DNA of 64,000 bases from Gammaproteobacteria bacterium (GTDB lineage Bacteria > Pseudomonadota > Gammaproteobacteria > Eutrophobiales > Eutrophobiaceae): assembly GCA_016179185.1 (NCBI GenBank), contig JACORW010000059.1:1400-65399 (forward strand), written 5' to 3'. Positions 1-64,000 of the stretch are shown here, in pieces (the first letter of the stretch is position 1; the number at the start of each line of letters is the position of its first letter). A program made the position numbers and the translations under genes. Under the pieces are notes generated by a model. It searched no databases, was not told the origin of the DNA, and worked only from the letters and a program-made list of their open reading frames with translations.

Positions 1-174
1 CTCATGAATAATGGATTTGAAGTGCATCTTCCTGGTCGTGACCGCAGGGAATCCCTGCGTCAGGTCGAAACGCAATTGCCTCCCGAACACGCTGATCGTG
101 CCGGTGCCGGTGCGATCCGGCCTGCGCGCGCCGTGGATGCGCACCTCGCGCATCAGGTTCAAATACTGTTCCAT
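1..174 (-). CDS. thyA: thymidylate synthase, N-terminal 58 codons (gene continues beyond window start)
   Basis: Not in ORF track because truncated. Reverse translation of 174..1 reads [58 protein letters not shown], a canonical ThyA N-terminus. Its ATG lies 1 nt after the lgt stop. Confidence 0.85.
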
Positions 175-175
175 G

Positions 176-973
176 TCAGCGATCCGGCGCTTTGGCGCGA
201 TGGGCGACAACCATCATGATCATGCCCAATATTATCATCGGCAGGGACAGCGTCTGCCCCAGAGTCACCCAGCCACCGGCGAGATATCCGATGTGCGCAT
301 CCGGCTCGCGCACGAATTCGACACCAATGCGCGCAGCACCGTAAAGAATGAAAAACAGCCCCGTGACCGCCATCGCAGGCCGCGGACGCGACGAATACCA
401 CCACAAAATCCCGAACAGCAGCAGTCCTTCGAGCGCCGCCTCGTACAGTTGCGACGGGTGACGCGGGACGCCGCCGGCGCGGGGCTCCGGAAAGATCATC
501 GCCCACGGCACATCCGTTGCAGTGCCCCATAGTTCACCGTTGATGAAATTTGCAATGCGGCCGAAGAACAGGCCCACCGGCACCACCGGGGCAAGAAAGT
601 CGCTGACCTCGAAGAAACCTCGGCCCGCGTGCCGGGAAAACAGCCAAGCGCCGGTCAATCCGCCGATGAGCCCGCCGTGGAACGACATGCCGCCTTCCCA
701 GATGCGCAGGATCGCCAGCGGCTCGGAGAAATAATACCCGGGGTTGTAGAACAGCACTTCGCCGAGGCGGCCGCCGACGAGCAGGCCGAGGGCGCAGTAG
801 AACACCAGATCGCCGACCTGCTCCGGCGTCCAGGCCGGCTTCAGCCCCGCCCCGCGCCGGCTCAGCAGCCACCACGCGCCGAGGATCCCGGCGACATAAC
901 TGATTCCGTACCAACGAATCTTCAGAGGGCCCAGGGCTATGGCTACGGGATCGATATTCGGATAGGTCAGCAC
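176..973 (-). CDS. lgt: prolipoprotein diacylglyceryl transferase
   Basis: 265-aa multi-TM ORF with [12 protein letters not shown] and [14 protein letters not shown] motifs. GTG start. Followed by thyA. Confidence 0.95.
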
Positions 974-983
974 GTGGACATGA

Positions 984-1082
984 GTCGAAAGTCAAAAATA
1001 AAAAGTGAAAAGTGAAGATGTCGAACGCATTATAATCCGCGCAGGCTTCTCACTTTTCACTTTCCACTTTTCACTTTTCGCT
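984..1082. repeat. heptamer-armed hairpin, GTGAAAA/TTTTCAC family (copy B1)
   Basis: Left arm GTCGAAA GTCAAAA ATAAAAA GTGAAAA GTGAAGA. Right arm TCTCAC TTTTCAC TTTCCAC TTTTCAC TTTTCGC. About 28-nt loop containing the palindrome ATTATAAT. Fills almost all of the lgt / yyaL-like divergent spacer. Confidence 0.75.
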
Positions 1083-1094
1083 CTGGCTCGCCAG

Positions 1095-3203
1095 ATGGCC
1101 GCCTCCCGTCACACGAACGCGCTGATAAACGAAACCAGCCCGTACCTGCTGCAACACGTCCACAACCCGGTGCAGTGGTATCCGTGGGGCGAGGAAGCGC
1201 TGAACCGGGCGCGCGCCGAGGGCAAACCCATCCTGTTGTCCATCGGCTATTCTGCCTGCCACTGGTGTCACGTCATGGCGCACGAATCCTTCGAGGACGA
1301 GTCTACCGCCGCGCTGATGAACGAACACTTCATCAATATCAAGGTGGACCGCGAGGAACGCCCTGACCTCGACAAGATCTACCAGATCGCACAGCAGCTG
1401 CTGACGCAGCGCAGCGGCGGGTGGCCGCTGACCATGTTCCTGACCCACGACGATCAGATGCCGTTTTTCGGCGGTACCTATTTCCCGCCGGAACCGCGTT
1501 ACGGCATGCCCGGATTCCGCGGACTGCTGGACCGCATCGCCGCCTATTACCGGAACGAGCAGACCACCATCCGGAAGCAGAACGAATCCATGCGCGAGGC
1601 GCTGCAGTCCATGGCGCAGCCGCCGGCGCCGGCTGCGGTGAGCGAATCGAATCCGCTGGAGTCGGCTGTCAATGAACTGGCGCGATCGTTCGATGAACGG
1701 TACGGCGGGTTCGGGGGCGCGCCGAAGTTCCCGCATCCGCCGAATCTCGACCTGTTGCTGCGCGTTGCGGATTCTCCCCGGTTTTGCGCCGATCCGTCAC
1801 CACTGGAAGACATGGTGCGGTTGACACTGCGCAGCATGGCCGCAGGCGGCATTCACGACCACCTGGCGGGCGGATTTTGCCGCTATTCCGTGGATGATCG
1901 CTGGCTTGTTCCGCACTTCGAAAAAATGCTGTACGACAACGGGCAACTGCTGAACCTTTACGCCGACGGCTGGCAGCGGTTCCGGGACCCGCTGTTCCGC
2001 GACACCGCGGACGGGATCGCGGCCTGGGTCATGAACGAGATGCAGGCTCCGGATGGCGGGTATTACTCCGCGCTGGACGCCGATTCCGAGGGAGAGGAAG
2101 GGAAATTCTACGTGTGGGATCCGGAACAGGTGCGCACGCTGGTGACCGCGGAAGAGTTCGACATCTGCCGGCGGCGTTTCGCTCTGGACCAACCCGCAAA
2201 TTTCGAGGGCCGCTGGCATCTGCATGCGGCGGCAGAGATCGAGGACATCGCGCGATCGACGGATCGGACCAGCGCCGAGGTGCTGCAACTGTTGCGCTCG
2301 GCGACGCACAAGCTGCTTCATGGCCGCGCGCAGCGGGTTCGCCCCGGCACCGATGACAAGATACTGGCGTCGTGGAACGGGCTGATGATCAAGGGCATGG
2401 CGCGGGCGGCGTTGCGCCTGGATCGGCCCGCATTCGGCGAGTCCGCGGCCCGGGCGCTGGAATTCATCCGTGCGCACATGTGGCGCGACGGGCGCCTGCT
2501 GGCCACGAGCCGGATGGGCACGGCACACCTGGATGGTTACCTGGACGATTACGCCATGTTGCTGGATGCCACGCTTGCCATGCTGCAGTGGCGCTGGTCC
2601 GATGCCTGGTTCGAATTCTCAAGGCAACTGGCGCTGGCGCTGTTGCAGCACTTCGAAGATACCGGGCGCGGCGGGTTTTTCTTCACTTCCAACTCCCATG
2701 AACGCCTGATTCAGCGCCGCAAGGATTTCATGGATGATGCCGTTCCATCAGGCAACGCCGTGGCCGCCGGGGCCCTGCTGGCGCTGGGGCACCTGACCGG
2801 CGACGAGGTCCTGACCGGTGCGGCCGAACAGGCACTGCGCGCTGCGGCCGGCAGCCTGCAGCGCATTCCGCACGCCCACGGCGCGTTGCTGTGCGCCATG
2901 CTGGATGTCATGCACCCGCCGCTGCATGTGATCCTGCGCGGCCCCGAGGCGGAAATCGCAGGCTGGAAACGTCAGTGCGCCGCCGCGCTGCCGCTGCGCG
3001 CGCGGTTGTTTGCCATCCCCGATACAACCGGCCCGTTGCCCGGCCTTCTCGGCGAGCGCCGGACCCGCGGCACGGCGGTGGCGTATGTCTGCGAAGGATT
3101 TACCTGCGATGCGCCGATAACGGAAATTGACGCGCTGCTGGTGCGTCTGCAAAGAGTGGAAAGTGCAACGCGAAAAGTGCAAAGAGAACTTGGGAATCTC
3201 TGA
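1095..3203 (+). CDS. thioredoxin-domain protein of the DUF255/YyaL (SSP411-like) family with six-hairpin (N-acylglucosamine 2-epimerase-like) C-terminal region
   Basis: ORF 1005..3203 trimmed to ATG 1095 because 1005-1090 is repeat sequence. N-terminus [20 protein letters not shown] and SACHWCHVM are typical of the family. The last ~17 codons and the stop lie in repeat B2/E1. Confidence 0.85.
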
Positions 3204-3322
3204 ACAAGCCCATCCTGGGCTTGTCAGAGGTTCCCTGGGGCACTTCCACAGCCCGTTGACCCCGAACAGACTCAGGGCGTCTCACCTTTTACTTTATTAC
3301 TTTCCGCTTGCAACTTTTCGCC
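3150..3322. repeat. heptamer-armed hairpin (copy B2) with nested 32-nt hairpin E1 (3198-3229)
   Basis: Left arm GTGGAAA GTGCAAC GCGAAAA GTGCAAA GAGAAC. Right arm TCTCACC TTTTACT TTATTAC TTTCCGC TTGCAAC TTTTCGC. The payload contains CTCTGAACAAGCCCATCCTGGGCTTGTCAGAG. Confidence 0.7.
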
Positions 3323-3462
3323 GTCTTTGGAGGTCGGTTTATTCCGGCGATCACCCTGGTGACGAAGCCGGATTACGGTATCATGCGCGTCCACGGCCCA
3401 GCCCGGAAACCGTCGCTGGCCTGGACCCGTTCCCACTCCTGGCATGATTCAAGACTGGAGAA

Positions 3463-5277
3463 TTGAGCGTGGAAAATGTAGCACACCGCCGCCTGCGCGA
3501 CTGGGTCCGGACCATGAGCCGGCTCTGCGAACCTGAAAACGTCGTCTGGTGCGACGGATCCGCCGCGGAACGGGCGGCCATCTGGGAAGGACTGGTTCGC
3601 CAGGGCACCGCGAAGCCACTGAACCAGAAACTGCGCCCCGGCAGCTTCATCGTGCGATCGGACCCGGCAGACGTGGCGCGGGTCGAGGACCGCACCTTCA
3701 TCTGTTCCGCGAATCGCGATGACGCCGGCCCGACCAACAACTGGGTGGCGCCCGATGAGATGCGCGCGACAATGCAGCGGCTGTTCGCGGGCGCCATGCG
3801 CGGTCGCACGATGTATGTCATCCCGTTCAGCATGGGACCCATCGGCTCCGACATCGCCCACATCGGCGTGCAGCTTACGGACTCCCCGTACGTCGTGGGC
3901 AGCATGCACGTGATGACGCGTGTCGGCAGCCGGGTCCTCGAGCAGTTGGGCGAGGACGGGCGTTTTGTCCCCTGCATCCATTCCGTCGGCAGCCCCATAG
4001 GTGACGGTTCGGAGGACGTGCCGTGGCCATGCAACCCGAACGAGAGATACATCGTGCATTTCCCTGAAACCCGGGAAATCTGGTCCTACGGCTCCGGCTA
4101 CGGAGGCAACGCGCTGCTCGGGAAAAAGTGTTTTGCGCTGCGCATCGCCTCGGTCATGGCGCGGGACGAAGGCTGGCTGGCCGAGCACATGCTGATCGTC
4201 AAGGTGACCGATCCGGCCGGCCGCACCCGGTACATGGCCGGCGCTTTCCCGAGCGCCTGCGGCAAGACCAACCTGGCCATGCTGACGCCCACGTTGCCCG
4301 GCTGGAGGGTGGAGACCATCGGCGACGACATCTGCTGGATGAAGTTTGGCGCCGACGGACGACTGTACGCTATCAATCCCGAAGCGGGATTTTTCGGCGT
4401 CGCGCCAGGCACCAGCATCCTGTCGAACCCCAATGCCTTGCGCACGCTGGAACGCAATTCCGTCTTCACGAATGTCGCGGAGACGCCGGATGGAGATGTG
4501 TGGTGGGAAGGGATGACGGACATCCCGCCGGAGCGGCTGACCGACTGGCAGGGACTGCCGTGGGCCCCCGGAAATTCCGGTCCCGCGGCCCATCCCAATG
4601 CCCGGTTTACCGTCGCAGCGCACCAGTGTCCGGTTATCGCGCCGGAGTGGGAGGATCCCGCCGGCGTGCCCATCAGCGCCATCCTGTTCGGCGGGCGGCG
4701 CGCCAGCGTCGTACCCCTCGTGAATGAGGCCCGCGACTGGACCCAGGGCGTGTATTTTGGATCGATCATCGCCTCCGAGAAGACCGCGGCCGCAGCCGGC
4801 CGCGTCGGCGAGCTGCGCCGCGACCCGATGGCGATGCTGCCGTTCTGCGGCTACAACATGGCCGACTATTGGTCCCATTGGCTGCGCATGGGAACGCGGA
4901 ACAGCGCCCACCTGCCGCGAATCTTCTACGTTAACTGGTTCCGGCGCGACGATCGGGGCCGGTTCCTGTGGCCGGGATTCGGCGAAAATGCCCGGGTATT
5001 GAAGTGGATCTTCGAGCGCTGTGACAACGATGCCGGTGCCATCGACGCCCCCATTGGACGGTTGCCGTCGCCGGACGCGCTGGACCTGCACGGACTCAAG
5101 CTGGACAACGATGCCCTGCATGATTTACTGCGCGTGGATACGGACGGCTGGCGGCAGGAGATTCCGTTGATCCGGGAGTACTACCACAGCTTCGGCGGCC
5201 GCGCGCCCGATGCGCTGTTGGGCGAATCGCTGGCGCTTGCAGGGCGTCTGGATGCGGCGCAGGGTTCCGCGGCGTAG
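3463..5277 (+). CDS. pckG: phosphoenolpyruvate carboxykinase (GTP)
   Basis: 604-aa ORF with GTP-type PEPCK features ([24 protein letters not shown]). The track start is TTG 3463. GTG 3469 has better spacing to GGAG at 3457-3460. Confidence 0.95.
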
Positions 5278-5282
5278 CGCGC

Positions 5283-5444
5283 ATTAACAGGTTGTTGAAA
5301 AAGTCCGTCCATGGACTTTTTCAACTCGAAAAGCAAAAAGTGCGATTTTTGCTTTTCTCCATTTTTCAATGACTTGAAAAATGGCGGTGCATCCTGCACC
5401 GCTTTATCAGGCTGTTGAAAAGACTTTTTCAACAGCCTGTTAAT
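5283..5444. repeat. 162-nt element of five consecutive hairpins bounded by 23-nt inverted repeats
   Basis: Ends are ATTAACAGGTTGTTGAAAAAGTC and GACTTTTTCAACAGCCTGTTAAT. Hairpins at 5294-5325, 5328-5357, 5359-5384, 5386-5400 and 5408-5439. A related hairpin lies at 20787-20824. Confidence 0.75.
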
Positions 5445-5491
5445 TCATGCTGTTGCTGTTACACGGGCATCCTCAGGGGAAAGGGGGACAC

Positions 5492-5851
5492 ATGAACGAG
5501 AACGTGCAAACCGGCAAAGAAGAGCAGAACTGGGCCATGTACTGCCATCTGGCGGCGCTCATCGGCTTCATCATCCCGCTCGGCAACGTGCTGGGCCCGC
5601 TGGTGGTCTGGCTGATGAAAAAGGACACGATGCCGCAGGTGGACGTCCACGGGAAGGAGGCGCTGAACTTCCAGATCACCGTGCTGCTCGCACTGATCGT
5701 GTGTGCGGTTCTGACCGTGGTCCTGATCGGCTTCCTGCTGCTGCCGGTGGTGGGAGTGGGCGCGCTGGTGCTGACGATCATGGCGGCGATCAAGGTGTCC
5801 AACGGCCAGTTGGATTACCGCTACCCGATCGCATTGCGCCTGATCAAATAA
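5492..5851 (+). CDS. small membrane protein, DUF4870-like
   Basis: ORF 5447..5851 trimmed to ATG 5492, preceded by AAGGGGGA. EQNWAMYCHLAALIGFIIPLGNVLGPLVVWLMKKD and KEALNFQIT match the DUF4870 pattern. Three predicted TM segments. Confidence 0.7.
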   Translation: MNENVQTGKEEQNWAMYCHLAALIGFIIPLGNVLGPLVVWLMKKDTMPQVDVHGKEALNFQITVLLALIVCAVLTVVLIGFLLLPVVGVGALVLTIMAAIKVSNGQLDYRYPIALRLIK

Positions 5852-5890
5852 CGCCGGATACCCGCCAGGGATGGGTGTGGTTATGCAGGC

Positions 5891-7177
5891 ATGAGCGCGG
5901 CGGAATCCGTCGCACTGCGCAGGGTCACCTGGCGCCTGCTGCCGTTTCTGCTGGTCACCTACATCATCTGCTGGCTGGACCGCGTCAACGTCGGCTTCGC
6001 CGCGTTGCAGATGAACCAGGACCTCGGCTTCAGCGCGACGGTGTACGGTTTCGGCGCCGGCGTGTTCTTCGCCGGTTACGCCCTGTTCGAGATCCCGAGC
6101 AATCTGATCCTGGCGCGTGTCGGCGCGCGCCGCTGGATCGCGCGCATCATGATCACATGGGGACTGATTTCGGCGTGCATGATGTTCGTGTTCGATTCCA
6201 GAAGCTTCTACGTCCTGCGTTTTCTGCTCGGTGTTGCCGAGGCGGGATTCCTTCCCGGCATCATTTACTACCTCGGTAACTGGTATCCGGGCCCGCAACG
6301 GGCCAGGGCCGTGGGCTGGTTCATGTCCGCGATTCCCCTGTCCATTGTGATTGGCGGGCCGCTGGCGGGCATGTTGCTCAGCATGGACGGCCTGATGGGA
6401 CTGCGCGGATGGCAGTGGCTGTATCTCGTCGAAGGCGCGCCGGCGTTTTTTCTCGGGTTTGTCGTGCTGGCGGTGCTTCCGGACAAGCCGTCCGACGTGC
6501 GCTGGCTCAGCGAATCCGAACGGGATCTCCTGAGTGCGCGCATCCGCGCCGAGCAGGAACAGGCGCGCGCGCAACATGGCCTGGGTCTCGGCCGGGCGAT
6601 GCTGCACCCGACGGTCTGGGCGCTGGCGCTGATCATGTTCACGTGCCAGTCGGGCAGTTACGGCCTGACGCTGTGGATGCCGCAAATCCTCAAGGGACTC
6701 TCGGGACTCAGCGACCTGCTGGTTGGCATGATCTCCGCTCTGCCCTACGTCGCCGCCGCCATCGGCATGGTGCTGATCGGCGCCAGTTCGGATCGCAGCG
6801 GCGAACGTTTTCTGCACATCGCGATCCCGAGCCTGGTCGCGGTAATCGGTTTCGTCGCCAGCGCATGGATCACATCCCCATTGCCGGCGCTGGTTGCGCT
6901 GACAGTCGCCGCGGTGGGTGACCTGGGCAGCCGCGGGCCGTTCTGGGCATTGCCCGGACGCTTTCTCGCCGGCAGCGCCGCCGCCGGGGCGATCGCGCTG
7001 ATCAATACCGTGGGCTCGCTGGGCGGCTTCGTCGGGCCCTATGCCGTGGGACTGGTCAAGGATGCCACCGGCAATTTCACCGGCGGGCTGATGTTCCTGG
7101 CCCTGTTGCTCCTGCTTGGCGCCTTCGGCACACTGCGGCTACGTGACGCCGCAGTGCTGCGCGCCGGCCCGCACTGA
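5891..7177 (+). CDS. MFS transporter (anion:cation symporter/ACS-like subfamily)
   Basis: 428-aa ORF with 12 TM-like segments. LDRVNVGFAALQM and GARRWIARIMITWG are typical of ACS-family MFS permeases. Confidence 0.85.
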   Translation: MSAAESVALRRVTWRLLPFLLVTYIICWLDRVNVGFAALQMNQDLGFSATVYGFGAGVFFAGYALFEIPSNLILARVGARRWIARIMITWGLISACMMFVFDSRSFYVLRFLLGVAEAGFLPGIIYYLGNWYPGPQRARAVGWFMSAIPLSIVIGGPLAGMLLSMDGLMGLRGWQWLYLVEGAPAFFLGFVVLAVLPDKPSDVRWLSESERDLLSARIRAEQEQARAQHGLGLGRAMLHPTVWALALIMFTCQSGSYGLTLWMPQILKGLSGLSDLLVGMISALPYVAAAIGMVLIGASSDRSGERFLHIAIPSLVAVIGFVASAWITSPLPALVALTVAAVGDLGSRGPFWALPGRFLAGSAAAGAIALINTVGSLGGFVGPYAVGLVKDATGNFTGGLMFLALLLLLGAFGTLRLRDAAVLRAGPH

Positions 7178-7236
7178 CAGCACGATCATTTGCCACGAAC
7201 AATGCGCGTCCGGGCACGACTGGAAGGAGTACTGCG

Positions 7237-8547
7237 ATGAGACTGCGATCATTTCTTTTGGCCGTTCTGGTCACGGTTTGGAACTTCCCGGCCGCGGCGC
7301 GGGCTTCGACCCTCGCCGAGGCAATAGCCGGCGACTACCCCTACCTGGAATCGTTGTTCAAGCATTTGCACGCGTACCCGGAACTGTCCATGCAGGAATT
7401 CAAGACCTCCGATCGGCTGGCGGCGGAGCTGCAACAACTCGGATTTACCGTGACCCGCGGGATCGGAAATACCGGACTGGTCGCCACGTTGCGCAACGGT
7501 GACGGACCGGCGCTGTTGATCCGCGCCGACATGGACGGGCTGCCGGTGCAGGAAAAGACCAGGCTCGACTATGCCTCCAGTGCCCGGCAGGTGAACCTGG
7601 AGGGCGTGGAAATGCCGGTCATGCACGCCTGCGGTCACGACATGCACGTCACGACCCTCGTCGGCGTGGCGCGGCGCATGGTGGAATTGAAGAATCAGTG
7701 GCACGGCACGCTGCTGCTGCTGGGCCAGCCGGCGGAAGAGGCGCTGGGCGGCGCGCGGGCCATGGTGGCCGACGGACTCTACGAACGTGTCGGCCGCCCG
7801 GACTTCGCACTCGCCCTGCACGTCATCGCCAAATACCCCGCGGGGAAAATCGCGTTCAGCGACGGGTTGATGTATTCCAGCGCGGACACGGTGCGCATCA
7901 ATGTCAGGACCAAGGCCACGCACGGAGCCTCTCCGCACCTGGGCCACGACCCGGTGGTGATCGGCAGTCAGATCGTGCTGGCGCTTCAAAACATCGTCAC
8001 GCGCGAGATCAGTCCCATCGAGCCGGCGCTGATCACCGTCGGCGCATTTAATGCCGGCACGGCGCCCAATGTCATCACCGACCTGGCACGACTCGACGTC
8101 ACGGTGCGGGCCAATTCCGAGGCAACGCGGGCGAAGTTGCTGAAGAGCATCGAGCGTGTCGCCATCAATACGGCGCGTGCCGCCGGTGTCCCGGAAGACA
8201 TGTTGCCGGAAGTCATCATTGCGCCGGACGGCGCGCCCACGACCACCAACGACGCGGAACTGGCACGGCGCGTGCGCGACGCCATGGAACGCGGCATGGG
8301 CGCGGACGCATTCGTGGAGTGGCACCAGACCGACATGGGCGCCGAGGACTTCCCGGACCTGGTGAACACGACGCCGCCGATCCCGAGCGTCTACTTCGAG
8401 GTGGGCGGAACGGCGCCGGAACAGCTCGCGTCAGGGGAATGGGCGGATCATCACTCGCCGCTGTTCCGCATTGAACCGGAGCTGTCCATCAAGGCCGGCG
8501 TCGAGGCCATGACGCTGGCGGCGCTGGAGTTGCTGCGAAAAAATTGA
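7237..8547 (+). CDS. exported M20D-family amidohydrolase/peptidase
   Basis: Signal peptide MRLRSFLLAVLVTVWNFPAAARA. Motifs IRADMDGLP, MHACGHDMH and GQPAEE are typical of the M20 hippurate-hydrolase-like family. Confidence 0.85.
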   Translation: MRLRSFLLAVLVTVWNFPAAARASTLAEAIAGDYPYLESLFKHLHAYPELSMQEFKTSDRLAAELQQLGFTVTRGIGNTGLVATLRNGDGPALLIRADMDGLPVQEKTRLDYASSARQVNLEGVEMPVMHACGHDMHVTTLVGVARRMVELKNQWHGTLLLLGQPAEEALGGARAMVADGLYERVGRPDFALALHVIAKYPAGKIAFSDGLMYSSADTVRINVRTKATHGASPHLGHDPVVIGSQIVLALQNIVTREISPIEPALITVGAFNAGTAPNVITDLARLDVTVRANSEATRAKLLKSIERVAINTARAAGVPEDMLPEVIIAPDGAPTTTNDAELARRVRDAMERGMGADAFVEWHQTDMGAEDFPDLVNTTPPIPSVYFEVGGTAPEQLASGEWADHHSPLFRIEPELSIKAGVEAMTLAALELLRKN

Positions 8548-8659
8548 CTCCTGTGGAACCGGCTCTGCTCTGGTGCTGCAGGATCGAGCGGACGCATAAT
8601 TTTCCATTGATGTACGCGCCACCCTGTAGAGATTCGGGCAGCTTGCCCGCCGCTCCGAT

Positions 8660-8744
8660 GACTGTTTCGCGGGCACGCCGGCAAGTACGTCCGTGTAGGC
8701 TCGGGTTCGGCCATCCCTGGCCTCACACGTCCCGCGAAACAGTC
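8660..8744. repeat. REP/MITE-like palindromic element (family F, copy F1a)
   Basis: Inverted ends GACTGTTTCGCGGG / CCCGCGAAACAGTC around the core ACGCCGGCAAGTACGTCCGTGTAGGCTCGGGT, which is shared with 8806-8895, 37226-37454 and 52390-52570. Confidence 0.7.
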
Positions 8745-8805
8745 CTCCTCGCGTCGGCCCGCTGGACACAATCGGGAGGGTGACGCCGGATGGCACGGAC
8801 GCGAG

Positions 8806-8895
8806 GATCGCATTTTGGCGGACCGTGTGGCGCCAGGGAAGGCGCCACCCGAGCCTACAGGGAAGTACTCGCGGCGTGTCCGACAAAATGCGATC
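8806..8895. repeat. REP/MITE-like palindromic element (family F, copy F1b, opposite orientation)
   Basis: Inverted ends GATCGCATTTTGGCGGAC / GTCCGACAAAATGCGATC. The core contains the reverse complement of the TGTAGGCTCGGGT motif. Confidence 0.7.
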
Positions 8896-8937
8896 GGAGC
8901 GGCCGCAGGCTATCCGGCGCAGCCCGTCCCCACAGAG

Positions 8938-10419
8938 TCACCGCGGCAGATCGGAATATCCCATGAGGAACTCGTCCACCGCGCGGGCGCACTGGCGGCC
9001 CTCGCGGATGGCCCACACGATCAGTGACTGGCCGCGGCGCATGTCGCCGGCGGCGAACACCTTGTTCACCGACGTGGCATAGCAGCCGGCGCCGTCCGTG
9101 GTCGCGCGCGCATTGCTGCGCGCGTCTTTCTCCACGTTGAACGTGTCGAGGATGTCCGCGGCCGGGCCCATGAAGCCCATGGCCAGCAGCACGAGATCCG
9201 CCTTCAATTCGGACTCGGATCCCGGCACCTCCTCCATTTTCAATTGGTCCGTGGCCGCATCCGTCTTCCACTCCAGCCGCACGGTGGTCAGGCTCGTGAC
9301 CCTGCCGTCCCTGCCGTTGAAACGCTTTGTGGCCACGGAGAAATCGCGCTCGCAACCCTCTTCCTGCGACGACGACGTACGCAGCCGCGTCGGCCAATAG
9401 GGCCACACCGGATTGTGCTCCACGTCCGGCGGCATCGGCAGCAATTCCAGCTGCGTCACGGATTTCGCGCCGTGGCGATTGGACGTGCCGACGCAATCGG
9501 AGCCGGTATCGCCGCCGCCGATGACGATGACATGCTTGCCGGCCGCGCTCAGTTCCGGCACGCCCTTGTCGCCGGCGACGCGGCGGTTCTGCAACGGCAG
9601 GAACTCCATGGCGAAATGCACGCCCTTGAGTTCTCTCCCCGGCACCGGCAGATCGCGCGGCGCTTCCGCGCCGCCCGCCAGCACCACGGCGTCGAACTCC
9701 GCGAGCAATCGCTCCGGCGCGATGGTCTGGCGGGCGTCATTGGTGACGCCGGCGCCGGGGCCCTGCCCACCGACATAAATGCCGGGGCGGAACGTCACGC
9801 CTTCCGCCGCCATCTGCGCGAGGCGCCGGTCTATGACGGGTTTCTCCAGTTTGAAGTCCGGGATGCCGTAGCGCAGCAGCCCGCCGATGCGGTTATTCTT
9901 CTCGAACACGGTGACCGCATGCCCGCGCCGCGCCAGTTGCTGCGCGCAGGCCAGGCCGGCCGGCCCCGATCCGACCACGGCAACCGACTTCCCGCTTCTG
10001 TGAGCCGCCGGTTCCGGCCGGACCCAGTCATTTTCCCAAGCGCGATCGATGATGGCGTGCTCGATGGATTTGATGCCCACCGGGTCATCGTTGATGCGCA
10101 GTACGCAGGCCTCTTCGCACGGCGCCGGGCACACGCGGCCGGTAAACTCGGGAAAATTGTTCGTGGAGTGCAGCGTACCCAGTGCGTTGCGCCAGTCCTG
10201 GGCGTAAACCAGATCGTTGAAATCCGGGATGATGTTGTTGACCGGGCAGCCGCTCATGCAGAACGGGATGCCGCAGTCCATGCAGCGCGCGCCCTGGATG
10301 CGCGCGTCATCGTCGCTGATGGGCCGGATGAACTCGCGGAAATGCCTGCGCCGCTGGTCCGGCGACTCGTGCGGCTCGTCGAGGCGCGAGTACTCCATAA
10401 AACCCGTGATCTTGCCCAT
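8938..10419 (-). CDS. gltD: glutamate synthase (NADPH) small subunit
   Basis: 493 aa. [10 protein letters not shown] iron-sulfur motif and [14 protein letters not shown] dinucleotide fold. Immediately downstream of gltB. Confidence 0.95.
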
Positions 10420-10430
10420 TCTTTTATCCG

Positions 10431-10515
10431 TAGCTACAAGCTACAAGCCACAAGCAACAAGGGAAACACTCCGTGGCTTGTGTCCTTGTAGCTTGTCGCT
10501 TGTTGCTTGTAGCTG
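10431..10515. repeat. heptamer-armed hairpin, GCNACAA/TTGTNGC family (copy A1)
   Basis: Left arm GCTACAA GCTACAA GCCACAA GCAACAA. Right arm TTGTAGC TTGTCGC TTGTTGC TTGTAGC. Occupies most of the 99-nt gltB-gltD intercistronic gap. Confidence 0.8.
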
Positions 10516-10518
10516 CCT

Positions 10519-13500
10519 TCAAGCCGCATTCCTGCCATTCACTTGCGCCAGTTCTCCCAACGCCCTCCGGTACTCCTTCGGAAACACCTTGATGAACCGG
10601 CCGCGCCACTCGCTCCACGCAGCCAGGATCTCCGCGGCGCGTTTGCTGCCGGTGTGTTGCGCGTGCCGCTGGAGCATCCGCCGCACGATGACCTCGTCGG
10701 CCTCGCCGTGGTGCCACAACGCCGGAGGCAGCTTCGCCTGCTGTTCCTGTTCCGGCGCTACGGGCTCCAAGTCCACCATCGCGGGATTTACCAGTGCCGC
10801 CGCCCGGCCGTCCTGGTCCAGCACATAGGCGATGCCGCCGGACATGCCCGCGGCAAAGTTGCGTCCAATGCCGCCGAGTACCAGCACCGTGCCGCCCGTC
10901 ATGTATTCGCAACCATGATCGCCGACGCCTTCGACGACCGCCTCGGCGCCTGAATTGCGCACCGCGAAGCGTTCGCCGGCGACGCCGCAGAAATACGCCT
11001 CGCCGGCGATGGCGCCGTACAGAACCACGTTGCCCGTGATGATGTTCTCCCCCGGCGCGCCGCGGAATTTCGGTGACGGCTGCACGCTGATGCGTCCGCC
11101 GGACAACCCCTTGCCGCAGTAATCGTTGGTGTCGCCGACCAGATCGAGCGTAATGCCGCGCGCCAGGAAAGCGCCGAAACTCTGTCCTGCGGACCCGCGC
11201 AGGCGGACATGAATGGTGTTGTCCGGCAGACCGTCGTGTCCGTAGCGCTTCGCGACGTGCCACGACAGCATCGTGCCCACGGTGCGGTTTACGTTGCGGA
11301 TCGGCACGTCAATGGTCACCTTTTCGCGCCGTTCCAGTGCCGGCGCAGACAGTTCGATCAGGCGGTTGTCCAGCGCGCGTCCCAGCCCGTGGTCCTGCTG
11401 CGCGCAGTGGTGGCGCGCCACCTCCGCGGGCATCTCCGGCAGGTGGAAGATGCGCGAGAAGTCCAGCTTCCTCGCCTTCCAGTGTTCGATGCCGCGGCGC
11501 GTATCCAGCAGATCGGCGCGACCGATGAGGTCATCGAACCTGCGGATGCCGAGCTGGGCCATCAGTTCGCGCGCCTCTTCGGCGACAAAAAAGAAATAAT
11601 TGACCACGTGCTCCGGCTTGCCCGTGAACTTCCTGCGCAATTCCGGGTCCTGCGTCGCCACGCCCACCGGGCAGGTATTGAGATGGCATTTGCGCATCAT
11701 GATGCAGCCTGCGACCACCAGTGGCGCGGTGGCAAAGCCGAACTCGTCGGCGCCCAGCATCGCGCCGATCACCACGTCGCGGCCGGTCTTCATCTGCCCG
11801 TCCACCTGCACCGAGATGCGCCCGCGCAGCCGGTTCAGCACCAGTGTCTGCTGCGTCTCGGCGAGCCCCAGTTCCCACGGCGAACCGGCGTGCTTGATGG
11901 ATGACCATGGCGAAGCCCCGGTCCCGCCGTCGTGGCCGGCGATGGTCACATGGTCGGCCTTGGCCTTGGCAACGCCGGCGGCGATGGTGCCGACACCGGT
12001 CTCGGATACCAGCTTGACGCTGACGGCTGCTTCCGGGTTGGAGTTCTTGAGGTCATGGATCAGCTGCGCCAGATCTTCGATGGAATAAATATCGTGGTGC
12101 GGCGGCGGACTGATCAGTTCCACGCCCGGGGTCGCGTAACGCAGTTCAGCGATGTACTCGGACACCTTGCGCCCGGGAAGCTGGCCGCCCTCGCCCGGCT
12201 TCGCGCCCTGCGCGATCTTGATCTGCAGCATCTCGGCGGAGGCAAGGTACTCGGCGGTGACGCCAAAGCGCCCCGACGCCACCTGTTTTATTTTTGACTT
12301 CAGCGAATCGCCGGGCTTGAGCGGGATGTCCACGACCACGCGCTCGTCCCCGAGCCGGCCCTGCATCGTTTCACCGGCGGCGATGGGCGCATAGCGGCGC
12401 CGATCCTCGCCGCCCTCGCCGGTATTACTGCGCCCGCCGATGCGGTTCATGGCCACCGCCAGCGTCGCGTGCGCCTCGGTGGAAATGGATCCCAGCGACA
12501 TGGCGCCGGTGGAGAAGCGCTTCACTATTTCCGCCGCCGGTTCGACTTCCTCGATGGGTACCGGCTTGCACGCGTCGAACCGGAACTCGAACAGTCCGCG
12601 CAGCGTCAACAACCGCTCCGACTGATCATTGATGAGCCGTGCATATTCCTGGTACGTGGCATGGGAATTGCCGCCGGTGGCATGTTGCAGTTTGGCGATG
12701 GCGTCCGGCGTCCACATGTGTTCCTCGCCGCGGACGCGATAATGGTATTCCCCGCCGGCATCCAGCGCGCCGGCCAGCACCGGGTCATCTCCGTAGGCGG
12801 CGCGGTGCATGCGGATGGCCTCGTCCGCCAGTTCAAAGATACCGACGCCCTCCACCGTGGACGTGGTGCCGGTGAAATACCGATCCACGATGGCCCGAGA
12901 CAAACCCACCGCCTCGAAGACCTGCGCGCCCGTGTAGCCCATGTACGTGGAGATGCCCATCTTCGACATGACCTTCTTCAGTCCCTTGCCGATGGCCTTG
13001 ATGTAGTTTTTGCACGCCTTCGCCGCATCGAGCCCGCCCGTCAGCCCGCACGCCGCCAGATCCGAAACCGTCTCCAGCGCCAGATAGGGATGGATCGCCT
13101 CGGCGCCGTAGGCGCCCAGCAACGCAAAATGATGCACCTCCCGCGCCGACCCGGTCTCCACCACAAGCCCGGTGGACGTGCGCAGCCCCTTCGACACCAG
13201 GTGCTGGTGCACGGCCGACAACGTGATCAGCACCGGGATCGCCACGTTGTCGCGATCCGCCTTGCGATCCGAGATGATCAGGATCCCGCAGCCGGAGCGG
13301 GCCGCGTCCGCGGCCTGGGCGCACAATGACGCCAGCCCCGCTTCGATGGCCGCCCTGCCCCACGCCACAGGATAGGTGGAATCCAGTTCGTAGGAGCGGA
13401 ACTTGCCCTCGGTCCAGCGCTCGATGTGCCGGATTGTCTCCATCTGGTTGAAGTCCAGAACCGGTTGCGACACCTCCAGCCGCAACGGCGGGTTCATTTC

Positions 13501-15171
13501 GTCAATACCGAGCAGGTTCGGCCGCGGCCCGATGAACGACACCAGCGACATCACCAGTTCCTCGCGGATCGGGTCTATGGCGGGATTGGTCACCTGGGCG
13601 AACAACTGCTTGAAGTAGTGATAAACGGTCTTGTTCCTGCTGGACAGGATGGCAAGCGGCGAATCGTTGCCCATGGAGCCGACCGGCTCCTCGCCGTTGC
13701 AGGCCATGGGCGCCAGCAGCAGCTTCAGATCCTCCTGCGTATAGGCGAATGCCTGCTGGCGGTCGAGCAGCGATTCCCGGGTCGCGGGCGCGCGCTCGCG
13801 TTCGCCGTGCAGGTCGTCCAGTCGCACGGTGATGCGTTCCACCCACTCCTGGTAGGGGCGCGCCGCGCAGATGGATTCCTTCAATTCGTCGTCGTCTATG
13901 ATGCGGCCTTTTTCCAGGTCCACGAGAAACATCTTGCCCGGCTGCAGGCGCCACTTCTTGACGATCTTCCCCTCGGGGATGGGCAGCACACCGACCTCCG
14001 AGCCCATGACCACGAGATTGTCGTCGGTGACCAGGTAGCGCGACGGGCGCAGGCCGTTCCGGTCCAGCGTCGCGCCGATGCGCACCCCGTCGGTAAAGGC
14101 GATGGACGCGGGGCCATCCCAGGGCTCCATCATCGCCGCGTGGTAGGCATAAAACGCGCGCCGGGCCGGATCCATGGCGCCGTGCGCCTCCCACGCCTCC
14201 GGGATCATCATCATCACCGCCTGCGCGATGGGATATCCGGCCATGACCAGCAGTTCCAGCGCATTGTCGAAGGACGCGGAATCCGACTGCCCGTCGTATA
14301 TCAGCGGCCAGATCTTGTTCAAATCCTCCTCGAGGATCGGGCTCGAAATGGCGCGCTGGCGCGCGCGGATCCAGTTCACGTTGCCGCGCAGCGTGTTGAT
14401 CTCGCCGTTATGCGCGATCAGGCGGAACGGATGCGCCAGGTCCCAGGTCGGGAACGTATTCGTGGAGAACCGCATGTGCACCAGCGCCAGAGCGGATTCG
14501 AAGCGCGGGTCCTGCAGATCGAGGTAATAGGGACCAAGCTGCTGCGCGAGCAACATGCCCTTGTAACAGAGGGTCCGCACCGACATCGAGGGCACGTAAT
14601 ATTCCTTGCCGTGCTCGAGCCGCAGCGCCTGGATCGCGTGCCCGGCCTCTTTGCGGATGATGTACAGCTTGCGCTCAAGCGCGTCGGATACCGTGATGCC
14701 CTTGCCGCGGCCGATGAACACCTGCTGGATCACCGGTTCCATACGCTGCGCCGGTTCGGCCAGATCCGCGTTGTCCACCGGCACGTCGCGCCAGCCGAGC
14801 AACACCTGACCCTCTTCGCGGATCGCGCGTTCCATCTCGTACTTGAGGGCGAGACGCGAGGCCGGGTCCTGGGGCATGAACACCATGCCGATGCCGTACT
14901 GCCCCGCCTTCGGCAGTTTCACGCCCTGCTTCGCCATCTCCTCGCGGAAAAACCGATCCGGGATCTGGGTAAGGATGCCGGCGCCATCGGACAGTTTCGG
15001 GTCCCAGCCCACGGCGCCGCGGTGCGACAGGTTCTTGAGCAGCGCCAGCCCCTGCTCGACGATGGCATGGGATCGGACTCCTTTAATGTGCGCGATGAAC
15101 CCTACACCACAGGCATCGTGCTCCCGGGCGGGATCGTAGAGACCTTGGGCAGACAGGCGACTGGTTTCCAC
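10519..15171 (-). CDS. gltB: glutamate synthase (NADPH) large subunit
   Basis: 1550 aa. N-terminal class II amidotransferase ([11 protein letters not shown]), followed by FMN and GXGXG domains. GTG start. Confidence 0.97.
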
Positions 15172-15429
15172 GGTGATTCCTCAAAAGGCGGGGACGGAAT
15201 TCAGTTCCGTCTCCGACGAATACAGCAGGTTCAGATTGCCACAGGATGCGCCCTAGCTCATTGTCCCTGGGGCGGGCCGAAATGCAAAAAAACGGACCGC
15301 GACTATACCGACCCGATCCTTTCCCTTCAAGGGTTCAGACCTGTGAAAATGCCATATTGTACCGCTGTTACCTGGCGATACGACAAGTCTGAGTTTACGT
15401 ATTAACTACTGCAATGGATAACCAGCCGG

Positions 15430-15696
15430 CTATTTCTCCAGCCGCCGCAGTTTCAGCTCGATCTCTTCAAGTTCCGTGAGTGCCTGCTTCAGCAGGGCGT
15501 CCAGCACTTCGGCGTTCTGCAATTGCACGGCCTGTTCCTCGAAATCCCGATCAAGACCGCTGCGGAAGTCGCGCCGGATGGCATCCACCCGCTCGCGGAG
15601 TTCGGTCTGTTTCTGCCGCAGTGCCTGCTCTGATTCCGTGTTGTTTTTCACGTTTGCCGGTTCCGCATGTTTCACTACATGTGATCCAGCATACAT
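15430..15696 (-). CDS. hypothetical coiled-coil protein resembling the N-terminal half of DksA/TraR regulators (no zinc finger)
   Basis: 88-aa ORF. DFEEQAVQLQNAEVLDALLKQALTELEEIELKLRRLE aligns by eye with the DksA/TraR coiled-coil region, but the ORF stops where the C4 zinc finger would begin. Confidence 0.4.
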   Translation of the reverse strand: MYAGSHVVKHAEPANVKNNTESEQALRQKQTELRERVDAIRRDFRSGLDRDFEEQAVQLQNAEVLDALLKQALTELEEIELKLRRLEK

Positions 15697-15721
15697 TGTT
15701 CAGTGTCAGGCGCGCACTACG

Positions 15722-15735
15722 TTGATCGGGGTCAA
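15722..15735. promoter_or_regulatory. FNR/Anr-type box (9/10)
   Basis: TTGATcgggGTCAA. The centre is ~77 nt upstream of the phosphoribosyltransferase ATG. Confidence 0.55.
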
Positions 15736-15805
15736 CGAAAGGACGCCCGCCCAATGGCACAAATTGCAGCCGTGACAGGCGGTCAACGAGGCATCAATCG
15801 AATCC

Positions 15806-16480
15806 ATGAAATACAACGTCCGGCATAGCCGCACCTTTCCTGATCGCCGAACCGCGGGACGCGACCTGGCGCGGGCGCTGAACAGGTATTCAGGCCGCGG
15901 CGACGTTCTGGTGCTGGCGTTGCCCCGCGGCGGTGTGCCGGTCGCCGATGAGATCGCGCGTTTCCTCGGCGCGCCCCTGGATATTCTGATCGTGCGCAAG
16001 CTCGGCGTCCCCGGGCAGCCGGAATTGGCGCTCGGTGCCATTGCCTCCGGCGGGGCGCGGGCCGTCAATGATGAGATTGTTGAGGCGCTGGGCATTGACC
16101 CCGCGATAGTTGATGCCATCGCGGACAGGGAGAGAATGGAAATACTCCGGCGCGAGCAGGCCTATCGCGGCGACCGCCCGCCGATCCAGGTCGCCGGAAA
16201 GGTTGTTATCGTCGTGGACGACGGCATGGCGACGGGAGCGACGATGCGCGCCGGCGTGCGGGCGCTGCGGGCGCTGCAACCGGCCCGCCTGGTCGTGGCG
16301 GTGCCCCATGCGCCAACCGATACCTGCGCGTCACTGTCCGCCGAAACAGATGAACTGGTTTGTCTGGAGATGCCCGAACCGTATGTGGCGGTGGGCCGCT
16401 GGTATCAGGACTTCCCGCAGCTGACGGACGCCGAGGTCAGGGAAATCCTCGGACACGCCGCCGCCGGCCGCAGTGCGTGA
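15806..16480 (+). CDS. phosphoribosyltransferase-family protein (stress-cluster type)
   Basis: 224 aa. VLALPRGGVPVA and VVIVVDDGMATGATM PRPP-binding motif. Confidence 0.85.
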   Translation: MKYNVRHSRTFPDRRTAGRDLARALNRYSGRGDVLVLALPRGGVPVADEIARFLGAPLDILIVRKLGVPGQPELALGAIASGGARAVNDEIVEALGIDPAIVDAIADRERMEILRREQAYRGDRPPIQVAGKVVIVVDDGMATGATMRAGVRALRALQPARLVVAVPHAPTDTCASLSAETDELVCLEMPEPYVAVGRWYQDFPQLTDAEVREILGHAAAGRSA

Positions 16481-16818
16481 AGCTTTACCTGGCCGCGGCG
16501 GCGCCGCACGTAAGTCTTCAGTCTGCGCTGCGCCGCGTCGAACACACCCCGAATCGCCAGGTAAACGTCCTCATGGGAACGATGTTCGCCCGGTTCCCGG
16601 GAAATAGTGAACTCCCCGTCGGGGACCGTGAATCGCAGGCGTGCGTGGTAGATTCGACCCCCGTCCTGGTGTTGGCACGAGGCTTCCACCAGGACCTGGA
16701 TCCCGATGACATCACGGCTGAATCGGTTCAGCCGGCCGGCATGTTCGCGAATGCAGTCCTCCAGTGACTGCGAATGCGGAAAACCTCTAAACGTGACGTT
16801 GATCGGAATGATGGACAA
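16405..16818 (-). CDS. HPF/RaiA-like ribosome-associated protein (short form)
   Basis: ORF 16405..16953 trimmed to an in-frame TTG at 16818, 10 nt downstream of GGAGA. MSIIPINVTFRGFPHSQSLEDCIREHAGRLNRF...HEDVYLAIRGVFDAAQRRLK follows the S30EA/HPF pattern. The 3' end overlaps the convergent PRT gene by 76 nt. Confidence 0.65.
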   Translation of the reverse strand: MSIIPINVTFRGFPHSQSLEDCIREHAGRLNRFSRDVIGIQVLVEASCQHQDGGRIYHARLRFTVPDGEFTISREPGEHRSHEDVYLAIRGVFDAAQRRLKTYVRRRRGQVKLHALRPAAACPRISLTSASVSCGKS

Positions 16819-16873
16819 GGGTCGGATGTCTCCGTTGACCTCGGAGCCCCTGCGTGCGCGTGCGCGGCGCAGT

Positions 16874-17101
16874 TCAGGCGCGTCCCAGCAGACGGTCGAT
16901 TTCCCGTTCCGCGGCGAACCAGTGCTCCGCGGAGTCGCCGGTGAACCCGGCATTCAAAGCGTGGAAATACGCAGCCTCCCGGATCATTGCGAAACGCACT
17001 TCCCGGCTCTCCCCGGCAACCGGGCTTTTTGACTTTCCGGACGGGGCCCTGGGCACGGCCAGCGCCTTGGGTTTTGCCTTCGACAGACTCTTCATTGGCA
17101 T
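16874..17101 (-). CDS. DUF2934-like small protein
   Basis: ORF 16874..17248 trimmed to ATG 17101, 5 nt after AGGAGG. C-terminal IREAAYFHALNAGFTGDSAEHWFAAEREI resembles the DUF2934 motif. Confidence 0.55.
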   Translation of the reverse strand: MPMKSLSKAKPKALAVPRAPSGKSKSPVAGESREVRFAMIREAAYFHALNAGFTGDSAEHWFAAEREIDRLLGRA

Positions 17102-17247
17102 CGAAACCTCCTGCATTGCGCGATTGCGGTTCCTGGGCGCGAGCAACGCAACAAAATCGTACGCCTTCCAAGACCGGGAACCTTGATCCATGTCAGCCAT
17201 TGCGCGTACCGGCACCCGGACAACCGATCGATCCGGACCATCGGGCA

Positions 17248-17261
17248 TTGATCTCCATCAA
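17248..17261. promoter_or_regulatory. FNR/Anr-type box (perfect)
   Basis: TTGATctccATCAA, just upstream of the dienelactone hydrolase-family gene and in the divergent spacer with the DUF2934/HPF-like genes. Confidence 0.65.
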
Positions 17262-17296
17262 ACCGTCCCGGGCGCATCCGCGTAGATTTTCCTTCC

Positions 17297-17992
17297 GTGC
17301 AGACATACCCGTCAGCAATTGAGTTCATGGACATCGTCCTTTCCGCCGATGGCGTGGAACTGGACGCTTCTCTGGCATTGCCCGAGAGACAGTGCGGCCT
17401 CGTTCTGTTCATCCACGGCAGCGGCAGCAGCCGCTTCAGTCCCCGCAACCGGATCGTCGCGGACGCGCTCAACCGGCGCGGGCTCGCCACCCTGCTGCTG
17501 GACCTGCTTACCATTCCCGAGCACGAACAGGATGAAATTACCGGCGAGCTGCGCTTCGAAATCGAGCTGCTGAGCCGGCGGGCAATGCAATGCATTGAAC
17601 GGGTTGGAGAACGGGGGTCGCTGGCACACCTTCCGCTCGGCCTGTTCGGCGCCAGTACCGGGGCCGCGGCGGCGCTGAATGCGGCGGCGGAGCGCCCCGA
17701 TAAGGTTGCCGCGATCGTATGCCGCGGCGGGCGTCCCGACCTCGCACTGCCGATGCTGCCGGACGTGCAGGCGCCGACGCTGTTCATCGTGGGCGCGCTG
17801 GATCACACCGTGCTGGCGCTGAACCGTGAGGCCGCCGCTGCCCTCAGGGCAACCCATCGCATCGCCGTGGTGCCGGGTGCCTCGCACCTGTTCGAAGAAC
17901 CGGGGAAGCTGGACATTGTGGCGGCGCTGGCGCGCGATTGGTTTCTGCACCACCTTGCCGGCGGCGCAACGGCGGCGCAGGCGAACGCGTGA
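17297..17992 (+). CDS. dienelactone hydrolase-family alpha/beta hydrolase (stress-cluster type)
   Basis: 231 aa. LFIHGSGSSRFSPRN and GASTGAAAAL nucleophile elbow. Track start is GTG 17297. ATG 17327 is an alternative. Confidence 0.85.
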   Translation: MQTYPSAIEFMDIVLSADGVELDASLALPERQCGLVLFIHGSGSSRFSPRNRIVADALNRRGLATLLLDLLTIPEHEQDEITGELRFEIELLSRRAMQCIERVGERGSLAHLPLGLFGASTGAAAALNAAAERPDKVAAIVCRGGRPDLALPMLPDVQAPTLFIVGALDHTVLALNREAAAALRATHRIAVVPGASHLFEEPGKLDIVAALARDWFLHHLAGGATAAQANA

Positions 17993-18035
17993 ATCCCGGC
18001 GCGCCGCCGCCCGTGCCCCGGCTGCCGGCGCTGCG

Positions 18036-18581
18036 CTACGCCGCCTTCACCTCGATCTTCTTTTCCTCTTTCTGCGCCCCCGCCGTCTTCGGCATCACCA
18101 GTTTCAATACGCCGCTGGAAAACGTGGCCGCTATCCTGTCGGTATCCACGGTTTCCGGCACCTCAAATGACCGCTCGAAGGAACCGTAGCGCCGCTCGGA
18201 GAGGTAGTAATCCTTTTTCTTCTCCTCGGTCTCTTCCTTTTTCTCGCCCTTGATGCACAGCCTGTTGTTGGCGAGGGTCACTTCGATGTCCTTTTCCTGC
18301 ATGCCGGGCAGCTCGGCGGTGATCTCGAACGCCTTTTCCTTTTCGGCGATGTCAATCGCCGGGGCGATGCCCCACGAAGAAGCACGGCGCCAGGCGGGCT
18401 CAAGGTCGAACCATGATCGGCGGAACGGCAGGTGCCAGTTGGCGCCAAAGTCATCGAACAACCGATCCACTTCGCGGCGCAGGCTTTCGAACGGATGAAA
18501 AGTGCCGGCGGCCGGAACTTTCTCCGCAGGCAGCTGCACCTTCTTTACCGGGACAACTGTTGCTGTGTGTGCCATGGCCAT
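18036..18581 (-). CDS. Hsp20/alpha-crystallin family small heat-shock protein
   Basis: ORF 18036..18899 trimmed to ATG 18581, preceded by AGGAGGAAA. The alpha-crystallin domain reads AIDIAEKEKAFEITAELPGMQEKDIEVTL...GVLKLVMPK. Confidence 0.9.
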   Translation of the reverse strand: MAMAHTATVVPVKKVQLPAEKVPAAGTFHPFESLRREVDRLFDDFGANWHLPFRRSWFDLEPAWRRASSWGIAPAIDIAEKEKAFEITAELPGMQEKDIEVTLANNRLCIKGEKKEETEEKKKDYYLSERRYGSFERSFEVPETVDTDRIAATFSSGVLKLVMPKTAGAQKEEKKIEVKAA

Positions 18582-18729
18582 TTCCTCCTGTCTCACTCTT
18601 GCTTCGCAGACAATTGACAGGCTGGCGAAAAACCCGTTTTTCTCCGGCCTGTCCGGCGTCTGAAAAAGTCCGCCACGAACTACTTCAGCACTCCATGAAC
18701 AAAGTATTGCGCTTTCTCCGGAGGCCACC

Positions 18730-18743
18730 TTGATTCGGATCAA
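18730..18743. promoter_or_regulatory. FNR/Anr-type box (perfect)
   Basis: TTGATtcggATCAA, ~155 nt upstream of the hsp20 ATG at 18581. Confidence 0.6.
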
Positions 18744-18902
18744 GCGCGGTAATGCCCTGACGCGGTCAACTGCCCCGCGCCGCGGCACCTGCGTCTCCAG
18801 CCCCTCGGCCAATGGGGCGTCGACCCGCAGCAGAGCGCCGGCCGGAGGACCGCCGTTCCCGGCATGATGCACACGGCCATGTCGGGATCCCGGCGTCATT
18901 CA

Positions 18903-18916
18903 TTGATCCGTATCAG
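18903..18916. promoter_or_regulatory. FNR/Anr-type box (9/10)
   Basis: TTGATccgtATCAG. The centre is ~82 nt upstream of the glgC ATG. Confidence 0.5.
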
Positions 18917-18991
18917 ATTTGCCGCCCCATTCCGCTCCTAGTATCTGCCGGAGGCAGAGGCAGAATTTCTAACGAGTCAGGACGGTCATAC

Positions 18992-20302
18992 ATGGGGATC
19001 ATTTCCCAGCGGCGCGCGGTCGCTGCATCCCTCCGGGATACGCTCGCGGTCATCATGGCGGGCGGCCGCGGACTGCGCCTCGGCCCGTTGACCGCGAATC
19101 ACAGCAAACCGGCGCTCCCGTTCGGCGGCAAGTTCCGCATCATTGACTTCACGCTGTCCAATTGTGTCAATTCCGGGCTGTACAAGATCTGCATCCTGAC
19201 GCAATACCGTGCCCATTCACTGATGCGGCACGTGGAACTGGGCTGGTCCTTCTCCCGGCACGAATTCGGCGAGTTCGTGGAGCTGCTGCCGGCCCAGGAG
19301 CGAACCGAGGCCTCGTCCTGGTACCAGGGCACCGCCGACGCCGTTTACCAGAACCTGGACATCATCCTCGGCCACCAGCCCGACTATGTCCTGATCCTCG
19401 CCGGCGACCACATCTACAAGATGGACTACGGCATGATGCTGGAAACGCACCTGGCCAGCAGGGCCGACGTGACCGTCGGCTGCGTCGAGGTCCCGGTGAA
19501 TGAAGCACACCAGTTCGGCATCATGGTTGTGGACGAGCAGAACTGCATCAAGGGTTTCCAGGAAAAACCGGATCATCCCATGCCCACTCCGGGCCGCCCC
19601 GGTATCGCGCTGGCGTCCATGGGGATCTATCTGTTTTCAACGCCGCTGCTGGACGGCGCGCTGGAGCGTGACGCCATGGTGGCGTCCTCAAGCCACGATT
19701 TCGGCCGGGACATCATCCCGTCGTTGCTGCGCAGCCACCGGCTCATTGCCTGCCCGTTCAACAATCTGCAATCCGGCGAGCAGAGTTACTGGCGCGATGT
19801 CGGTACCGTGGACGCCTATTGGGAGGCGAACCTGGAACTCATCGGCGTGACGCCGCCGTTGAATCTTTACGACCAGGACTGGCCCATTCGCACCGCGCCC
19901 AATCAATATCCTCCCGCCAAGTTCGTATTCGACGATGACGACCGGCGCGGCACGGCGGTGGATTCCATGGTCTCCGCGGGCTGCATCATCTCCGGCTCCA
20001 GCGTGAGACACTCGCTGCTGTCCGACAATGTGCGCGTGCACTCGTTCTCGCACATCGAGGATTCGGTGCTGCTGCCCGGCGCCGAAGTGGGGCGGCATTG
20101 CCGCATCGCCCGAACCATCATTGACAGCGGCTGCCGCATCCCGGAGCGAACGATCATCGGCGAGGACCTGGCGGAGGATCGCAAGCGCCTGTTTGTCACG
20201 CCACGCGGCGTCAGGCTGGTGTGCCCAGGCATGCTGCCCCTGCCGGTGGGCGATGCGACAACTGCCGGCGCACCGGCCGATCCCGCCGTCACGCGATGCT
20301 GA
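18992..20302 (+). CDS. glgC: glucose-1-phosphate adenylyltransferase
   Basis: ORF 18812..20302 trimmed to ATG 18992. VIMAGGRGLRLGPLTANHSKPALPFGGKFRIIDFTLSNCVNSG is the canonical GlgC N-terminus. Confidence 0.93.
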   Translation: MGIISQRRAVAASLRDTLAVIMAGGRGLRLGPLTANHSKPALPFGGKFRIIDFTLSNCVNSGLYKICILTQYRAHSLMRHVELGWSFSRHEFGEFVELLPAQERTEASSWYQGTADAVYQNLDIILGHQPDYVLILAGDHIYKMDYGMMLETHLASRADVTVGCVEVPVNEAHQFGIMVVDEQNCIKGFQEKPDHPMPTPGRPGIALASMGIYLFSTPLLDGALERDAMVASSSHDFGRDIIPSLLRSHRLIACPFNNLQSGEQSYWRDVGTVDAYWEANLELIGVTPPLNLYDQDWPIRTAPNQYPPAKFVFDDDDRRGTAVDSMVSAGCIISGSSVRHSLLSDNVRVHSFSHIEDSVLLPGAEVGRHCRIARTIIDSGCRIPERTIIGEDLAEDRKRLFVTPRGVRLVCPGMLPLPVGDATTAGAPADPAVTRC

Positions 20303-20391
20303 TTGATTGACGCAAAACCGGGTTTTGCATCATCCGGTTCACGCCGGCCCGGCCCGGTGGGCGCAACAGATGATCGAGCGCGCCCGGATCA

Positions 20392-20405
20392 TTGATTTGC
20401 GTCAA
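20392..20405. promoter_or_regulatory. FNR/Anr-type box (9/10) with no annotated gene downstream
   Basis: TTGATttgcGTCAA in the 535-nt gap after glgC. Confidence 0.45.
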
Positions 20406-20478
20406 GCGGCGCGGATGCCCATGGAGTAATTTTTCATCCGGGAAATTCCGCTGACACAATGAATACGGGTACTTGAGC

Positions 20479-20691
20479 ATGAGAACGAGCAACCTGTCGG
20501 CCACTCTGGCACCGGTATGCTGGATGCCGCCACGCCCGCTGCCGGCGACCTCACCGGCTCGGGTGCGTATCGAACAGAGCCAGCGCGGGGAAGAGGCCTG
20601 CTTCATGACCGAGAAACGGCTTACCTGCGGCGATTCGGCCTGTGAGCTGCGCGTGCGCTGCCGGCGACTGGTGGCTGTCTGGAAGCGCTGA
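20479..20691 (+). CDS. possible small protein (70 aa), no recognisable family
   Basis: ATG-started part of ORF 20473..20691. About three quarters of its third codon positions are G/C by my count. It lies downstream of the 20392 FNR-like box and is followed by a second 30-codon ORF (20696-20788) and a hairpin. Confidence 0.25.
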   Translation: MRTSNLSATLAPVCWMPPRPLPATSPARVRIEQSQRGEEACFMTEKRLTCGDSACELRVRCRRLVAVWKR

Positions 20692-20786
20692 ACTGATGGC
20701 AGTTCCGGCTCGACAGACCATCACGGAGCGATCGGCGGGCGGTACGACCGACATCGAGGCCACGCTCGGCGACGCAGCCGCCGCGT

Positions 20787-20824
20787 AACAGGCTGATTCA
20801 AAAGCCGGTTTTGAATCAACCTGT
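20787..20824. terminator. bidirectional hairpin
   Basis: AACAGGCTGATTCAAAAgccggTTTTGAATCAACCTGT, between the small ORFs and the stop of the convergent 574-aa gene. Related to the hairpins at 5294-5325 and 5408-5439. Confidence 0.55.
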
Positions 20825-20837
20825 CAGCGACCGTTGA

Positions 20838-22562
20838 TCATGTTGCCGTCGCGCCGGCCAGACGCGCCCGTAGCCCGCCCAGCGCCGCCGCAAACGGCGG
20901 CGCTTCGCAGCCGGTGTCCACTGTCAACGTGCTGCGCAGTTCATCCATGCCCAGCGCCTCGAAACGGCCGGACTGAAATGCGAGCACGTCCGGCGTGGCT
21001 TCTGAGGCATCTTCCCCCTGCCGCCACCGGCCCGAAAGCCGCTCCAGAAGCGTTGCCATGGGCGCGGTGCAGAACAGGATCGTGAAAGCTGTCCCGCGGC
21101 GGAACGCCAGTTCACGAAACGCCGCGCGATCGCCACCGCGCACGAAGGTGGCATCCACGATCACCGGATATCCGGCAGTCAGTATTTCATTGGCCAGCTT
21201 CAGCAGGCGCCGATACGTGCGCCGGTCCGCGGCGGCCGAATAAATCCCCGCACCAACACCGGAGCCGGTGCGTGCCAACGGCGCAAGCGCGGCGAGCCGC
21301 TTGCGCTCCACGTCGGAGCGCAAGCAAATTGCCTGCAAATGTTCCACAACGGCCAGTGCCAGGGTGGATTTGCCCGAACCCGAAAGCCCCGACGTAATCG
21401 CCAGCCATGCGGGTGCCGGTTGCGCAAGCCGTTCCGCGAGAGTGAGGTATTCCCGAAACCGCTCCGTGGCCGACGCCTGCCCGGCGGCCGGCACGCCCGA
21501 TTGCCGCCTGCGCAGGCACGCGACCTTGGCCCGCACCATCGCCCGATAGGCCGCATAAAACCGCAACAGCACCAGACCCTCGTAGTCGCCGGTCAACTCC
21601 AGCCAGGTGTTCAGAAACCGGTACGCCAGCGGCGGTTGGCCGTAATCAACCAGATCCATGAACAGGAACGCGACGTCACTGATGACGTCTATCCAGCGCA
21701 ACCCGGCATTGAACTCGATGGCGTCGAAGATCACCGGTTCACCATCAATCAGTGCCACATTACCAAGGTGCAGGTCGCCATGGCACTCGCGCACCCGCCC
21801 GGAACGGCGGCGCTGCGCGATGGGTTCCGCCAGCCGCCGGTATTCCGCATCGGTCCAGTGCGCCAGTGCCGCCAGGCGCGCGCGTTCCGGTTCGACCCCT
21901 TCCAGTGCCGCGATCTGGGCGAAATTTTCCCGTGCGGACGCCAGTACCAGCGCACCGGTGCCGAACCGGGAATCCGGATCGGCGCGCGGCGCCTGCCCGT
22001 GCAGCCGGGCCAGCGAATGGGCCACAGACTCGACGTGGGCGGCGGTCAGCTCGCCGCGTTCCGCCGCCAGGTCGCACAGCGCGTCCCGGCGGAACGCCCG
22101 CATCCGCACCGCATATTCGATGGGTTCGCCCGGCCCGCCGAGTGCCGGCTGATCCGGCGTGCCGGTGACGGCCACCACGTCCAGGTAGAGCGCCGGTGCC
22201 GTGCGCGCATTGAGCCGCAACTCCTCGTCGCAGAACTGGCGCCGCGCGGCAAGCGTCGTGAAGTCCAGAAAGCCGAAATTGACCGGCTTCTTGATCTTGT
22301 AGGCGAATTCGCCGGCGAGCAGCACGTAAGAGATGTGTGTTTCGATCAGTTCGACGTTCGCCGCGGCATGCGGATAGCAGGCCGGATCGCGCAGCGCCAG
22401 CACCAGGCGCCGGGTCGCGCGCTCCGCGCTTCCGTCTGCCGCCGACCCGAAGACCCCCGCTATCGTGGCGCCCCGGCCACGAACGCCGACGTCCGCCCCA
22501 TAGTGAGCCTGTTCCCCGCGCGGTTCCTGCGGCGCGTGGATTTCACCAATTGACCTGATCAT
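20838..22562 (-). CDS. bifunctional phosphotransferase-family (APH-like) / P-loop ATPase protein
   Basis: 574 aa. N-terminal IETHISYVLLAGEFAYKIKKPVNFGFLDF and HGDLHLGNV kinase-like motifs. C-terminal Walker [12 protein letters not shown]. The true start may be internal. Confidence 0.85.
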   Translation of the reverse strand: MIRSIGEIHAPQEPRGEQAHYGADVGVRGRGATIAGVFGSAADGSAERATRRLVLALRDPACYPHAAANVELIETHISYVLLAGEFAYKIKKPVNFGFLDFTTLAARRQFCDEELRLNARTAPALYLDVVAVTGTPDQPALGGPGEPIEYAVRMRAFRRDALCDLAAERGELTAAHVESVAHSLARLHGQAPRADPDSRFGTGALVLASARENFAQIAALEGVEPERARLAALAHWTDAEYRRLAEPIAQRRRSGRVRECHGDLHLGNVALIDGEPVIFDAIEFNAGLRWIDVISDVAFLFMDLVDYGQPPLAYRFLNTWLELTGDYEGLVLLRFYAAYRAMVRAKVACLRRRQSGVPAAGQASATERFREYLTLAERLAQPAPAWLAITSGLSGSGKSTLALAVVEHLQAICLRSDVERKRLAALAPLARTGSGVGAGIYSAAADRRTYRRLLKLANEILTAGYPVIVDATFVRGGDRAAFRELAFRRGTAFTILFCTAPMATLLERLSGRWRQGEDASEATPDVLAFQSGRFEALGMDELRSTLTVDTGCEAPPFAAALGGLRARLAGATAT

Positions 22563-22648
22563 GTGGCCAGCCTAGTACCCGGCCACCGGAGCATGTTGAT
22601 CTGGCGCAATTGCGCCTTTCTCCAGGGCGCGCGGGCGCGTACGCCTGT

Positions 22649-22662
22649 TTGATGGAGATCAA
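22649..22662. promoter_or_regulatory. FNR/Anr-type box (perfect) in a divergent spacer
   Basis: TTGATggagATCAA. The centre is ~113 nt from the HIG1-like ATG and ~93 nt from the start of the 574-aa gene. Confidence 0.6.
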
Positions 22663-22768
22663 TGAATGCTGCCGCCTGCGCGCTTAGTGTTTCATCTGGC
22701 GGATGCACTATCCGGTTCCGCATCAGGCCAATTCCAAGACCGGGTTCATCCCCGGCAGGAGGCTGCAC

Positions 22769-22963
22769 ATGGCACTGCTCACGCTCCTCATCTCGATCGG
22801 TGTGGTTACCACGGCTCTGGCTCTGGTGCTGGGCGTCGCATCGATGGCGCACGGCGGCGAATATGACGACAAACATTCCGTGCAACTGATGTTCGCCCGC
22901 GTGGCGAGTCAGGGGGTCACCATCGTCCTGCTGCTGCTCGCGCTGTACATCGCCGCTACCTGA
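22769..22963 (+). CDS. twin-TM small protein, HIG1 (hypoxia-induced protein) domain-like
   Basis: ORF 22703..22963 trimmed to ATG 22769 after GGAGG. Two hydrophobic helices flank ...QLMFARVASQG.... Confidence 0.65.
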   Translation: MALLTLLISIGVVTTALALVLGVASMAHGGEYDDKHSVQLMFARVASQGVTIVLLLLALYIAAT

Positions 22964-23089
22964 GACGACTGCACAGCCAATCGGAGGTTGGGCGCAGCCT
23001 GGTCCGCGCCTCGTCCACGCTGAGCCGGTCGATCTACGTGGGCAATGGCGCGGAATTACCGGCGGCAAACCGCGGTTCACGATCTCGCG

Positions 23090-25948
23090 CTAGGCGACCC
23101 GCTTGCTTTCCGGAACGACCCTGGCACGTTGCAACACCGGGGCCAGAAACCGGCCGGTGTGACTGCCCGATGCCGTCGCGATCTGCTCCGGCGTCCCGGT
23201 GGCCACCACCTCGCCGCCGCGATCCCCGCCCTCGGGGCCAAGATCGATGATCCAGTCCGCGGTCTTGATGACGTCCAGATTATGCTCGATGACCACAACG
23301 GTGTTGCCGTGGTCCCGCAACCGGTGCAGCACGTGCAGCAACTGGCGGATGTCGTGAAAGTGCAGTCCGGTGGTGGGCTCATCGAGAATATAAAGTGTGT
23401 TGCCGGTATCGCGCTTCGACAATTCCCGCGACAATTTAACGCGCTGCGCCTCGCCGCCTGACAGCGTCGTGGCGTTCTGTCCCAGGCGGATGTAGGACAG
23501 GCCCACGTCCACCAGTGTCTGCAGCTTGCGCGCGATCACCGGCACCGGATCGAAAAACGCCCGCGCCTCCTCCACCGTCATCTCCAGCGCCTCGTATATG
23601 CTTCTGCCCTTGTACAGCACTTCCAGCGTTTCGCGGTTGTAGCGCCTGCCCTTGCACACGTCGCAGGTGACGTAGATGTCCGGCAAAAAATGCATCTCCA
23701 CCTTGATGACACCGTCGCCCTCGCACGCCTCGCAACGCCCGCCCTTGACGTTGAAGCTGAACCTTCCCGGCTGATAGCCGCGCGAACGCGCCTCCGGCGT
23801 CGCGGCGTAGAGATCGCGCATCGGCGTGAACAGGCCGGTGTAGGTCGCCGGATTGGATCGGGGCGTGCGGCCGATGGGGCTCTGATCGATGTCCACGACC
23901 TTGTCGAACAGGTCCAGCCCCTCGATGTCTTCGTACGGCGCCGGATTCACATTGCTGCCGTTCAACTGCCGCGCCGCGATGGCGAATAAAGTGTCATTGA
24001 CCAGCGTGGACTTGCCGGAACCGGACACCCCGGTCACGCACACCATCAAACCGGCGGGTATCTCCAGCGTGACGCGCTTGAGATTATTGCCGCGCGCGCC
24101 GGTCAGGCGCAGCACCCGAACCAGGTTGACGGGGGCGCGCTGCGCGGGCAGTTCGATGCTGAGCCGGCGCGAGAGATACTTTCCGGTCAGGGACTCCGGG
24201 TGCGCCGCGATCTCCGCCGGCGTGCCCTGCACCACGACGCAGCCACCGTGCACACCGGCCCCGGGCCCCAGGTCCACCACGTGATCCGCGGCGTTGATGG
24301 CCTCCTCGTCGTGCTCGACGACGATGACCGTGTTGCCGAGGTCGCGCAACTGCTTCAGTGTCGCCAGCAGGCGGGCGTTGTCGCGCTGGTGCAGGCCGAT
24401 GGAGGGCTCGTCCAGCACGTACATCACACCCACAAGGCCGGCGCCGATCTGGCTCGCAAGGCGGATACGTTGCGCCTCGCCGCCCGACAGCGTCTCGGCG
24501 CTGCGGTCCAGCGTCAGGTACTCGAGTCCCACATTAATAAGGAATCGGAGCCGCTCGCCGACCTCCTTCAGTATCCTGGCGGCGATGGCGCCGCGCTGCC
24601 CGCCGATTTCCAGCGCGGCGAAAAATTCCCGGGCCTGCTGCACGGTCATCGCGGTGACCCGCGGCAGCGTCGTGTCATTGATATAGACGTGGCGCGCAGC
24701 CAGGTTGAGCCGGGTGCCTTCGCAGTTCGGGCAGTGGCGAGTGCTCTGGTACTTGGCCAGCTCCTCGCGCAACAGGATGGAATCGGTCTCCCGGTAGCGC
24801 CGCGCCATGTTCGGGATGATGCCCTCAAAGGCGTGCCGGCGCCGGACGCTGCCGCGACGCTCCTGCAAATATTCGAATTCGATCTCTTCGTCGCCGCTGC
24901 CATCCAGGATGATGTCCTGCACCCTGTGCGACAGCTTGTTGAACGGCGTATCAACGTCGAACTTGAAGTGGCGGGCCAGCGAACGGATCAGGTTGAAATA
25001 ATAGGCGTTGCGCCGGTCCCAGCCGCGCACCGCGCCGCCCGGCAGGCTCAATTCCGGATGTTGCACGATGCGCGCCGGATCGAAGAACTGGATCACGCCC
25101 AGCCCGTCACAGGCCTGGCACGCGCCCGCGGGGTTGTTGAACGAAAACAGGCGCGGCTCCAGTTCGCTCAGGCTGTAACCGCAATGGGGGCAGGCAAAGC
25201 GCGAGGAAAACACGATTTCAGCGCCTTCCCCGCCGTCCATCGGTGCGACGATCGCCAGACCTTCCGACAGCCGGAGCGCGGTTTCCAGCGATTCACTGAG
25301 GCGCAGGGCGATGTCCGCGCGTACCTTGAACCGGTCCACGACTGCCTCGATGGTGTGCTTGCGGCGCAGACCGAGCTCGGGCACTTCGTCCAACTCCATC
25401 AGCCGCCCGTTGACCCGCACGCGGATGAAACCCTGGGCGCGCAGCCGATCCAGAAGATCCAGGTGCTCGCCCTTGCGCCCCTGCACTACCGGCGCCAGCA
25501 GCATCAGCTTCTCGTCCACCGGCCGCGCCAGGATCTGATCCACCATCTGGCTCACGGTCTGGGCCGCCAGGGTTGCGCCGTGCTCCGGACAGCGCGGACT
25601 GCCGACGCGCGCATACAACAGCCGCAGGTAGTCGTAAATCTCCGTGATCGTGCCGACCGTGGAGCGCGGGTTGTGGGACGTGGATTTCTGCTCGATGGAG
25701 ATGGCCGGCGACAACCCCTCGATGTGGTCCACGTCCGGCTTCTCCATCATGGACAGGAACTGGCGCGCGTAGGCGGACAGCGACTCCACGTAGCGGCGCT
25801 GGCCGTCGGCGTAAATGGTGTCGAAAGCCAGCGACGACTTGCCCGAGCCGGAGATCCCGGTCATGACGATAAGCTTGTCCCGCGGAATATCGAGATCGAT
25901 ATTCCTGAGATTGTGGGTGCGCGCACCGCGGATTTTGATGCTGTCCAC
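23090..25948 (-). CDS. uvrA: excinuclease ABC subunit A
   Basis: ORF 23090..26074 trimmed to in-frame GTG 25948, giving (M)[52 protein letters not shown], the canonical UvrA start. The extension upstream is made of hairpin repeats. Confidence 0.95.
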
Positions 25949-25971
25949 TTTGATTCCCGTGTCGCTAGTGA

Positions 25972-26120
25972 GGGAATTTCTGAATGGATTCAGAAATTCC
26001 CGCCGCACATGGATGTGCGGCCATTTTCCAAGAGCGTAAGCGACTGGAAAATGTGAGGAAAACGAAAATCGCACTTTTCGTTTTCCGTCTCTGACAAGCC
26101 CAGGATGGGCTTGTTCAGAG
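25972..26120. repeat. cluster of four adjacent hairpins upstream of uvrA
   Basis: GGGAATTTCTGAATggATTCAGAAATTCCC (25972-26001), GCCGCACATggATGTGCGGC (26002-26021), GGAAAACGAAAAtcgcacTTTTCGTTTTCC (26057-26086, heptamer family B) and E2 CTCTGACAAGCCCAGGATGGGCTTGTTCAGAG (26089-26120). Confidence 0.75.
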
Positions 26121-26263
26121 CTTACTCAAACGTGAACTGGTAATATTAGCAAATCGCGGCGTCACGAAGCGCTCCAGGACAACGCGAGAGGAGCGGGGGC
26201 AAATCCCGCATTCATGGAAGACCGGCGGTCACCCGGACCGCCCCGCATAAAGGAGAAATCGTC

Positions 26264-26740
26264 ATGGCAAGAGGCGTCAACAAAGTCATATTGATCGGCA
26301 ACCTGGGCAATGATCCTGAAGTCCGTTATACGGCGGGCGGATCCGCGGTCGCCAATGTCAGCCTGGCCACCACCGAGTCGTGGCGTGACAAGGAATCCGG
26401 CGAGCAGCAGGAAAAGACCGAATGGCACCGCATCGTGTTCTTCGGGCGGCTGGCCGAGATCGTGGCCGAATATCTGAAAAAAGGCTCGCAGATCTACGTC
26501 GAGGGCCGCCTGCAGACGCGCAAATGGCAGGACAAGGAAGGCAATGACAAGTACACCACGGAGATAGTCGCCAACGAGATGCAGATGCTGGGCAGCCGCG
26601 GCGGCGGGAGTGGAGCAGCCGCTTCCACGGAAGGCGGCGGCAGAGCGGCATCCGCGCCGGCTGCCGCTGAATCCCGCGGCAAGGACAAGGGCAAATCCAA
26701 GTCCGACGACGAGTTCGTGGACGACGACATACCTTTCTGA
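26264..26740 (+). CDS. ssb: single-stranded DNA-binding protein
   Basis: 158 aa. [24 protein letters not shown]-fold start, Gly-rich linker and acidic tail DDDIPF. Divergent from uvrA. Confidence 0.95.
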
Positions 26741-26756
26741 TGTCGGACGGGTAAAC

Positions 26757-26790
26757 CCGGCCCCACAGGTCAATACGCTTGTGGGGCCGG
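26757..26790 (+). terminator. hairpin after ssb
   Basis: CCGGCCCCACaggtcaatacgcttGTGGGGCCGG followed by ATTTGTAT. Shares the 19-mer GGGTAAACCCGGCCCCACA with 36693-36711. Confidence 0.55.
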
Positions 26791-26807
26791 ATTTGTATCG
26801 GTCAAGA

Positions 26808-26902
26808 GCCGAAAGCGGAAAGTGCAAAGTAAAAAGCAGTCAAAACATCTGCAGATAAACTGCAGGAATGCATCGCCCTTTTCTACTTTTCACTTTTATC
26901 TC
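26808..26902. repeat. heptamer-armed hairpin (copy B3)
   Basis: Left arm GCCGAAA GCGGAAA GTGCAAA GTAAAAA. Right arm CCTTTTC TACTTTT CACTTTT ATCTC. The loop has CTGCAGataaaCTGCAG. Abuts the stop of the MFS gene. Confidence 0.65.
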
Positions 26903-28220
26903 ATCGTGCAGCTCCCACCCAGCTCTTCACCAACACCACACTTCGTTGCAATACCTCGGGCAGCAGCACGCACAGCGAGAGCAGCACGAGGGCGGTGGCC
27001 ACGGCCGCCAGCAGAAAGATCCGCTGCGGCCCGAGACCCGTCTGCACCAGAGCGATGACGATTGCCGCGGAAGCCACCATGAACAGCGCGTTCAGGATGT
27101 TGTTCGCGGCGATGATCCGTGACCGCCGCGCGGCGTTGCAGCGGTGCTGCACCAGCGCATAGAGCGGTACCACGTAGATCCCGCCGAAGAATCCGATCAG
27201 CGTCAGGTCCAGCAGCACGTGCCAGTACACGGCATGACGCACGAACTCCGCCGCCGCGATCGGACCGGCGCTGGCGGACAGATCGATGAAACTCAGGTCC
27301 GCCGCACACAGCGCCATGCCGAGCGCGCCAATGGGCGCCAGTCCAGGTTCAACGCCGCCCCGGCTCAGGCGCTCGCACAGCAGCGACCCCACTCCGATCC
27401 CGACGGAAAACGCGGTCAGCAACAGCGTTGCCACCTGTTCGTTGCCGGACAACACCGTGCGCGTGAAGTCCGGCACCAGCGACAGAAAAGTCGCGCCCAG
27501 GAACCAGAACCACGAGATGGCCAGGATGGACTGAAGGATTACGCGGGATTCCGCGGCGAAGCCGATGACGCGCCAGGTCTGGCGCAGCAGATTCGCATCG
27601 AGTTGCAGTTGCGGCTCGCCGGGTGCAGCCTCCGGAATGTACTCGCTCGCCAGCCGGCCGACCAACGCGATCAGGACCACGGTCACGCCGGCGATCTGCG
27701 GACCTGCGCCGGGAATCGCCACAACCAGTCCGCCGAACATGGTACCCGCGAGGATGGCCAGGTAAGTCGCCATCTGTACCATGCCGTTGCCGCCGGTCAG
27801 TTCCGCGACGGAGAGATGCTGGGGAAGGATGCCGTACTTGATCGGGCCGAAGAACGCCGACTGCGACCCCATCAGGAACAGCGTGAACATCAGCAGGTAC
27901 ACGCTCCCGATCACGAAGCCCGCCGCGCCGAGCAACATGATCAGCACCTCGGCAAGTTTCAGCAGGCGGATCAGGCGTGATTTCTCGAACTTGTCCGCGA
28001 TCTGCCCCGCAAGCGCGGAGAACAGGAAGAACGGCAGGATGAAGATGCCGCCGGCCAGGATGACCAGCAGGCTCGCGCTCATACCGGCGGCGTCCGCGAG
28101 CGTGAACGCGATGAAGATGACCAGCGCGTTCTTGAATACGTTATCGTTGAAGGCGCCCAGAAATTGGGTCAGAAACAACGGCAGAAAGCGCCGGCTGCGC
28201 AGCAAATCAGCCTGGCTCAT
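26901..28220 (-). CDS. MFS transporter, lysophospholipid transporter (LplT)-like
   Basis: 439 aa. LRSRRFLPLFLTQFLGAFNDNVFKNAL and ALAGQIADKFEKSRLI resemble LplT / Aas N-terminal transporter domains. Confidence 0.8.
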   Translation of the reverse strand: MSQADLLRSRRFLPLFLTQFLGAFNDNVFKNALVIFIAFTLADAAGMSASLLVILAGGIFILPFFLFSALAGQIADKFEKSRLIRLLKLAEVLIMLLGAAGFVIGSVYLLMFTLFLMGSQSAFFGPIKYGILPQHLSVAELTGGNGMVQMATYLAILAGTMFGGLVVAIPGAGPQIAGVTVVLIALVGRLASEYIPEAAPGEPQLQLDANLLRQTWRVIGFAAESRVILQSILAISWFWFLGATFLSLVPDFTRTVLSGNEQVATLLLTAFSVGIGVGSLLCERLSRGGVEPGLAPIGALGMALCAADLSFIDLSASAGPIAAAEFVRHAVYWHVLLDLTLIGFFGGIYVVPLYALVQHRCNAARRSRIIAANNILNALFMVASAAIVIALVQTGLGPQRIFLLAAVATALVLLSLCVLLPEVLQRSVVLVKSWVGAAR

Positions 28221-28320
28221 GGACTTGTCCCGATGATGATGTCATATTGATTTGCGCCGCGCTTCGCGGTGCGACTTCCCTGCTGCCATGTCCATTGTGA
28301 CACAGGTTGATCTGCTGAAG

Positions 28321-29739
28321 ATGCGGCGCACCAAGATCGTCGCCACCGTCGGTCCCGCCTCCTCCGATCCCGCCGTGCTCGCCCAGTTGATCGATGCCGG
28401 CGTCAACGTCTTCCGGCTGAACATGTCGCACGGCAATTATGACTTTCACACCAATGTTTACCGCCACATCCGGAAGCTGGGCGAGGAAAAAGGCACGATC
28501 ATTGCCATTCTCGCCGACCTTTGCGGTCCCAAGATTCGCGTCGGAACATTTCCGGGAGGCAAGATAAAGCTGGAATCCGGCGCCGCCGTCAAGGTGACGA
28601 CCCGCGATGTGGAAGGCCACGCCGGCCTGATCCCGTCCCAGTATTCCGGCCTGGCGGGTGACGTGAAACCCGGCGACCGGATACTGCTCGACGATGGCGC
28701 GCTTGAACTCAAGGTCAGCGCCGTGCACGGCACGGACGTGCATTGCAAAGTGGTTCAGGGCGGTGTTCTCAAGGACAAGAAGGGCATGAACCTGCCCGGC
28801 GTCAAGGTATCCGCGCCTTCGCTGACGGAGAAGGATCGCGACGATGCAATATTCGCGCTGGAACTCGGGGTGGACTTTCTTGCGCTGTCGTTCGTGCGCC
28901 GCGCGGCCGACATCATGGAACTGCGCGAACTGATCTGGGAGCAAAACGGCACGGCCGCCGTGATTGCCAAGATCGAAAAGCCGGAGGCGCTTGCCGAGAT
29001 CTCGCGCATTCTGGACGTGGCCGACGGCATCATGGTCGCGCGCGGCGACTTGGGCGTGGAACTGCCGCCGGAGCAGGTGCCGGTGGCGCAGAGCCAGCTC
29101 ATCGAGATGGCGCGTACCAAGTTCAAACCGGTGATCGTGGCAACGCAGATGCTGGAATCCATGATCGTGAGCGCCCGGCCCACCCGCGCCGAGGTCACCG
29201 ATATCTCCCACGCCGTGACGCTGGGCACCGACGCCGTGATGTTGTCCGCGGAAACGGCCTCGGGCGCGCACCCGGTGGCCGCCGTGCGGATGATGGACCG
29301 CATTGCGCGCCAGACCGAATCCTACCTGTGGCGCAGCGGCCATTACGGGACGTTCACTGCCCATTCACTGACGCCACCGCTCCCGATCTGGGGCGTGATG
29401 GCCAATGCCACGTCGCACATGTCCAAGGACCTCATGGCACGCGCGGTGCTGGTGATCTCGCAAAGCGGCATGTCCGCGTCCACGGTGTGCTCGGCGCGGC
29501 CGGCCGCGCCGGTCGTGGGCATCACCCGCAGCCCAGAGGCATGCCGGCGCATGGCGCTCATGTGGAGCGTGATCCCGATACTGGCGCAGGAGGCCGGCAT
29601 CAAAAACCCGAATGCGCTGGCTCAACGCGTGGCGCAGGAACTGGGGCTAGCGGAAAAGGGTCAGTATGTCCTGCTGGTCCGCGGTTTCAGCAGTAATCCG
29701 GAGCTGAACACGCCTTCCGTAACCGCACTGGTGGTATAG
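28321..29739 (+). CDS. pyk: pyruvate kinase
   Basis: ORF 28252..29739 trimmed to ATG 28321 (MRRTKIVATVGPAS). ATG 28288 is an alternative. MVARGDLGVE and ATQMLESM motifs. Confidence 0.93.
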   Translation: MRRTKIVATVGPASSDPAVLAQLIDAGVNVFRLNMSHGNYDFHTNVYRHIRKLGEEKGTIIAILADLCGPKIRVGTFPGGKIKLESGAAVKVTTRDVEGHAGLIPSQYSGLAGDVKPGDRILLDDGALELKVSAVHGTDVHCKVVQGGVLKDKKGMNLPGVKVSAPSLTEKDRDDAIFALELGVDFLALSFVRRAADIMELRELIWEQNGTAAVIAKIEKPEALAEISRILDVADGIMVARGDLGVELPPEQVPVAQSQLIEMARTKFKPVIVATQMLESMIVSARPTRAEVTDISHAVTLGTDAVMLSAETASGAHPVAAVRMMDRIARQTESYLWRSGHYGTFTAHSLTPPLPIWGVMANATSHMSKDLMARAVLVISQSGMSASTVCSARPAAPVVGITRSPEACRRMALMWSVIPILAQEAGIKNPNALAQRVAQELGLAEKGQYVLLVRGFSSNPELNTPSVTALVV

Positions 29740-29795
29740 GTGATCGTCAGTGCCGCGGCACCGCGCTCCGCAACGCACAGAATTGAAAACTCAGG

Positions 29796-31499
29796 TTGGC
29801 GTTGAAACTCCAGTCGCCTAGCGGGAAACGGGCACTCAAGCTTGCCGTTGCGACAGTACTGAGCCTGGTAGTTGGTGTGGCTTTGCTGCTCGCATTGCAA
29901 ACCCCTACCCAGCCGGAAAACATCATTGTCGTCCTTACAGACGACCAGCGCTGGGACACACTCTGGGCCATGCCGGCGGTAGAGCGGGAACTGGCCCAGA
30001 AAGGAGTTGAGTTCAAAAACGCCTATGTAAGCGACCCACAATGCTGTCCATTTCGGGCCAGCTTTTTGGGAGGCGGATACTATGCTCACCGGACTCACGT
30101 GTTGACCAATAGCTGGCCCAATGGTGGTTCGCGCCGCTTTGCTGATCGGAATTCTCTGGCACAAAAGCTACAGACCCGCGGCTTTCGCACTGCGATCATT
30201 GGCAAATATCTCAATGATTATGAACGCATTGCCCCCCATGTTCCCCCCGGGTGGACGCTCTTTCATGCCATCACATCCCAGGGTAACTTCAAAAAATTCG
30301 GCGTAGTCACGGGTTCAAGCAGTCCGAATCAAGCCACCCGTGGACGCGAACTGCAGGTTAACAAGTACATCACCGATTACATTCGCGATCGAGCACTTGA
30401 GTTCATTGACGAAAACAGGGATAAGCCATTTTTTCTCCTCGTGAGTACAACGGCTCCACACGGTCCGGCTACGGCAGCCGATGGTGACGAGAGTTTATTT
30501 TCCGATTTCCGTTTTAAACGGTCGAATCTCGGGGAATCGAACCTCACTGATAAACCGACTTGGGTGCAATCTGCCGCCCGCGAGAAGGACTTCGCCAATT
30601 TTAGCCGCAACCAACTTCGAAGTCTGCAAAGCGTCGATCGCATGGTCCATGCCTTGATAAATCGACTTACGCAGTACGGTTTGTTGACGCGGACACGCAT
30701 TATCTTCACGAGTGACAACGGGTTGATGTGGGGTGAGCACGGGCTTTACCACAAATCCAAGCCTTATCAAGAATCGCTACGCGTACCCTTAATCATTCGT
30801 GCTGACGGACTTACTGGTCCTATATCGGCGCGTATCGAAGAAAACCTGGTAGTTGTGAACTTGGATATCGCACAGACGATTCTCAACTGGGGGCGCGTAA
30901 ATATCGATAGTGATGGAGAGGATTTGACTCCATTAGTACGCGGTCGGCCTAAACCAGACTGGCGCTGGCAAAACGACGGGTTTCTAATTCAATATTTTGA
31001 GGCTGCGAATCTCAAGCGGTTTAAACCGCCGCTATGGGCGGGCTGGGTAACACCAAAGTATAAATACGTATTTTACCCGCAGACTGGCGAGGAGGAATTG
31101 TATGATCTAATGGAGGACAATTTTGAATTGGAAAGCAAGCATGCGCTGCAAAGCCACGCGGAAATCCGTGCCAGGCTGCGCAAAAATGTCGAAGCAAGTG
31201 CCGGATTGATTATCACTACCTCAACGATCCGCCATGGTAGGGTGGGAACCATGTACTCGGATCGATTGCTGTCGATTTGGGGAAATGGCATCGAGCGAAA
31301 ATGGTCCGTTACGGGGCCTAGACCCCTGCCGGACGGATTGCAGCTAAACGCAGCTACAGGGCTGATATCCGGCATACCCCGCGTTGCTGGAAATTTCACT
31401 ATTCAAGTGCGTGTCGAGGACACCGTACGTTCACCGCAAGACAACCTGCCCCAGTCCTACACGGTCAGGCTGCGGCTGCGCATCGCCCCGGAGAAATAG
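29796..31499 (+). CDS. formylglycine-type sulfatase with C-terminal Ig-like domain (low-GC gene)
   Basis: 567 aa. N-terminal hydrophobic signal/anchor. VLTDDQRWDT and CCPFRAS (C-x-P-x-R) sulfatase motifs. C-terminal LPDGLQLNAATGLISGIPRVAGNFTIQVRVED is Ig-like. TTG start, uncertain. Confidence 0.85.
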   Translation: MALKLQSPSGKRALKLAVATVLSLVVGVALLLALQTPTQPENIIVVLTDDQRWDTLWAMPAVERELAQKGVEFKNAYVSDPQCCPFRASFLGGGYYAHRTHVLTNSWPNGGSRRFADRNSLAQKLQTRGFRTAIIGKYLNDYERIAPHVPPGWTLFHAITSQGNFKKFGVVTGSSSPNQATRGRELQVNKYITDYIRDRALEFIDENRDKPFFLLVSTTAPHGPATAADGDESLFSDFRFKRSNLGESNLTDKPTWVQSAAREKDFANFSRNQLRSLQSVDRMVHALINRLTQYGLLTRTRIIFTSDNGLMWGEHGLYHKSKPYQESLRVPLIIRADGLTGPISARIEENLVVVNLDIAQTILNWGRVNIDSDGEDLTPLVRGRPKPDWRWQNDGFLIQYFEAANLKRFKPPLWAGWVTPKYKYVFYPQTGEEELYDLMEDNFELESKHALQSHAEIRARLRKNVEASAGLIITTSTIRHGRVGTMYSDRLLSIWGNGIERKWSVTGPRPLPDGLQLNAATGLISGIPRVAGNFTIQVRVEDTVRSPQDNLPQSYTVRLRLRIAPEK

Positions 31500-31540
31500 A
31501 GGCTGGTGCCGGCTTCCGAGGTGGCATACCAAAAAGTCAG

Positions 31541-32119
31541 TTACAGGCCCACATTCTTCAGCAATTTAGCGGAATCAGCCTGCATACCGGAATCGATCCT
31601 TAACGTGAACCGCTCACGGGTATCCGGATCGCGTTCAACCGTGCTCTCAGCACCCGGATAAAGTTTCCCCAGCAGCGATTTCACCGCGGGCAGGATCGCG
31701 GTCTCGGTGGCGGCCGTGTTGGGCGCCTCGAGCCGGTCATTGGCGAACAATTCCAGTTCCCCGGCGTTGAATTTCAATTTGCCGGCAAACCGTGCCTCGC
31801 GCTCCAGCAAATCGCAGGCCTGTAGCGCCAGGCGGCAAACCGTGATCAATCGCGCCGTCAAATCTCCAGGCAGCGCGTGCTTGCTGTAGTAACTTACGCC
31901 CCGCCGGCCGCCGATTTCATCCACGGAATAGTTCCCCGCGTGGGTGATGAGCAGGATGCCGGGGCCGTGGTGCACGTGACTGTAATCCGCGACGTCAATG
32001 AGCACGCCCGGCAACGTATGCGCCTGGATCCACTGGTGAAATACCTGGATGAAATCCAGCGCCGGCAGGGTCAAGCCTTCCTGCATTGGCACCTTGATGC
32101 CAATTCTGTGCAGCTCCAT
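31541..32119 (-). CDS. hypothetical protein co-transcribed with the sulfite/nitrite reductase-like gene
   Basis: 192 aa, host-like codon usage. Starts 9 nt after the upstream stop. I recognise no family. Confidence 0.6.
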   Translation of the reverse strand: MELHRIGIKVPMQEGLTLPALDFIQVFHQWIQAHTLPGVLIDVADYSHVHHGPGILLITHAGNYSVDEIGGRRGVSYYSKHALPGDLTARLITVCRLALQACDLLEREARFAGKLKFNAGELELFANDRLEAPNTAATETAILPAVKSLLGKLYPGAESTVERDPDTRERFTLRIDSGMQADSAKLLKNVGL

Positions 32120-32128
32120 GGCGTGAAC

Positions 32129-34420
32129 CTACGCTTCAGCGGGCTCGGCGGCGGCCGGCTTCTCGCCGGGCAGCGGCGCGCGTGTCTGGATGAGGCGCAG
32201 ATTGCACGCATGGGCCGCCTCGATGAACAACTGCGTCTCCTCCAGCAGCAGCCGCGCGCGATCGGGACCGGTGCGCCGATCCTGTTCGACGTGGCGACGG
32301 AACAGGTACTCGGAGAATTTTCCGCCGGCAAACCGGTCTTTGAACAGTCCTGATTCCACCATGCGCGTTTTGAATTCGCGCACTATCTGATCGGCGTTGT
32401 CGCCGATGTCATGGAACTGCGTGCGTACCAGGCCCTTGGCCGCGAGCAGCATGGCCCGGTACGCGGACCTGTCCGCCTGGTCGAATTCGCCCGCGTCGTA
32501 ATGCAGCTGCGCTTCGAAGTAAAGCCGTTCCGCGCCCTGCAGATCGAAATCCACCATGGACACCACTTCGCCGGCGCACTCGCCGGTACCGATGTCGTTC
32601 AACGTGAATTCGCGCGGGTCGCGCCAGTCGGAATAATACGCACGATCCATTTCATAGGGCGGAATCACCGAGCACCGGTCGATCAGCGCCTTCAGTTCCT
32701 TTTTGCCCACGCGCTGCACGAAATCCCGGAAACTTTCCCCCTGCCGCCGGTCGGTCAGATATTTTCCTGTGACCTGATCCACGAGATCAGGAACACGCTT
32801 GGATGGCACGACCCCTATGGCAAGCCCGTAGGCACCGGCATTCTCCGACCATTGCCCGCCGAGCACGACGCGGAAATGCGGAACGGTGCGGCTGCCGGAC
32901 TTGCGGCTGACGCCATAAAACCCCAGGTCCGCGAGGTGATGCTGGCCGCAGGAATTGAAGCAGCCGCTGACCTTGATGCGCAGATCCTTGACCGACTGAT
33001 CCAGTGACGCGAACTGGCGGGCCAGGCGCTGCCGAAGCTCCCCGGCCAGTCCGCGCGACGACGCAATGCCCAACTTGCAGGTGTCCGTGCCCGGGCACGC
33101 GGTGACATCCACAATGGTCCCGGCGCCGGGCAACGCGAGACCGGCGGCCTTGAGGTCCCGGTACAGCGCGGCGACATCTGCAGCCGGAACCCAGCGCAGC
33201 ACGATGTTCTGTTCCACCGTCGTGCGCACCGCATCGCCCACATAGCGCCGCGCGATATCGGCCAGTTGCCGCATCTGCCATGAAGTGATGTCCCCCAGCG
33301 CCAGCGCCACCGTGGCGACGACATAACCCGGCTGGCGCTGCGGGTAGATGTTCGTCGCGCGCCAGGCCTCGAATTCCGCATCGCCGATGCCCGTCACCGC
33401 CGTCGACGCCGGCCTGACCGGTTCCTCCCGGTAATGGGGCAACTTTTCCAGCCACTCCGTCCACGCCGGGTCCGGCGCCAGCGCAGCGCGCTCCTCGCGC
33501 ACCAGCCGCCTGAATTCGTCAATGCCCAGCTTATCCACCAGGAACTTGACGCGTGCCCGATTGCGGTTGCGTTTTTCGCCGAGGCGCGCATACACCCGTG
33601 CCACGGCCTGGCACAGCGGCAGCAGCTCGGTCTCCCGAACAAACTCTTCGAGCACTTTGGCCTCGTAGGGCACTGCGCCCAGCCCGCCGCCCACGAACAT
33701 CTCAAAGCCGCGCACGGCCCTGTCCTCGATCTGCCGCACCGCGGCGATGAATCCCATGTCATGGATGGTCACCAGCGCGCAGGCATTGTCGCGGCAACCG
33801 GAGAACGCAATCTTGAATTTGCGACCGAAATCCTGCACGTCCGGATGCCCGAGCAGAAAGCGGAAGCAGGCATCCGCATAGGGCGTGATATCGAACGCCT
33901 CTTCGCGGCACACGCCCGCAATGGGGCAACCGGTGACATTGCGCACCGAGTTGCCGCACGCCTCGCGCGTCGTGATCCCGACCGCGGCGAGGCGCCGCAT
34001 CAGGTCCGGCGTATCCTCGATGTGCACATAGTGCAATTGGATGTCCTGGCGCGTCGTGATGTGGCTGATGGCATCGGAGTATTCTTCGGCCACATCCGCC
34101 AGCACTTCCATCTGCGCCGGCGTCATGCCGCCGTAGGGGATCTTGATGCGCATCATGCCGGGGGCGTCCCACAGCGTTTCCGGCCCCTTCAGCAAGCCCG
34201 GGGACGGGAATTCCAGCGTGCGCTGGGCGATGCCGTCATGGCGCTGGCCGTTGTCGTAGCGCTGCCCGTATACACCACGGCGCAGCCGCGTTTCCGCGAA
34301 CAGCTTGTCATCCACCTTGCCCTGCTTCTTGAGGCGGATCTGGGACTCGAATGCGTCCACTTCCTCCGCCCATGCCGCGGGCATCTTCTCCGCCAGAATC
34401 GTTTTCCAGGTTTGCATCAC
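32129..34420 (-). CDS. nitrite/sulfite reductase-family hemoprotein with a ~190-aa C-terminal helical extension
   Basis: 763 aa. Siroheme/4Fe-4S ligand motifs TACPGTDTCKLG and SGCFNSCGQH. Duplicated NIR_SIR ferredoxin-like halves. Confidence 0.88.
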   Translation of the reverse strand: MMQTWKTILAEKMPAAWAEEVDAFESQIRLKKQGKVDDKLFAETRLRRGVYGQRYDNGQRHDGIAQRTLEFPSPGLLKGPETLWDAPGMMRIKIPYGGMTPAQMEVLADVAEEYSDAISHITTRQDIQLHYVHIEDTPDLMRRLAAVGITTREACGNSVRNVTGCPIAGVCREEAFDITPYADACFRFLLGHPDVQDFGRKFKIAFSGCRDNACALVTIHDMGFIAAVRQIEDRAVRGFEMFVGGGLGAVPYEAKVLEEFVRETELLPLCQAVARVYARLGEKRNRNRARVKFLVDKLGIDEFRRLVREERAALAPDPAWTEWLEKLPHYREEPVRPASTAVTGIGDAEFEAWRATNIYPQRQPGYVVATVALALGDITSWQMRQLADIARRYVGDAVRTTVEQNIVLRWVPAADVAALYRDLKAAGLALPGAGTIVDVTACPGTDTCKLGIASSRGLAGELRQRLARQFASLDQSVKDLRIKVSGCFNSCGQHHLADLGFYGVSRKSGSRTVPHFRVVLGGQWSENAGAYGLAIGVVPSKRVPDLVDQVTGKYLTDRRQGESFRDFVQRVGKKELKALIDRCSVIPPYEMDRAYYSDWRDPREFTLNDIGTGECAGEVVSMVDFDLQGAERLYFEAQLHYDAGEFDQADRSAYRAMLLAAKGLVRTQFHDIGDNADQIVREFKTRMVESGLFKDRFAGGKFSEYLFRRHVEQDRRTGPDRARLLLEETQLFIEAAHACNLRLIQTRAPLPGEKPAAAEPAEA

Positions 34421-34553
34421 TGTTCCTGCGGCTCACCGAAAGATGTATACCCTAGCAGGGTCGTCTTATTCTTAGAAGTGAGGAAACAAAATATTCTTAT
34501 AACCAATTGCATCAAATGGGGTCAGACCCCATGTCCTAACTCTTTGTCTTTGT

Positions 34554-36605
34554 TCAGGTCTCTTCGGCCGGCGGGCGGTATTCGTCCATCAACTGCTTCT
34601 GCGTGCGCGCCGGCACGGGTTCGTAGTGGCTGAACGTCATCGAAAATGAACCGCCGCCGCCGGTCAGCGATTTGAGCTTCGACTGGTATCCGTCAATCTC
34701 GCTCAACGGCACCTGGCAGCGGATCGTGGTCTGGTTCCCGGGTAACGCCTCGGTGTTGCTGATGCGCCCGCGTTTTCCGGACAGGTCCGCGGTGACATCC
34801 CCCACGGAACCGTTCGGTGAGGTCACGTGGATCTCCACGATGGGCTCCAGCACCACCGGTCTGGCCTTTCCGAACGCATCCAAAAACGCCTTGCGGCCGG
34901 CCGTGACGAAGGCCACCTCCTTGGAGTCCACCGGATGATGCTTGCCGTCATGGACCGTCACGCGGATGTCCTGCATGCGGTAACCGGCGATGGCCCCCTG
35001 CTCGTAGGCCTGGCGTACCCCTTTCTCCACCGCGGGGATGTACTGGCGCGGGATGACACCGCCCACGACGTCATCCACAAATTCGAAACCGGTCCCGCGC
35101 GGCAGCGGCTCCACGCGCAGAAATACCTCGCCGAACTGCCCGGCGCCGCCGGTCTGCTTCTTGTGGCGGCAATGTCCCTCGGCCGCCGCAGTGATGGTCT
35201 CGCGGTAGGGGATGCGCGGCGGCCGCGTATTGACGTCGGCGTGGTAACGCTCGCGCAACCGTTCCAGGATGATGCGCAGGTGCAGTTCCCCCTGTCCCCG
35301 GATCACCGTTTCATTCAACGACGCATTGTGCTCCACGCGCGCGCTCGGATCTTCGGCCTGCAGTTTGTGCAGCGCATCCGAGATCTTCTGTTCGTCGCCG
35401 CGGCTCTTTGCCTCGATGGCCAGGCCCAGCATCGGCTCCGGCAATACCATCGAACGCAGGTGAATGTGATCCTCGTCGTGCGAATCATGCAGCACGGCGT
35501 CGAAATGGAGCTCGTCCACCTTCGACACCGCGCAGATGTCGCCCGGCACGCCGCGCGCTATCTCCTGGGTGTCCTTGCCCTGCAGCTTCAGCAGATGACT
35601 CACTTTGAAGGGCTTGCGCCCGTCGCCGATGAACAACTGGCTGTCCTTGCTGACGGTCCCCTGGTGGATGCGGAATATCCCGAGCCTGCCGATGAACGGA
35701 TCGATGCTGACCTTGAACACGTGCGCCAGCGCGTGCCGCTTCGGATCCGGGACCAGCTCTATCGGCTGCGCCTCGGCGCCCTCGCCCTTCAGAAATTGCG
35801 GCGGGTTGCCTTCCAGCGGATTCGGCATCAGGCGCGCGAAGATTTCCAGCAGTTCGGCGACGCCGGCGCCGGTTTTGGCCGAGACAAAACACACCGGCAC
35901 CAGGTGGTTCTCGCGCAGTGCCTTCTCGAACGGATCGTGCAACTGCTCGCTGCTTAATTCCTGACCCTGCTCCAGGTATTGCTCCATCAGCTTTTCATCC
36001 AGCTCCACCACCTGATCGACGATCTGGGTGTGGGCCTCGCGCACGGACATGAAGTCCGTGTCCTTGCCGCCGGGTTGGAAGAAACAGTCCACGACTTCGG
36101 TACCTTTGGCGGACGGCAGATTGATGGGCAGGCACGCTGCACCGAAGGTCTGCCGGATTTTTTCCAGCAGCGTATGCAATTTCGCGGGCTCGGTGTCGAT
36201 CTTGTTGATGATGACGAGCCGGTCCAGGCCGCGCTCCTGCGCCACCTCCATCATCCGCAGGGTCACGCGATCTATGCCGCTCTCCGCGCTGATGACCACG
36301 GCGCAGGTCTCGACGGCGGGCAGCATCGCCAGCGAGCGTCCGAGGAAATCGGGGTACCCCGGGGTATCCACGAGGTTGATGTGCCCGCCGTGGTAATCGA
36401 GACTGACCACGGTGCATTCAAGAGAATGCTGGTGCGCCTTTTCCTGCGGATCGAAATCGCAGACGGTCGTGCCCTTCTCTACCGACCCCGCCTGTTTGAT
36501 GACGCCGGCGCGCAGCAGCAGCGCCTCCACCAGCGTGGTTTTGCCGGCGCCCGCCTGCCCCACGAGCGCGATGTTGCGGATGTCTTCCGTGCCGTAAGCG
36601 GCCAT
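34554..36605 (-). CDS. elongation factor G paralogue (EF-G2-like GTPase)
   Basis: ORF 34554..36665 trimmed to ATG 36605 after GGAGGGG. NIALVGQAGAGKTTLVEALL, DTPGYPDF and NKID G-motifs. Confidence 0.9.
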   Translation of the reverse strand: MAAYGTEDIRNIALVGQAGAGKTTLVEALLLRAGVIKQAGSVEKGTTVCDFDPQEKAHQHSLECTVVSLDYHGGHINLVDTPGYPDFLGRSLAMLPAVETCAVVISAESGIDRVTLRMMEVAQERGLDRLVIINKIDTEPAKLHTLLEKIRQTFGAACLPINLPSAKGTEVVDCFFQPGGKDTDFMSVREAHTQIVDQVVELDEKLMEQYLEQGQELSSEQLHDPFEKALRENHLVPVCFVSAKTGAGVAELLEIFARLMPNPLEGNPPQFLKGEGAEAQPIELVPDPKRHALAHVFKVSIDPFIGRLGIFRIHQGTVSKDSQLFIGDGRKPFKVSHLLKLQGKDTQEIARGVPGDICAVSKVDELHFDAVLHDSHDEDHIHLRSMVLPEPMLGLAIEAKSRGDEQKISDALHKLQAEDPSARVEHNASLNETVIRGQGELHLRIILERLRERYHADVNTRPPRIPYRETITAAAEGHCRHKKQTGGAGQFGEVFLRVEPLPRGTGFEFVDDVVGGVIPRQYIPAVEKGVRQAYEQGAIAGYRMQDIRVTVHDGKHHPVDSKEVAFVTAGRKAFLDAFGKARPVVLEPIVEIHVTSPNGSVGDVTADLSGKRGRISNTEALPGNQTTIRCQVPLSEIDGYQSKLKSLTGGGGSFSMTFSHYEPVPARTQKQLMDEYRPPAEET

Positions 36606-36773
36606 GTATCCCCTCCGTTCCCGTCGTTCCATCGCAGGATAGTGGGTCGGGGCGAGGTCTGGCAATCAACGACCATAACCTGCATGCCGGCCGGGTAAAC
36701 CCGGCCCCACAAATTCCGGACGAAGGATTGGCTGTCCAGCGGGTCGCTTCAGCCGGCCATTCCCACCTGTGAA

Positions 36774-37007
36774 TCAGGCGTAGTGGTATCGGGCGATTAG
36801 CGCGCGGCCGCGGCGTGTCAGATATCCATCCGCATCCACAAACCCGGATCGAACGGCGATTTCCAGCAGACTGTCGGGCAGATTTTTGGGAAGGTAAACC
36901 ATGCCGTCGTCAAACCGGCATTGCAGCAGGGCTGCGATCTGGATTTCTTCGGTCTCGGAAGGTTGTTCAACAGGCAGCGGCTGTGGACCGGGTGCGGCGG
37001 TTTCCAT
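36774..37007 (-). CDS. hypothetical small protein
   Basis: 77-aa ORF upstream of the EF-G paralogue on the same strand. No recognisable motif. Confidence 0.3.
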   Translation of the reverse strand: METAAPGPQPLPVEQPSETEEIQIAALLQCRFDDGMVYLPKNLPDSLLEIAVRSGFVDADGYLTRRGRALIARYHYA

Positions 37008-37170
37008 AATCTTCGATTACTTCCGCCCCCTCAACGGGGGAAATTCCATCTGATTAGTAAATTCAATGAGTTATGCTACACGGTTAAGTAGTGATGTCAA
37101 CATCATATTGCACTGCGGCATCAGCTTAATTTCTCAGACAGCGGAAACCGCGGGGGGTTCTGGGTCCGCA

Positions 37171-37222
37171 CAGTGAAAAGTGAAAAGAAATACCCTTCCT
37201 TCCACTTTTAACTTTGCACTGC
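37171..37222. repeat. heptamer-armed hairpin (copy B4, short)
   Basis: AGTGAAA AGTGAAA AGAAATA ... TTCCACTTTTAACTTTGCACT. Directly abuts MITE-like element F2. Confidence 0.6.
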
Positions 37223-37225
37223 ACA

Positions 37226-37454
37226 GGCTAAATATCTGTTCCAAATTGCAGCACAAACGGCCGGTCCGATCTCATGTTGGCGGACCGTGTGCCGCAGGAG
37301 CGGCACCCGAGCCTACAGGGCAAATTGCTGCTCCTGCGCAATCTGCATTCCCGCCATCCCTGGCGGTCAGACCGTATTCACGGTGTGTCCGCCAATATGA
37401 GATCGGACCGGCCGTTGGAATTTTGTAGCACATTTCGGAACAGGTATTTAGGCC
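37226..37454. mobile_element. MITE-like element (family F, copy F2) with ~65-nt terminal inverted repeats, no ORF
   Basis: The left end GGCTAAATATCTGTTCCAAATTGCAGCACAAACGGCCGGTCCGATCTCATGTTGGCGGAC pairs with the right end GTCCGCCAATATGAGATCGGACCGGCCGTTGGAATTTTGTAGCACATTTCGGAACAGGTATTTAGGCC. The core carries the family motif (reverse complement of TGTAGGCTCGGGT). Confidence 0.7.
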
Positions 37455-37479
37455 ACGGCCGACGCATTGACCCGTGTGC

Positions 37480-38580
37480 TCATCCTGGCCTGTGCGGGCG
37501 CGCCAGATAAGTTTTCGATTGCATCTCCGCGAGACGGCTTGCCGTGCGCCGGAACGCCGCGGCGTGGCGCCCGCCGGTGTAGAGCGACTCCGCCGGTGCC
37601 GCCGCACTGACCAGCAGCCGCACATTTCGATCATAAAGTTCGTCCACGAGATTGATAAGGCGCAGGGCGGCATCGTTGTCCGCCGCGCCCAACTGCGGAA
37701 TGCGGCTGATCAGCACGGTCTGAAACTGCCGCGCAATTTCAATGTAGTCCACCACCGAGCGCGGACCCTCGCACAGGGCGGCGAACTCGAACCATGCCAC
37801 GCTGTCGGCGCGGCGCGCCACCGGGATGCGCCGGCCCTCGATCTCCACGGTCATGTTGCGGCTGCCGGACTCCGGCGCGAGATGATCGAAATGAGCGTCC
37901 AGCGCGGCGTCCGTCCCGTCGGCGGCCGGGCAGAAATACACCTGCGCCTGATCCAGATAGCGCATGCGGTAATCAACCGCGCCGTCCATGAAGAACACCT
38001 GCGTATGCCGGTTCAGCAGATCGATGGCGGGCAGAAAGCGCTCGCGCTGCAAGCCGTCCCTGTAGAGCTCGTGCGGCGCAATATTGGAGGTTGCCACCAG
38101 CGTCACGCCGCGCGCGAACAGCAATTCCAGCAGCCGCCCCAGCAACATCGCATCGGTGATGTCGGAGACGTGGAATTCATCGAAACACAGTACGATCGAA
38201 TGCGCGGCGAAACGATCCGCGACGATGCGCAGCGGATCACTCTGCTCCTTTACCTCCGCCAGTTCCTGATGCACGTGACGCATGAAGCGGTGAAAGTGCA
38301 TGCGCAGTTTTTTCCCGAACGGGAGACCGTCGAAGAACAGATCCATCAGCCAGGTCTTGCCCCGGCCGACCCCGCCCCACAGGTAAATGCCGCGCGGCGC
38401 CCTGGATCGCCGGCCACGGATCGCCCGCAGCAGCCGCGGCAACAGCGTCATTTGACGCGCCCCGGCATCCACAAGTTCGCGATGCAACCGGTCCAGCAGT
38501 TCCACGGCCGCAACCTGGCACGGGTCGCTGGAATATCCCCGCTGCTCCAGCGCGTGGCGGTGGTGTTCGCGGGGGGTCAT
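37480..38580 (-). CDS. zapE: cell division protein ZapE (AFG1-like ATPase)
   Basis: 366 aa. Walker A GGVGRGKTWLMD and Walker B LCFDEFHV. Confidence 0.9.
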   Translation of the reverse strand: MTPREHHRHALEQRGYSSDPCQVAAVELLDRLHRELVDAGARQMTLLPRLLRAIRGRRSRAPRGIYLWGGVGRGKTWLMDLFFDGLPFGKKLRMHFHRFMRHVHQELAEVKEQSDPLRIVADRFAAHSIVLCFDEFHVSDITDAMLLGRLLELLFARGVTLVATSNIAPHELYRDGLQRERFLPAIDLLNRHTQVFFMDGAVDYRMRYLDQAQVYFCPAADGTDAALDAHFDHLAPESGSRNMTVEIEGRRIPVARRADSVAWFEFAALCEGPRSVVDYIEIARQFQTVLISRIPQLGAADNDAALRLINLVDELYDRNVRLLVSAAAPAESLYTGGRHAAAFRRTASRLAEMQSKTYLARPHRPG

Positions 38581-40694
38581 CGGAACAATTCAAGCTGTTT
38601 CTTTTCGGGTGCCGGCGGATGAAACAGGTCAGTGCGCAGATCGAGCCGGCCGCGATTGAGTCCATGCCGTCGGCAGGCCAGCTCGAACCGGCTGCGGACG
38701 ATTTCGGCGAACGGTCCCTGCCCGCGCTGGCGTGAAAAGAACCGCGGATCGTTGTCGCGGCCGCCGCGCAGTTCCCGGATGGCGTTCATCACGCGCCGCC
38801 ACTTCAGCGGTTCGTGCTGCTCCAGCCATTGTTCGAACAAGTCCTTGATCTCGAGGGGCAGCCGCACGATGACGTAACCCGCCCAGCCCGCGCCCGCCTC
38901 CGCAGCGGCAGCCAGGACATCCTCCAGGGCAGCATCATTCAGGAACGGGATCACCGGCGCGAACAGCACACCCACCGGGATCCCGGCCCGGCTCAGGGCG
39001 CGCACGCATTCCACGCGCCGGCGCGGTGCCGCGGCGCGCGGTTCCAGGCGCCGGGCCAAATCGTGATCCAGGCTGGTGATGGAAACGAACACCTGCGCAA
39101 GCTTCCTGCGCGCCATGTCCGCCAGCAGGTCAATATCCCGCTCCACGCGCCAGGACTTGGTGACGACGGTGAGCGGATGATCGTGGGCGCGCAGCACCTC
39201 GATGATCCCGCGTGTAATTTTCCACTCGCGCTCGATGGGCTGGTACGGGTCGGTGTTTGCGCCCAGGGCAATCGGCGTGCAGCGATAACCGGGCTGCGCC
39301 AGTTCCTTCTTCAGCAGCATGGCAGCATCGGGTTTCGCAAACAGCTTCGTTTCAAAGTCAATGCCGGGGGAGAGATCCATGTAAGCGTGCGTGGGCCGGG
39401 CATAGCAGTTGTGACTGACCACGCCATTGGCAATGAAGTCTTCAGTGTCAGTTTGGATGTCGTACATGCGCTGCGCGCGACTGATAGGCTCAATCCTCAC
39501 GATATCGAGCCGTGCCGGTGACTTGACCGCCTGGCCGATGATGTTGCGCTTGCGCGCGATGGCCGGGTCGGTCAGGTGAAAGAGTCGCAATTGCTCCGGG
39601 AGGCCTCCCAGCAGCCGTAGCGACTGCACCGGCTTGTTTACGTCTTTACGGGGCGATTCGATTACAGGGCGGAATCCGAAGAACTTGAGCCCACGCACGA
39701 TCCAGTCGATGATTTCCTTGTCTGTATTGGTGATCCGCAGAACCGTCTGGCTGAAGGAGCCCTCTGCATCGAAAATCCCCGCCAGAAAACCCGCGTACCA
39801 TTCAGCACTCGGGTCCGCGGGCCAGGCGATCAGCCGGCGAACTCGATCCACGCCCTCCTGGGCATGATTTCGAATGCCGTGCATTGCACGCCGTCGGGCG
39901 CGTTCTGCCTGGAATACAAATGAATACGTCGCAATTCCGCAGTCGTGCAGGTATTCCTCGGCACGTCGCAGTGCTTCCGCGTCGCACAGGGCGAGACGAA
40001 ACTGGTGCTGATCCCCGTGGCTGCGGCCTCTTCGCTCGTAATGAAAGGAGGCCAACAGGGCATCACCGCGTACGACGCCGCATAGGTACCCGAGGCGATA
40101 CGCAGGCCCCTTGGGCATAGCAGCTGCAAACGCGCCGGTACCCATCATTTTATTTCCGGCCGTCAGGTGCGGACGCCGGGTTCGTCCCTGTTGCGTGCCC
40201 AAAACGAATTTCCAGCCCCGTTCGGTCAGAAATCTGTGATCCGGACCGGCCACAAGCTTGGTCCCGTCCTCCAGCGTTATCCGGTACGCGGGCTTGATGA
40301 CACTCCAGTGTCCTAGTACACGGGCTGGCGCATAGCGCCGGTACCAGCCTTTTCGAACTGTCCCATAGATTTGGTCGCCAGTCCTGAGGTCGGATAGGGG
40401 CCGCGTCGTTCCATCCAGCATCAGGATTGGGGTGTCCCCGGACAGGCAATAGACACACCCATGCTCGCATCCCCGGTACGGATTGATGGACGCTTCGAAG
40501 GGAATGTCCGGCGACTCGTTGCGGCTGATGATGGTGCGCGGGTGCTCGATGGTGACGGTCGTTGCCGGCGGCGGAGTGGCTTCATCGGGCGCCCAGCCAT
40601 CGTCGAAGGCCTCGCGCTGCCAGTCGAGGTAACGGGCAGCCACCGTCGAGTCAGTACCCCGACCCCTGACTTTTCCAGTCCTGGAGCGCCCCAT
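38577..40694 (-). CDS. PA0069-type radical SAM protein interrupted by an intein
   Basis: 705 aa. The exteins (82 + 276 aa) join to NPYRGCEHGCVY|CYARPTHAY, the CxxxCxxC radical SAM motif. 4-nt overlap with zapE. Confidence 0.9.
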   Translation of the reverse strand: MGRSRTGKVRGRGTDSTVAARYLDWQREAFDDGWAPDEATPPPATTVTIEHPRTIISRNESPDIPFEASINPYRGCEHGCVYCLSGDTPILMLDGTTRPLSDLRTGDQIYGTVRKGWYRRYAPARVLGHWSVIKPAYRITLEDGTKLVAGPDHRFLTERGWKFVLGTQQGRTRRPHLTAGNKMMGTGAFAAAMPKGPAYRLGYLCGVVRGDALLASFHYERRGRSHGDQHQFRLALCDAEALRRAEEYLHDCGIATYSFVFQAERARRRAMHGIRNHAQEGVDRVRRLIAWPADPSAEWYAGFLAGIFDAEGSFSQTVLRITNTDKEIIDWIVRGLKFFGFRPVIESPRKDVNKPVQSLRLLGGLPEQLRLFHLTDPAIARKRNIIGQAVKSPARLDIVRIEPISRAQRMYDIQTDTEDFIANGVVSHNCYARPTHAYMDLSPGIDFETKLFAKPDAAMLLKKELAQPGYRCTPIALGANTDPYQPIEREWKITRGIIEVLRAHDHPLTVVTKSWRVERDIDLLADMARRKLAQVFVSITSLDHDLARRLEPRAAAPRRRVECVRALSRAGIPVGVLFAPVIPFLNDAALEDVLAAAAEAGAGWAGYVIVRLPLEIKDLFEQWLEQHEPLKWRRVMNAIRELRGGRDNDPRFFSRQRGQGPFAEIVRSRFELACRRHGLNRGRLDLRTDLFHPPAPEKKQLELFR
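39408..40448 (-). mobile_element. intein (347 codons) with LAGLIDADG homing-endonuclease domain
   Basis: Starts CLSGDTPILMLDG and ends GVVSHN followed by +1 Cys. LAGLIDADG-like blocks LGYLCGVVRGDA and FLAGIFDAEGSF. Codons checked on the sequence: TGC at 40448-40446, AAC at 39410-39408 and TGC at 39407-39405. Confidence 0.9.
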
Positions 40695-40703
40695 GTGGCG
40701 GCA

Positions 40704-41582
40704 TCAATGCAGCCGCTGCATGGACTGGCGCAGCGCGCTGATACGCCCCTGCACGCGCGTACTGTCATCGGCGTCCGGCGCGAGCAAGAGGTAGGTCTGA
40801 TAGTCCGCGACCGCCGCGCGGAAATGATCCAGCCGGTCGTGCAGTAACGCCCGATCCCGCACTTCCTGCGGCGCCTCCGGCATGACCATCAGCAACATGT
40901 CCTGGATGCGCAACGCGCGCGGAAAGTCCTCGCCATTGACATAGATGTTTTTCAGGTTGCGCAACATGCGCGCGATGATCTCCCGGTTCGTGGCCGGCGC
41001 GAGCAACCGCCGCAGGTTCCACCCCTCGGGCGGCGTCGTGAGGTGCCCCAACCGCCGTTCCAGCTCCGCCTGGTCGAGGATTGGACCGCCGCTGAACGGA
41101 TCAATGATCCGCTCGGTGCCATCCACTGCCGCCTTGACCAGGAAATGCCCCGGGAAGGAGACGCCGTGGATGGTCAAGCCGATGCGCCGGCCCACCTCCA
41201 GGTACACCAGCGATAATGTGATGGGGATGCCGCGGCGGCGTTGCAGCACCTCGTTGAGAAAACTGTTGCGGGGATCGTTGAACGTCCTGAGATCGCCGCG
41301 AAAGCCGAGATCGCGGAACAGGTATTCTCCAAGCGCGGCAAGCGCCTGCGGCTGCGCCCCAGGCATCGTCAACCGGCCGCGGCAGACCGTGGCCATGTCA
41401 TCCAGCTGCTGGAGGCAGGCGTCCATGTTCAGATCGGGATATTCCGGCGCCGCGATCAACAATGCGGCCTGCGCCAGATTGATATTCCCGTCCGGGCCGG
41501 AGACAATGTTTTGAAAGTTTGTTGCCGTCATTTGCGCGATGTGCGCCGCGGCCACTCCGGCCGGGAAACGAGCCATGTCCAC
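40704..41582 (-). CDS. SirB1/YchA-like transglutaminase-fold + TPR protein
   Basis: 292-aa ORF. GIPITLSLVYLEVGRRIGL...GVSFPGHFLVK is typical of the SirB1 family. Alternative start ATG 41531. Confidence 0.75.
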   Translation of the reverse strand: MDMARFPAGVAAAHIAQMTATNFQNIVSGPDGNINLAQAALLIAAPEYPDLNMDACLQQLDDMATVCRGRLTMPGAQPQALAALGEYLFRDLGFRGDLRTFNDPRNSFLNEVLQRRRGIPITLSLVYLEVGRRIGLTIHGVSFPGHFLVKAAVDGTERIIDPFSGGPILDQAELERRLGHLTTPPEGWNLRRLLAPATNREIIARMLRNLKNIYVNGEDFPRALRIQDMLLMVMPEAPQEVRDRALLHDRLDHFRAAVADYQTYLLLAPDADDSTRVQGRISALRQSMQRLH

Positions 41583-41630
41583 TGCAATTTTAGCCCATAA
41601 CCACCTGAGCCTGCTGCCGGTTTGTTGTAT

Positions 41631-43145
41631 ATGAACGAGTTGCTTGCCGTATTGGCGTCACTGCTGGCAGGCGCTGCAGTAGCGTGGTGGGTGCGCGGCA
41701 TAAGGACCAGCGTTAACGCGGCCGTCGCCGCTTCCCGGCTGGAAGCTGCCGAGCAGAAAATCACCGAACAGCAAACGGCGCTGGAAGCCGCGCACGCAGA
41801 ATTGGCGCGCGCGCGCGAGGCCCGCTACGCCGAATCGGAACGCCGCGCCGCTGCCGAGCAAGCGGCAGCGCGGATTCAGCAGGTGGAGATGTTGCTGAAT
41901 GAGCACGCCGGGACGATAACCGCGCAACGCGCGACCATCGCGGAACTGGAAACCAGAATCGTGGAGGAACGCAAAGCCGCCACGGACAAGCTCGGGCTGT
42001 TGAATGATGCTCAGCTCAGGCTCGCTGATGCCTTCAAAGCCCTCTCGTCAGAGGCACTCAAAAGCAATAATCAGGCATTCATTGAACTCGCCAAGGCGAC
42101 ACTGGAGAAATTCCAGGAAGGCGCACGCGGAGATCTCGAGGCTCGGAAAAAGGCCGTGGATGAGCTGGTCCGGCCGTTGCGGGAGTCCATGGAAAAGGTG
42201 GACACGAAATTGGGGGAGATGGAGAAGACGCGCATATCTGCATACTCGGCGTTGAGTGAACAACTAAAGGGACTGGTCGAAACACATTTGCCCCAGCTCC
42301 ACAGTGAAACACAGAACCTCGTCAAGGCCCTGCGCCAACCCACCGTGCGCGGACGCTGGGGCGAGATTCAATTGAAACGCGTAGTGGAGATGGCGGGCAT
42401 GGTCGATCACTGCGACTTTGTCGAGCAGGAAAGTGTCGAAACGGAGGACGGCAGGCGGCGGCCGGATCTCGTTGTCCGCCTCCCGGGCGGCAAAACCATC
42501 ATCGTCGACGCCAAGGCCCCCGTCAGCGCATACCTGAATGCGGTCGAGGCCACGGACGAGGATGCGCAGAAAGCCTTTCTCTCCGAGCACGCCAGACAGG
42601 TGCGCGATCATATGACGGCGCTCGGGCGTAAAAGCTACTGGGACCAGTTCGATACGACGCCGGAGTTCGCGGTACTGTTCCTGCCCGGTGAAATGTTCTT
42701 CAGCGCGGCGTTGCAGCAGGATCCCGAGCTTATCGAATTCGGCGTCAACCAGCGTGTGATTCCTGCGACGCCGACGACACTTATCGCACTGCTGCGCGCC
42801 GTTGCTTATGGTTGGCGCCAGGAAGCCCTGGCGCGCAATGCACAGGAAGTGGCTGATCTGGGCAAGCAGCTATATGAGCGTATTGCCAAGCTGGCGGATC
42901 ACTGGAGCACTGTCGGCCAGCGCCTCGACCAGGCAGTCGACGCGTACAACAAGACGGTCGCAACACTGGAGTCGCGTGTATTGGTAACCGCTCGACGCCT
43001 GCGCGATCTGAAGGCCGGTGATGCCGACCTTGAAATCGGGCCCATAGAGCCCATCGAACGTGCAACCCGACCTGTGCAAGGGCTCCCCGCCCCGGAAAAT
43101 GATAACCGCGTCACAAAACGGGTCGTCGGCGTGGACGATAAATAG
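41631..43145 (+). CDS. rmuC: DNA recombination protein RmuC
   Basis: ORF 41622..43145 trimmed to ATG 41631. N-terminal TM helix, long coiled coil and a RmuC nuclease-like C-terminal region (RPDLVVRLPGGKTIIVDAKAP). Confidence 0.88.
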   Translation: MNELLAVLASLLAGAAVAWWVRGIRTSVNAAVAASRLEAAEQKITEQQTALEAAHAELARAREARYAESERRAAAEQAAARIQQVEMLLNEHAGTITAQRATIAELETRIVEERKAATDKLGLLNDAQLRLADAFKALSSEALKSNNQAFIELAKATLEKFQEGARGDLEARKKAVDELVRPLRESMEKVDTKLGEMEKTRISAYSALSEQLKGLVETHLPQLHSETQNLVKALRQPTVRGRWGEIQLKRVVEMAGMVDHCDFVEQESVETEDGRRRPDLVVRLPGGKTIIVDAKAPVSAYLNAVEATDEDAQKAFLSEHARQVRDHMTALGRKSYWDQFDTTPEFAVLFLPGEMFFSAALQQDPELIEFGVNQRVIPATPTTLIALLRAVAYGWRQEALARNAQEVADLGKQLYERIAKLADHWSTVGQRLDQAVDAYNKTVATLESRVLVTARRLRDLKAGDADLEIGPIEPIERATRPVQGLPAPENDNRVTKRVVGVDDK

Positions 43146-43244
43146 AATTTACCCTAGTATCGCAACGCATCAAAAACTGAATGTGCCGGATTTTCAGACA
43201 CTAACGATCTGGACCGAATCCGGCGTCAAAGGGTTGCTCCCCCC

Positions 43245-44069
43245 GTGGAACGTGCGCTGCAGGCGATCGTTTTCGACATGGATGGAACTCTGGCCGACAC
43301 GGAGGAGATCCACCGTCAGGCATTCAACCGTGCCTTTGTCGAATGCGACATTCCCTGGCAGTGGTCGCCGGCGGAATACCATGACCTGCTCGCCATTTCC
43401 GGCGGCCGGGAGCGCATTCGGCGTTTTCTGATGCAGAAGCGGGAACGCCCGCGTTCCACCGCGGCGCTGCGGCAACTGGCGCTGACCGTGCACAAACGAA
43501 AGTCCGATATCTACCGCGACATGTTGTGCGCCGGGCAGGTGGCATTGCGTCCCGGGGTCAAACGTTTGCTGGCGGAGGCGCACAGCCGGAATGTCAGGCT
43601 GGCAATCGCCACAAGTTCCTCGCGCCGCAATGTTGACGCACTGTTGAAAACAACCCTGGGCAACGAGGCCGGCGATCTGTTCCGCGCCTTTGCCACCTGC
43701 GACGTGGTCGAGGATCAGAAACCTTCACCTGCCATCTACCAGTACGCGCTGGCGGAACTGGGCGTCGAGCCGGCGCATGCCATGGCCATTGAGGATTCGC
43801 GTAACGGCAATCTGGCCGCGCTGGCAGCGGGACTGACCACGGTCATCACAACCCACCGGTACACGCGCGATAACGATTTTCGCGGCGCAGCACTGGTGCT
43901 GGATCATCTCGGCGAGCCCGGTCAGCCGTTCCACGTGCTGTCCGGTTCGGCCCACGGCGCCACGTTTGTAGATCTCGAGCTGCTGCAGCGGCTGCATGCC
44001 GGCGGGGGTGAACTGCAGGCGGCAACCGGCACCATCCGGCCCATGCGATCCGCCATGGCCGGCAAGTAG
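43245..44069 (+). CDS. HAD-superfamily phosphatase (CbbY-like)
   Basis: 274 aa. IVFDMDGTLADTEE motif I, ATSS motif II and EDSRNG motif III. GTG start. Confidence 0.8.
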   Translation: MERALQAIVFDMDGTLADTEEIHRQAFNRAFVECDIPWQWSPAEYHDLLAISGGRERIRRFLMQKRERPRSTAALRQLALTVHKRKSDIYRDMLCAGQVALRPGVKRLLAEAHSRNVRLAIATSSSRRNVDALLKTTLGNEAGDLFRAFATCDVVEDQKPSPAIYQYALAELGVEPAHAMAIEDSRNGNLAALAAGLTTVITTHRYTRDNDFRGAALVLDHLGEPGQPFHVLSGSAHGATFVDLELLQRLHAGGGELQAATGTIRPMRSAMAGK

Positions 44070-44129
44070 TCACGGTTGTAAGCTGTCCCCCTGGCGCGGC
44101 ACGTCCGGCACATTGCCGGCGCCCATGTC

Positions 44130-45089
44130 ATGACCCTCACGGAACTGCGCTACATCGTCGCCGTCGCCCGCGAGCGGCATTTCGGCCGCGCCGCGGCGGC
44201 GTGCTTCGTCAGTCAGCCGACGCTCAGCGTCGCCGTGCGCAAACTCGAGGATGAACTGGGCGTCGTGCTGTTCGAGCGGCATCAGCACGACGTCGCGATC
44301 ACGCCCGTCGGCGAGCGCATCGTGGAGCAGGCGCAACGCGTGCTGGAACAGGCGGGCGCCATCAAGGTCCTGGCCGGGGAAGGGCGCAACCAGTTGCACG
44401 GCGAGGCGCGCCTCGGCGTCATCTACACCGTCGGGCCGTATCTGCTGCCACGGCTGATCCCCGAACTGAATCAACGGGCACCCGCGCTGACACCCATCAT
44501 TGACGAGGACTTCACCGCCAATCTTGCGGTGAAACTGCGCCAGGGCTCCCTGGACATGGCGATCCTGTCAACGCCGTTCGATGTCCCCGGCATCGAGGTG
44601 CGGGTGCTGTACACGGAACCGTTCGTGGTGGCCCTGCCCAGGGGGCACAAACTCGCCGGACAGCGCCAGATACAGGCCGATGACCTGGCGCGCGAGACAT
44701 TATTACTGCTGCGCGCCGGAAACTGCTTCCGCGATCAGGTACTGGAGGCCTGCCCGGCCTGCCGCGGCGAAACTTTTTCCCGCACCGGCATCCAGAAGAG
44801 CCTCGAGGGCAGTTCCATTGAAACTATCCGGCAGATGGTGGCGGGCGGGGCCGGCGTCACGGTGCTGCCGGCAATGTCGATCCGCACCGAAAGCGGCATG
44901 GACAAGCTGCTGGTTTACCGGCCCTTTGCCGATCCGTCACCGCGGCGCGAGGTGGCGCTGGCGTATAGAGCCACGTTTCCGCGTCCAAAGCTCGTGGACT
45001 TGATTTCCGATACCGTTGCGGCTTGCAATCTTCCCGGCACATTAATAGCCACAAGCAACAAGCCACAAGCAACAAGTAAAACAACATAG
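44130..45089 (+). CDS. oxyR: LysR-family peroxide sensor OxyR
   Basis: 319 aa. HTH region RHFGRAAAACFVSQPTLSVAVRKLEDELG. The redox cysteine pair lies in GNCFRDQVLEAC (compare E. coli GHCLRDQAMGFC). The last 13 codons lie in repeat A2. Confidence 0.85.
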   Translation: MTLTELRYIVAVARERHFGRAAAACFVSQPTLSVAVRKLEDELGVVLFERHQHDVAITPVGERIVEQAQRVLEQAGAIKVLAGEGRNQLHGEARLGVIYTVGPYLLPRLIPELNQRAPALTPIIDEDFTANLAVKLRQGSLDMAILSTPFDVPGIEVRVLYTEPFVVALPRGHKLAGQRQIQADDLARETLLLLRAGNCFRDQVLEACPACRGETFSRTGIQKSLEGSSIETIRQMVAGGAGVTVLPAMSIRTESGMDKLLVYRPFADPSPRREVALAYRATFPRPKLVDLISDTVAACNLPGTLIATSNKPQATSKTT

Positions 45090-45131
45090 TGTTCGTCTTC
45101 ACCTTGTAGCTTGTGGCTTGTTGCTTGTGGC
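45048..45131. repeat. heptamer-armed hairpin (copy A2, near-perfect stem)
   Basis: Left arm GCCACAA GCAACAA GCCACAA GCAACAA. Right arm TTGTAGC TTGTGGC TTGTTGC TTGTGGC. Lies between the convergent oxyR and protease genes. Confidence 0.8.
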
Positions 45132-45142
45132 TTTCTTTAAAG

Positions 45143-46516
45143 CTATTTAATCACCAGGAATGCGGCCGCATTGCCGCGGATGACGCGCAGCAACAATGGT
45201 TCCTGCCTGCGATCCACCGCGGCGAGGAACTCATCCAGCTTCGTCACCTTGGCGTGATTCACCGACGTAATGATGTCGCCCTGGCGCAGGCCGCCGCGCC
45301 ACGCCGGACTGCCGGGTTCGACATGTTCGACTTCGACCCCCTGGACCTGTCCGGCCAGGGGATGGTCCGGGCTCAAGTTGCCGACCGTCACGCCGTTCAA
45401 TTTCGGGTTGACGGCACGCGGGCCGCCGCCATCCTCGCTGCTGCGGGCCGCAACCATTGCGTTCAGATCGCGCCGTTTTCCGTCGCGCAATACGGAGAAT
45501 GAAACCTTTTCGCCGACCTGCAGCAACCCGATATGATTGCGCACGTCGCCGGCGTTGCGCACGGCTTTGCCGTTGATCTCGACGATGACGTCGCCGGCCT
45601 GCAGTCCCGCTTTGGCTGCCGGAGAATCAGGCACGACGCTGTTCACGACCGCGCCCTGCTGTTTCTCCAGCCCGAAGGCGGCGGACAGGTCCGGCGTCAG
45701 GTCCTGCACGGTGATCCCGACTGACCCGCGCTCCACGGCGCCCTTCTCCACCAGTTGCTCCATGATTTGCAGCGCCATATTGATGGGGATGGCGAAACCG
45801 ATGCCGATGTTGCCACCGCTCTGGGAGAATATGGCGGTGTTGATGCCCACCAGTTCGCCGCGCAGGTTGACCAGCGCGCCGCCGGAATTTCCGGGATTGA
45901 TGGAGGCATCGGTCTGGATGAAATCCTCGTAACCTTCGATCCCCAGGCCGCTGCGGCCCAGCGCGCTGACGATGCCGGAGGTCACGGTCTGGCCGAGACC
46001 GAACGGGTTGCCGATGGCAACGACAAAGTCGCCGACGCGCAGGGATTCGGAGTTCGCCGTGGGCACCGCGCGCAACCCCTCCGCCGGCACCTTGATCACG
46101 GCCACGTCGGTATCCGGGTCGGCGCCCACGACCTCGGCCTGAACATGCCGGCCGTCGCGCAGCGTGACCGCGATCTCGACGGCATTGGCAACCACGTGAC
46201 TGTTGGTCAGCACCAGCCCGCGTTTCGCGTCCACGATTACACCCGAGCCCAGCGCCTGCGTCTTGCGCTCGATGGGACCCTGGGGGATGTTGAAAAATCG
46301 GCGGAAAAACGGGTCCGCCAGCAATGGATTGTTCTGCAGCACGACGCGCCCCTCGGTGGCAATGTTCACCACCGCCGGCGTCACCTGTTCCAGCATCGGC
46401 GCGAGGCTGGGCAGCGGTTGATCTTCGACGGACTGGGGCAATGCCGGCCATGCGGCACCGGCGGTCAGCGACAGCAGCAGTGCCGTCGCCGTGAATACGG
46501 AATCCTTCAATGCCAT
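45143..46516 (-). CDS. periplasmic serine endoprotease, DegP/DegQ (HtrA) family
   Basis: ORF 45143..46720 trimmed to ATG 46516, because the upstream part is hairpin repeats. Signal peptide, catalytic GNSGGAL and two PDZ-like regions. Confidence 0.9.
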
Positions 46517-46538
46517 GTTGCTCGCTCCATTGACGTTT

Positions 46539-46717
46539 GGGGACGGAATGGAATTCCGTCCCCATGCTTCATGGTTAGTATGGCATCGCCACTGAAAGTT
46601 CTCGCGGCGATTGCGGAAAAAAAACGCAAGGCGGCTTGCGCCGCCCTGCTTTGATGACTGGGGCGGAATGGAATTCCGTCCCCCTGCCTTGTACGGGACA
46701 GAATCAAATTCTGCCCC
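46539..46717. repeat. three related GAAT..ATTC palindromic hairpins (family C) in the protease upstream region
   Basis: GGGGACGGAATGGAATTCCGTCCCC (46539-46563), GGGGCGGAATGGAATTCCGTCCCC (46660-46683) and GGGACAGAATCAAATTCTGCCCC (46695-46717). A relative lies at 15190-15214. Confidence 0.75.
46575..46602 (-). promoter_or_regulatory. candidate sigma-E-type promoter for the DegP-like gene
   Basis: The minus strand reads AGAACTT-N16-ACTAA, against the E. coli-type consensus GGAACTT-N16-TCNAA. Located ~60 nt upstream of the ATG. Confidence 0.3.
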
Positions 46718-46731
46718 CATACCTCGTCGTC

Positions 46732-47178
46732 TCAGCTCTGAACCGAGATCTTGCGCGGCTGCAACTTCTCGTGCTTCGGCAGCGTGATTTCCAGCACACC
46801 GTCCCTGCCGCGGGCCTTGATGCCGTCCGTATCGGCGGTATCCGGCAGGCTGAAGCGCCGGTAGAACGTCCCGCGCACGCGTTCGACGCGGCGGAAGCCT
46901 TCCCGCTCCTCATCCTTTTCGGATTTGCGCTCGCCGCGCACGGTCAGCACCCCGTTCTCGGCGGTGATCTCGATGTCCTTGGGATCCACGCCGGGCAGGT
47001 CCGCCAGGATCACGAAGCGATCCGTCTCTTCCTTGATATCCACCGCGGGCCGCCACGCGCTGGTGACCACGTTCGAGGCGTCGTCATTGCCAAGTTCGGC
47101 TTCCTGGTTCGTCAGCCGGTTCAGCTCCCTCTGGAAGCGATCCAGCAGGCTGAAGGGTTCGTATCGTACTAATGTCAT
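46732..47178 (-). CDS. Hsp20/IbpA-family small heat-shock protein
   Basis: 148 aa. [41 protein letters not shown] alpha-crystallin domain. Confidence 0.92.
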
Positions 47179-47221
47179 GTTGCACCTCCTGAAATTTGCA
47201 GGTTTGTCGTCACACCCCTGT

Positions 47222-47249
47222 AGATGGGGTGCGGTCCTGATATTTCAAG
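47222..47249 (-). promoter_or_regulatory. sigma-32 (RpoH) heat-shock promoter
   Basis: The minus strand reads CCCTTGAAA-tatcaggaccgca-CCCCATCTA, against the consensus CCCTTGAA-N13-14-CCCCATNT. About 45 nt upstream of the hsp20 ATG at 47178. Confidence 0.7.
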
Positions 47250-47258
47250 GGGGAAATG

Positions 47259-47350
47259 ACAAGCTACAAGCTACAAGCTACAAGCTACAAGTACATGGAT
47301 CGCAGTGTTCAGTTTGGGTTCCTTGTCGCTCGTTGCTTGTAGCTTGTGGC
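47259..47350. repeat. heptamer-armed hairpin (copy A3)
   Basis: Left arm four GCTACAA units. Right arm TTGTCGC TCGTTGC TTGTAGC TTGTGGC. Lies between the coq7 stop and the sigma-32 promoter. Confidence 0.8.
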
Positions 47351-47355
47351 TGCCT

Positions 47356-48003
47356 TTATATCCGGTACGCCGTTGTCGTCATCACCCGCGCGGCCAGGGA
47401 CATGAGGCTTCGCACCGGTTCCGGCAGCTCGACCGCACCATTGCGCACAGCCTGGGCTGCATGCCGGCTTTCGTCATCGCGCATCTGGCGGACGATTTCC
47501 CGGCTGGGCAAGTCAGCGGCGGGCAGCATTCCCAGATGGGACTCCAGGTGCCGCACCACCTGTTGCTCGGTCTCGGCGACGAAACCCAGCCCCCAGCGAT
47601 CACCCAGCAGGCTGGCCACGGAGCCGATGGCAAAGGAGCCGGCATACCAGAACGGCCGCAACAGGCTGGGGCGGCTCCCCAGCGCCGCCAGCCGCTGTTC
47701 GCACCAGGCCAGGTGATCGGATTCTTCCTGCGCGGCCTGTTCCATGGCCTGCCGTGTGCGGTGGTCCCGCGCCCAGAACGCATGGGCCTGGTACAACGCC
47801 TGGGCCGCGATTTCGCCGGCATGGTTGACCCGCATCAGGCCGGCGGCGTGGCTGCGCTCTTCGGGTGTCAGTCGCCCGGCCTCACTCAATCCACCGGCGG
47901 GGTTTGCGCGGGAGGCATGGGCGGGACGGCCGAACGCGGCGCCCAGCACGCGATCGAGCCCGATGATCAGCCGATCCAGCGGCGTAAAATTGCGCGGTTC
48001 CAT
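47356..48003 (-). CDS. coq7: demethoxyubiquinone hydroxylase (di-iron Coq7 family)
   Basis: ORF 47356..48102 trimmed to ATG 48003. Di-iron motifs GEIAAQALY, EESDHLAW, ETEQQVVRHL and DESRHA. Confidence 0.88.
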   Translation of the reverse strand: MEPRNFTPLDRLIIGLDRVLGAAFGRPAHASRANPAGGLSEAGRLTPEERSHAAGLMRVNHAGEIAAQALYQAHAFWARDHRTRQAMEQAAQEESDHLAWCEQRLAALGSRPSLLRPFWYAGSFAIGSVASLLGDRWGLGFVAETEQQVVRHLESHLGMLPAADLPSREIVRQMRDDESRHAAQAVRNGAVELPEPVRSLMSLAARVMTTTAYRI

Positions 48004-48122
48004 GATCGAATCAGTCGGATGAATTTCCAGTAGATTCAGTATATTGACAGTGTCCGGGGCCGCCCGTACCATTGCGCGTCTTTTTTTGCCACGCCGGAAC
48101 AACCTTCCCGGAAGAAAACCAG

Positions 48123-48551
48123 ATGAAAACCTACACCGCCCGCCCGGCGGATATCAAGCGCGACTGGTTTCTGATCGACGCCAGCGGCAAGACGCTCGGC
48201 CGGCTTGCCACCGAGGTCGCCCGCCGCCTGCGTGGCAAGCACAAGGTCCAGTTTACGCCGCACATGGACACCGGCGATTACATCGTTGTCATCAATGCCC
48301 GTGAGGTGCGCGTGACCGGTCGCAAGGCAAAGGACAAGTTGTATCGCCGCCATTCCGGCTATCCCGGCGGCCTGACCAGCATCAGTTTCGAAAAGTTGCA
48401 AAAAACCAATCCGGTGCGCATCATCGAGACCGCGGTGAAAGGCATGCTGCCGAAAGGCCCCCTCGGCCGGCAGATGTTCCGCAAGCTGCGCGTGTATGCG
48501 GACGGAAAGCATCAGCATTCGGCGCAACAGCCCCAGACCTTGGAGACCTGA
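48123..48551 (+). CDS. rplM: 50S ribosomal protein L13
   Basis: ORF trimmed to ATG 48123. [41 protein letters not shown]. Confidence 0.97.
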
Positions 48552-48553
48552 AC

Positions 48554-48946
48554 GTGACCCAGCAGACCTATGCCACCACCGGGCGCCGCAAGAGCAGCTC
48601 GGCGCGCGTGTTCCTGAGCAAGGGCACGGGCAAGATCACCGTCAACGATCGCACGCTGGAGCAGTACTTCGGCCGCGAGACCGGCCGCATGATGGTGCGC
48701 CAGCCGCTCGAAACCGTGAAGATGACGGATATCATTGACGTGACCATCACCGTCACCGGCGGCGGCATCACCGGCCAGGCGGGCGCCATCCGCCACGGCA
48801 TCTCCCGCGCCCTGGTGCAATACGACGAGACTCTGCGCAAGCAATTGCGCCAGGCCGGCCTGCTGACCAGGGACTCCCGCGAAGTCGAGAGAAAAAAGGT
48901 TGGGTTGCATAAAGCACGTAAGCGTCCTCAGTACTCGAAACGCTGA
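48554..48946 (+). CDS. rpsI: 30S ribosomal protein S9
   Basis: 130 aa, GTG start 2 nt after the rplM stop. [19 protein letters not shown] and C-terminal [11 protein letters not shown]. Confidence 0.97.
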
Positions 48947-48955
48947 CGCGTTTCA

Positions 48956-49412
48956 GCAACAAGCCACAAGCTACAAGCCACAAGGAGGTGGCAATGGATG
49001 CGCTCAGCGAATTGAATGTCTGGCGCCGCAGCAAATCTCTGGCCGTGAATATCTATCGGGCCATGTCAGTGTGTCGGGATCGGGCGTTCAAGGAACAAAT
49101 CACGCGAGCGGCAGTATCAATTCCCTCGAACATTGCCGAAGGCTATGAACGCTCGTCGCGCAAAGAGTTCGCACGCTACCTGCAGATTGCTCGGGGATCG
49201 TGTGCGGAATTGAGAACGCAAATCCAGATCGGCCAGGATATTGGATACTTCAGCAAGGAGCATGGAGACAATCTGTTAAAGGAAGCACTGGAGTTAACCA
49301 AGATGATGCAAGCACTCATCAACCGGTGCCGTGCTTCCAGCCAGCAATGACGGATTGTTGTGGTGAACTTCTTTTACTTGTAACTTGTAGCTTGTCGCTT
49401 ATAGCTTGTTGC
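48956..49412 (+). mobile_element. IVS-like stem-loop element: heptamer arms (copy A4) enclosing a four-helix-bundle gene
   Basis: Left arm GCAACAA GCCACAA GCTACAA GCCACAA GG (48956-48985). Right arm TTGTAAC TTGTAGC TTGTCGC TTATAGC TTGTTGC (49376-49412). A single ORF sits between them. Confidence 0.7.
48994..49350 (+). CDS. four-helix-bundle protein (23S rRNA intervening-sequence protein / Avd-like family)
   Basis: 118 codons from ATG 48994, 5 nt after AAGGAGG. LAVNIYRAM...ITRAAVSIPSNIAEGYERSSRKEFARYLQIARGSCAELRTQ is the family signature as I know it. Confidence 0.88.
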   Translation: MDALSELNVWRRSKSLAVNIYRAMSVCRDRAFKEQITRAAVSIPSNIAEGYERSSRKEFARYLQIARGSCAELRTQIQIGQDIGYFSKEHGDNLLKEALELTKMMQALINRCRASSQQ

Positions 49413-49419
49413 TCTCCTC

Positions 49420-49493
49420 TGGGGGATCGTCTAACGGTAGGACAGCGGACTCTGACTCCGCCAGTCTAGGTTCGAATCCTAGTCCCCCAGCCA
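49420..49493 (+). tRNA. tRNA-Gln (anticodon CUG)
   Basis: Manual cloverleaf. Acceptor TGGGGGA/TCCCCCA. D stem GTCT/GGAC. Anticodon stem GCGGA/TCCGC with loop CTCTGAC. T arm CTAGG-TTCGAAT-CCTAG. Discriminator G and encoded CCA. Confidence 0.9.
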
Positions 49494-49945
49494 AAAATGA
49501 AGCGACCCCTCACCCAGGGGTCGCTTCGTTTTTGGCCGTGGGGGGCTCAGGGTACGAGCCTTCGTTCGACAAAATTGTCGGGAACAATTTTGGACAGCGG
49601 CGCGCAGTGCCGCTGGCCCCGCAGGGGCGAGCCCCAGGGATGGGGCGAGCAATCCTAGTCCCCCAGCCAAAAAATGCCACTACCCCGCTGAGGGGTGGTG
49701 GCATTTTTCGTTGGGGGCTCAGGAGGCGAACCTTCGTTCGACAAAATCGCCGGGACAATTTCGCCGGGAGCGAAATTGGACGCCCGGCAGGGCCGCCCGG
49801 GGGGCGCAGACCACGGATGGTCTGCGTCAACAATTTTGGACAGCGGCGCGCAGTGCCGCTGGCCCCGCAGGGGCGAGCCTCAAGGATGAGGCGAGCAATC
49901 CTGGTCCCCCAGCCAAAAAACTCAATGGCCCACCGCGTGTGGGCC
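49475..49945 (+). repeat. three direct copies of the tRNA-Gln 3' end, each followed by its own hairpin, separated by conserved modules
   Basis: AATCCTAGTCCCCCAGCCA at 49475-49493 and 49651-49669. AATCCTGGTCCCCCAGCCA at 49897-49915. Hairpins at 49499-49533, 49674-49708 and 49927-49945. Confidence 0.8.
49499..49533 (+). terminator. rho-independent terminator after tRNA-Gln
   Basis: GAAGCGACCCCtcacccaGGGGTCGCTTC followed by GTTTTT. Confidence 0.8.
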
Positions 49946-49959
49946 GTTCCGGTTTTAAT

Positions 49960-51216
49960 TCAGTCCGGCAGCACAAGGACGAGAAATCCATCGGGCGCCA
50001 GGCGCGTCGCCAGCATCACCTCGTTGATATCCTGGTGCTCCAACCAGGTGCTGGCGCGTTGATGCGCGGGGACACGCCAGAACGATTCGATTTCGTTGCC
50101 CAGGGGCACATAGCGCATGAGCGCCTCAAGCTCCGCGCGAACCGCATGGCGTACGGCAATGGGATTCTGTCCGGCCGGCTGCCGCATGCGCTCGACGGCG
50201 TGCAGCCCGATTGCCAGCCCGAGTTCCCGAAAGGCAAGCCGATGCTCAGCCGGCGTTCGCAGTTCCCCGCTTCGGGCGTAGTACTCGAGACCCGCAAGCG
50301 CCGCCCCGAGCAGGTGCTCAGGAAAATCCCCATCCGACAGCAGACCCTGGTCGATCAGTTGCACTACGCGATAGGCGTCTACCAGGAGTTCGCCGATGCC
50401 GAGTGGATCGGCACTCGCCAAATCGGCGCCTGTTGTCATCTGCGCATACCGCCGGCCAACCTCTCCAAGATCGGGACCGCCGGGCGGTTGGGGGAGCCGG
50501 TCCACCGTGGTGCGCAGTTGCATCGTTGTGATGTAGCCGCCCAGCGGATCATGCTGCCCCATCGAAGGCACAAGCGGGCGCCTGAGATCGATGCTCATCT
50601 TCCAGTACATCCTTGGGGTATGGTTCGCGGAAGGCAGGTAGGTGAAGGCAACATATGCGCTTCCTGCAAGCTCCTGTGCCCAAGATCTGAACCTGGGATC
50701 TCCTGTGGACCGGCTCACCTGATCCAGGGCGTGCATCCACTTCGTCAGATAATGAAAATACTGGCCATCGCGCTCCCACTCCAGACGCTCGTCGTAGGGT
50801 TCGTCTTCGCCGCGCTCCGGGAGGCGCTTGCCTATGCGAAGTCCGCCGCGGGTGGGATGGGCTTCGGCCTCGTCCGTGCCCAGCCCGCTGATCCAGCCCT
50901 TGCGTTGATCGTCGGCCCGGTGCCGGCCGAGCACGTGGTGGACCTGATCGACCAGTCGCAGCGCGAGATCGGTGTAGCGCTGCTCGCCGGTCGCGCGCGC
51001 CAGACCCAAAAAGTTGCACACCGCGAACGCATCGGTCCACAGATAACGCCGCGGCGGGCGATCGGAATCGAGCCCGGTGCGCTGGGCGAAGCTCTGCATC
51101 ATTGCGATGGCCTCCGCGGTACGCGCATCAGATACAGTCATCGATTCCTCTCGTGCGTTTGTGATCGCCGGCCCGAGCGACAGCAGCACGATCACCCCCG
51201 CAACGCGGACCTGCAT
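49960..51216 (-). CDS. exported hypothetical protein
   Basis: 418 aa. Signal peptide MQVRVAGVIVLLSLGPAITNA. Ordinary amino-acid composition, unlike the Arg-rich antisense ORF 49711..51441. Starts 3 nt after the CapA-like stop. Confidence 0.65.
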   Translation of the reverse strand: MQVRVAGVIVLLSLGPAITNAREESMTVSDARTAEAIAMMQSFAQRTGLDSDRPPRRYLWTDAFAVCNFLGLARATGEQRYTDLALRLVDQVHHVLGRHRADDQRKGWISGLGTDEAEAHPTRGGLRIGKRLPERGEDEPYDERLEWERDGQYFHYLTKWMHALDQVSRSTGDPRFRSWAQELAGSAYVAFTYLPSANHTPRMYWKMSIDLRRPLVPSMGQHDPLGGYITTMQLRTTVDRLPQPPGGPDLGEVGRRYAQMTTGADLASADPLGIGELLVDAYRVVQLIDQGLLSDGDFPEHLLGAALAGLEYYARSGELRTPAEHRLAFRELGLAIGLHAVERMRQPAGQNPIAVRHAVRAELEALMRYVPLGNEIESFWRVPAHQRASTWLEHQDINEVMLATRLAPDGFLVLVLPD

Positions 51217-51219
51217 TCG

Positions 51220-52425
51220 TCACTCCAGGCTGAGGCTCGCATCCGCATTGAGCCTTACGCTCACCCCGAATCGCGAGCCTTCCCGATTGAGCGTTTCCGC
51301 GAGCCATTGCGCGTCGGACGGGGCGGCCCGATGCAGGCTGAAACGCTGAATTGTCAACGGAATCATCCTGAGCTGCGCGAGGTTTCCGGTCACCGCATCC
51401 AGCGTTGGGAAGTACATCAGCGTGAGTTCACTTCTGAATGATTCATTTCCGCCGATGCCTTCATAGTCATTGAGAAAATCGCCGGTCCCGTAGAGGATCA
51501 ACTTGCCCCGGTAGATCTCGAACGCCTTGGGGTGGTGGGAGGAGTGTCCATGAATCAAATCAACGGCACCGTGGTCGACAAGGAAATGCGCGAAATCGAG
51601 CTGCGAATCCGGAATGTGATGACCCCAGTTATCGCCCCAATGGACGGAGGCGACAACCACGTCTCCTGCCTTTCTTTCGGTCTTGATCTGATCGGCGATA
51701 TGCTGCGCGCTCCGGAGCGATAAATCGTTCAGCAGCCGGATGCCGGCCTGACCGTTCGAGGCGGCCCAACCCGGGGGAATGCCGCTGCTCGTCACGCCGA
51801 AACCGAATACGAGAATGCGACCCTTGCCGGCAACTTCCTTCACCGCCGGGGCAGAAGCGGACGCGAGGTCGCGCCCGGCGCCGACACCGGTCACGCCAAT
51901 TCGCCGCAAGGTTTCCAGAGTTTCGGCGAGACCGGCGTAGCCCCAGTCCAGCACATGATTGTTTGCAAGCGACGCCACCTCGACGCCGGCGGCCGCGAGG
52001 CAAGCGGCGTTGGCGGGGTGCATACGGTAGTGGATGCCCTTGCCGTGCCAGGGATCATTGCTGGCCGTGACGCTCGTTTCGAGATTGATCAGGCGAAGAT
52101 TGGGCGCCGCGCGTTGCAGCTCGTCGAGTGCGTCACCCCACAGATAAGCGCAACTTACCGGTCGAGGGATTGGACCGTTGGCGCGCTCGGCGAGCGCGAC
52201 GTAATCACGCGCGTCCTTCACCCAGGGTTCATGCAATTCCGGATCGCCGGGGTGCAAGAGTACCTGATCGATTCCCCGCCCGGTCATCACGTCACCGCAT
52301 AGAAACAACGTAATTTGACCGTCCTGGTTCGTCGGTTCCGCGTGCGGGTGCTGCATCACGCCGGCAAGCAGCAGGAGTGCGGCCAGCCGGCTAAATACGT
52401 GTTCCGAAATATGATACAAGTACAC
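51220..52425 (-). CDS. CapA/PGA_cap-family metallophosphoesterase-like protein
   Basis: LFLCGDVMTGRG, LANNHVLDWG and IHGHSSHHPK motifs. ORF 51220..52611 trimmed to GTG 52425 because upstream codons are MITE sequence. The start remains uncertain (ATG 52356 is an alternative). Confidence 0.78.
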   Translation of the reverse strand: MYLYHISEHVFSRLAALLLLAGVMQHPHAEPTNQDGQITLFLCGDVMTGRGIDQVLLHPGDPELHEPWVKDARDYVALAERANGPIPRPVSCAYLWGDALDELQRAAPNLRLINLETSVTASNDPWHGKGIHYRMHPANAACLAAAGVEVASLANNHVLDWGYAGLAETLETLRRIGVTGVGAGRDLASASAPAVKEVAGKGRILVFGFGVTSSGIPPGWAASNGQAGIRLLNDLSLRSAQHIADQIKTERKAGDVVVASVHWGDNWGHHIPDSQLDFAHFLVDHGAVDLIHGHSSHHPKAFEIYRGKLILYGTGDFLNDYEGIGGNESFRSELTLMYFPTLDAVTGNLAQLRMIPLTIQRFSLHRAAPSDAQWLAETLNREGSRFGVSVRLNADASLSLE

Positions 52426-52570
52426 AATGGGCAGTCCGATCCCATGTTGGCAGACACGCCGTAAATACGTCCATGTAGGCTTGAGTGCCGCTGTCCATGC
52501 GGCACACAGTCCGCCAACATGGGATCGGACCACCCGTCTGTTCTGCAATTCGGAGCAGCTATTTAGAGGC
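52390..52570. mobile_element. MITE-like element (family F, copy F3)
   Basis: Inner inverted repeat GTCCGATCCCATGTTGGCAGAC / GTCCGCCAACATGGGATCGGAC. Core ACGCCGTAAATACGTCCATGTAGGCTTGAGT. The outer arms resemble those of F2. Overlaps the 5' end of the CapA-like ORF. Confidence 0.65.
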
Positions 52571-52843
52571 GGCCGCACTTGCACGCATCCCGCGACTTCG
52601 CCGTGCCACACTCCGCTTCCCGCAGAATCCGGATCAACTGCTCCTCGGAATATCGCTTCCGCATTTGCAAGTCCTCCATCATTAAACTACCACGGACCGT
52701 GATATCGGCTCGAAATTATCATTCTGGGCCGGCGAAGTCCGGCAATGATGCAGGCGCGGCTGGCGGCTTGAAGTCGATGCCGGTCAAATGGGTAGCTCGG
52801 TCAGCTGACACCCGGAGAATCGGGGCCCGGGGTATGGGCCGCC

Positions 52844-54025
52844 TTACTGCGCCAGGCGATTGTATTTTCTGAGCACCGCCCGCAGCTTGTCGTGGGGCAG
52901 CGCAATCACCTTGTGATCGTCCGCGCCGGTCATGGTCTCCGCGGCGACCATGGCGTTGACGATGGCTTCTTCCGTCGCCTGCACGGTACCGGCCAACACC
53001 GGGTCCATCCGATCGTTCGGAAGCATCGTGATCTGCGTCAGTCCCTGCGAACTGGCCGCGCCGGAGTTGGCAGTCGAGAACGCGATGAATATATCGCCGG
53101 AACCGTTGCCGGAGAGACTCCCCATACGGCCAAGCCCCAGGGACACGCGCCGCGCCAACCGTTGTAACTGGTGGGCGACCAGCGGCGCATCGGTGGCCAC
53201 GACGACGATGATGGAACCCCGTTCGTCCTGCGAAAATTTCCCGCCGTACGCGGGATACTCGGGGATCTCGACGCCCACCGGCACTCCCGCAATGCGCAGG
53301 TTCGGCCGCAGGCCGTAATTGCACTGGACCAGCACGCCGACGCTATAAGCACCGGGCTTTTCCGCGACCTTCCGGGATGCGGTACCGATGCCGCCCTTGA
53401 ACTCGTTGCAGATCATGCCCGTCCCGCCGCCGACCGATCCCTCCGGAACCGGCCCGGCGGCGGCGGAATCGATCGCATGAAACACGTGCTCCGGCTTCAC
53501 ATGGAAACCATTGATGTCGTTGAGCCAGCCGTCCCATGTCTCCGCGACCACCGGCAGCGACCACCAGTACCCGGTCGGATCCGGTTCCTGGCGCGCGACG
53601 CGCCACTGTATGACGGCATCCCGTACCACGCCGACGCTGTGGGTGTTCGTGATCATTACCGGGCCTTCCAGGAATCCGGACTTTTCCACCCACGTGGTGC
53701 CCGTCATCTCGCCGTTGCCGTTTTGCGAGAACCAGCCGGCGAAGACGGGATTGCTCATGGAGTCTTTTCCACGCGGGAGAATCGCCGTGACCCCCGTTCG
53801 GACCGGGCCATTGCCGACCTGGAGTTTCCCTTCACCGGATATCAATGTCGTATGGCCGACGGTGACGCCGGCCACATCCGTGATCGCATTCAACGCCCCC
53901 GGCGTACCGTCGAAAAGCACGCCAAGAGCCCGCGCGCGCGGCTTGGAACCCTCGTGGTCCTGTGCCATAGCCGGGATCGCGCCGGACAGCAGCGCCACTA
54001 CACAGATTGCGCCGATCATTCTCAT
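52844..54025 (-). CDS. exported DmpA/peptidase S58-family aminopeptidase
   Basis: Signal peptide MRMIGAICVVALLSGAIPAMA. ITDVAGVTVGHTT and GVTAILP are typical of the family. ATG 54025 forms an ATGA overlap with the upstream stop (track start GTG 54037). Confidence 0.85.
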   Translation of the reverse strand: MRMIGAICVVALLSGAIPAMAQDHEGSKPRARALGVLFDGTPGALNAITDVAGVTVGHTTLISGEGKLQVGNGPVRTGVTAILPRGKDSMSNPVFAGWFSQNGNGEMTGTTWVEKSGFLEGPVMITNTHSVGVVRDAVIQWRVARQEPDPTGYWWSLPVVAETWDGWLNDINGFHVKPEHVFHAIDSAAAGPVPEGSVGGGTGMICNEFKGGIGTASRKVAEKPGAYSVGVLVQCNYGLRPNLRIAGVPVGVEIPEYPAYGGKFSQDERGSIIVVVATDAPLVAHQLQRLARRVSLGLGRMGSLSGNGSGDIFIAFSTANSGAASSQGLTQITMLPNDRMDPVLAGTVQATEEAIVNAMVAAETMTGADDHKVIALPHDKLRAVLRKYNRLAQ

Positions 54026-55731
54026 GGGACGCTCCACAAGGCGTCGTATACCCTCTCGCCACCGATGTAGGCACGTTTGACGCGGGTAGCGTGCACCTGC
54101 GTGACCGGCACTTCGAATGGGTTCTGATTTACGACGATGACGTCCGCCAGCATGCCGGGCTCAATGCGGCCTACCAGGTGCCCGGCACCCGCATATCTCG
54201 CCGCGTTCACCGTAAACATGTCGAAGGCCTGTTTCAGCGTGATGGCTTCATTCTTGCCGTAGGAATCGGGGCTGCCACCAGGTCTTTCGCGCGTAACAAG
54301 GGTTTCCAGACCGATCCACGGACTCGCAGAGGGTACTACCGACCAGTCCGAACCCGGCACCACGAGCGCGCCCGACTCAAGCAGCTCCTTCACCGGCCAC
54401 ACCCGGTCCATGCGCGCATCGCCGATGGCGCGGATGATGTCGTTGTTAATGGGGCTCGGCGACCACAGATAGGGAGAGACTTCGAACGTCGCGCCGATTT
54501 CACGGGCACGGCCCACGTCCGCCTGCGCTACGAACGTGCAATGGGCCACGTCGTGCATCAGGCCGCTGAAGCCGTTGGCCGTGCGCGCCGCCTCGATGGC
54601 GTCGAGGCTGGCGCGCACGGCGGCGTCCCCGGCGGCGTGAAATTTTACCGCGAGACCCATGCGGTCGAAGCGCATCACTGCCTCGTTCAGCACCTTCGGC
54701 TCGACCAGCAGCATGCCGAAGCGGGCAGCATCGTCGGTGCGCCCCACCATCTCGCTGCCGTAGGGTTCCAGCATCGCAGCCGTGTGGCTGTCCGTGGGCA
54801 CGCCGTCGAGTACGATCTTGACGCAATCCGTATCCACGCGGTCCCGCGCATAGACATTACGCGCGGCTACGGTGGCCTCTTTGGCCGGATCACCCGGGGC
54901 CCAGGAAATGCACAGGCGCGCCCGCTGCTTCAATTCGCCCGAGTCCGCCAGTGCCGCGTAGGCGCGGATTTCCCTGTCGCCGCCCGCGGCAAAACCCATG
55001 TCCGCTTCCGTGAACGACGTGATGCCGTGGGAAAGCATTTCGTGCGTCGCCCACTTGATGGCCGCGCGAACTTCCTCGTCCGTGGGCGGCGGCACGGGCT
55101 TCGCCGCCAGCACGAGGGCCTCCTCGCGGAACACGCCCGTGGGTTCGCCGCGGCTGTCGCGCTCGATGATGCCGCCGGGCGGGTTGGGCGTGTCGCGGGT
55201 GATGCCCGCCGCCCTGAGGGCCGGTGTGTTGGCCAGCGAACTGTGGCCGCTGGTATCCACCAGCAGCACGGGATTGTCCGGCGACACGGCATCGAGCATG
55301 CCGCTGTCCGGCACGCGCCCGAGCGCCGAGGCATCCCATTGTCCGCCCGTGATCCAGGCGCCGGGCGCGGCACGGGCCGCGCAGGCTCTCACGCTGGCTT
55401 GCAGTTGCTTCAGGTCGGAGCCTTGCTCGATGCGGCAGCGCTGCTCACTGAGGCCCGCATACAGTGGGTGCACGTGGGTATCGTGCAGGCCCGGCAGCAG
55501 CGTGTCGCCGCGCAGGTCGTCCACCTGGGTGCGCCAGACGCGGTACACGTTCACCTCCTCCGCCGTACCCACGGCGATAATGACACCGTCGCGGACGGCC
55601 ACGGCTTCTGCCCAGCCGGAGGGCGTCCTGACCCTGCCGCCGGTGAGGATAAGCTCCGCGGCCAGGTGCGTCGCCATGGCCGGCACGGCCACCACTGTGG
55701 CCATGACCCAGGCGATGAGGTGCCTTTTCAT
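54022..55731 (-). CDS. exported amidohydrolase (Amidohydro_3/YtcJ-like)
   Basis: ORF trimmed to ATG 55731, 7 nt after AAGGAGG. Signal peptide MKRHLIAWVMATVVAVPAMA. Metal-binding LLPGLHDTHVHP. Confidence 0.85.
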   Translation of the reverse strand: MKRHLIAWVMATVVAVPAMATHLAAELILTGGRVRTPSGWAEAVAVRDGVIIAVGTAEEVNVYRVWRTQVDDLRGDTLLPGLHDTHVHPLYAGLSEQRCRIEQGSDLKQLQASVRACAARAAPGAWITGGQWDASALGRVPDSGMLDAVSPDNPVLLVDTSGHSSLANTPALRAAGITRDTPNPPGGIIERDSRGEPTGVFREEALVLAAKPVPPPTDEEVRAAIKWATHEMLSHGITSFTEADMGFAAGGDREIRAYAALADSGELKQRARLCISWAPGDPAKEATVAARNVYARDRVDTDCVKIVLDGVPTDSHTAAMLEPYGSEMVGRTDDAARFGMLLVEPKVLNEAVMRFDRMGLAVKFHAAGDAAVRASLDAIEAARTANGFSGLMHDVAHCTFVAQADVGRAREIGATFEVSPYLWSPSPINNDIIRAIGDARMDRVWPVKELLESGALVVPGSDWSVVPSASPWIGLETLVTRERPGGSPDSYGKNEAITLKQAFDMFTVNAARYAGAGHLVGRIEPGMLADVIVVNQNPFEVPVTQVHATRVKRAYIGGERVYDALWSVP

Positions 55732-55810
55732 CTGCGTGCCTCCTTTGTCCGGGTGCAATGATCACGGCCGGTGGCGGCGCCAATCTCCGCAGTCTCATGC
55801 GTTGCCGCCG

Positions 55811-56743
55811 TCATGGATTTTCCCTTACGTGATTCTCGACACTGTACTTGAGAAAGAAGTCCGCTTCGGCATGGTCGGGATACAGTTCGATCATTTTTTC
55901 CATGGCTTCCTGCCTGGTCTTCGCCACTGACGTAATACGCGTGTAGTTGTCAATGTATTGGACCATCTCGTCGAAAAGTTCCATGCCGGCAATGTCGCCG
56001 TGGCCGGGATACACGGTCGGATTGGCAGCTGCATACCGGGCTTTCAGCCTGATCAACTCCGCCCGCCAGTTTGCGATGTTCTCTCTGCTGATGTCGTCAC
56101 CCTGCCAGTGATGAACCTTGTTGTATCCCAGGTCCGAAAGAAACAGGGCATTCAGATCCCTGCTATACACGGTCGTCGTGTAATGGGCTTCCGCAGGCAG
56201 GTAGTCGGTGGCAAGCTCCAGCGTGCCTCCGCCCTCCAAATTCAGCGTATTCCCGGGCAATACTTGGATGGTATTTTCGTAATCGAAGCCCCCGGGGTTG
56301 CCGGCCGCCTTCGGCCGCAGGGCCGGTTCCAGCGCAGGCTCGGCACTGGTCTCGCCGCCGGAGTCCATATAGATCGCGTACACCTTGATGTCCCGCCTTA
56401 TGTCTTCGCTGGCGACGACAATTTTCGCATCCGGAAATTCGTCGCGGAAAAGCGGCATGCCCGTGAAGTGATCGGTGTGCCCATGGGTAATCAGGACATG
56501 TGTCAAAGGCAGTTTCCTGGCCCTTATTGCCTCAACCAGTTTCCTGGCATCATCGGTTTTTCGCAGCACGTCTATGACGACAAGCGAGGTGCCATTGGAA
56601 ACGATGAACGAATTGACCGTCGCAAACTGGCCCTTGAATACTTCCACTTCAAGACTGCCTGCATTCCCGGCCCGCGATGAAGAGAATCCGGCGATGGCCA
56701 GCACTGCCGCAACCACATGAATGATCGGTCGCAGCGAATTCAT
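55811..56743 (-). CDS. exported MBL-fold metallo-hydrolase
   Basis: Signal peptide MNSLRPIIHVVAAVLAIAGFSSS. HxHxDH motif in VLITHGHTDHFTG. Confidence 0.85.
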   Translation of the reverse strand: MNSLRPIIHVVAAVLAIAGFSSSRAGNAGSLEVEVFKGQFATVNSFIVSNGTSLVVIDVLRKTDDARKLVEAIRARKLPLTHVLITHGHTDHFTGMPLFRDEFPDAKIVVASEDIRRDIKVYAIYMDSGGETSAEPALEPALRPKAAGNPGGFDYENTIQVLPGNTLNLEGGGTLELATDYLPAEAHYTTTVYSRDLNALFLSDLGYNKVHHWQGDDISRENIANWRAELIRLKARYAAANPTVYPGHGDIAGMELFDEMVQYIDNYTRITSVAKTRQEAMEKMIELYPDHAEADFFLKYSVENHVRENP

Positions 56744-57612
56744 GTACCGCCTTTCCCGGGTCGGTTCACGTCTTTGATATTGAGATAGAGGGTCGCGCCA
56801 CCCTCACGGTAACGGTCATCCATGCGGCCGCCGGCACGCAACCCCTCCATGACGTCATGAAGGTACCTCACCGCGTCGGCAGCGGAAGCCGCGTTGATCT
56901 CGAACACTGTCAGGTAGCGCGGCACTGCGATGGGGTCGGTCATGACCACGCGATGCAACTCGTAGCGCGTGGCCCGTCGCACACCCCGGGCCTGCAACAA
57001 GGCCGGCAACAGCGTGCCATCGTACCAGGCGTTGAATTCCCTTCTGGCCCGGACACCGGCGCAGCAATCCACCCTGACCAGGTACAGATAGGGGTTGCCG
57101 TCCGACGACCGGGAGTTTGGCGCGTTCACGCCTGGCGCGAGACGGCGGAAATACAATCGCTCGGTGACTTCGAGCAAATCGGTGGAGCGGCCGGTGTTGT
57201 CCATCTTCCGGGCCAGCAGCAGCATGTTGATGATGGTGCCGTCAATGTCTTCGCTATCGATGTCGTAGAGCGCGACGAACTTGCCCTCGTCCGGTTGCAG
57301 ATCGGCGGACGGAAACTCCGGCACCGCCTGGCCCTGCCCCCGCCGCGCCCGCATGTAGCCAGGAACCGTGAATACGTCCGGCAGATCAATGTCGTCGTAC
57401 CAGTGATTGAATTCTGCTTCGCGCGCCGGATCCTTGTTGTTCGTCACGACCATCATCAACCAGTCCCGGCCCGGCGACGCGGAGTCGCCTGCCCCCGCAA
57501 AAGTCCAGCACGGCAACAACATCCCCAGGCAACAGCGCACAAGGAATTGCGCCACGAATGATTTCCCGGACCGAGAGTGGCGGGGCTGCGTGATCAGCAG
57601 TAAGCGAATCAA
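56740..57612 (-). CDS. exported hypothetical protein with two tandem ferredoxin-like (EthD-like) repeats
   Basis: Internal duplication: EFNHWYDDIDLPDVFTVPGYMRARR versus EFNAWYDGTLLPALLQARGVRRATR. ATGA overlap with the MBL gene. Confidence 0.6.
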   Translation of the reverse strand: MIRLLLITQPRHSRSGKSFVAQFLVRCCLGMLLPCWTFAGAGDSASPGRDWLMMVVTNNKDPAREAEFNHWYDDIDLPDVFTVPGYMRARRGQGQAVPEFPSADLQPDEGKFVALYDIDSEDIDGTIINMLLLARKMDNTGRSTDLLEVTERLYFRRLAPGVNAPNSRSSDGNPYLYLVRVDCCAGVRARREFNAWYDGTLLPALLQARGVRRATRYELHRVVMTDPIAVPRYLTVFEINAASAADAVRYLHDVMEGLRAGGRMDDRYREGGATLYLNIKDVNRPGKGGT

Positions 57613-57646
57613 GATCAGGCTGCGGCCCTGATCCGGCCCGCAGGGA

Positions 57647-60367
57647 CTACTGCCATCGGTAGTTCAGTTCGATGGCCCAGGTAAGCGGGCGCCCGTAGGT
57701 TTTTACGTATCCGCCGACGCCATCAAACGTCGTGCTGACGAGATATTCTTCATCAGCCAGATTCTTGCCGACAAATGCCACGTTCCAGCGCCCATCCTGG
57801 GCGCCAACCTGCATACGGGCATTGAATACACCGTAACTGGGCACCGAGAAAATGGCGGTGTCAACCGGATGTCCCAGCGAACCGGCATGGTTCAGGTCAT
57901 CGCGCCACGAGTAATCGAGCTGCACAACTCCGAGCAGGTCGTACCCCAGCGGACGCTCGTAGCGCCCCTGGATGAAGTAGCTGAATTCAGGGGCATAAAC
58001 ACGATCCAGGCCGTCGTAGGGGATCTCGGTGACGAAGTCCTGGGCGGTGTACGAATCCTCCGACTCGAGCTCCGTATCCAGCAGCGCGAATGCGCCGCTC
58101 AGGCTGAGTCCGGGTAGGGCCTGCGGCAGCCAGGTTAGATCCATCTCGAAACCGAGATGGTCAGCATCCGCTATATTTGTCAGGAACGTCAGCACCGTGC
58201 CGGTCAACGGCAACAATTCGGCGTTGAAACCCTGCACGTCCGAATAGTCGTAATAGAACGCGGCGCCGTTGACGCGCAGGGTACGATCCATCCAGTCGGA
58301 CTTGAAGCCAATCTCGTAGGACCAGACGGTTTCCTCCTGATATGCATCGAGCTGACTCGGGTCAAACGTGAAGCCGCCATAGAAGCCGCCGGACTTGAAC
58401 CCGCGCGTGATCTTTCCGTACAGCAGCAGATCCTCGAATGGCGTGAAATCCACACCCACGTGTCCGGCAAGGACCTTGTCGAGATCGTAGTCGCGGTTCA
58501 CGCCCTGAACCAGCGGGACCGGGAAACCGGCGAAGCTCAGAATATGGAAGCCGTTGCGCAGCGTCTTGTCTTCATTGGTGTAACGCAGCGACCCATGCGC
58601 TTTCCACTCGTCATTGAATTCATATCCGAGTTGCCCGTACAACGCCCAGGAATCCGTTTTTTGCACCAAGCCACGGTGGGCGAGCACGTCCGGCGTGCCG
58701 AAAATGAGCGGGTTGTCCGGAAACGTAAAGAACCGATCCTCGTCCAGTTCGTCCTCGGCGTAGACGAACCCGGCCAGCCACGACCATGGACCGTCGTTGT
58801 TCGAGATCAGGCGCAGTTCCTCGGACCACGATTCAATCGGCGAGTGATTGAGTTCGTGTCCCCCAAAAAGTTGTCCGCCGTCGTAGTCGTAGACCTGCCG
58901 CGTGTCATAATCAATGTATCCGGTGATGGATGTTGTCGTGGCAAAACCCAGATCCCAATCTATGCGCCCGGTTACGGATACCCATTCGTTGTCGAGTGTG
59001 TTGACCGGGTTAGCCAGCACAATCTTGCCGTCGTCGGACTGATCGGAGGCCAGCGGACCCAGGGGCCGCCCCAGCACGGCGTTGGTCAGCGTTGCCCAGT
59101 GCGCGCAGGTGTCGTCGTCCTGGCGCCCCGCCAGTACAGCGGCGCAGATCCCACCGGTCGCCAGGTCATAAATGCCCACGCCCTGGCCCAGCGGCGTTTC
59201 CGAGTTGTCCTCGCCTACATCCGCCTTTATCAAGACAGTGAATCGGTCATTGGGCTTGAACAGCAACTGGCCGCGGAAGGCCCATAGATCGGCCTCGCCC
59301 CAGTTGTCATTGCCTGGTGTCGCCAGCGTGTCCTGATAGCCACCGCCCTGGCTGGTCATCGCTGACGCGCGGAATGCGACACTATTCGTAATCGGCCCAC
59401 CGAATGCCCCTTCGACGTTCCAGGCGTCATAGCGGCCATAGGAACCGGTCACGTAACCGTCATGCCCCTCGAACGATGGCTTCACAGACACGATGCGCAC
59501 GGCGCCGCCGGTGGTGTTCCGACCATACAGTCCGCCCTGCGCGCCCTTCAATACTTCTACGCGTTCGATGTCGTACATGCCGATGCCGCCCATGGCGTTG
59601 GACGTCAGGTAAAACTCGTCGTAGTAGATGGCCGCTGCCGGCGTGTTGTTGGCATTGAAATCGGCAAGTCCGACACCGCGGATAATCCACGTCGGCTGGC
59701 TGGACATGGCGCGGTCGTCAAACAGCGCAACCCCGGGGATATATTCAGTGAGCTGGCGCAGATCGCGTATTGCGAGGTCCTCGATTTGCTGGCCGCCAAA
59801 TGCCGTTATTGCGATTGGCACATCCTGCACGCTCTCCGCGCGCTTTTGCGCGGTGACGATGATTTCCTCCAGTTCCGCGGGGGCCTCCTGTGCGAGACCC
59901 GAGGACACGATAAACACGGAAGCAAGAAAGGCGCTCACACCTCCAAAGAAACTGATTCTGTCATGGGACATGTGCTGGTTCTCCCCGGGCATTTGAAAAT
60001 CGGTCTGATCGGCGATCGTTCTGATCCTCAGTACGCCATCCGGACTGGAGATCGCTTCCAGTCCCGAATTGGCGAGAAGCAGCCGAAGCGCCTCGTCCGC
60101 GTCGTATTCCCCTGTAACTGCATTCGTGGTAAAGCGCAGGAACAGGTCATACGGAAACAGGACCTGCCGCCCGGCCTGCTCGGCGTACAGTTTCAAACCG
60201 TCGGGGGCCGGTGTCTGCGGAATGTCGAACCGCAACGCGGCCGATACGATCGGGCTGACCGCGATCAAGCCGCTGATCAGCAATTCCCGCAATGTCCTGC
60301 GGCGATCACCGCACCACCCACAAAGCAAACCGAACAGGGCACAATGAGGGGAAGACCTGTGTGCCAC
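57647..60367 (-). CDS. TonB-dependent transducer (STN signalling domain + plug + barrel)
   Basis: 906 aa. STN-like FDIPQTPAPDGLKLYAEQAGRQVLF. Plug start EEIIVTAQKRAESVQDVP. The barrel runs to ...LNYRWQ. An internal ATG at 59971 begins a signal-peptide-like segment. Confidence 0.88.
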   Translation of the reverse strand: MAHRSSPHCALFGLLCGWCGDRRRTLRELLISGLIAVSPIVSAALRFDIPQTPAPDGLKLYAEQAGRQVLFPYDLFLRFTTNAVTGEYDADEALRLLLANSGLEAISSPDGVLRIRTIADQTDFQMPGENQHMSHDRISFFGGVSAFLASVFIVSSGLAQEAPAELEEIIVTAQKRAESVQDVPIAITAFGGQQIEDLAIRDLRQLTEYIPGVALFDDRAMSSQPTWIIRGVGLADFNANNTPAAAIYYDEFYLTSNAMGGIGMYDIERVEVLKGAQGGLYGRNTTGGAVRIVSVKPSFEGHDGYVTGSYGRYDAWNVEGAFGGPITNSVAFRASAMTSQGGGYQDTLATPGNDNWGEADLWAFRGQLLFKPNDRFTVLIKADVGEDNSETPLGQGVGIYDLATGGICAAVLAGRQDDDTCAHWATLTNAVLGRPLGPLASDQSDDGKIVLANPVNTLDNEWVSVTGRIDWDLGFATTTSITGYIDYDTRQVYDYDGGQLFGGHELNHSPIESWSEELRLISNNDGPWSWLAGFVYAEDELDEDRFFTFPDNPLIFGTPDVLAHRGLVQKTDSWALYGQLGYEFNDEWKAHGSLRYTNEDKTLRNGFHILSFAGFPVPLVQGVNRDYDLDKVLAGHVGVDFTPFEDLLLYGKITRGFKSGGFYGGFTFDPSQLDAYQEETVWSYEIGFKSDWMDRTLRVNGAAFYYDYSDVQGFNAELLPLTGTVLTFLTNIADADHLGFEMDLTWLPQALPGLSLSGAFALLDTELESEDSYTAQDFVTEIPYDGLDRVYAPEFSYFIQGRYERPLGYDLLGVVQLDYSWRDDLNHAGSLGHPVDTAIFSVPSYGVFNARMQVGAQDGRWNVAFVGKNLADEEYLVSTTFDGVGGYVKTYGRPLTWAIELNYRWQ

Positions 60368-60376
60368 AGAAATCTG

Positions 60377-61444
60377 CTAGTGCGCCCGGGCGACTCTCTG
60401 CAACTCGAAGCTGTCGGCACCGATCTGCCGCACTTCAATGGCAAAATTCTGCTTCAGCGAGGTCAGCAGGCCGGCGATATTGTCCGAGCGGAAGTAGCCG
60501 CCGACCCGGATTGCAGCCGTTTCCGCGTCGGCAATCCGGATCTTGAGCGGTGTGTAGCGGCTGTATTCGTCCACAACCTCCTGCAGCGTATTGCCATCGA
60601 AGGCCAGTATCTTCTGTTGCCACAACAGCTTGCGTGCGATGGCCTGGGGCTCTATCTCCCGTACTTCCTCCACCCCCGGCTTGCTGAACTGGGCCACCTG
60701 CCCGGCTCGCAACATTACCGGCTCGAACCGTGCTGCAGGGTCCCCGGGAAACGAGGCGTTGTCCCGCTTGACCTGCACCAGTCCCTCGGCAACTGTTACC
60801 TCGACACTGTCGCCCAGCTTTTGCACGCTGAACGCGGTCCCCATTGCGGAGATCTCCGTGCCGTCCACGGTGACGACAAAAGGCGCCTGCTCGTCGCGCG
60901 CCACATCGAAGTACGCCTCTCCCTGCAACAGCAGAATGCTGCGGCGGGATGGAGAGATTTCCACCTGAATGCGCGTTGCCGTATTCAGATTGATCACCGT
61001 GCCGTCCCCGAGTTGCACCACGTCGTTGGCACCGATCCGGGTCTCGTGGATTTGCGGCCCGGCGGGCCGGAGGACCGCAGCAGTGACTGCCGCAGGGATG
61101 GTACCGGGCACAGCCGGCGGACGCATGAACAGGGCGATCCCCAACATGGCCAACCCCGCTGCCAGCGCCGGCAACACCATGCGACCCAACACGGCGCGGC
61201 GCGGAACCGGATTTTCCAGGCTGAGGACTTCCGACAGACCCGCCAGCACCTCCATCCGATCCCAGACCCGCGCTGTTTCCAGCAGGATCCGGCGGTGATA
61301 GTCCGAACGGCCGGCCCATTCCCTCAAACTGCGCGCCTCGTCCGGGGTCAAGGGACCGTTCTCCAGGCGCACGACCCATGCAGCCGCCTGTTCCTGCAAC
61401 AATTCGCGGCGCGTGAAACCCAGGATCCTGTTACGACTTGCCAT
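60377..61444 (-). CDS. FecR-family anti-sigma factor / sensor
   Basis: 355 aa. N-terminal anti-sigma region (AAAWVVRLENGPLTPDE), one TM helix and a periplasmic FecR domain (GEAYFDVA). Confidence 0.88.
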   Translation of the reverse strand: MASRNRILGFTRRELLQEQAAAWVVRLENGPLTPDEARSLREWAGRSDYHRRILLETARVWDRMEVLAGLSEVLSLENPVPRRAVLGRMVLPALAAGLAMLGIALFMRPPAVPGTIPAAVTAAVLRPAGPQIHETRIGANDVVQLGDGTVINLNTATRIQVEISPSRRSILLLQGEAYFDVARDEQAPFVVTVDGTEISAMGTAFSVQKLGDSVEVTVAEGLVQVKRDNASFPGDPAARFEPVMLRAGQVAQFSKPGVEEVREIEPQAIARKLLWQQKILAFDGNTLQEVVDEYSRYTPLKIRIADAETAAIRVGGYFRSDNIAGLLTSLKQNFAIEVRQIGADSFELQRVARAH

Positions 61445-62000
61445 CTTTCCTTACACCTCCGCGGCCATCCATGGTTCCACCCAGATATCCCCTTTCTTGC
61501 AGGTAAACCGTGCACCGCGCCAGGCCCTTGGCCAAATGCTGGTTCGCGGTGCTGATCGCGATATTCAGCCTTTCGGCAATCTCTTCATGGGACAGACCGT
61601 AGACCTTTTTCAGGATCAGCACCCGCCGGCACTGCGGCGGCAGCGCCTGCACGGCTTCAAAGAATATGCTCAATTGCTCATGAACTTCGTACTGCGCATC
61701 GAGGGCAGTCTTCTCGTCCATGACCTCTGACAGGCCGAAATCTTCTAGTTGTCCCGTGATCTTGTTGGCATGCAGGGCCAGGTGTTTCAAAGCCAGGTTT
61801 CGTGCCGTCACGAAAAAATATGCCCTGGGATCCAGTATGGGTGACTTCCCGTCTGCCTCCAGCACACGCACATACACTTCCTGAGCGATGTCGTCGACAT
61901 CCTCCGGCCGCCTCAGATAGCGGCGGATCACCGACTTCAGGGCCGCACGGCACTCGAAATAAATCGCTTCCAGCCTGGATCTGGATGTACCTGAGTCCAT
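61431..62000 (-). CDS. ECF (sigma-70 group IV) sigma factor, FecI-like
   Basis: 189 aa. Region 2 DVDDIAQEVYVRV and region 4 LSHEEIAERLNIAISTANQHL. 14-nt overlap with fecR-like gene. Confidence 0.88.
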   Translation of the reverse strand: MDSGTSRSRLEAIYFECRAALKSVIRRYLRRPEDVDDIAQEVYVRVLEADGKSPILDPRAYFFVTARNLALKHLALHANKITGQLEDFGLSEVMDEKTALDAQYEVHEQLSIFFEAVQALPPQCRRVLILKKVYGLSHEEIAERLNIAISTANQHLAKGLARCTVYLQERGYLGGTMDGRGGVRKDGKS

Positions 62001-62068
62001 GAACTCATATTAGCAGGATGATGTAAGCCGCAGCGCGCAAAGAAGACGCTGCATCGGGGAACCACGGG

Positions 62069-62446
62069 TCACTCGAACAGCCCGAACAGCGCGATACGCC
62101 ACTCATTCAACGCCGGACCCGGCGGTGTCGTGAACTCGATGCCGGCGTTGTACCGGCCTGGCGTACCCCCTCCGGCATCATTCACGGCGCGGCACCATGC
62201 CACACGCCCGCTGTGCTGGAAGCGTTGTCCGTCGCGCCGCAACTGCACCTCCAGCATCACGCTGTCGTTGACTTGCAGCACAAACGTCAGTTCCAGCCGC
62301 GCGCCGCGCAATGAAATGTCGCCGCTGCCGCAAGGAGTGGCGTCATCCGCCACGGGCCCGCCGGCCACAACGAGCAGGGAAACAGTGATTACAGCTTCGG
62401 CCGGAAAGCGCGTATCGCGGCGTTTTTCCGCGTGTTGTTCCGTCAC
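62069..62446 (-). CDS. PilZ-domain protein
   Basis: 125 aa. EKRRDTRF (RxxxR) and DISLRGA (D/NxSxxG) c-di-GMP-binding motifs. Confidence 0.7.
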   Translation of the reverse strand: MTEQHAEKRRDTRFPAEAVITVSLLVVAGGPVADDATPCGSGDISLRGARLELTFVLQVNDSVMLEVQLRRDGQRFQHSGRVAWCRAVNDAGGGTPGRYNAGIEFTTPPGPALNEWRIALFGLFE

Positions 62447-62544
62447 CTTAGGTTTGTCCCGCTGATCGAGGTGAATGCCGGGCGGCGCGCATATCGCCGG
62501 CGTGCCATGGGCGGCCGTCGGAATGAATACGAATTACCGGAATT

Positions 62545-63981
62545 TCAATATCGGTAGGCGTCGGACTTGTACGGTCCTGCCACCGGCACGCCCAGATACT
62601 CCGCCTGGGCGACCGTCAGCGTTTCGAGTCGCGCGCCGAGTTTCTTAAGGTGCAGGCGCGCGACCTTCTCGTCCAGTTTCTTCGACAGCGTGTGCACGCC
62701 CAGCGGGTAGTCCTGGGTGCGGTTGAACAGTTCGATCTGGGCGATGGTCTGGTTCGTGAAGCTGCTGGACATCACGAAACTCGGATGCCCGGTGGCGCAA
62801 CCGAGGTTCACGAGCCGGCCCTCGGCCAGCAACAGGATGCGCCGGCCGTTCGGCAGCGTGATCTGGTCCACCTGCGGCTTGATGTTGGTCCATTTGTAGA
62901 TGCGCAGCGGCTCCACCTGGATCTCGTTGTCGAAGTGGCCGATGTTGCAGACGATGGCGAGATCCTTCATCTGCTCGATGTGCCGCGCGGTAATCACGTC
63001 GCAACAGCCGGTGGCGGTAACGAAGATGTCCCCGATCCGGCACGCCTCGTCCATCGTCATCACCTCGTAGCCTTCCATGGACGCCTGCAACGCGCAGATC
63101 GGATCAATCTCGGTGACGATGACGCGCGCCGCCTGCCCGCGCAACGACTGGCATGATCCCTTGCCCACGTCGCCGTACCCGGCGACCACCGCGATCTTGC
63201 CCGCAATCATCACGTCGGTGGCGCGCATGATGCCGTCCACCAGTGAATGGCGGCAGCCGTAGAGATTGTCGAATTTGGACTTGGTGACGGAATCGTTGAC
63301 GTTGATGGCGGGAAACAGCAGTTCGCCGCGCTTCGCCATCTGGTAGAGCCGGTGCACGCCGGTGGTGGTCTCCTCGGTGACGCCGCGGATGTCCCTGACG
63401 AGGCGATGGAAGCGATTCGGGTCGCGGGCCAGCGATTTCTTCAATTGCGAAAGCAGGAATCCCTCCTCCACGCTGCCCGGCTTGCGCTGCAGGATCTTCG
63501 GATCATCTTCCGCGCGATAGCCAAGGTGCACGAACAGCGTGGCATCGCCGCCGTCGTCCAGGATCATGTTGGGACCGAGCCCCTTGCCCCACTCCAGCAA
63601 CCGGTCGGTGAACTGCCAGTATTCCGCCAGGGTCTCGCCCTTGTAGGCGAACACCGGCGTGCCACCGGCCGCGATCGCCGCGGCCGCGTGGTCCTGGGTC
63701 GAGTAGATGTTGCAACTGACCCAGCGGACTTCGGCGCCGAGGGCCTTCAGGGTTTCGATCAACACGGCCGTCTGGATGGTCATGTGCAGAGAGCCGCTGA
63801 TGCGCGCGCCCTTCAGCGGCTTCGATCGTCCGTACTCGGTGCGCACCGCCATCAATCCGGGCATCTCGTGTTCCGCGAGCGTTATCTCCTTGCGCCCGAA
63901 TTCCGCAAGGCCGATGTCCCTGACGAAATAATCCGGCCGTGCCTTGATCTTTGCAACCTTTGCCTTGCCCATTTCTCCCAA
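62545..63981 (-). CDS. ahcY: adenosylhomocysteinase
   Basis: 478 aa. [36 protein letters not shown] and [13 protein letters not shown] fold. Confidence 0.96.
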
Positions 63982-64000
63982 CTCCTCGTCTTAGATGGTC

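What the first reader, a model, noticed from the sequence alone, without database searches (positions are those of the whole stretch)
49960..62000. ECF sigma / FecR / TonB-dependent transducer operon followed by a string of exported hydrolases: candidate surface-signalling-controlled uptake and degradation locus for an unknown peptide-like substrate
- **Gene order on the minus strand:** FecI-like sigma (62000-61431), FecR-like sensor, STN-containing TonB-dependent transducer, a tandem ferredoxin-like-repeat protein, an MBL-fold hydrolase, an Amidohydro_3 enzyme, a DmpA/S58 aminopeptidase, then (after a MITE) a CapA-like metallophosphoesterase-fold protein and a 418-aa unknown.
- **Packing:** Junctions are overlaps or gaps of at most 52 nt, including two ATGA overlaps.
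- **Export:** Every enzyme has a signal peptide.
- **Regulation:** I see no Fur box upstream of the sigma gene and no siderophore genes, so the system does not look iron-related.
- **Hypothesis:** The enzyme set includes S58 peptidases, which act on beta- or D-amino-acid N-termini, an amidohydrolase, an MBL hydrolase and a poly-gamma-glutamate-associated CapA fold. This suggests periplasmic breakdown of an unusual amide-linked compound imported through the transducer, which also signals its presence. I know of no characterised system with this composition. The substrate assignment is inference only.
Basis: inference. Interest (0 to 1): 0.6.

Follow-up and report, generated by a model that had tools for sequence, protein, structure and literature searches.

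The report
Surface-signalling uptake operon with periplasmic hydrolases
A groundwater gammaproteobacterium carries an outer-membrane importer with its own sigma/anti-sigma switch next to three exported proteins that travel together in many bacteria, so this is probably an uptake-and-breakdown unit for an unidentified organic compound. The last three "hydrolase" genes of the proposed string are unrelated neighbours.

Summary
The nine minus-strand genes, their families, two ATGA overlaps and the MITE are real.

**Six genes form a supported unit:**
- ECF sigma
- FecR
- STN-bearing TonB-dependent transducer
- a tandem ferredoxin-like protein
- an MBL-fold hydrolase
- an Amidohydro_3 enzyme

**Evidence for the unit.** I collected 63 loci from other genomes, each anchored on an MBL homologue.
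- Amidohydro_3 is adjacent in 54-55, a TonB-dependent receptor in 45 and the ferredoxin-like protein in 28.
- Nine also carry an ECF sigma, with FecR and STN transducers confirmed in several.
- The S58 peptidase, the CapA-like protein and the 418-aa protein occur in none of them.

**The other three genes.**
- S58 is a true DmpA/BapA-family enzyme. It is 70-83% identical to mostly acidobacterial proteins but only 48-50% to those of relatives, so it was probably acquired horizontally. It joins the operon through an ATGA overlap.
- The CapA-like and 418-aa genes lie beyond about 420 nt that holds a MITE and a transposase scar.

**Substrate and regulation.** The substrate is unknown. In sphingomonads the module sits among amine-dehydrogenase, aldehyde-dehydrogenase, PaaK-like ligase and deacetylase genes, which points to organic amide catabolism rather than iron. 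No Fur box was found, but that test is uninformative here.

**Verdict:** a new member of a known kind, of moderate interest.

The parts
61431..62000 (-). ECF (FecI-like) sigma factor, 189 aa
   Evidence: Pfam Sigma70_r2, r4_2 and Sigma70_ECF. All NCBIfam FecI models score below cut-off. The same-genus homologue is 60% identical.
60377..61444 (-). FecR-type anti-sigma/sigma regulator, 355 aa; the only FecR in the genome
   Evidence: Pfam DUF4880 18-56, FecR 134-223, FecR_C 280-339. A hydrophobic segment at aa 89-107 is read. PF04773 gives a single hit in the genome.
57647..60367 (-). TonB-dependent transducer, 906 aa (leader, STN, internal signal-like segment, TonB box, plug, barrel)
   Evidence: Pfam Plug, barrel and STN. 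It is 80% identical to the same-genus orthologue and at most 32% identical to any other module TBDT.
60002..60235 (-). STN signalling domain (aa 45-122)
   Evidence: Pfam STN E 1.2e-4, 22.3 bits, below the cut-off. pN 0.26 against pS 0.77 versus the L107 orthologue indicates purifying selection.
59888..59953 (-). Internal signal-peptide-like hydrophobic segment (aa 139-160) between STN and the TonB box
   Evidence: Hydrophobicity scan. It is present in the window and in the L107 orthologue, and absent from the STN transducers of L126, L128, L152, L154, L157 and L166.
56740..57612 (-). Exported tandem ferredoxin-like (dimeric alpha/beta-barrel superfamily) protein; likely start 57555 or 57522
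   Evidence: No Pfam or NCBIfam hit. AF2 pLDDT 90.5 with two beta-alpha-beta-beta-alpha-beta units. Foldseek hits include anthrone-oxidase-like 5f9p, chalcone isomerase, sulfur oxygenase reductase and chlorite dismutase. Found in 28 of 63 module loci.
55811..56743 (-). Exported MBL-fold binuclear hydrolase, 310 aa
   Evidence: Pfam Lactamase_B. H87-x-H89-x-D91-H92, H211, D216/D217 and H248 are conserved in at least 97% of 60 homologues. The nearest solved structures are B1 beta-lactamases, but only at 38-44 bits.
54022..55731 (-). Exported Amidohydro_3 (YtcJ-like) amidohydrolase, 569 aa from ATG 55731
   Evidence: Pfam Amidohydro_3, 285 bits. H86-x-H88, K305, H365, H393/H397 and D462 are conserved. 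Adjacent to the MBL in 54-55 of 63 loci, median gap 133 nt.
52844..54025 (-). Exported DmpA/BapA-family (S58) aminopeptidase; its ATG overlaps the Amidohydro_3 stop (ATGA)
   Evidence: Pfam S58, 402 bits. DmpA 1b65 scores 352 bits and BapA 3n2w 332 bits. It is 70-83% identical to mostly acidobacterial proteins, against 48-50% in relatives. Absent from all 63 module loci.
52563..52664 (-). Remnant of an IS3-family transposase OrfA N-terminus (33 codons)
   Evidence: Read. Pfam HTH_Tnp_1, 17.3 bits, E 0.006, model positions 4-28.
52400..52570 (.). MITE-like dispersed repeat overlapping the 5' end of the CapA-like gene
   Evidence: Dozens of 72-97% identical copies on many contigs of the genome. 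The lower boundary was not mapped below 52400.
51220..52425 (-). CapA-like (PGA_cap, metallophosphoesterase-fold) protein; start uncertain
   Evidence: Pfam PGA_cap, 260 bits. Only weak similarity to the MslH epimerase. Next to a unk418 homologue in 1 of 80 loci.
49960..51216 (-). 418-aa exported protein of a widespread unnamed family with a predicted (alpha/alpha)6-barrel fold
   Evidence: No Pfam hit. The 80 homologues kept are 56-75% identical (556 relatives were found in all), across Gammaproteobacteria, Myxococcota and others. AF2 pLDDT 80; Foldseek gives cellobiose 2-epimerase/GH76-like matches, TM about 0.5.
49927..49945 (-). Terminator-like hairpin 15 nt after the 418-aa gene

Best explanation
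**What the locus is.** It is a composite of three units.

**(1) The functional core is six genes.**
- An ECF sigma factor, a FecR-type anti-sigma regulator and an STN-bearing TonB-dependent transducer form a cell-surface-signalling set.
- They are followed by three exported proteins: a tandem ferredoxin-like barrel protein, a binuclear MBL-fold hydrolase and a binuclear Amidohydro_3 amidohydrolase.

**Inferred mechanism.**
- An organic compound too large or too scarce for porins binds the transducer.
- Binding is relayed through the STN domain to FecR and releases the sigma factor, which raises transcription of the operon.
- The compound is pumped into the periplasm. There the MBL enzyme opens an ester, lactone, lactam or similar bond, and the amidohydrolase cleaves an amide bond.
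- The barrel protein acts as binder, isomerase or cofactor-less oxygenase.
- The products enter general metabolism.

**(2) The S58 DmpA/BapA-type aminopeptidase** is a horizontally acquired gene. It was spliced onto the 3' end of this operon and is translationally coupled to it. It may extend the operon's product range in this strain only.

**(3) The CapA-like and 418-aa genes** are an independent pair beyond a MITE and an IS scar.

**Shown versus inferred.** Shown: gene families, intact catalytic motifs, conserved gene linkage, and recurrent coupling to sigma/FecR/STN. Inferred: co-transcription, signalling, periplasmic location and substrate class.
For: **Linkage.**
- In 63 loci anchored on MBL homologues, Amidohydro_3 is present in 54-55 (median gap 133 nt), a TBDT in 45 and the barrel protein in 28. 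All four occur together in 23.
- The loci come from Gammaproteobacteria (including Halieaceae, Porticoccaceae and Steroidobacteraceae), Sphingomonadales, Caulobacterales and Gemmatimonadota.
- Controls: 80 S58-anchored loci contain a TBDT once and no MBL or Amido3. 80 unk418-anchored loci contain none of them.

**Linkage survives rearrangement.**
- In the same-genus genome, sigma-FecR-TBDT is divergent from unk290-MBL-Amido3, and the flanks differ.
- L128 has sigma-FecR-TBDT(STN)-Amido3-unk290-MBL on one strand.

**Coupling to surface signalling is recurrent and probably independent.**
- Nine loci carry ECF sigma homologues.
- FecR and STN are confirmed by Pfam in L128 and L166, and STN also in L126 and L152.
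- The window's TBDT is at most 32% identical to those transducers.

**Enzymes look active.** The HxHxDH set, and the HxH/K/H/H/D set, are conserved in at least 97% of homologues.

**Context points to catabolism.** Recurrent neighbours elsewhere are Hist_deacetyl (24 loci), aldehyde dehydrogenase (16), PaaK-like ligase (15), TetR (13) and TTQ amine dehydrogenase heavy and light chains (10).

**S58 is an add-on.** There is an ATGA overlap. Its closest relatives sit with class-III aminotransferase, GcvT-like, S9 peptidase and amino-acid permease genes.
Against: - There is no transcript data; only DNA runs exist for this organism.
- No substrate is identified, and no characterised homologue exists for any of the three core enzymes.
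- The locus has no inner-membrane transporter for the products.
- The STN domain scores below Pfam's cut-off.
- The STN domain is separated from the TonB box by a signal-peptide-like hydrophobic segment. That segment could act as a stop-transfer or as the real export signal, so signalling by this particular transducer may be impaired or atypical.
- The transducer is not orthologous to the TBDTs of most other module loci, so its ligand need not be the same.
- The module is patchy: it is absent from two of three other genomes of the genus and from nearly all of the family.
Confidence: 0.6

Rival explanations
1. Iron piracy. The system imports a ferric complex of an amide- or hydroxamate-type xenosiderophore. 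The periplasmic hydrolases destroy the ligand to release iron, as esterases do for enterobactin.
For: - Sigma, FecR and STN transducer are the classic architecture of iron-siderophore signalling (PMC11637429, PMC7186176).
- The TBDT's best NCBIfam model is TonB-siderophore (116 bits).
- Deacetylase and amidohydrolase chemistry could in principle cleave hydroxamates (inference).
Against: - The TonB-siderophore score is far below its cut-off of 223.5, and the best-scoring stretch (aa 183-346) covers only the plug region and the start of the barrel.
- No Fur box was found, though this is weak evidence.
- The locus has no reductase, periplasmic binding protein or ABC importer.
- In other lineages the module has TetR regulators and sits with aldehyde dehydrogenase, CoA ligase and amine dehydrogenase genes, which are carbon and nitrogen catabolism genes.
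Confidence: 0.12
2. All nine genes form one surface-signalling-controlled system for an unusual peptide-like polymer (beta- or D-peptides, poly-gamma-glutamate). S58 and CapA would be core enzymes.
For: - All nine genes are on one strand.
- S58 is translationally coupled to Amidohydro_3.
- No T-rich terminator was found before the hairpin after the 418-aa gene.
- S58 is a real DmpA/BapA relative.
Against: - S58, PGA_cap and unk418 are absent from all 63 module loci.
- The module is absent from 160 loci anchored on S58 or unk418.
- About 420 nt holding a MITE and a transposase remnant separate S58 from PGA_cap.
- unk418 has a carbohydrate-enzyme-like (alpha/alpha)6 fold.
- The same-genus genome has the six-gene core without the other three.
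Confidence: 0.07
3. Decayed or rewired signalling. The transducer is made from the internal start (M126 or M133) as an ordinary receptor, or the STN part is cut off or retained at the inner membrane. Sigma/FecR would then no longer sense the ligand, and the locus would be a plain TBDT utilisation operon with a vestigial regulator.
For: - The internal segment looks like a complete signal peptide followed by a TonB box. It is kept in the same-genus orthologue and absent from other STN transducers.
- The nearest paralogues in the genome all align from aa 143-166 onward, meaning they lack STN.
Against: - The STN region is kept in frame, with pN much lower than pS across two species.
- Sigma and FecR are intact, and sigma, FecR and the TBDT are 60%, 59% and 80% conserved in the congener.
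- It is the only FecR system in the genome.
Confidence: 0.15

Closest known systems
FecIRA-type cell-surface signalling (E. coli ferric citrate; Pseudomonas Pup, Fox and Fiu systems)
   Same: Three components in the same order: a FecI-like ECF sigma, a FecR regulator (DUF4880, one transmembrane segment, FecR, FecR_C) and a TonB-dependent transducer with an N-terminal STN domain (PMC11637429, PMC7186176, PMC2729926).
   Different: - No FecI, FecR or FecA equivalog model is reached.
- There is no Fur box and no iron-transport genes.
- Downstream genes are exported hydrolases.
- An extra signal-peptide-like segment lies between STN and the TonB box.
Bacteroidota polysaccharide-utilisation loci with ECF sigma/anti-sigma and SusC-like transducers (own knowledge)
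   Same: A non-iron nutrient locus. A TonB-dependent transducer signals to an anti-sigma/ECF pair that induces the transporter together with degradative enzymes.
   Different: - The host is a proteobacterium.
- There is no SusD partner and no glycoside hydrolases.
- The enzymes are MBL-fold and amidohydrolase-superfamily.
- The SusC/RagA model scores 34 bits against a cut-off of 368.
DmpA (Ochrobactrum anthropi) and BapA (Sphingosinicella xenopeptidilytica) S58 aminopeptidases
   Same: The S58 gene scores 352 and 332 bits against 1b65 and 3n2w over the full length. It keeps the G|S processing context ...ERG-SIIVVVATDAP.
   Different: Its specificity is untested. The gene is not part of the conserved module. 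Its closest relatives lie in a different context of aminotransferase, GcvT-like, S9 peptidase and permease genes.
Beta-lactam catabolism in soil Proteobacteria (beta-lactamase + amidase + phenylacetate catabolon; Crofts et al. 2018, as summarised in PMC9730888)
   Same: It combines a beta-lactamase-superfamily hydrolase with amide hydrolases. In 15-16 related loci a PaaK-type ligase and an aldehyde dehydrogenase are also present. The nearest solved relatives of the MBL are subclass B1 enzymes.
   Different: - Similarity to B1 enzymes is only 38-44 bits, over about 75 residues.
- The NCBIfam bla_subclass_B1 model scores 45.8 against a cut-off of 200.
- The motif is HxHxDH (His at position 121). 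From my own knowledge this is typical of B3 and non-lactamase MBL hydrolases, not of B1.
- The enzyme families of the published pathway differ.
- No activity data exist.
Dimeric alpha/beta-barrel (ferredoxin-like) superfamily: anthrone oxidase-like, bacterial chalcone isomerase, sulfur oxygenase reductase, chlorite dismutase
   Same: The 290-aa protein has the same two-repeat barrel fold (Foldseek E 3e-8 to 1e-6, TM 0.5-0.63).
   Different: - Sequence identity is 9-14%.
- No His or Cys is conserved across the family that could bind haem or iron.
- The protein is exported.
- No sequence family model matches it.

Membership tests
Cell-surface signalling system (FecIRA type) | ECF sigma factor of the FecI-like group encoded next to the regulator | tested here: met
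   Pfam Sigma70_r2, r4_2 and ECF. FecI-like models appear among the hits but score below equivalog cut-offs.
Cell-surface signalling system (FecIRA type) | FecR-type regulator with an N-terminal anti-sigma domain, one transmembrane segment and a periplasmic FecR/FecR_C part | tested here: met
   DUF4880, FecR and FecR_C. The hydrophobic segment at aa 89-107 is read.
Cell-surface signalling system (FecIRA type) | TonB-dependent receptor with an N-terminal STN signalling domain directly preceding the TonB box | tested here: inconclusive
   STN is found at E 1.2e-4 but at 22.3 bits, below the 28.4 cut-off. A signal-peptide-like hydrophobic stretch lies between STN and the TonB box.
Cell-surface signalling system (FecIRA type) | Ligand-dependent induction of the transducer operon through the sigma factor | not testable with these tools
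   No RNA runs exist for this organism.
Iron-regulated siderophore uptake system | Fur box at the sigma promoter and linked iron-transport or siderophore genes | tested here: not met
   The best Fur-consensus match upstream has 9 of 19 mismatches. No such genes are in the locus. Caveat: no site with 4 or fewer mismatches occurs anywhere in the genome, so the consensus may not apply.
Class B (subclass B1) metallo-beta-lactamase | Score above the NCBIfam bla_subclass_B1 or bla_class_B_core cut-offs | tested here: not met
   45.8 bits against 200, and 36.2 against 100. PDB B1 hits are partial, at 38-44 bits.
MBL-fold metallo-hydrolase superfamily | Lactamase_B domain with the HxHxDH motif and distal His/Asp ligands | tested here: met
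   Pfam 52.5 bits. H87, H89, D91, H92, H211, D216/217 and H248 are conserved.
Amidohydro_3 (YtcJ-like) amidohydrolases | Full-length Amidohydro_3 match with HxH, Lys, His, His and Asp metal and catalytic residues | tested here: met
   284.8 bits over 472 of 472 model positions. The residues are conserved.
Peptidase S58 (DmpA/BapA) | Full-length S58 domain and close similarity to characterised members | tested here: met
   402 bits. 1b65 scores 352 bits and 3n2w 332 bits. Autoprocessing and specificity were not tested.
CapA / PGA_cap | PGA_cap domain, plus linkage to capBC-type poly-gamma-glutamate genes | tested here: inconclusive
   The domain is met at 260 bits. No capB or capC is nearby, so a poly-gamma-glutamate role has no support.

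The most novel reading that the evidence does not exclude
The conserved trio is a periplasmic catabolic or detoxifying route for a lactam-containing natural product, such as a beta-lactam or a related strained-ring amide.
- The B1-related MBL opens the ring.
- The Amidohydro_3 enzyme removes the acyl side chain.
- In genomes that carry the PaaK-type ligase and aldehyde dehydrogenase next door, the aryl-acetate product is burnt.
- In this genus and in Steroidobacter-like bacteria, the cell senses the compound at its surface through an independently recruited sigma/FecR/STN switch.
Probability: 0.08. Interest if true: 0.75.

Novelty: new member of a known kind. Interest (0 to 1): 0.4.

Why it matters
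TonB-dependent uptake loci for non-iron, non-carbohydrate substrates are poorly charted in Proteobacteria.

**What is new here.** The analysis defines a compact, widely distributed module: a TBDT, a tandem ferredoxin-like protein, an MBL hydrolase and an Amidohydro_3 enzyme. None of its proteins belongs to a characterised family.
- Different lineages control it with TetR regulators or with cell-surface signalling.
- Culturable carriers exist, so it can be tested directly: Sphingosinicella xenopeptidilytica, S. microcystinivorans, Sphingomonas sp. Root720 and Rhizorhabdus histidinilytica.
- Finding the substrate would name three protein families and add a non-iron ligand to proteobacterial surface signalling.

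**A cautionary point.** Tight operon packing, here an ATGA overlap, can include a recently acquired gene that is not part of the conserved system.

Tried and rejected
- **Transcript evidence.** Only three DNA runs from groundwater metagenomes hold the sequence and there are no RNA runs, so co-transcription could not be tested.
- **Fur box.** The E. coli consensus finds nothing in the window or the genome. The only Fur-family hit in the genome is weak (28.7 bits). I treat this as uninformative, not as proof of iron independence.
- **Promoter search.** The consensus scan found no sigma-70-like promoter on the minus strand. Aligning the regions upstream of unk290 in the window and in L107 showed no conserved motif.
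- **Literature.** Full-text searches for the gene combination returned nothing relevant.
- **Sequence searches of solved structures.** Amidohydro_3 matched only uncharacterised hydrolases (3igh, 3icj). The 418-aa protein matched nothing.
- **Chimeric assembly as the reason for the acidobacterial-like S58.** Rejected, because independent contigs span both junctions at even depth.
- **PGA_cap/unk418 as a conserved pair.** Rejected: they are adjacent in 1 of 80 loci, and in neither of two relatives that carry a unk418 homologue.
- **The window TBDT as an orthologue of the other module TBDTs.** Rejected: identity is at most 32%, and it forms its own group with L107.
- **Not run.** Large protein-database searches (search for homologous proteins, the search of protein representatives) were left out. 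Pfam and NCBIfam already gave no family name, so the answer would not have changed the verdict.

Full report
**Observation**

The window is contig C35 of a 2.58-Mb, 86%-complete gammaproteobacterial MAG. It is present in three groundwater metagenome runs.

Nine ORFs lie head to tail on the minus strand between 49960 and 62000. Pfam and NCBIfam identify them as follows:
- An ECF sigma factor (61431-62000).
- A FecR-type regulator (60377-61444) with DUF4880, FecR and FecR_C.
- A 906-aa TonB-dependent receptor (57647-60367) with Plug, barrel and a sub-threshold STN domain (22.3 bits against 28.4; E 1.2e-4).
- A 290-aa ORF with no family.
- An MBL-fold protein (55811-56743).
- An Amidohydro_3 enzyme (54022-55758; best start ATG 55731, after AAAGGAGG).
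- An S58 peptidase (52844-54037; best start ATG 54025).
- A PGA_cap protein (51220-52611; start uncertain).
- A 418-aa ORF with no family.

The packing claims hold:
- sigma/FecR overlap by 14 nt, and the FecR-TBDT gap is 9 nt.
- unk290/MBL and Amido3/S58 each share an ATGA.
- PGA_cap-unk418 are 3 nt apart.
- The MBL-Amido3 gap is 52 or 79 nt, and the TBDT-unk290 gap 34-124 nt, depending on the start chosen.

The S58-PGA_cap interval (about 420 nt to GTG 52425) contains two elements:
- A repeat at 52400-52570 with dozens of copies across the genome. This confirms the MITE.
- A 33-codon fragment resembling the N-terminus of an IS3-family transposase (52563-52664).

Signal peptides could only be judged by eye. 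They are convincing for MBL, Amidohydro_3, S58 and the 418-aa protein, plausible for the 290-aa protein, and doubtful for the CapA-like protein.

Logan contigs of three runs span the Amido3/S58 and S58/MITE/PGA_cap junctions at even depth. The arrangement is therefore not an assembly artefact.

**What belongs together**

I tested conservation of the neighbourhood from three anchors.

*Anchor 1: S58.*
- The 80 closest S58 homologues are 70-83% identical and mostly from Acidobacteriota, with some from Steroidobacteraceae.
- None has any of the other eight genes within 10 kb, apart from one unrelated TBDT.
- Their own conserved neighbours are a class-III aminotransferase (65 loci), a GcvT-like protein (51), an S9 peptidase (42) and an amino-acid permease (33).
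- Within the window's own family the best S58 relatives are only 48-50% identical.
- S58 is therefore a recent, probably horizontal, acquisition. It is nonetheless a genuine DmpA/BapA relative (352 and 332 bits to 1b65 and 3n2w).

*Anchor 2: the 418-aa protein.*
- It belongs to a large unnamed family. The 80 kept loci are 56-75% identical, from Gammaproteobacteria, Myxococcota and others.
- PGA_cap is adjacent in one of these loci, and nothing else from the window appears.
- Two relatives that carry it lack PGA_cap next door.

*Anchor 3: the MBL protein.* This gave the opposite picture. In 63 loci from other genomes:
- Amidohydro_3 is present in 54-55 (median gap 133 nt).
- A TBDT is present in 45.
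- The 290-aa protein is present in 28.
- All four occur together in 23.
- S58, PGA_cap and the 418-aa protein occur in none.
- The taxa include Halieaceae, Porticoccaceae, Steroidobacteraceae and many unnamed Gammaproteobacteria. They also include Sphingomonadales (Sphingosinicella xenopeptidilytica, S. microcystinivorans, Sphingomonas sp. Root720 and Y57, Rhizorhabdus histidinilytica), Caulobacterales and Gemmatimonadota.

The linkage survives rearrangement:
- In the same-genus genome (G002 = L081/L107), sigma-FecR-TBDT is divergent from unk290-MBL-Amido3. Identities are 60-81%, the flanks are unrelated, and there is no S58.
- In a same-family genome (G032 = L106/L118), unk290-TetR-TBDT-Amido3 lie on one strand with MBL divergent, and there is no sigma or FecR.

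**Coupling to surface signalling**

- Nine MBL-anchored loci carry an ECF sigma homologue and six carry a FecR homologue.
- Pfam confirms sigma and FecR in L128 and L166. It detects STN in the TBDTs of L128, L166, L126 and L152: above the 28.4-bit cut-off in L166 and L152 (37.6 and 40.2 bits), just below it in L128 and L126 (28.0 and 25.2 bits).
- L128 has sigma-FecR-TBDT-Amido3-unk290-MBL as one string.
- The module's TBDTs fall into two main groups at 40% identity or more. The window's transducer and its L107 orthologue form a separate pair, at most 32% identical to any other.
- The hydrolase trio has therefore been joined to a sigma/FecR/STN switch at least twice, with different receptors.
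- This argues for a functional tie.
- This is the only FecR in the genome. All 14 other TBDT paralogues align from residue 143-166 onward, meaning they lack STN.

**The proteins**

*The 290-aa protein.*
- An alignment of 23 homologues (A1) gave an AlphaFold model of pLDDT 90.5 with two beta-alpha-beta-beta-alpha-beta units.
- Foldseek places it in the dimeric alpha/beta-barrel superfamily. Hits include anthrone-oxidase-like 5f9p, bacterial chalcone isomerase, sulfur oxygenase reductase and chlorite dismutase, with TM 0.5-0.63 and 9-14% identity.
- No His or Cys is invariant, so a haem or iron site is unlikely. It may be a binder, an isomerase or a cofactor-less oxygenase.

*The MBL protein.*
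- It keeps H87-x-H89-x-D91-H92, H211, D216/D217 and H248 in at least 97% of 60 homologues.
- Its nearest solved relatives, by sequence and by profile, are subclass B1 beta-lactamases. The match is only 38-44 bits over the first 75 or so residues, and every NCBIfam lactamase model is far below cut-off.
- It is an MBL-fold hydrolase of unknown specificity, not a demonstrable beta-lactamase.

*The Amidohydro_3 enzyme.*
- It keeps the binuclear set H86-x-H88, K305, H365, H393/H397 and D462.
- Its only solved relatives are uncharacterised.

*The 418-aa protein.* It is predicted to be an (alpha/alpha)6 barrel, weakly like cellobiose 2-epimerases and GH76/GH88/GH105 enzymes (pLDDT 80, TM about 0.5). 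That fold has no evident link to amide chemistry.

**Substrate clues**

Other recurrent neighbours of the module are:
- a histone-deacetylase-like amidohydrolase (24 loci);
- an aldehyde dehydrogenase (16);
- a PaaK-type AMP ligase (15);
- TetR regulators (13);
- in sphingomonads, both chains of a TTQ amine dehydrogenase with a MauD-like redoxin (10), extra Amidohydro_3 paralogues and a second TBDT.

That context reads as catabolism of an amide-linked, possibly arylalkylamine-containing, organic compound. The route would be hydrolysis, then amine oxidation, aldehyde oxidation and CoA activation. This is inference, and the window carries only the trio.

An iron role is not favoured:
- There are no iron-transport genes.
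- No Fur box was found.
- The partners in other lineages are catabolic genes.

The Fur test is weak, however, because the consensus finds nothing anywhere in the genome.

**A caveat on signalling**

- Between the STN domain (aa 45-122) and the TonB box (EEIIVTAQKR) lies a 22-residue hydrophobic stretch. It is preceded by Met126/Met133 and followed by LAQ|E, and it looks like the signal peptide of an ordinary receptor.
- The L107 orthologue has it too. The six other STN transducers of the module do not.
- The STN part is kept in frame and under purifying selection (pN 0.26, pS 0.77), so it is translated.
- How such a precursor is exported, and whether it still signals, is open. Another first-stage note (e1-2772962) raised the same point.

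**Conclusion**

- It is wrong in extent and in the substrate logic. That logic rested on S58 and CapA, which are not conserved parts of the system.
- The unit is an uncharacterised but widespread member of the known class of TonB-dependent utilisation loci. Interest is moderate (0.4).
- The most novel reading still open is a lactam-type natural-product catabolic route with a B1-related MBL (PMC9730888 for the known pathway). I put it at about 0.08.

Noticed in passing
window 59888-59992: The transducer has a complete signal-peptide-like segment with a possible internal start (Met126/Met133) between the STN domain and the TonB box. It is conserved in the same-genus orthologue and absent from other STN transducers of the module. 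This suggests that an STN-coding piece was fused in front of an ordinary receptor gene.
   Followed up: partly
L001-L080 (S58-anchored loci, mostly Acidobacteriota): The closest S58 homologues sit in their own conserved neighbourhood of class-III aminotransferase, GcvT-like protein, S9 peptidase and amino-acid permease. That looks like a beta-/unusual-amino-acid peptide catabolic cluster.
   Followed up: partly
L136, L138, L139, L142, L165 and related sphingomonad loci (e.g. L142:1300-20800): This is a large island. It combines two TBDTs, three Amidohydro_3 paralogues, the MBL, a histone-deacetylase-like amidohydrolase and the ferredoxin-like protein. It also holds a TTQ amine dehydrogenase (heavy and light chains, MauD-like redoxin), an aldehyde dehydrogenase and a PaaK-type ligase.
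   Followed up: partly
window 49960-51216 and L187-L266: The 418-aa protein belongs to a widespread family with no Pfam or NCBIfam model. The 80 kept members are 56-75% identical across Gammaproteobacteria, Myxococcota, Rokubacteria and others. The predicted fold is an (alpha/alpha)6 barrel with many invariant residues.
   Followed up: partly
window 52400-52570 and many contigs of the genome: A MITE-like repeat of about 170 bp has dozens of copies, mostly about 80-90% identical. Here it overlaps the only start codon that gives the CapA-like protein a hydrophobic N-terminus.
   Followed up: partly
window 49420-49945: tRNA-Gln (49420-49493, + strand) is followed by internally repeated segments (92-nt repeats at 96% identity) just downstream of the locus. 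Sequencing depth there is about 15 times that of the flanks, which suggests a multi-copy or cross-organism element.
   Followed up: no
window 57613-57646: A GC-rich hairpin (CTGCGGGCC...GGCCGCAG) with no T-run lies directly after the transducer stop codon. It may be an attenuator or an RNA-processing site between the transporter and the enzyme genes.
   Followed up: no
window 62069-62446: A PilZ-domain protein gene lies 68 nt upstream of the sigma gene on the same strand, with no predicted terminator between them. An S-adenosylhomocysteine hydrolase gene lies further upstream.
   Followed up: no
L106:9240-9923, and 12 other module loci: In lineages without sigma/FecR, a TetR-family regulator sits inside the module. 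The same enzyme set is therefore controlled by different regulator types.
   Followed up: partly
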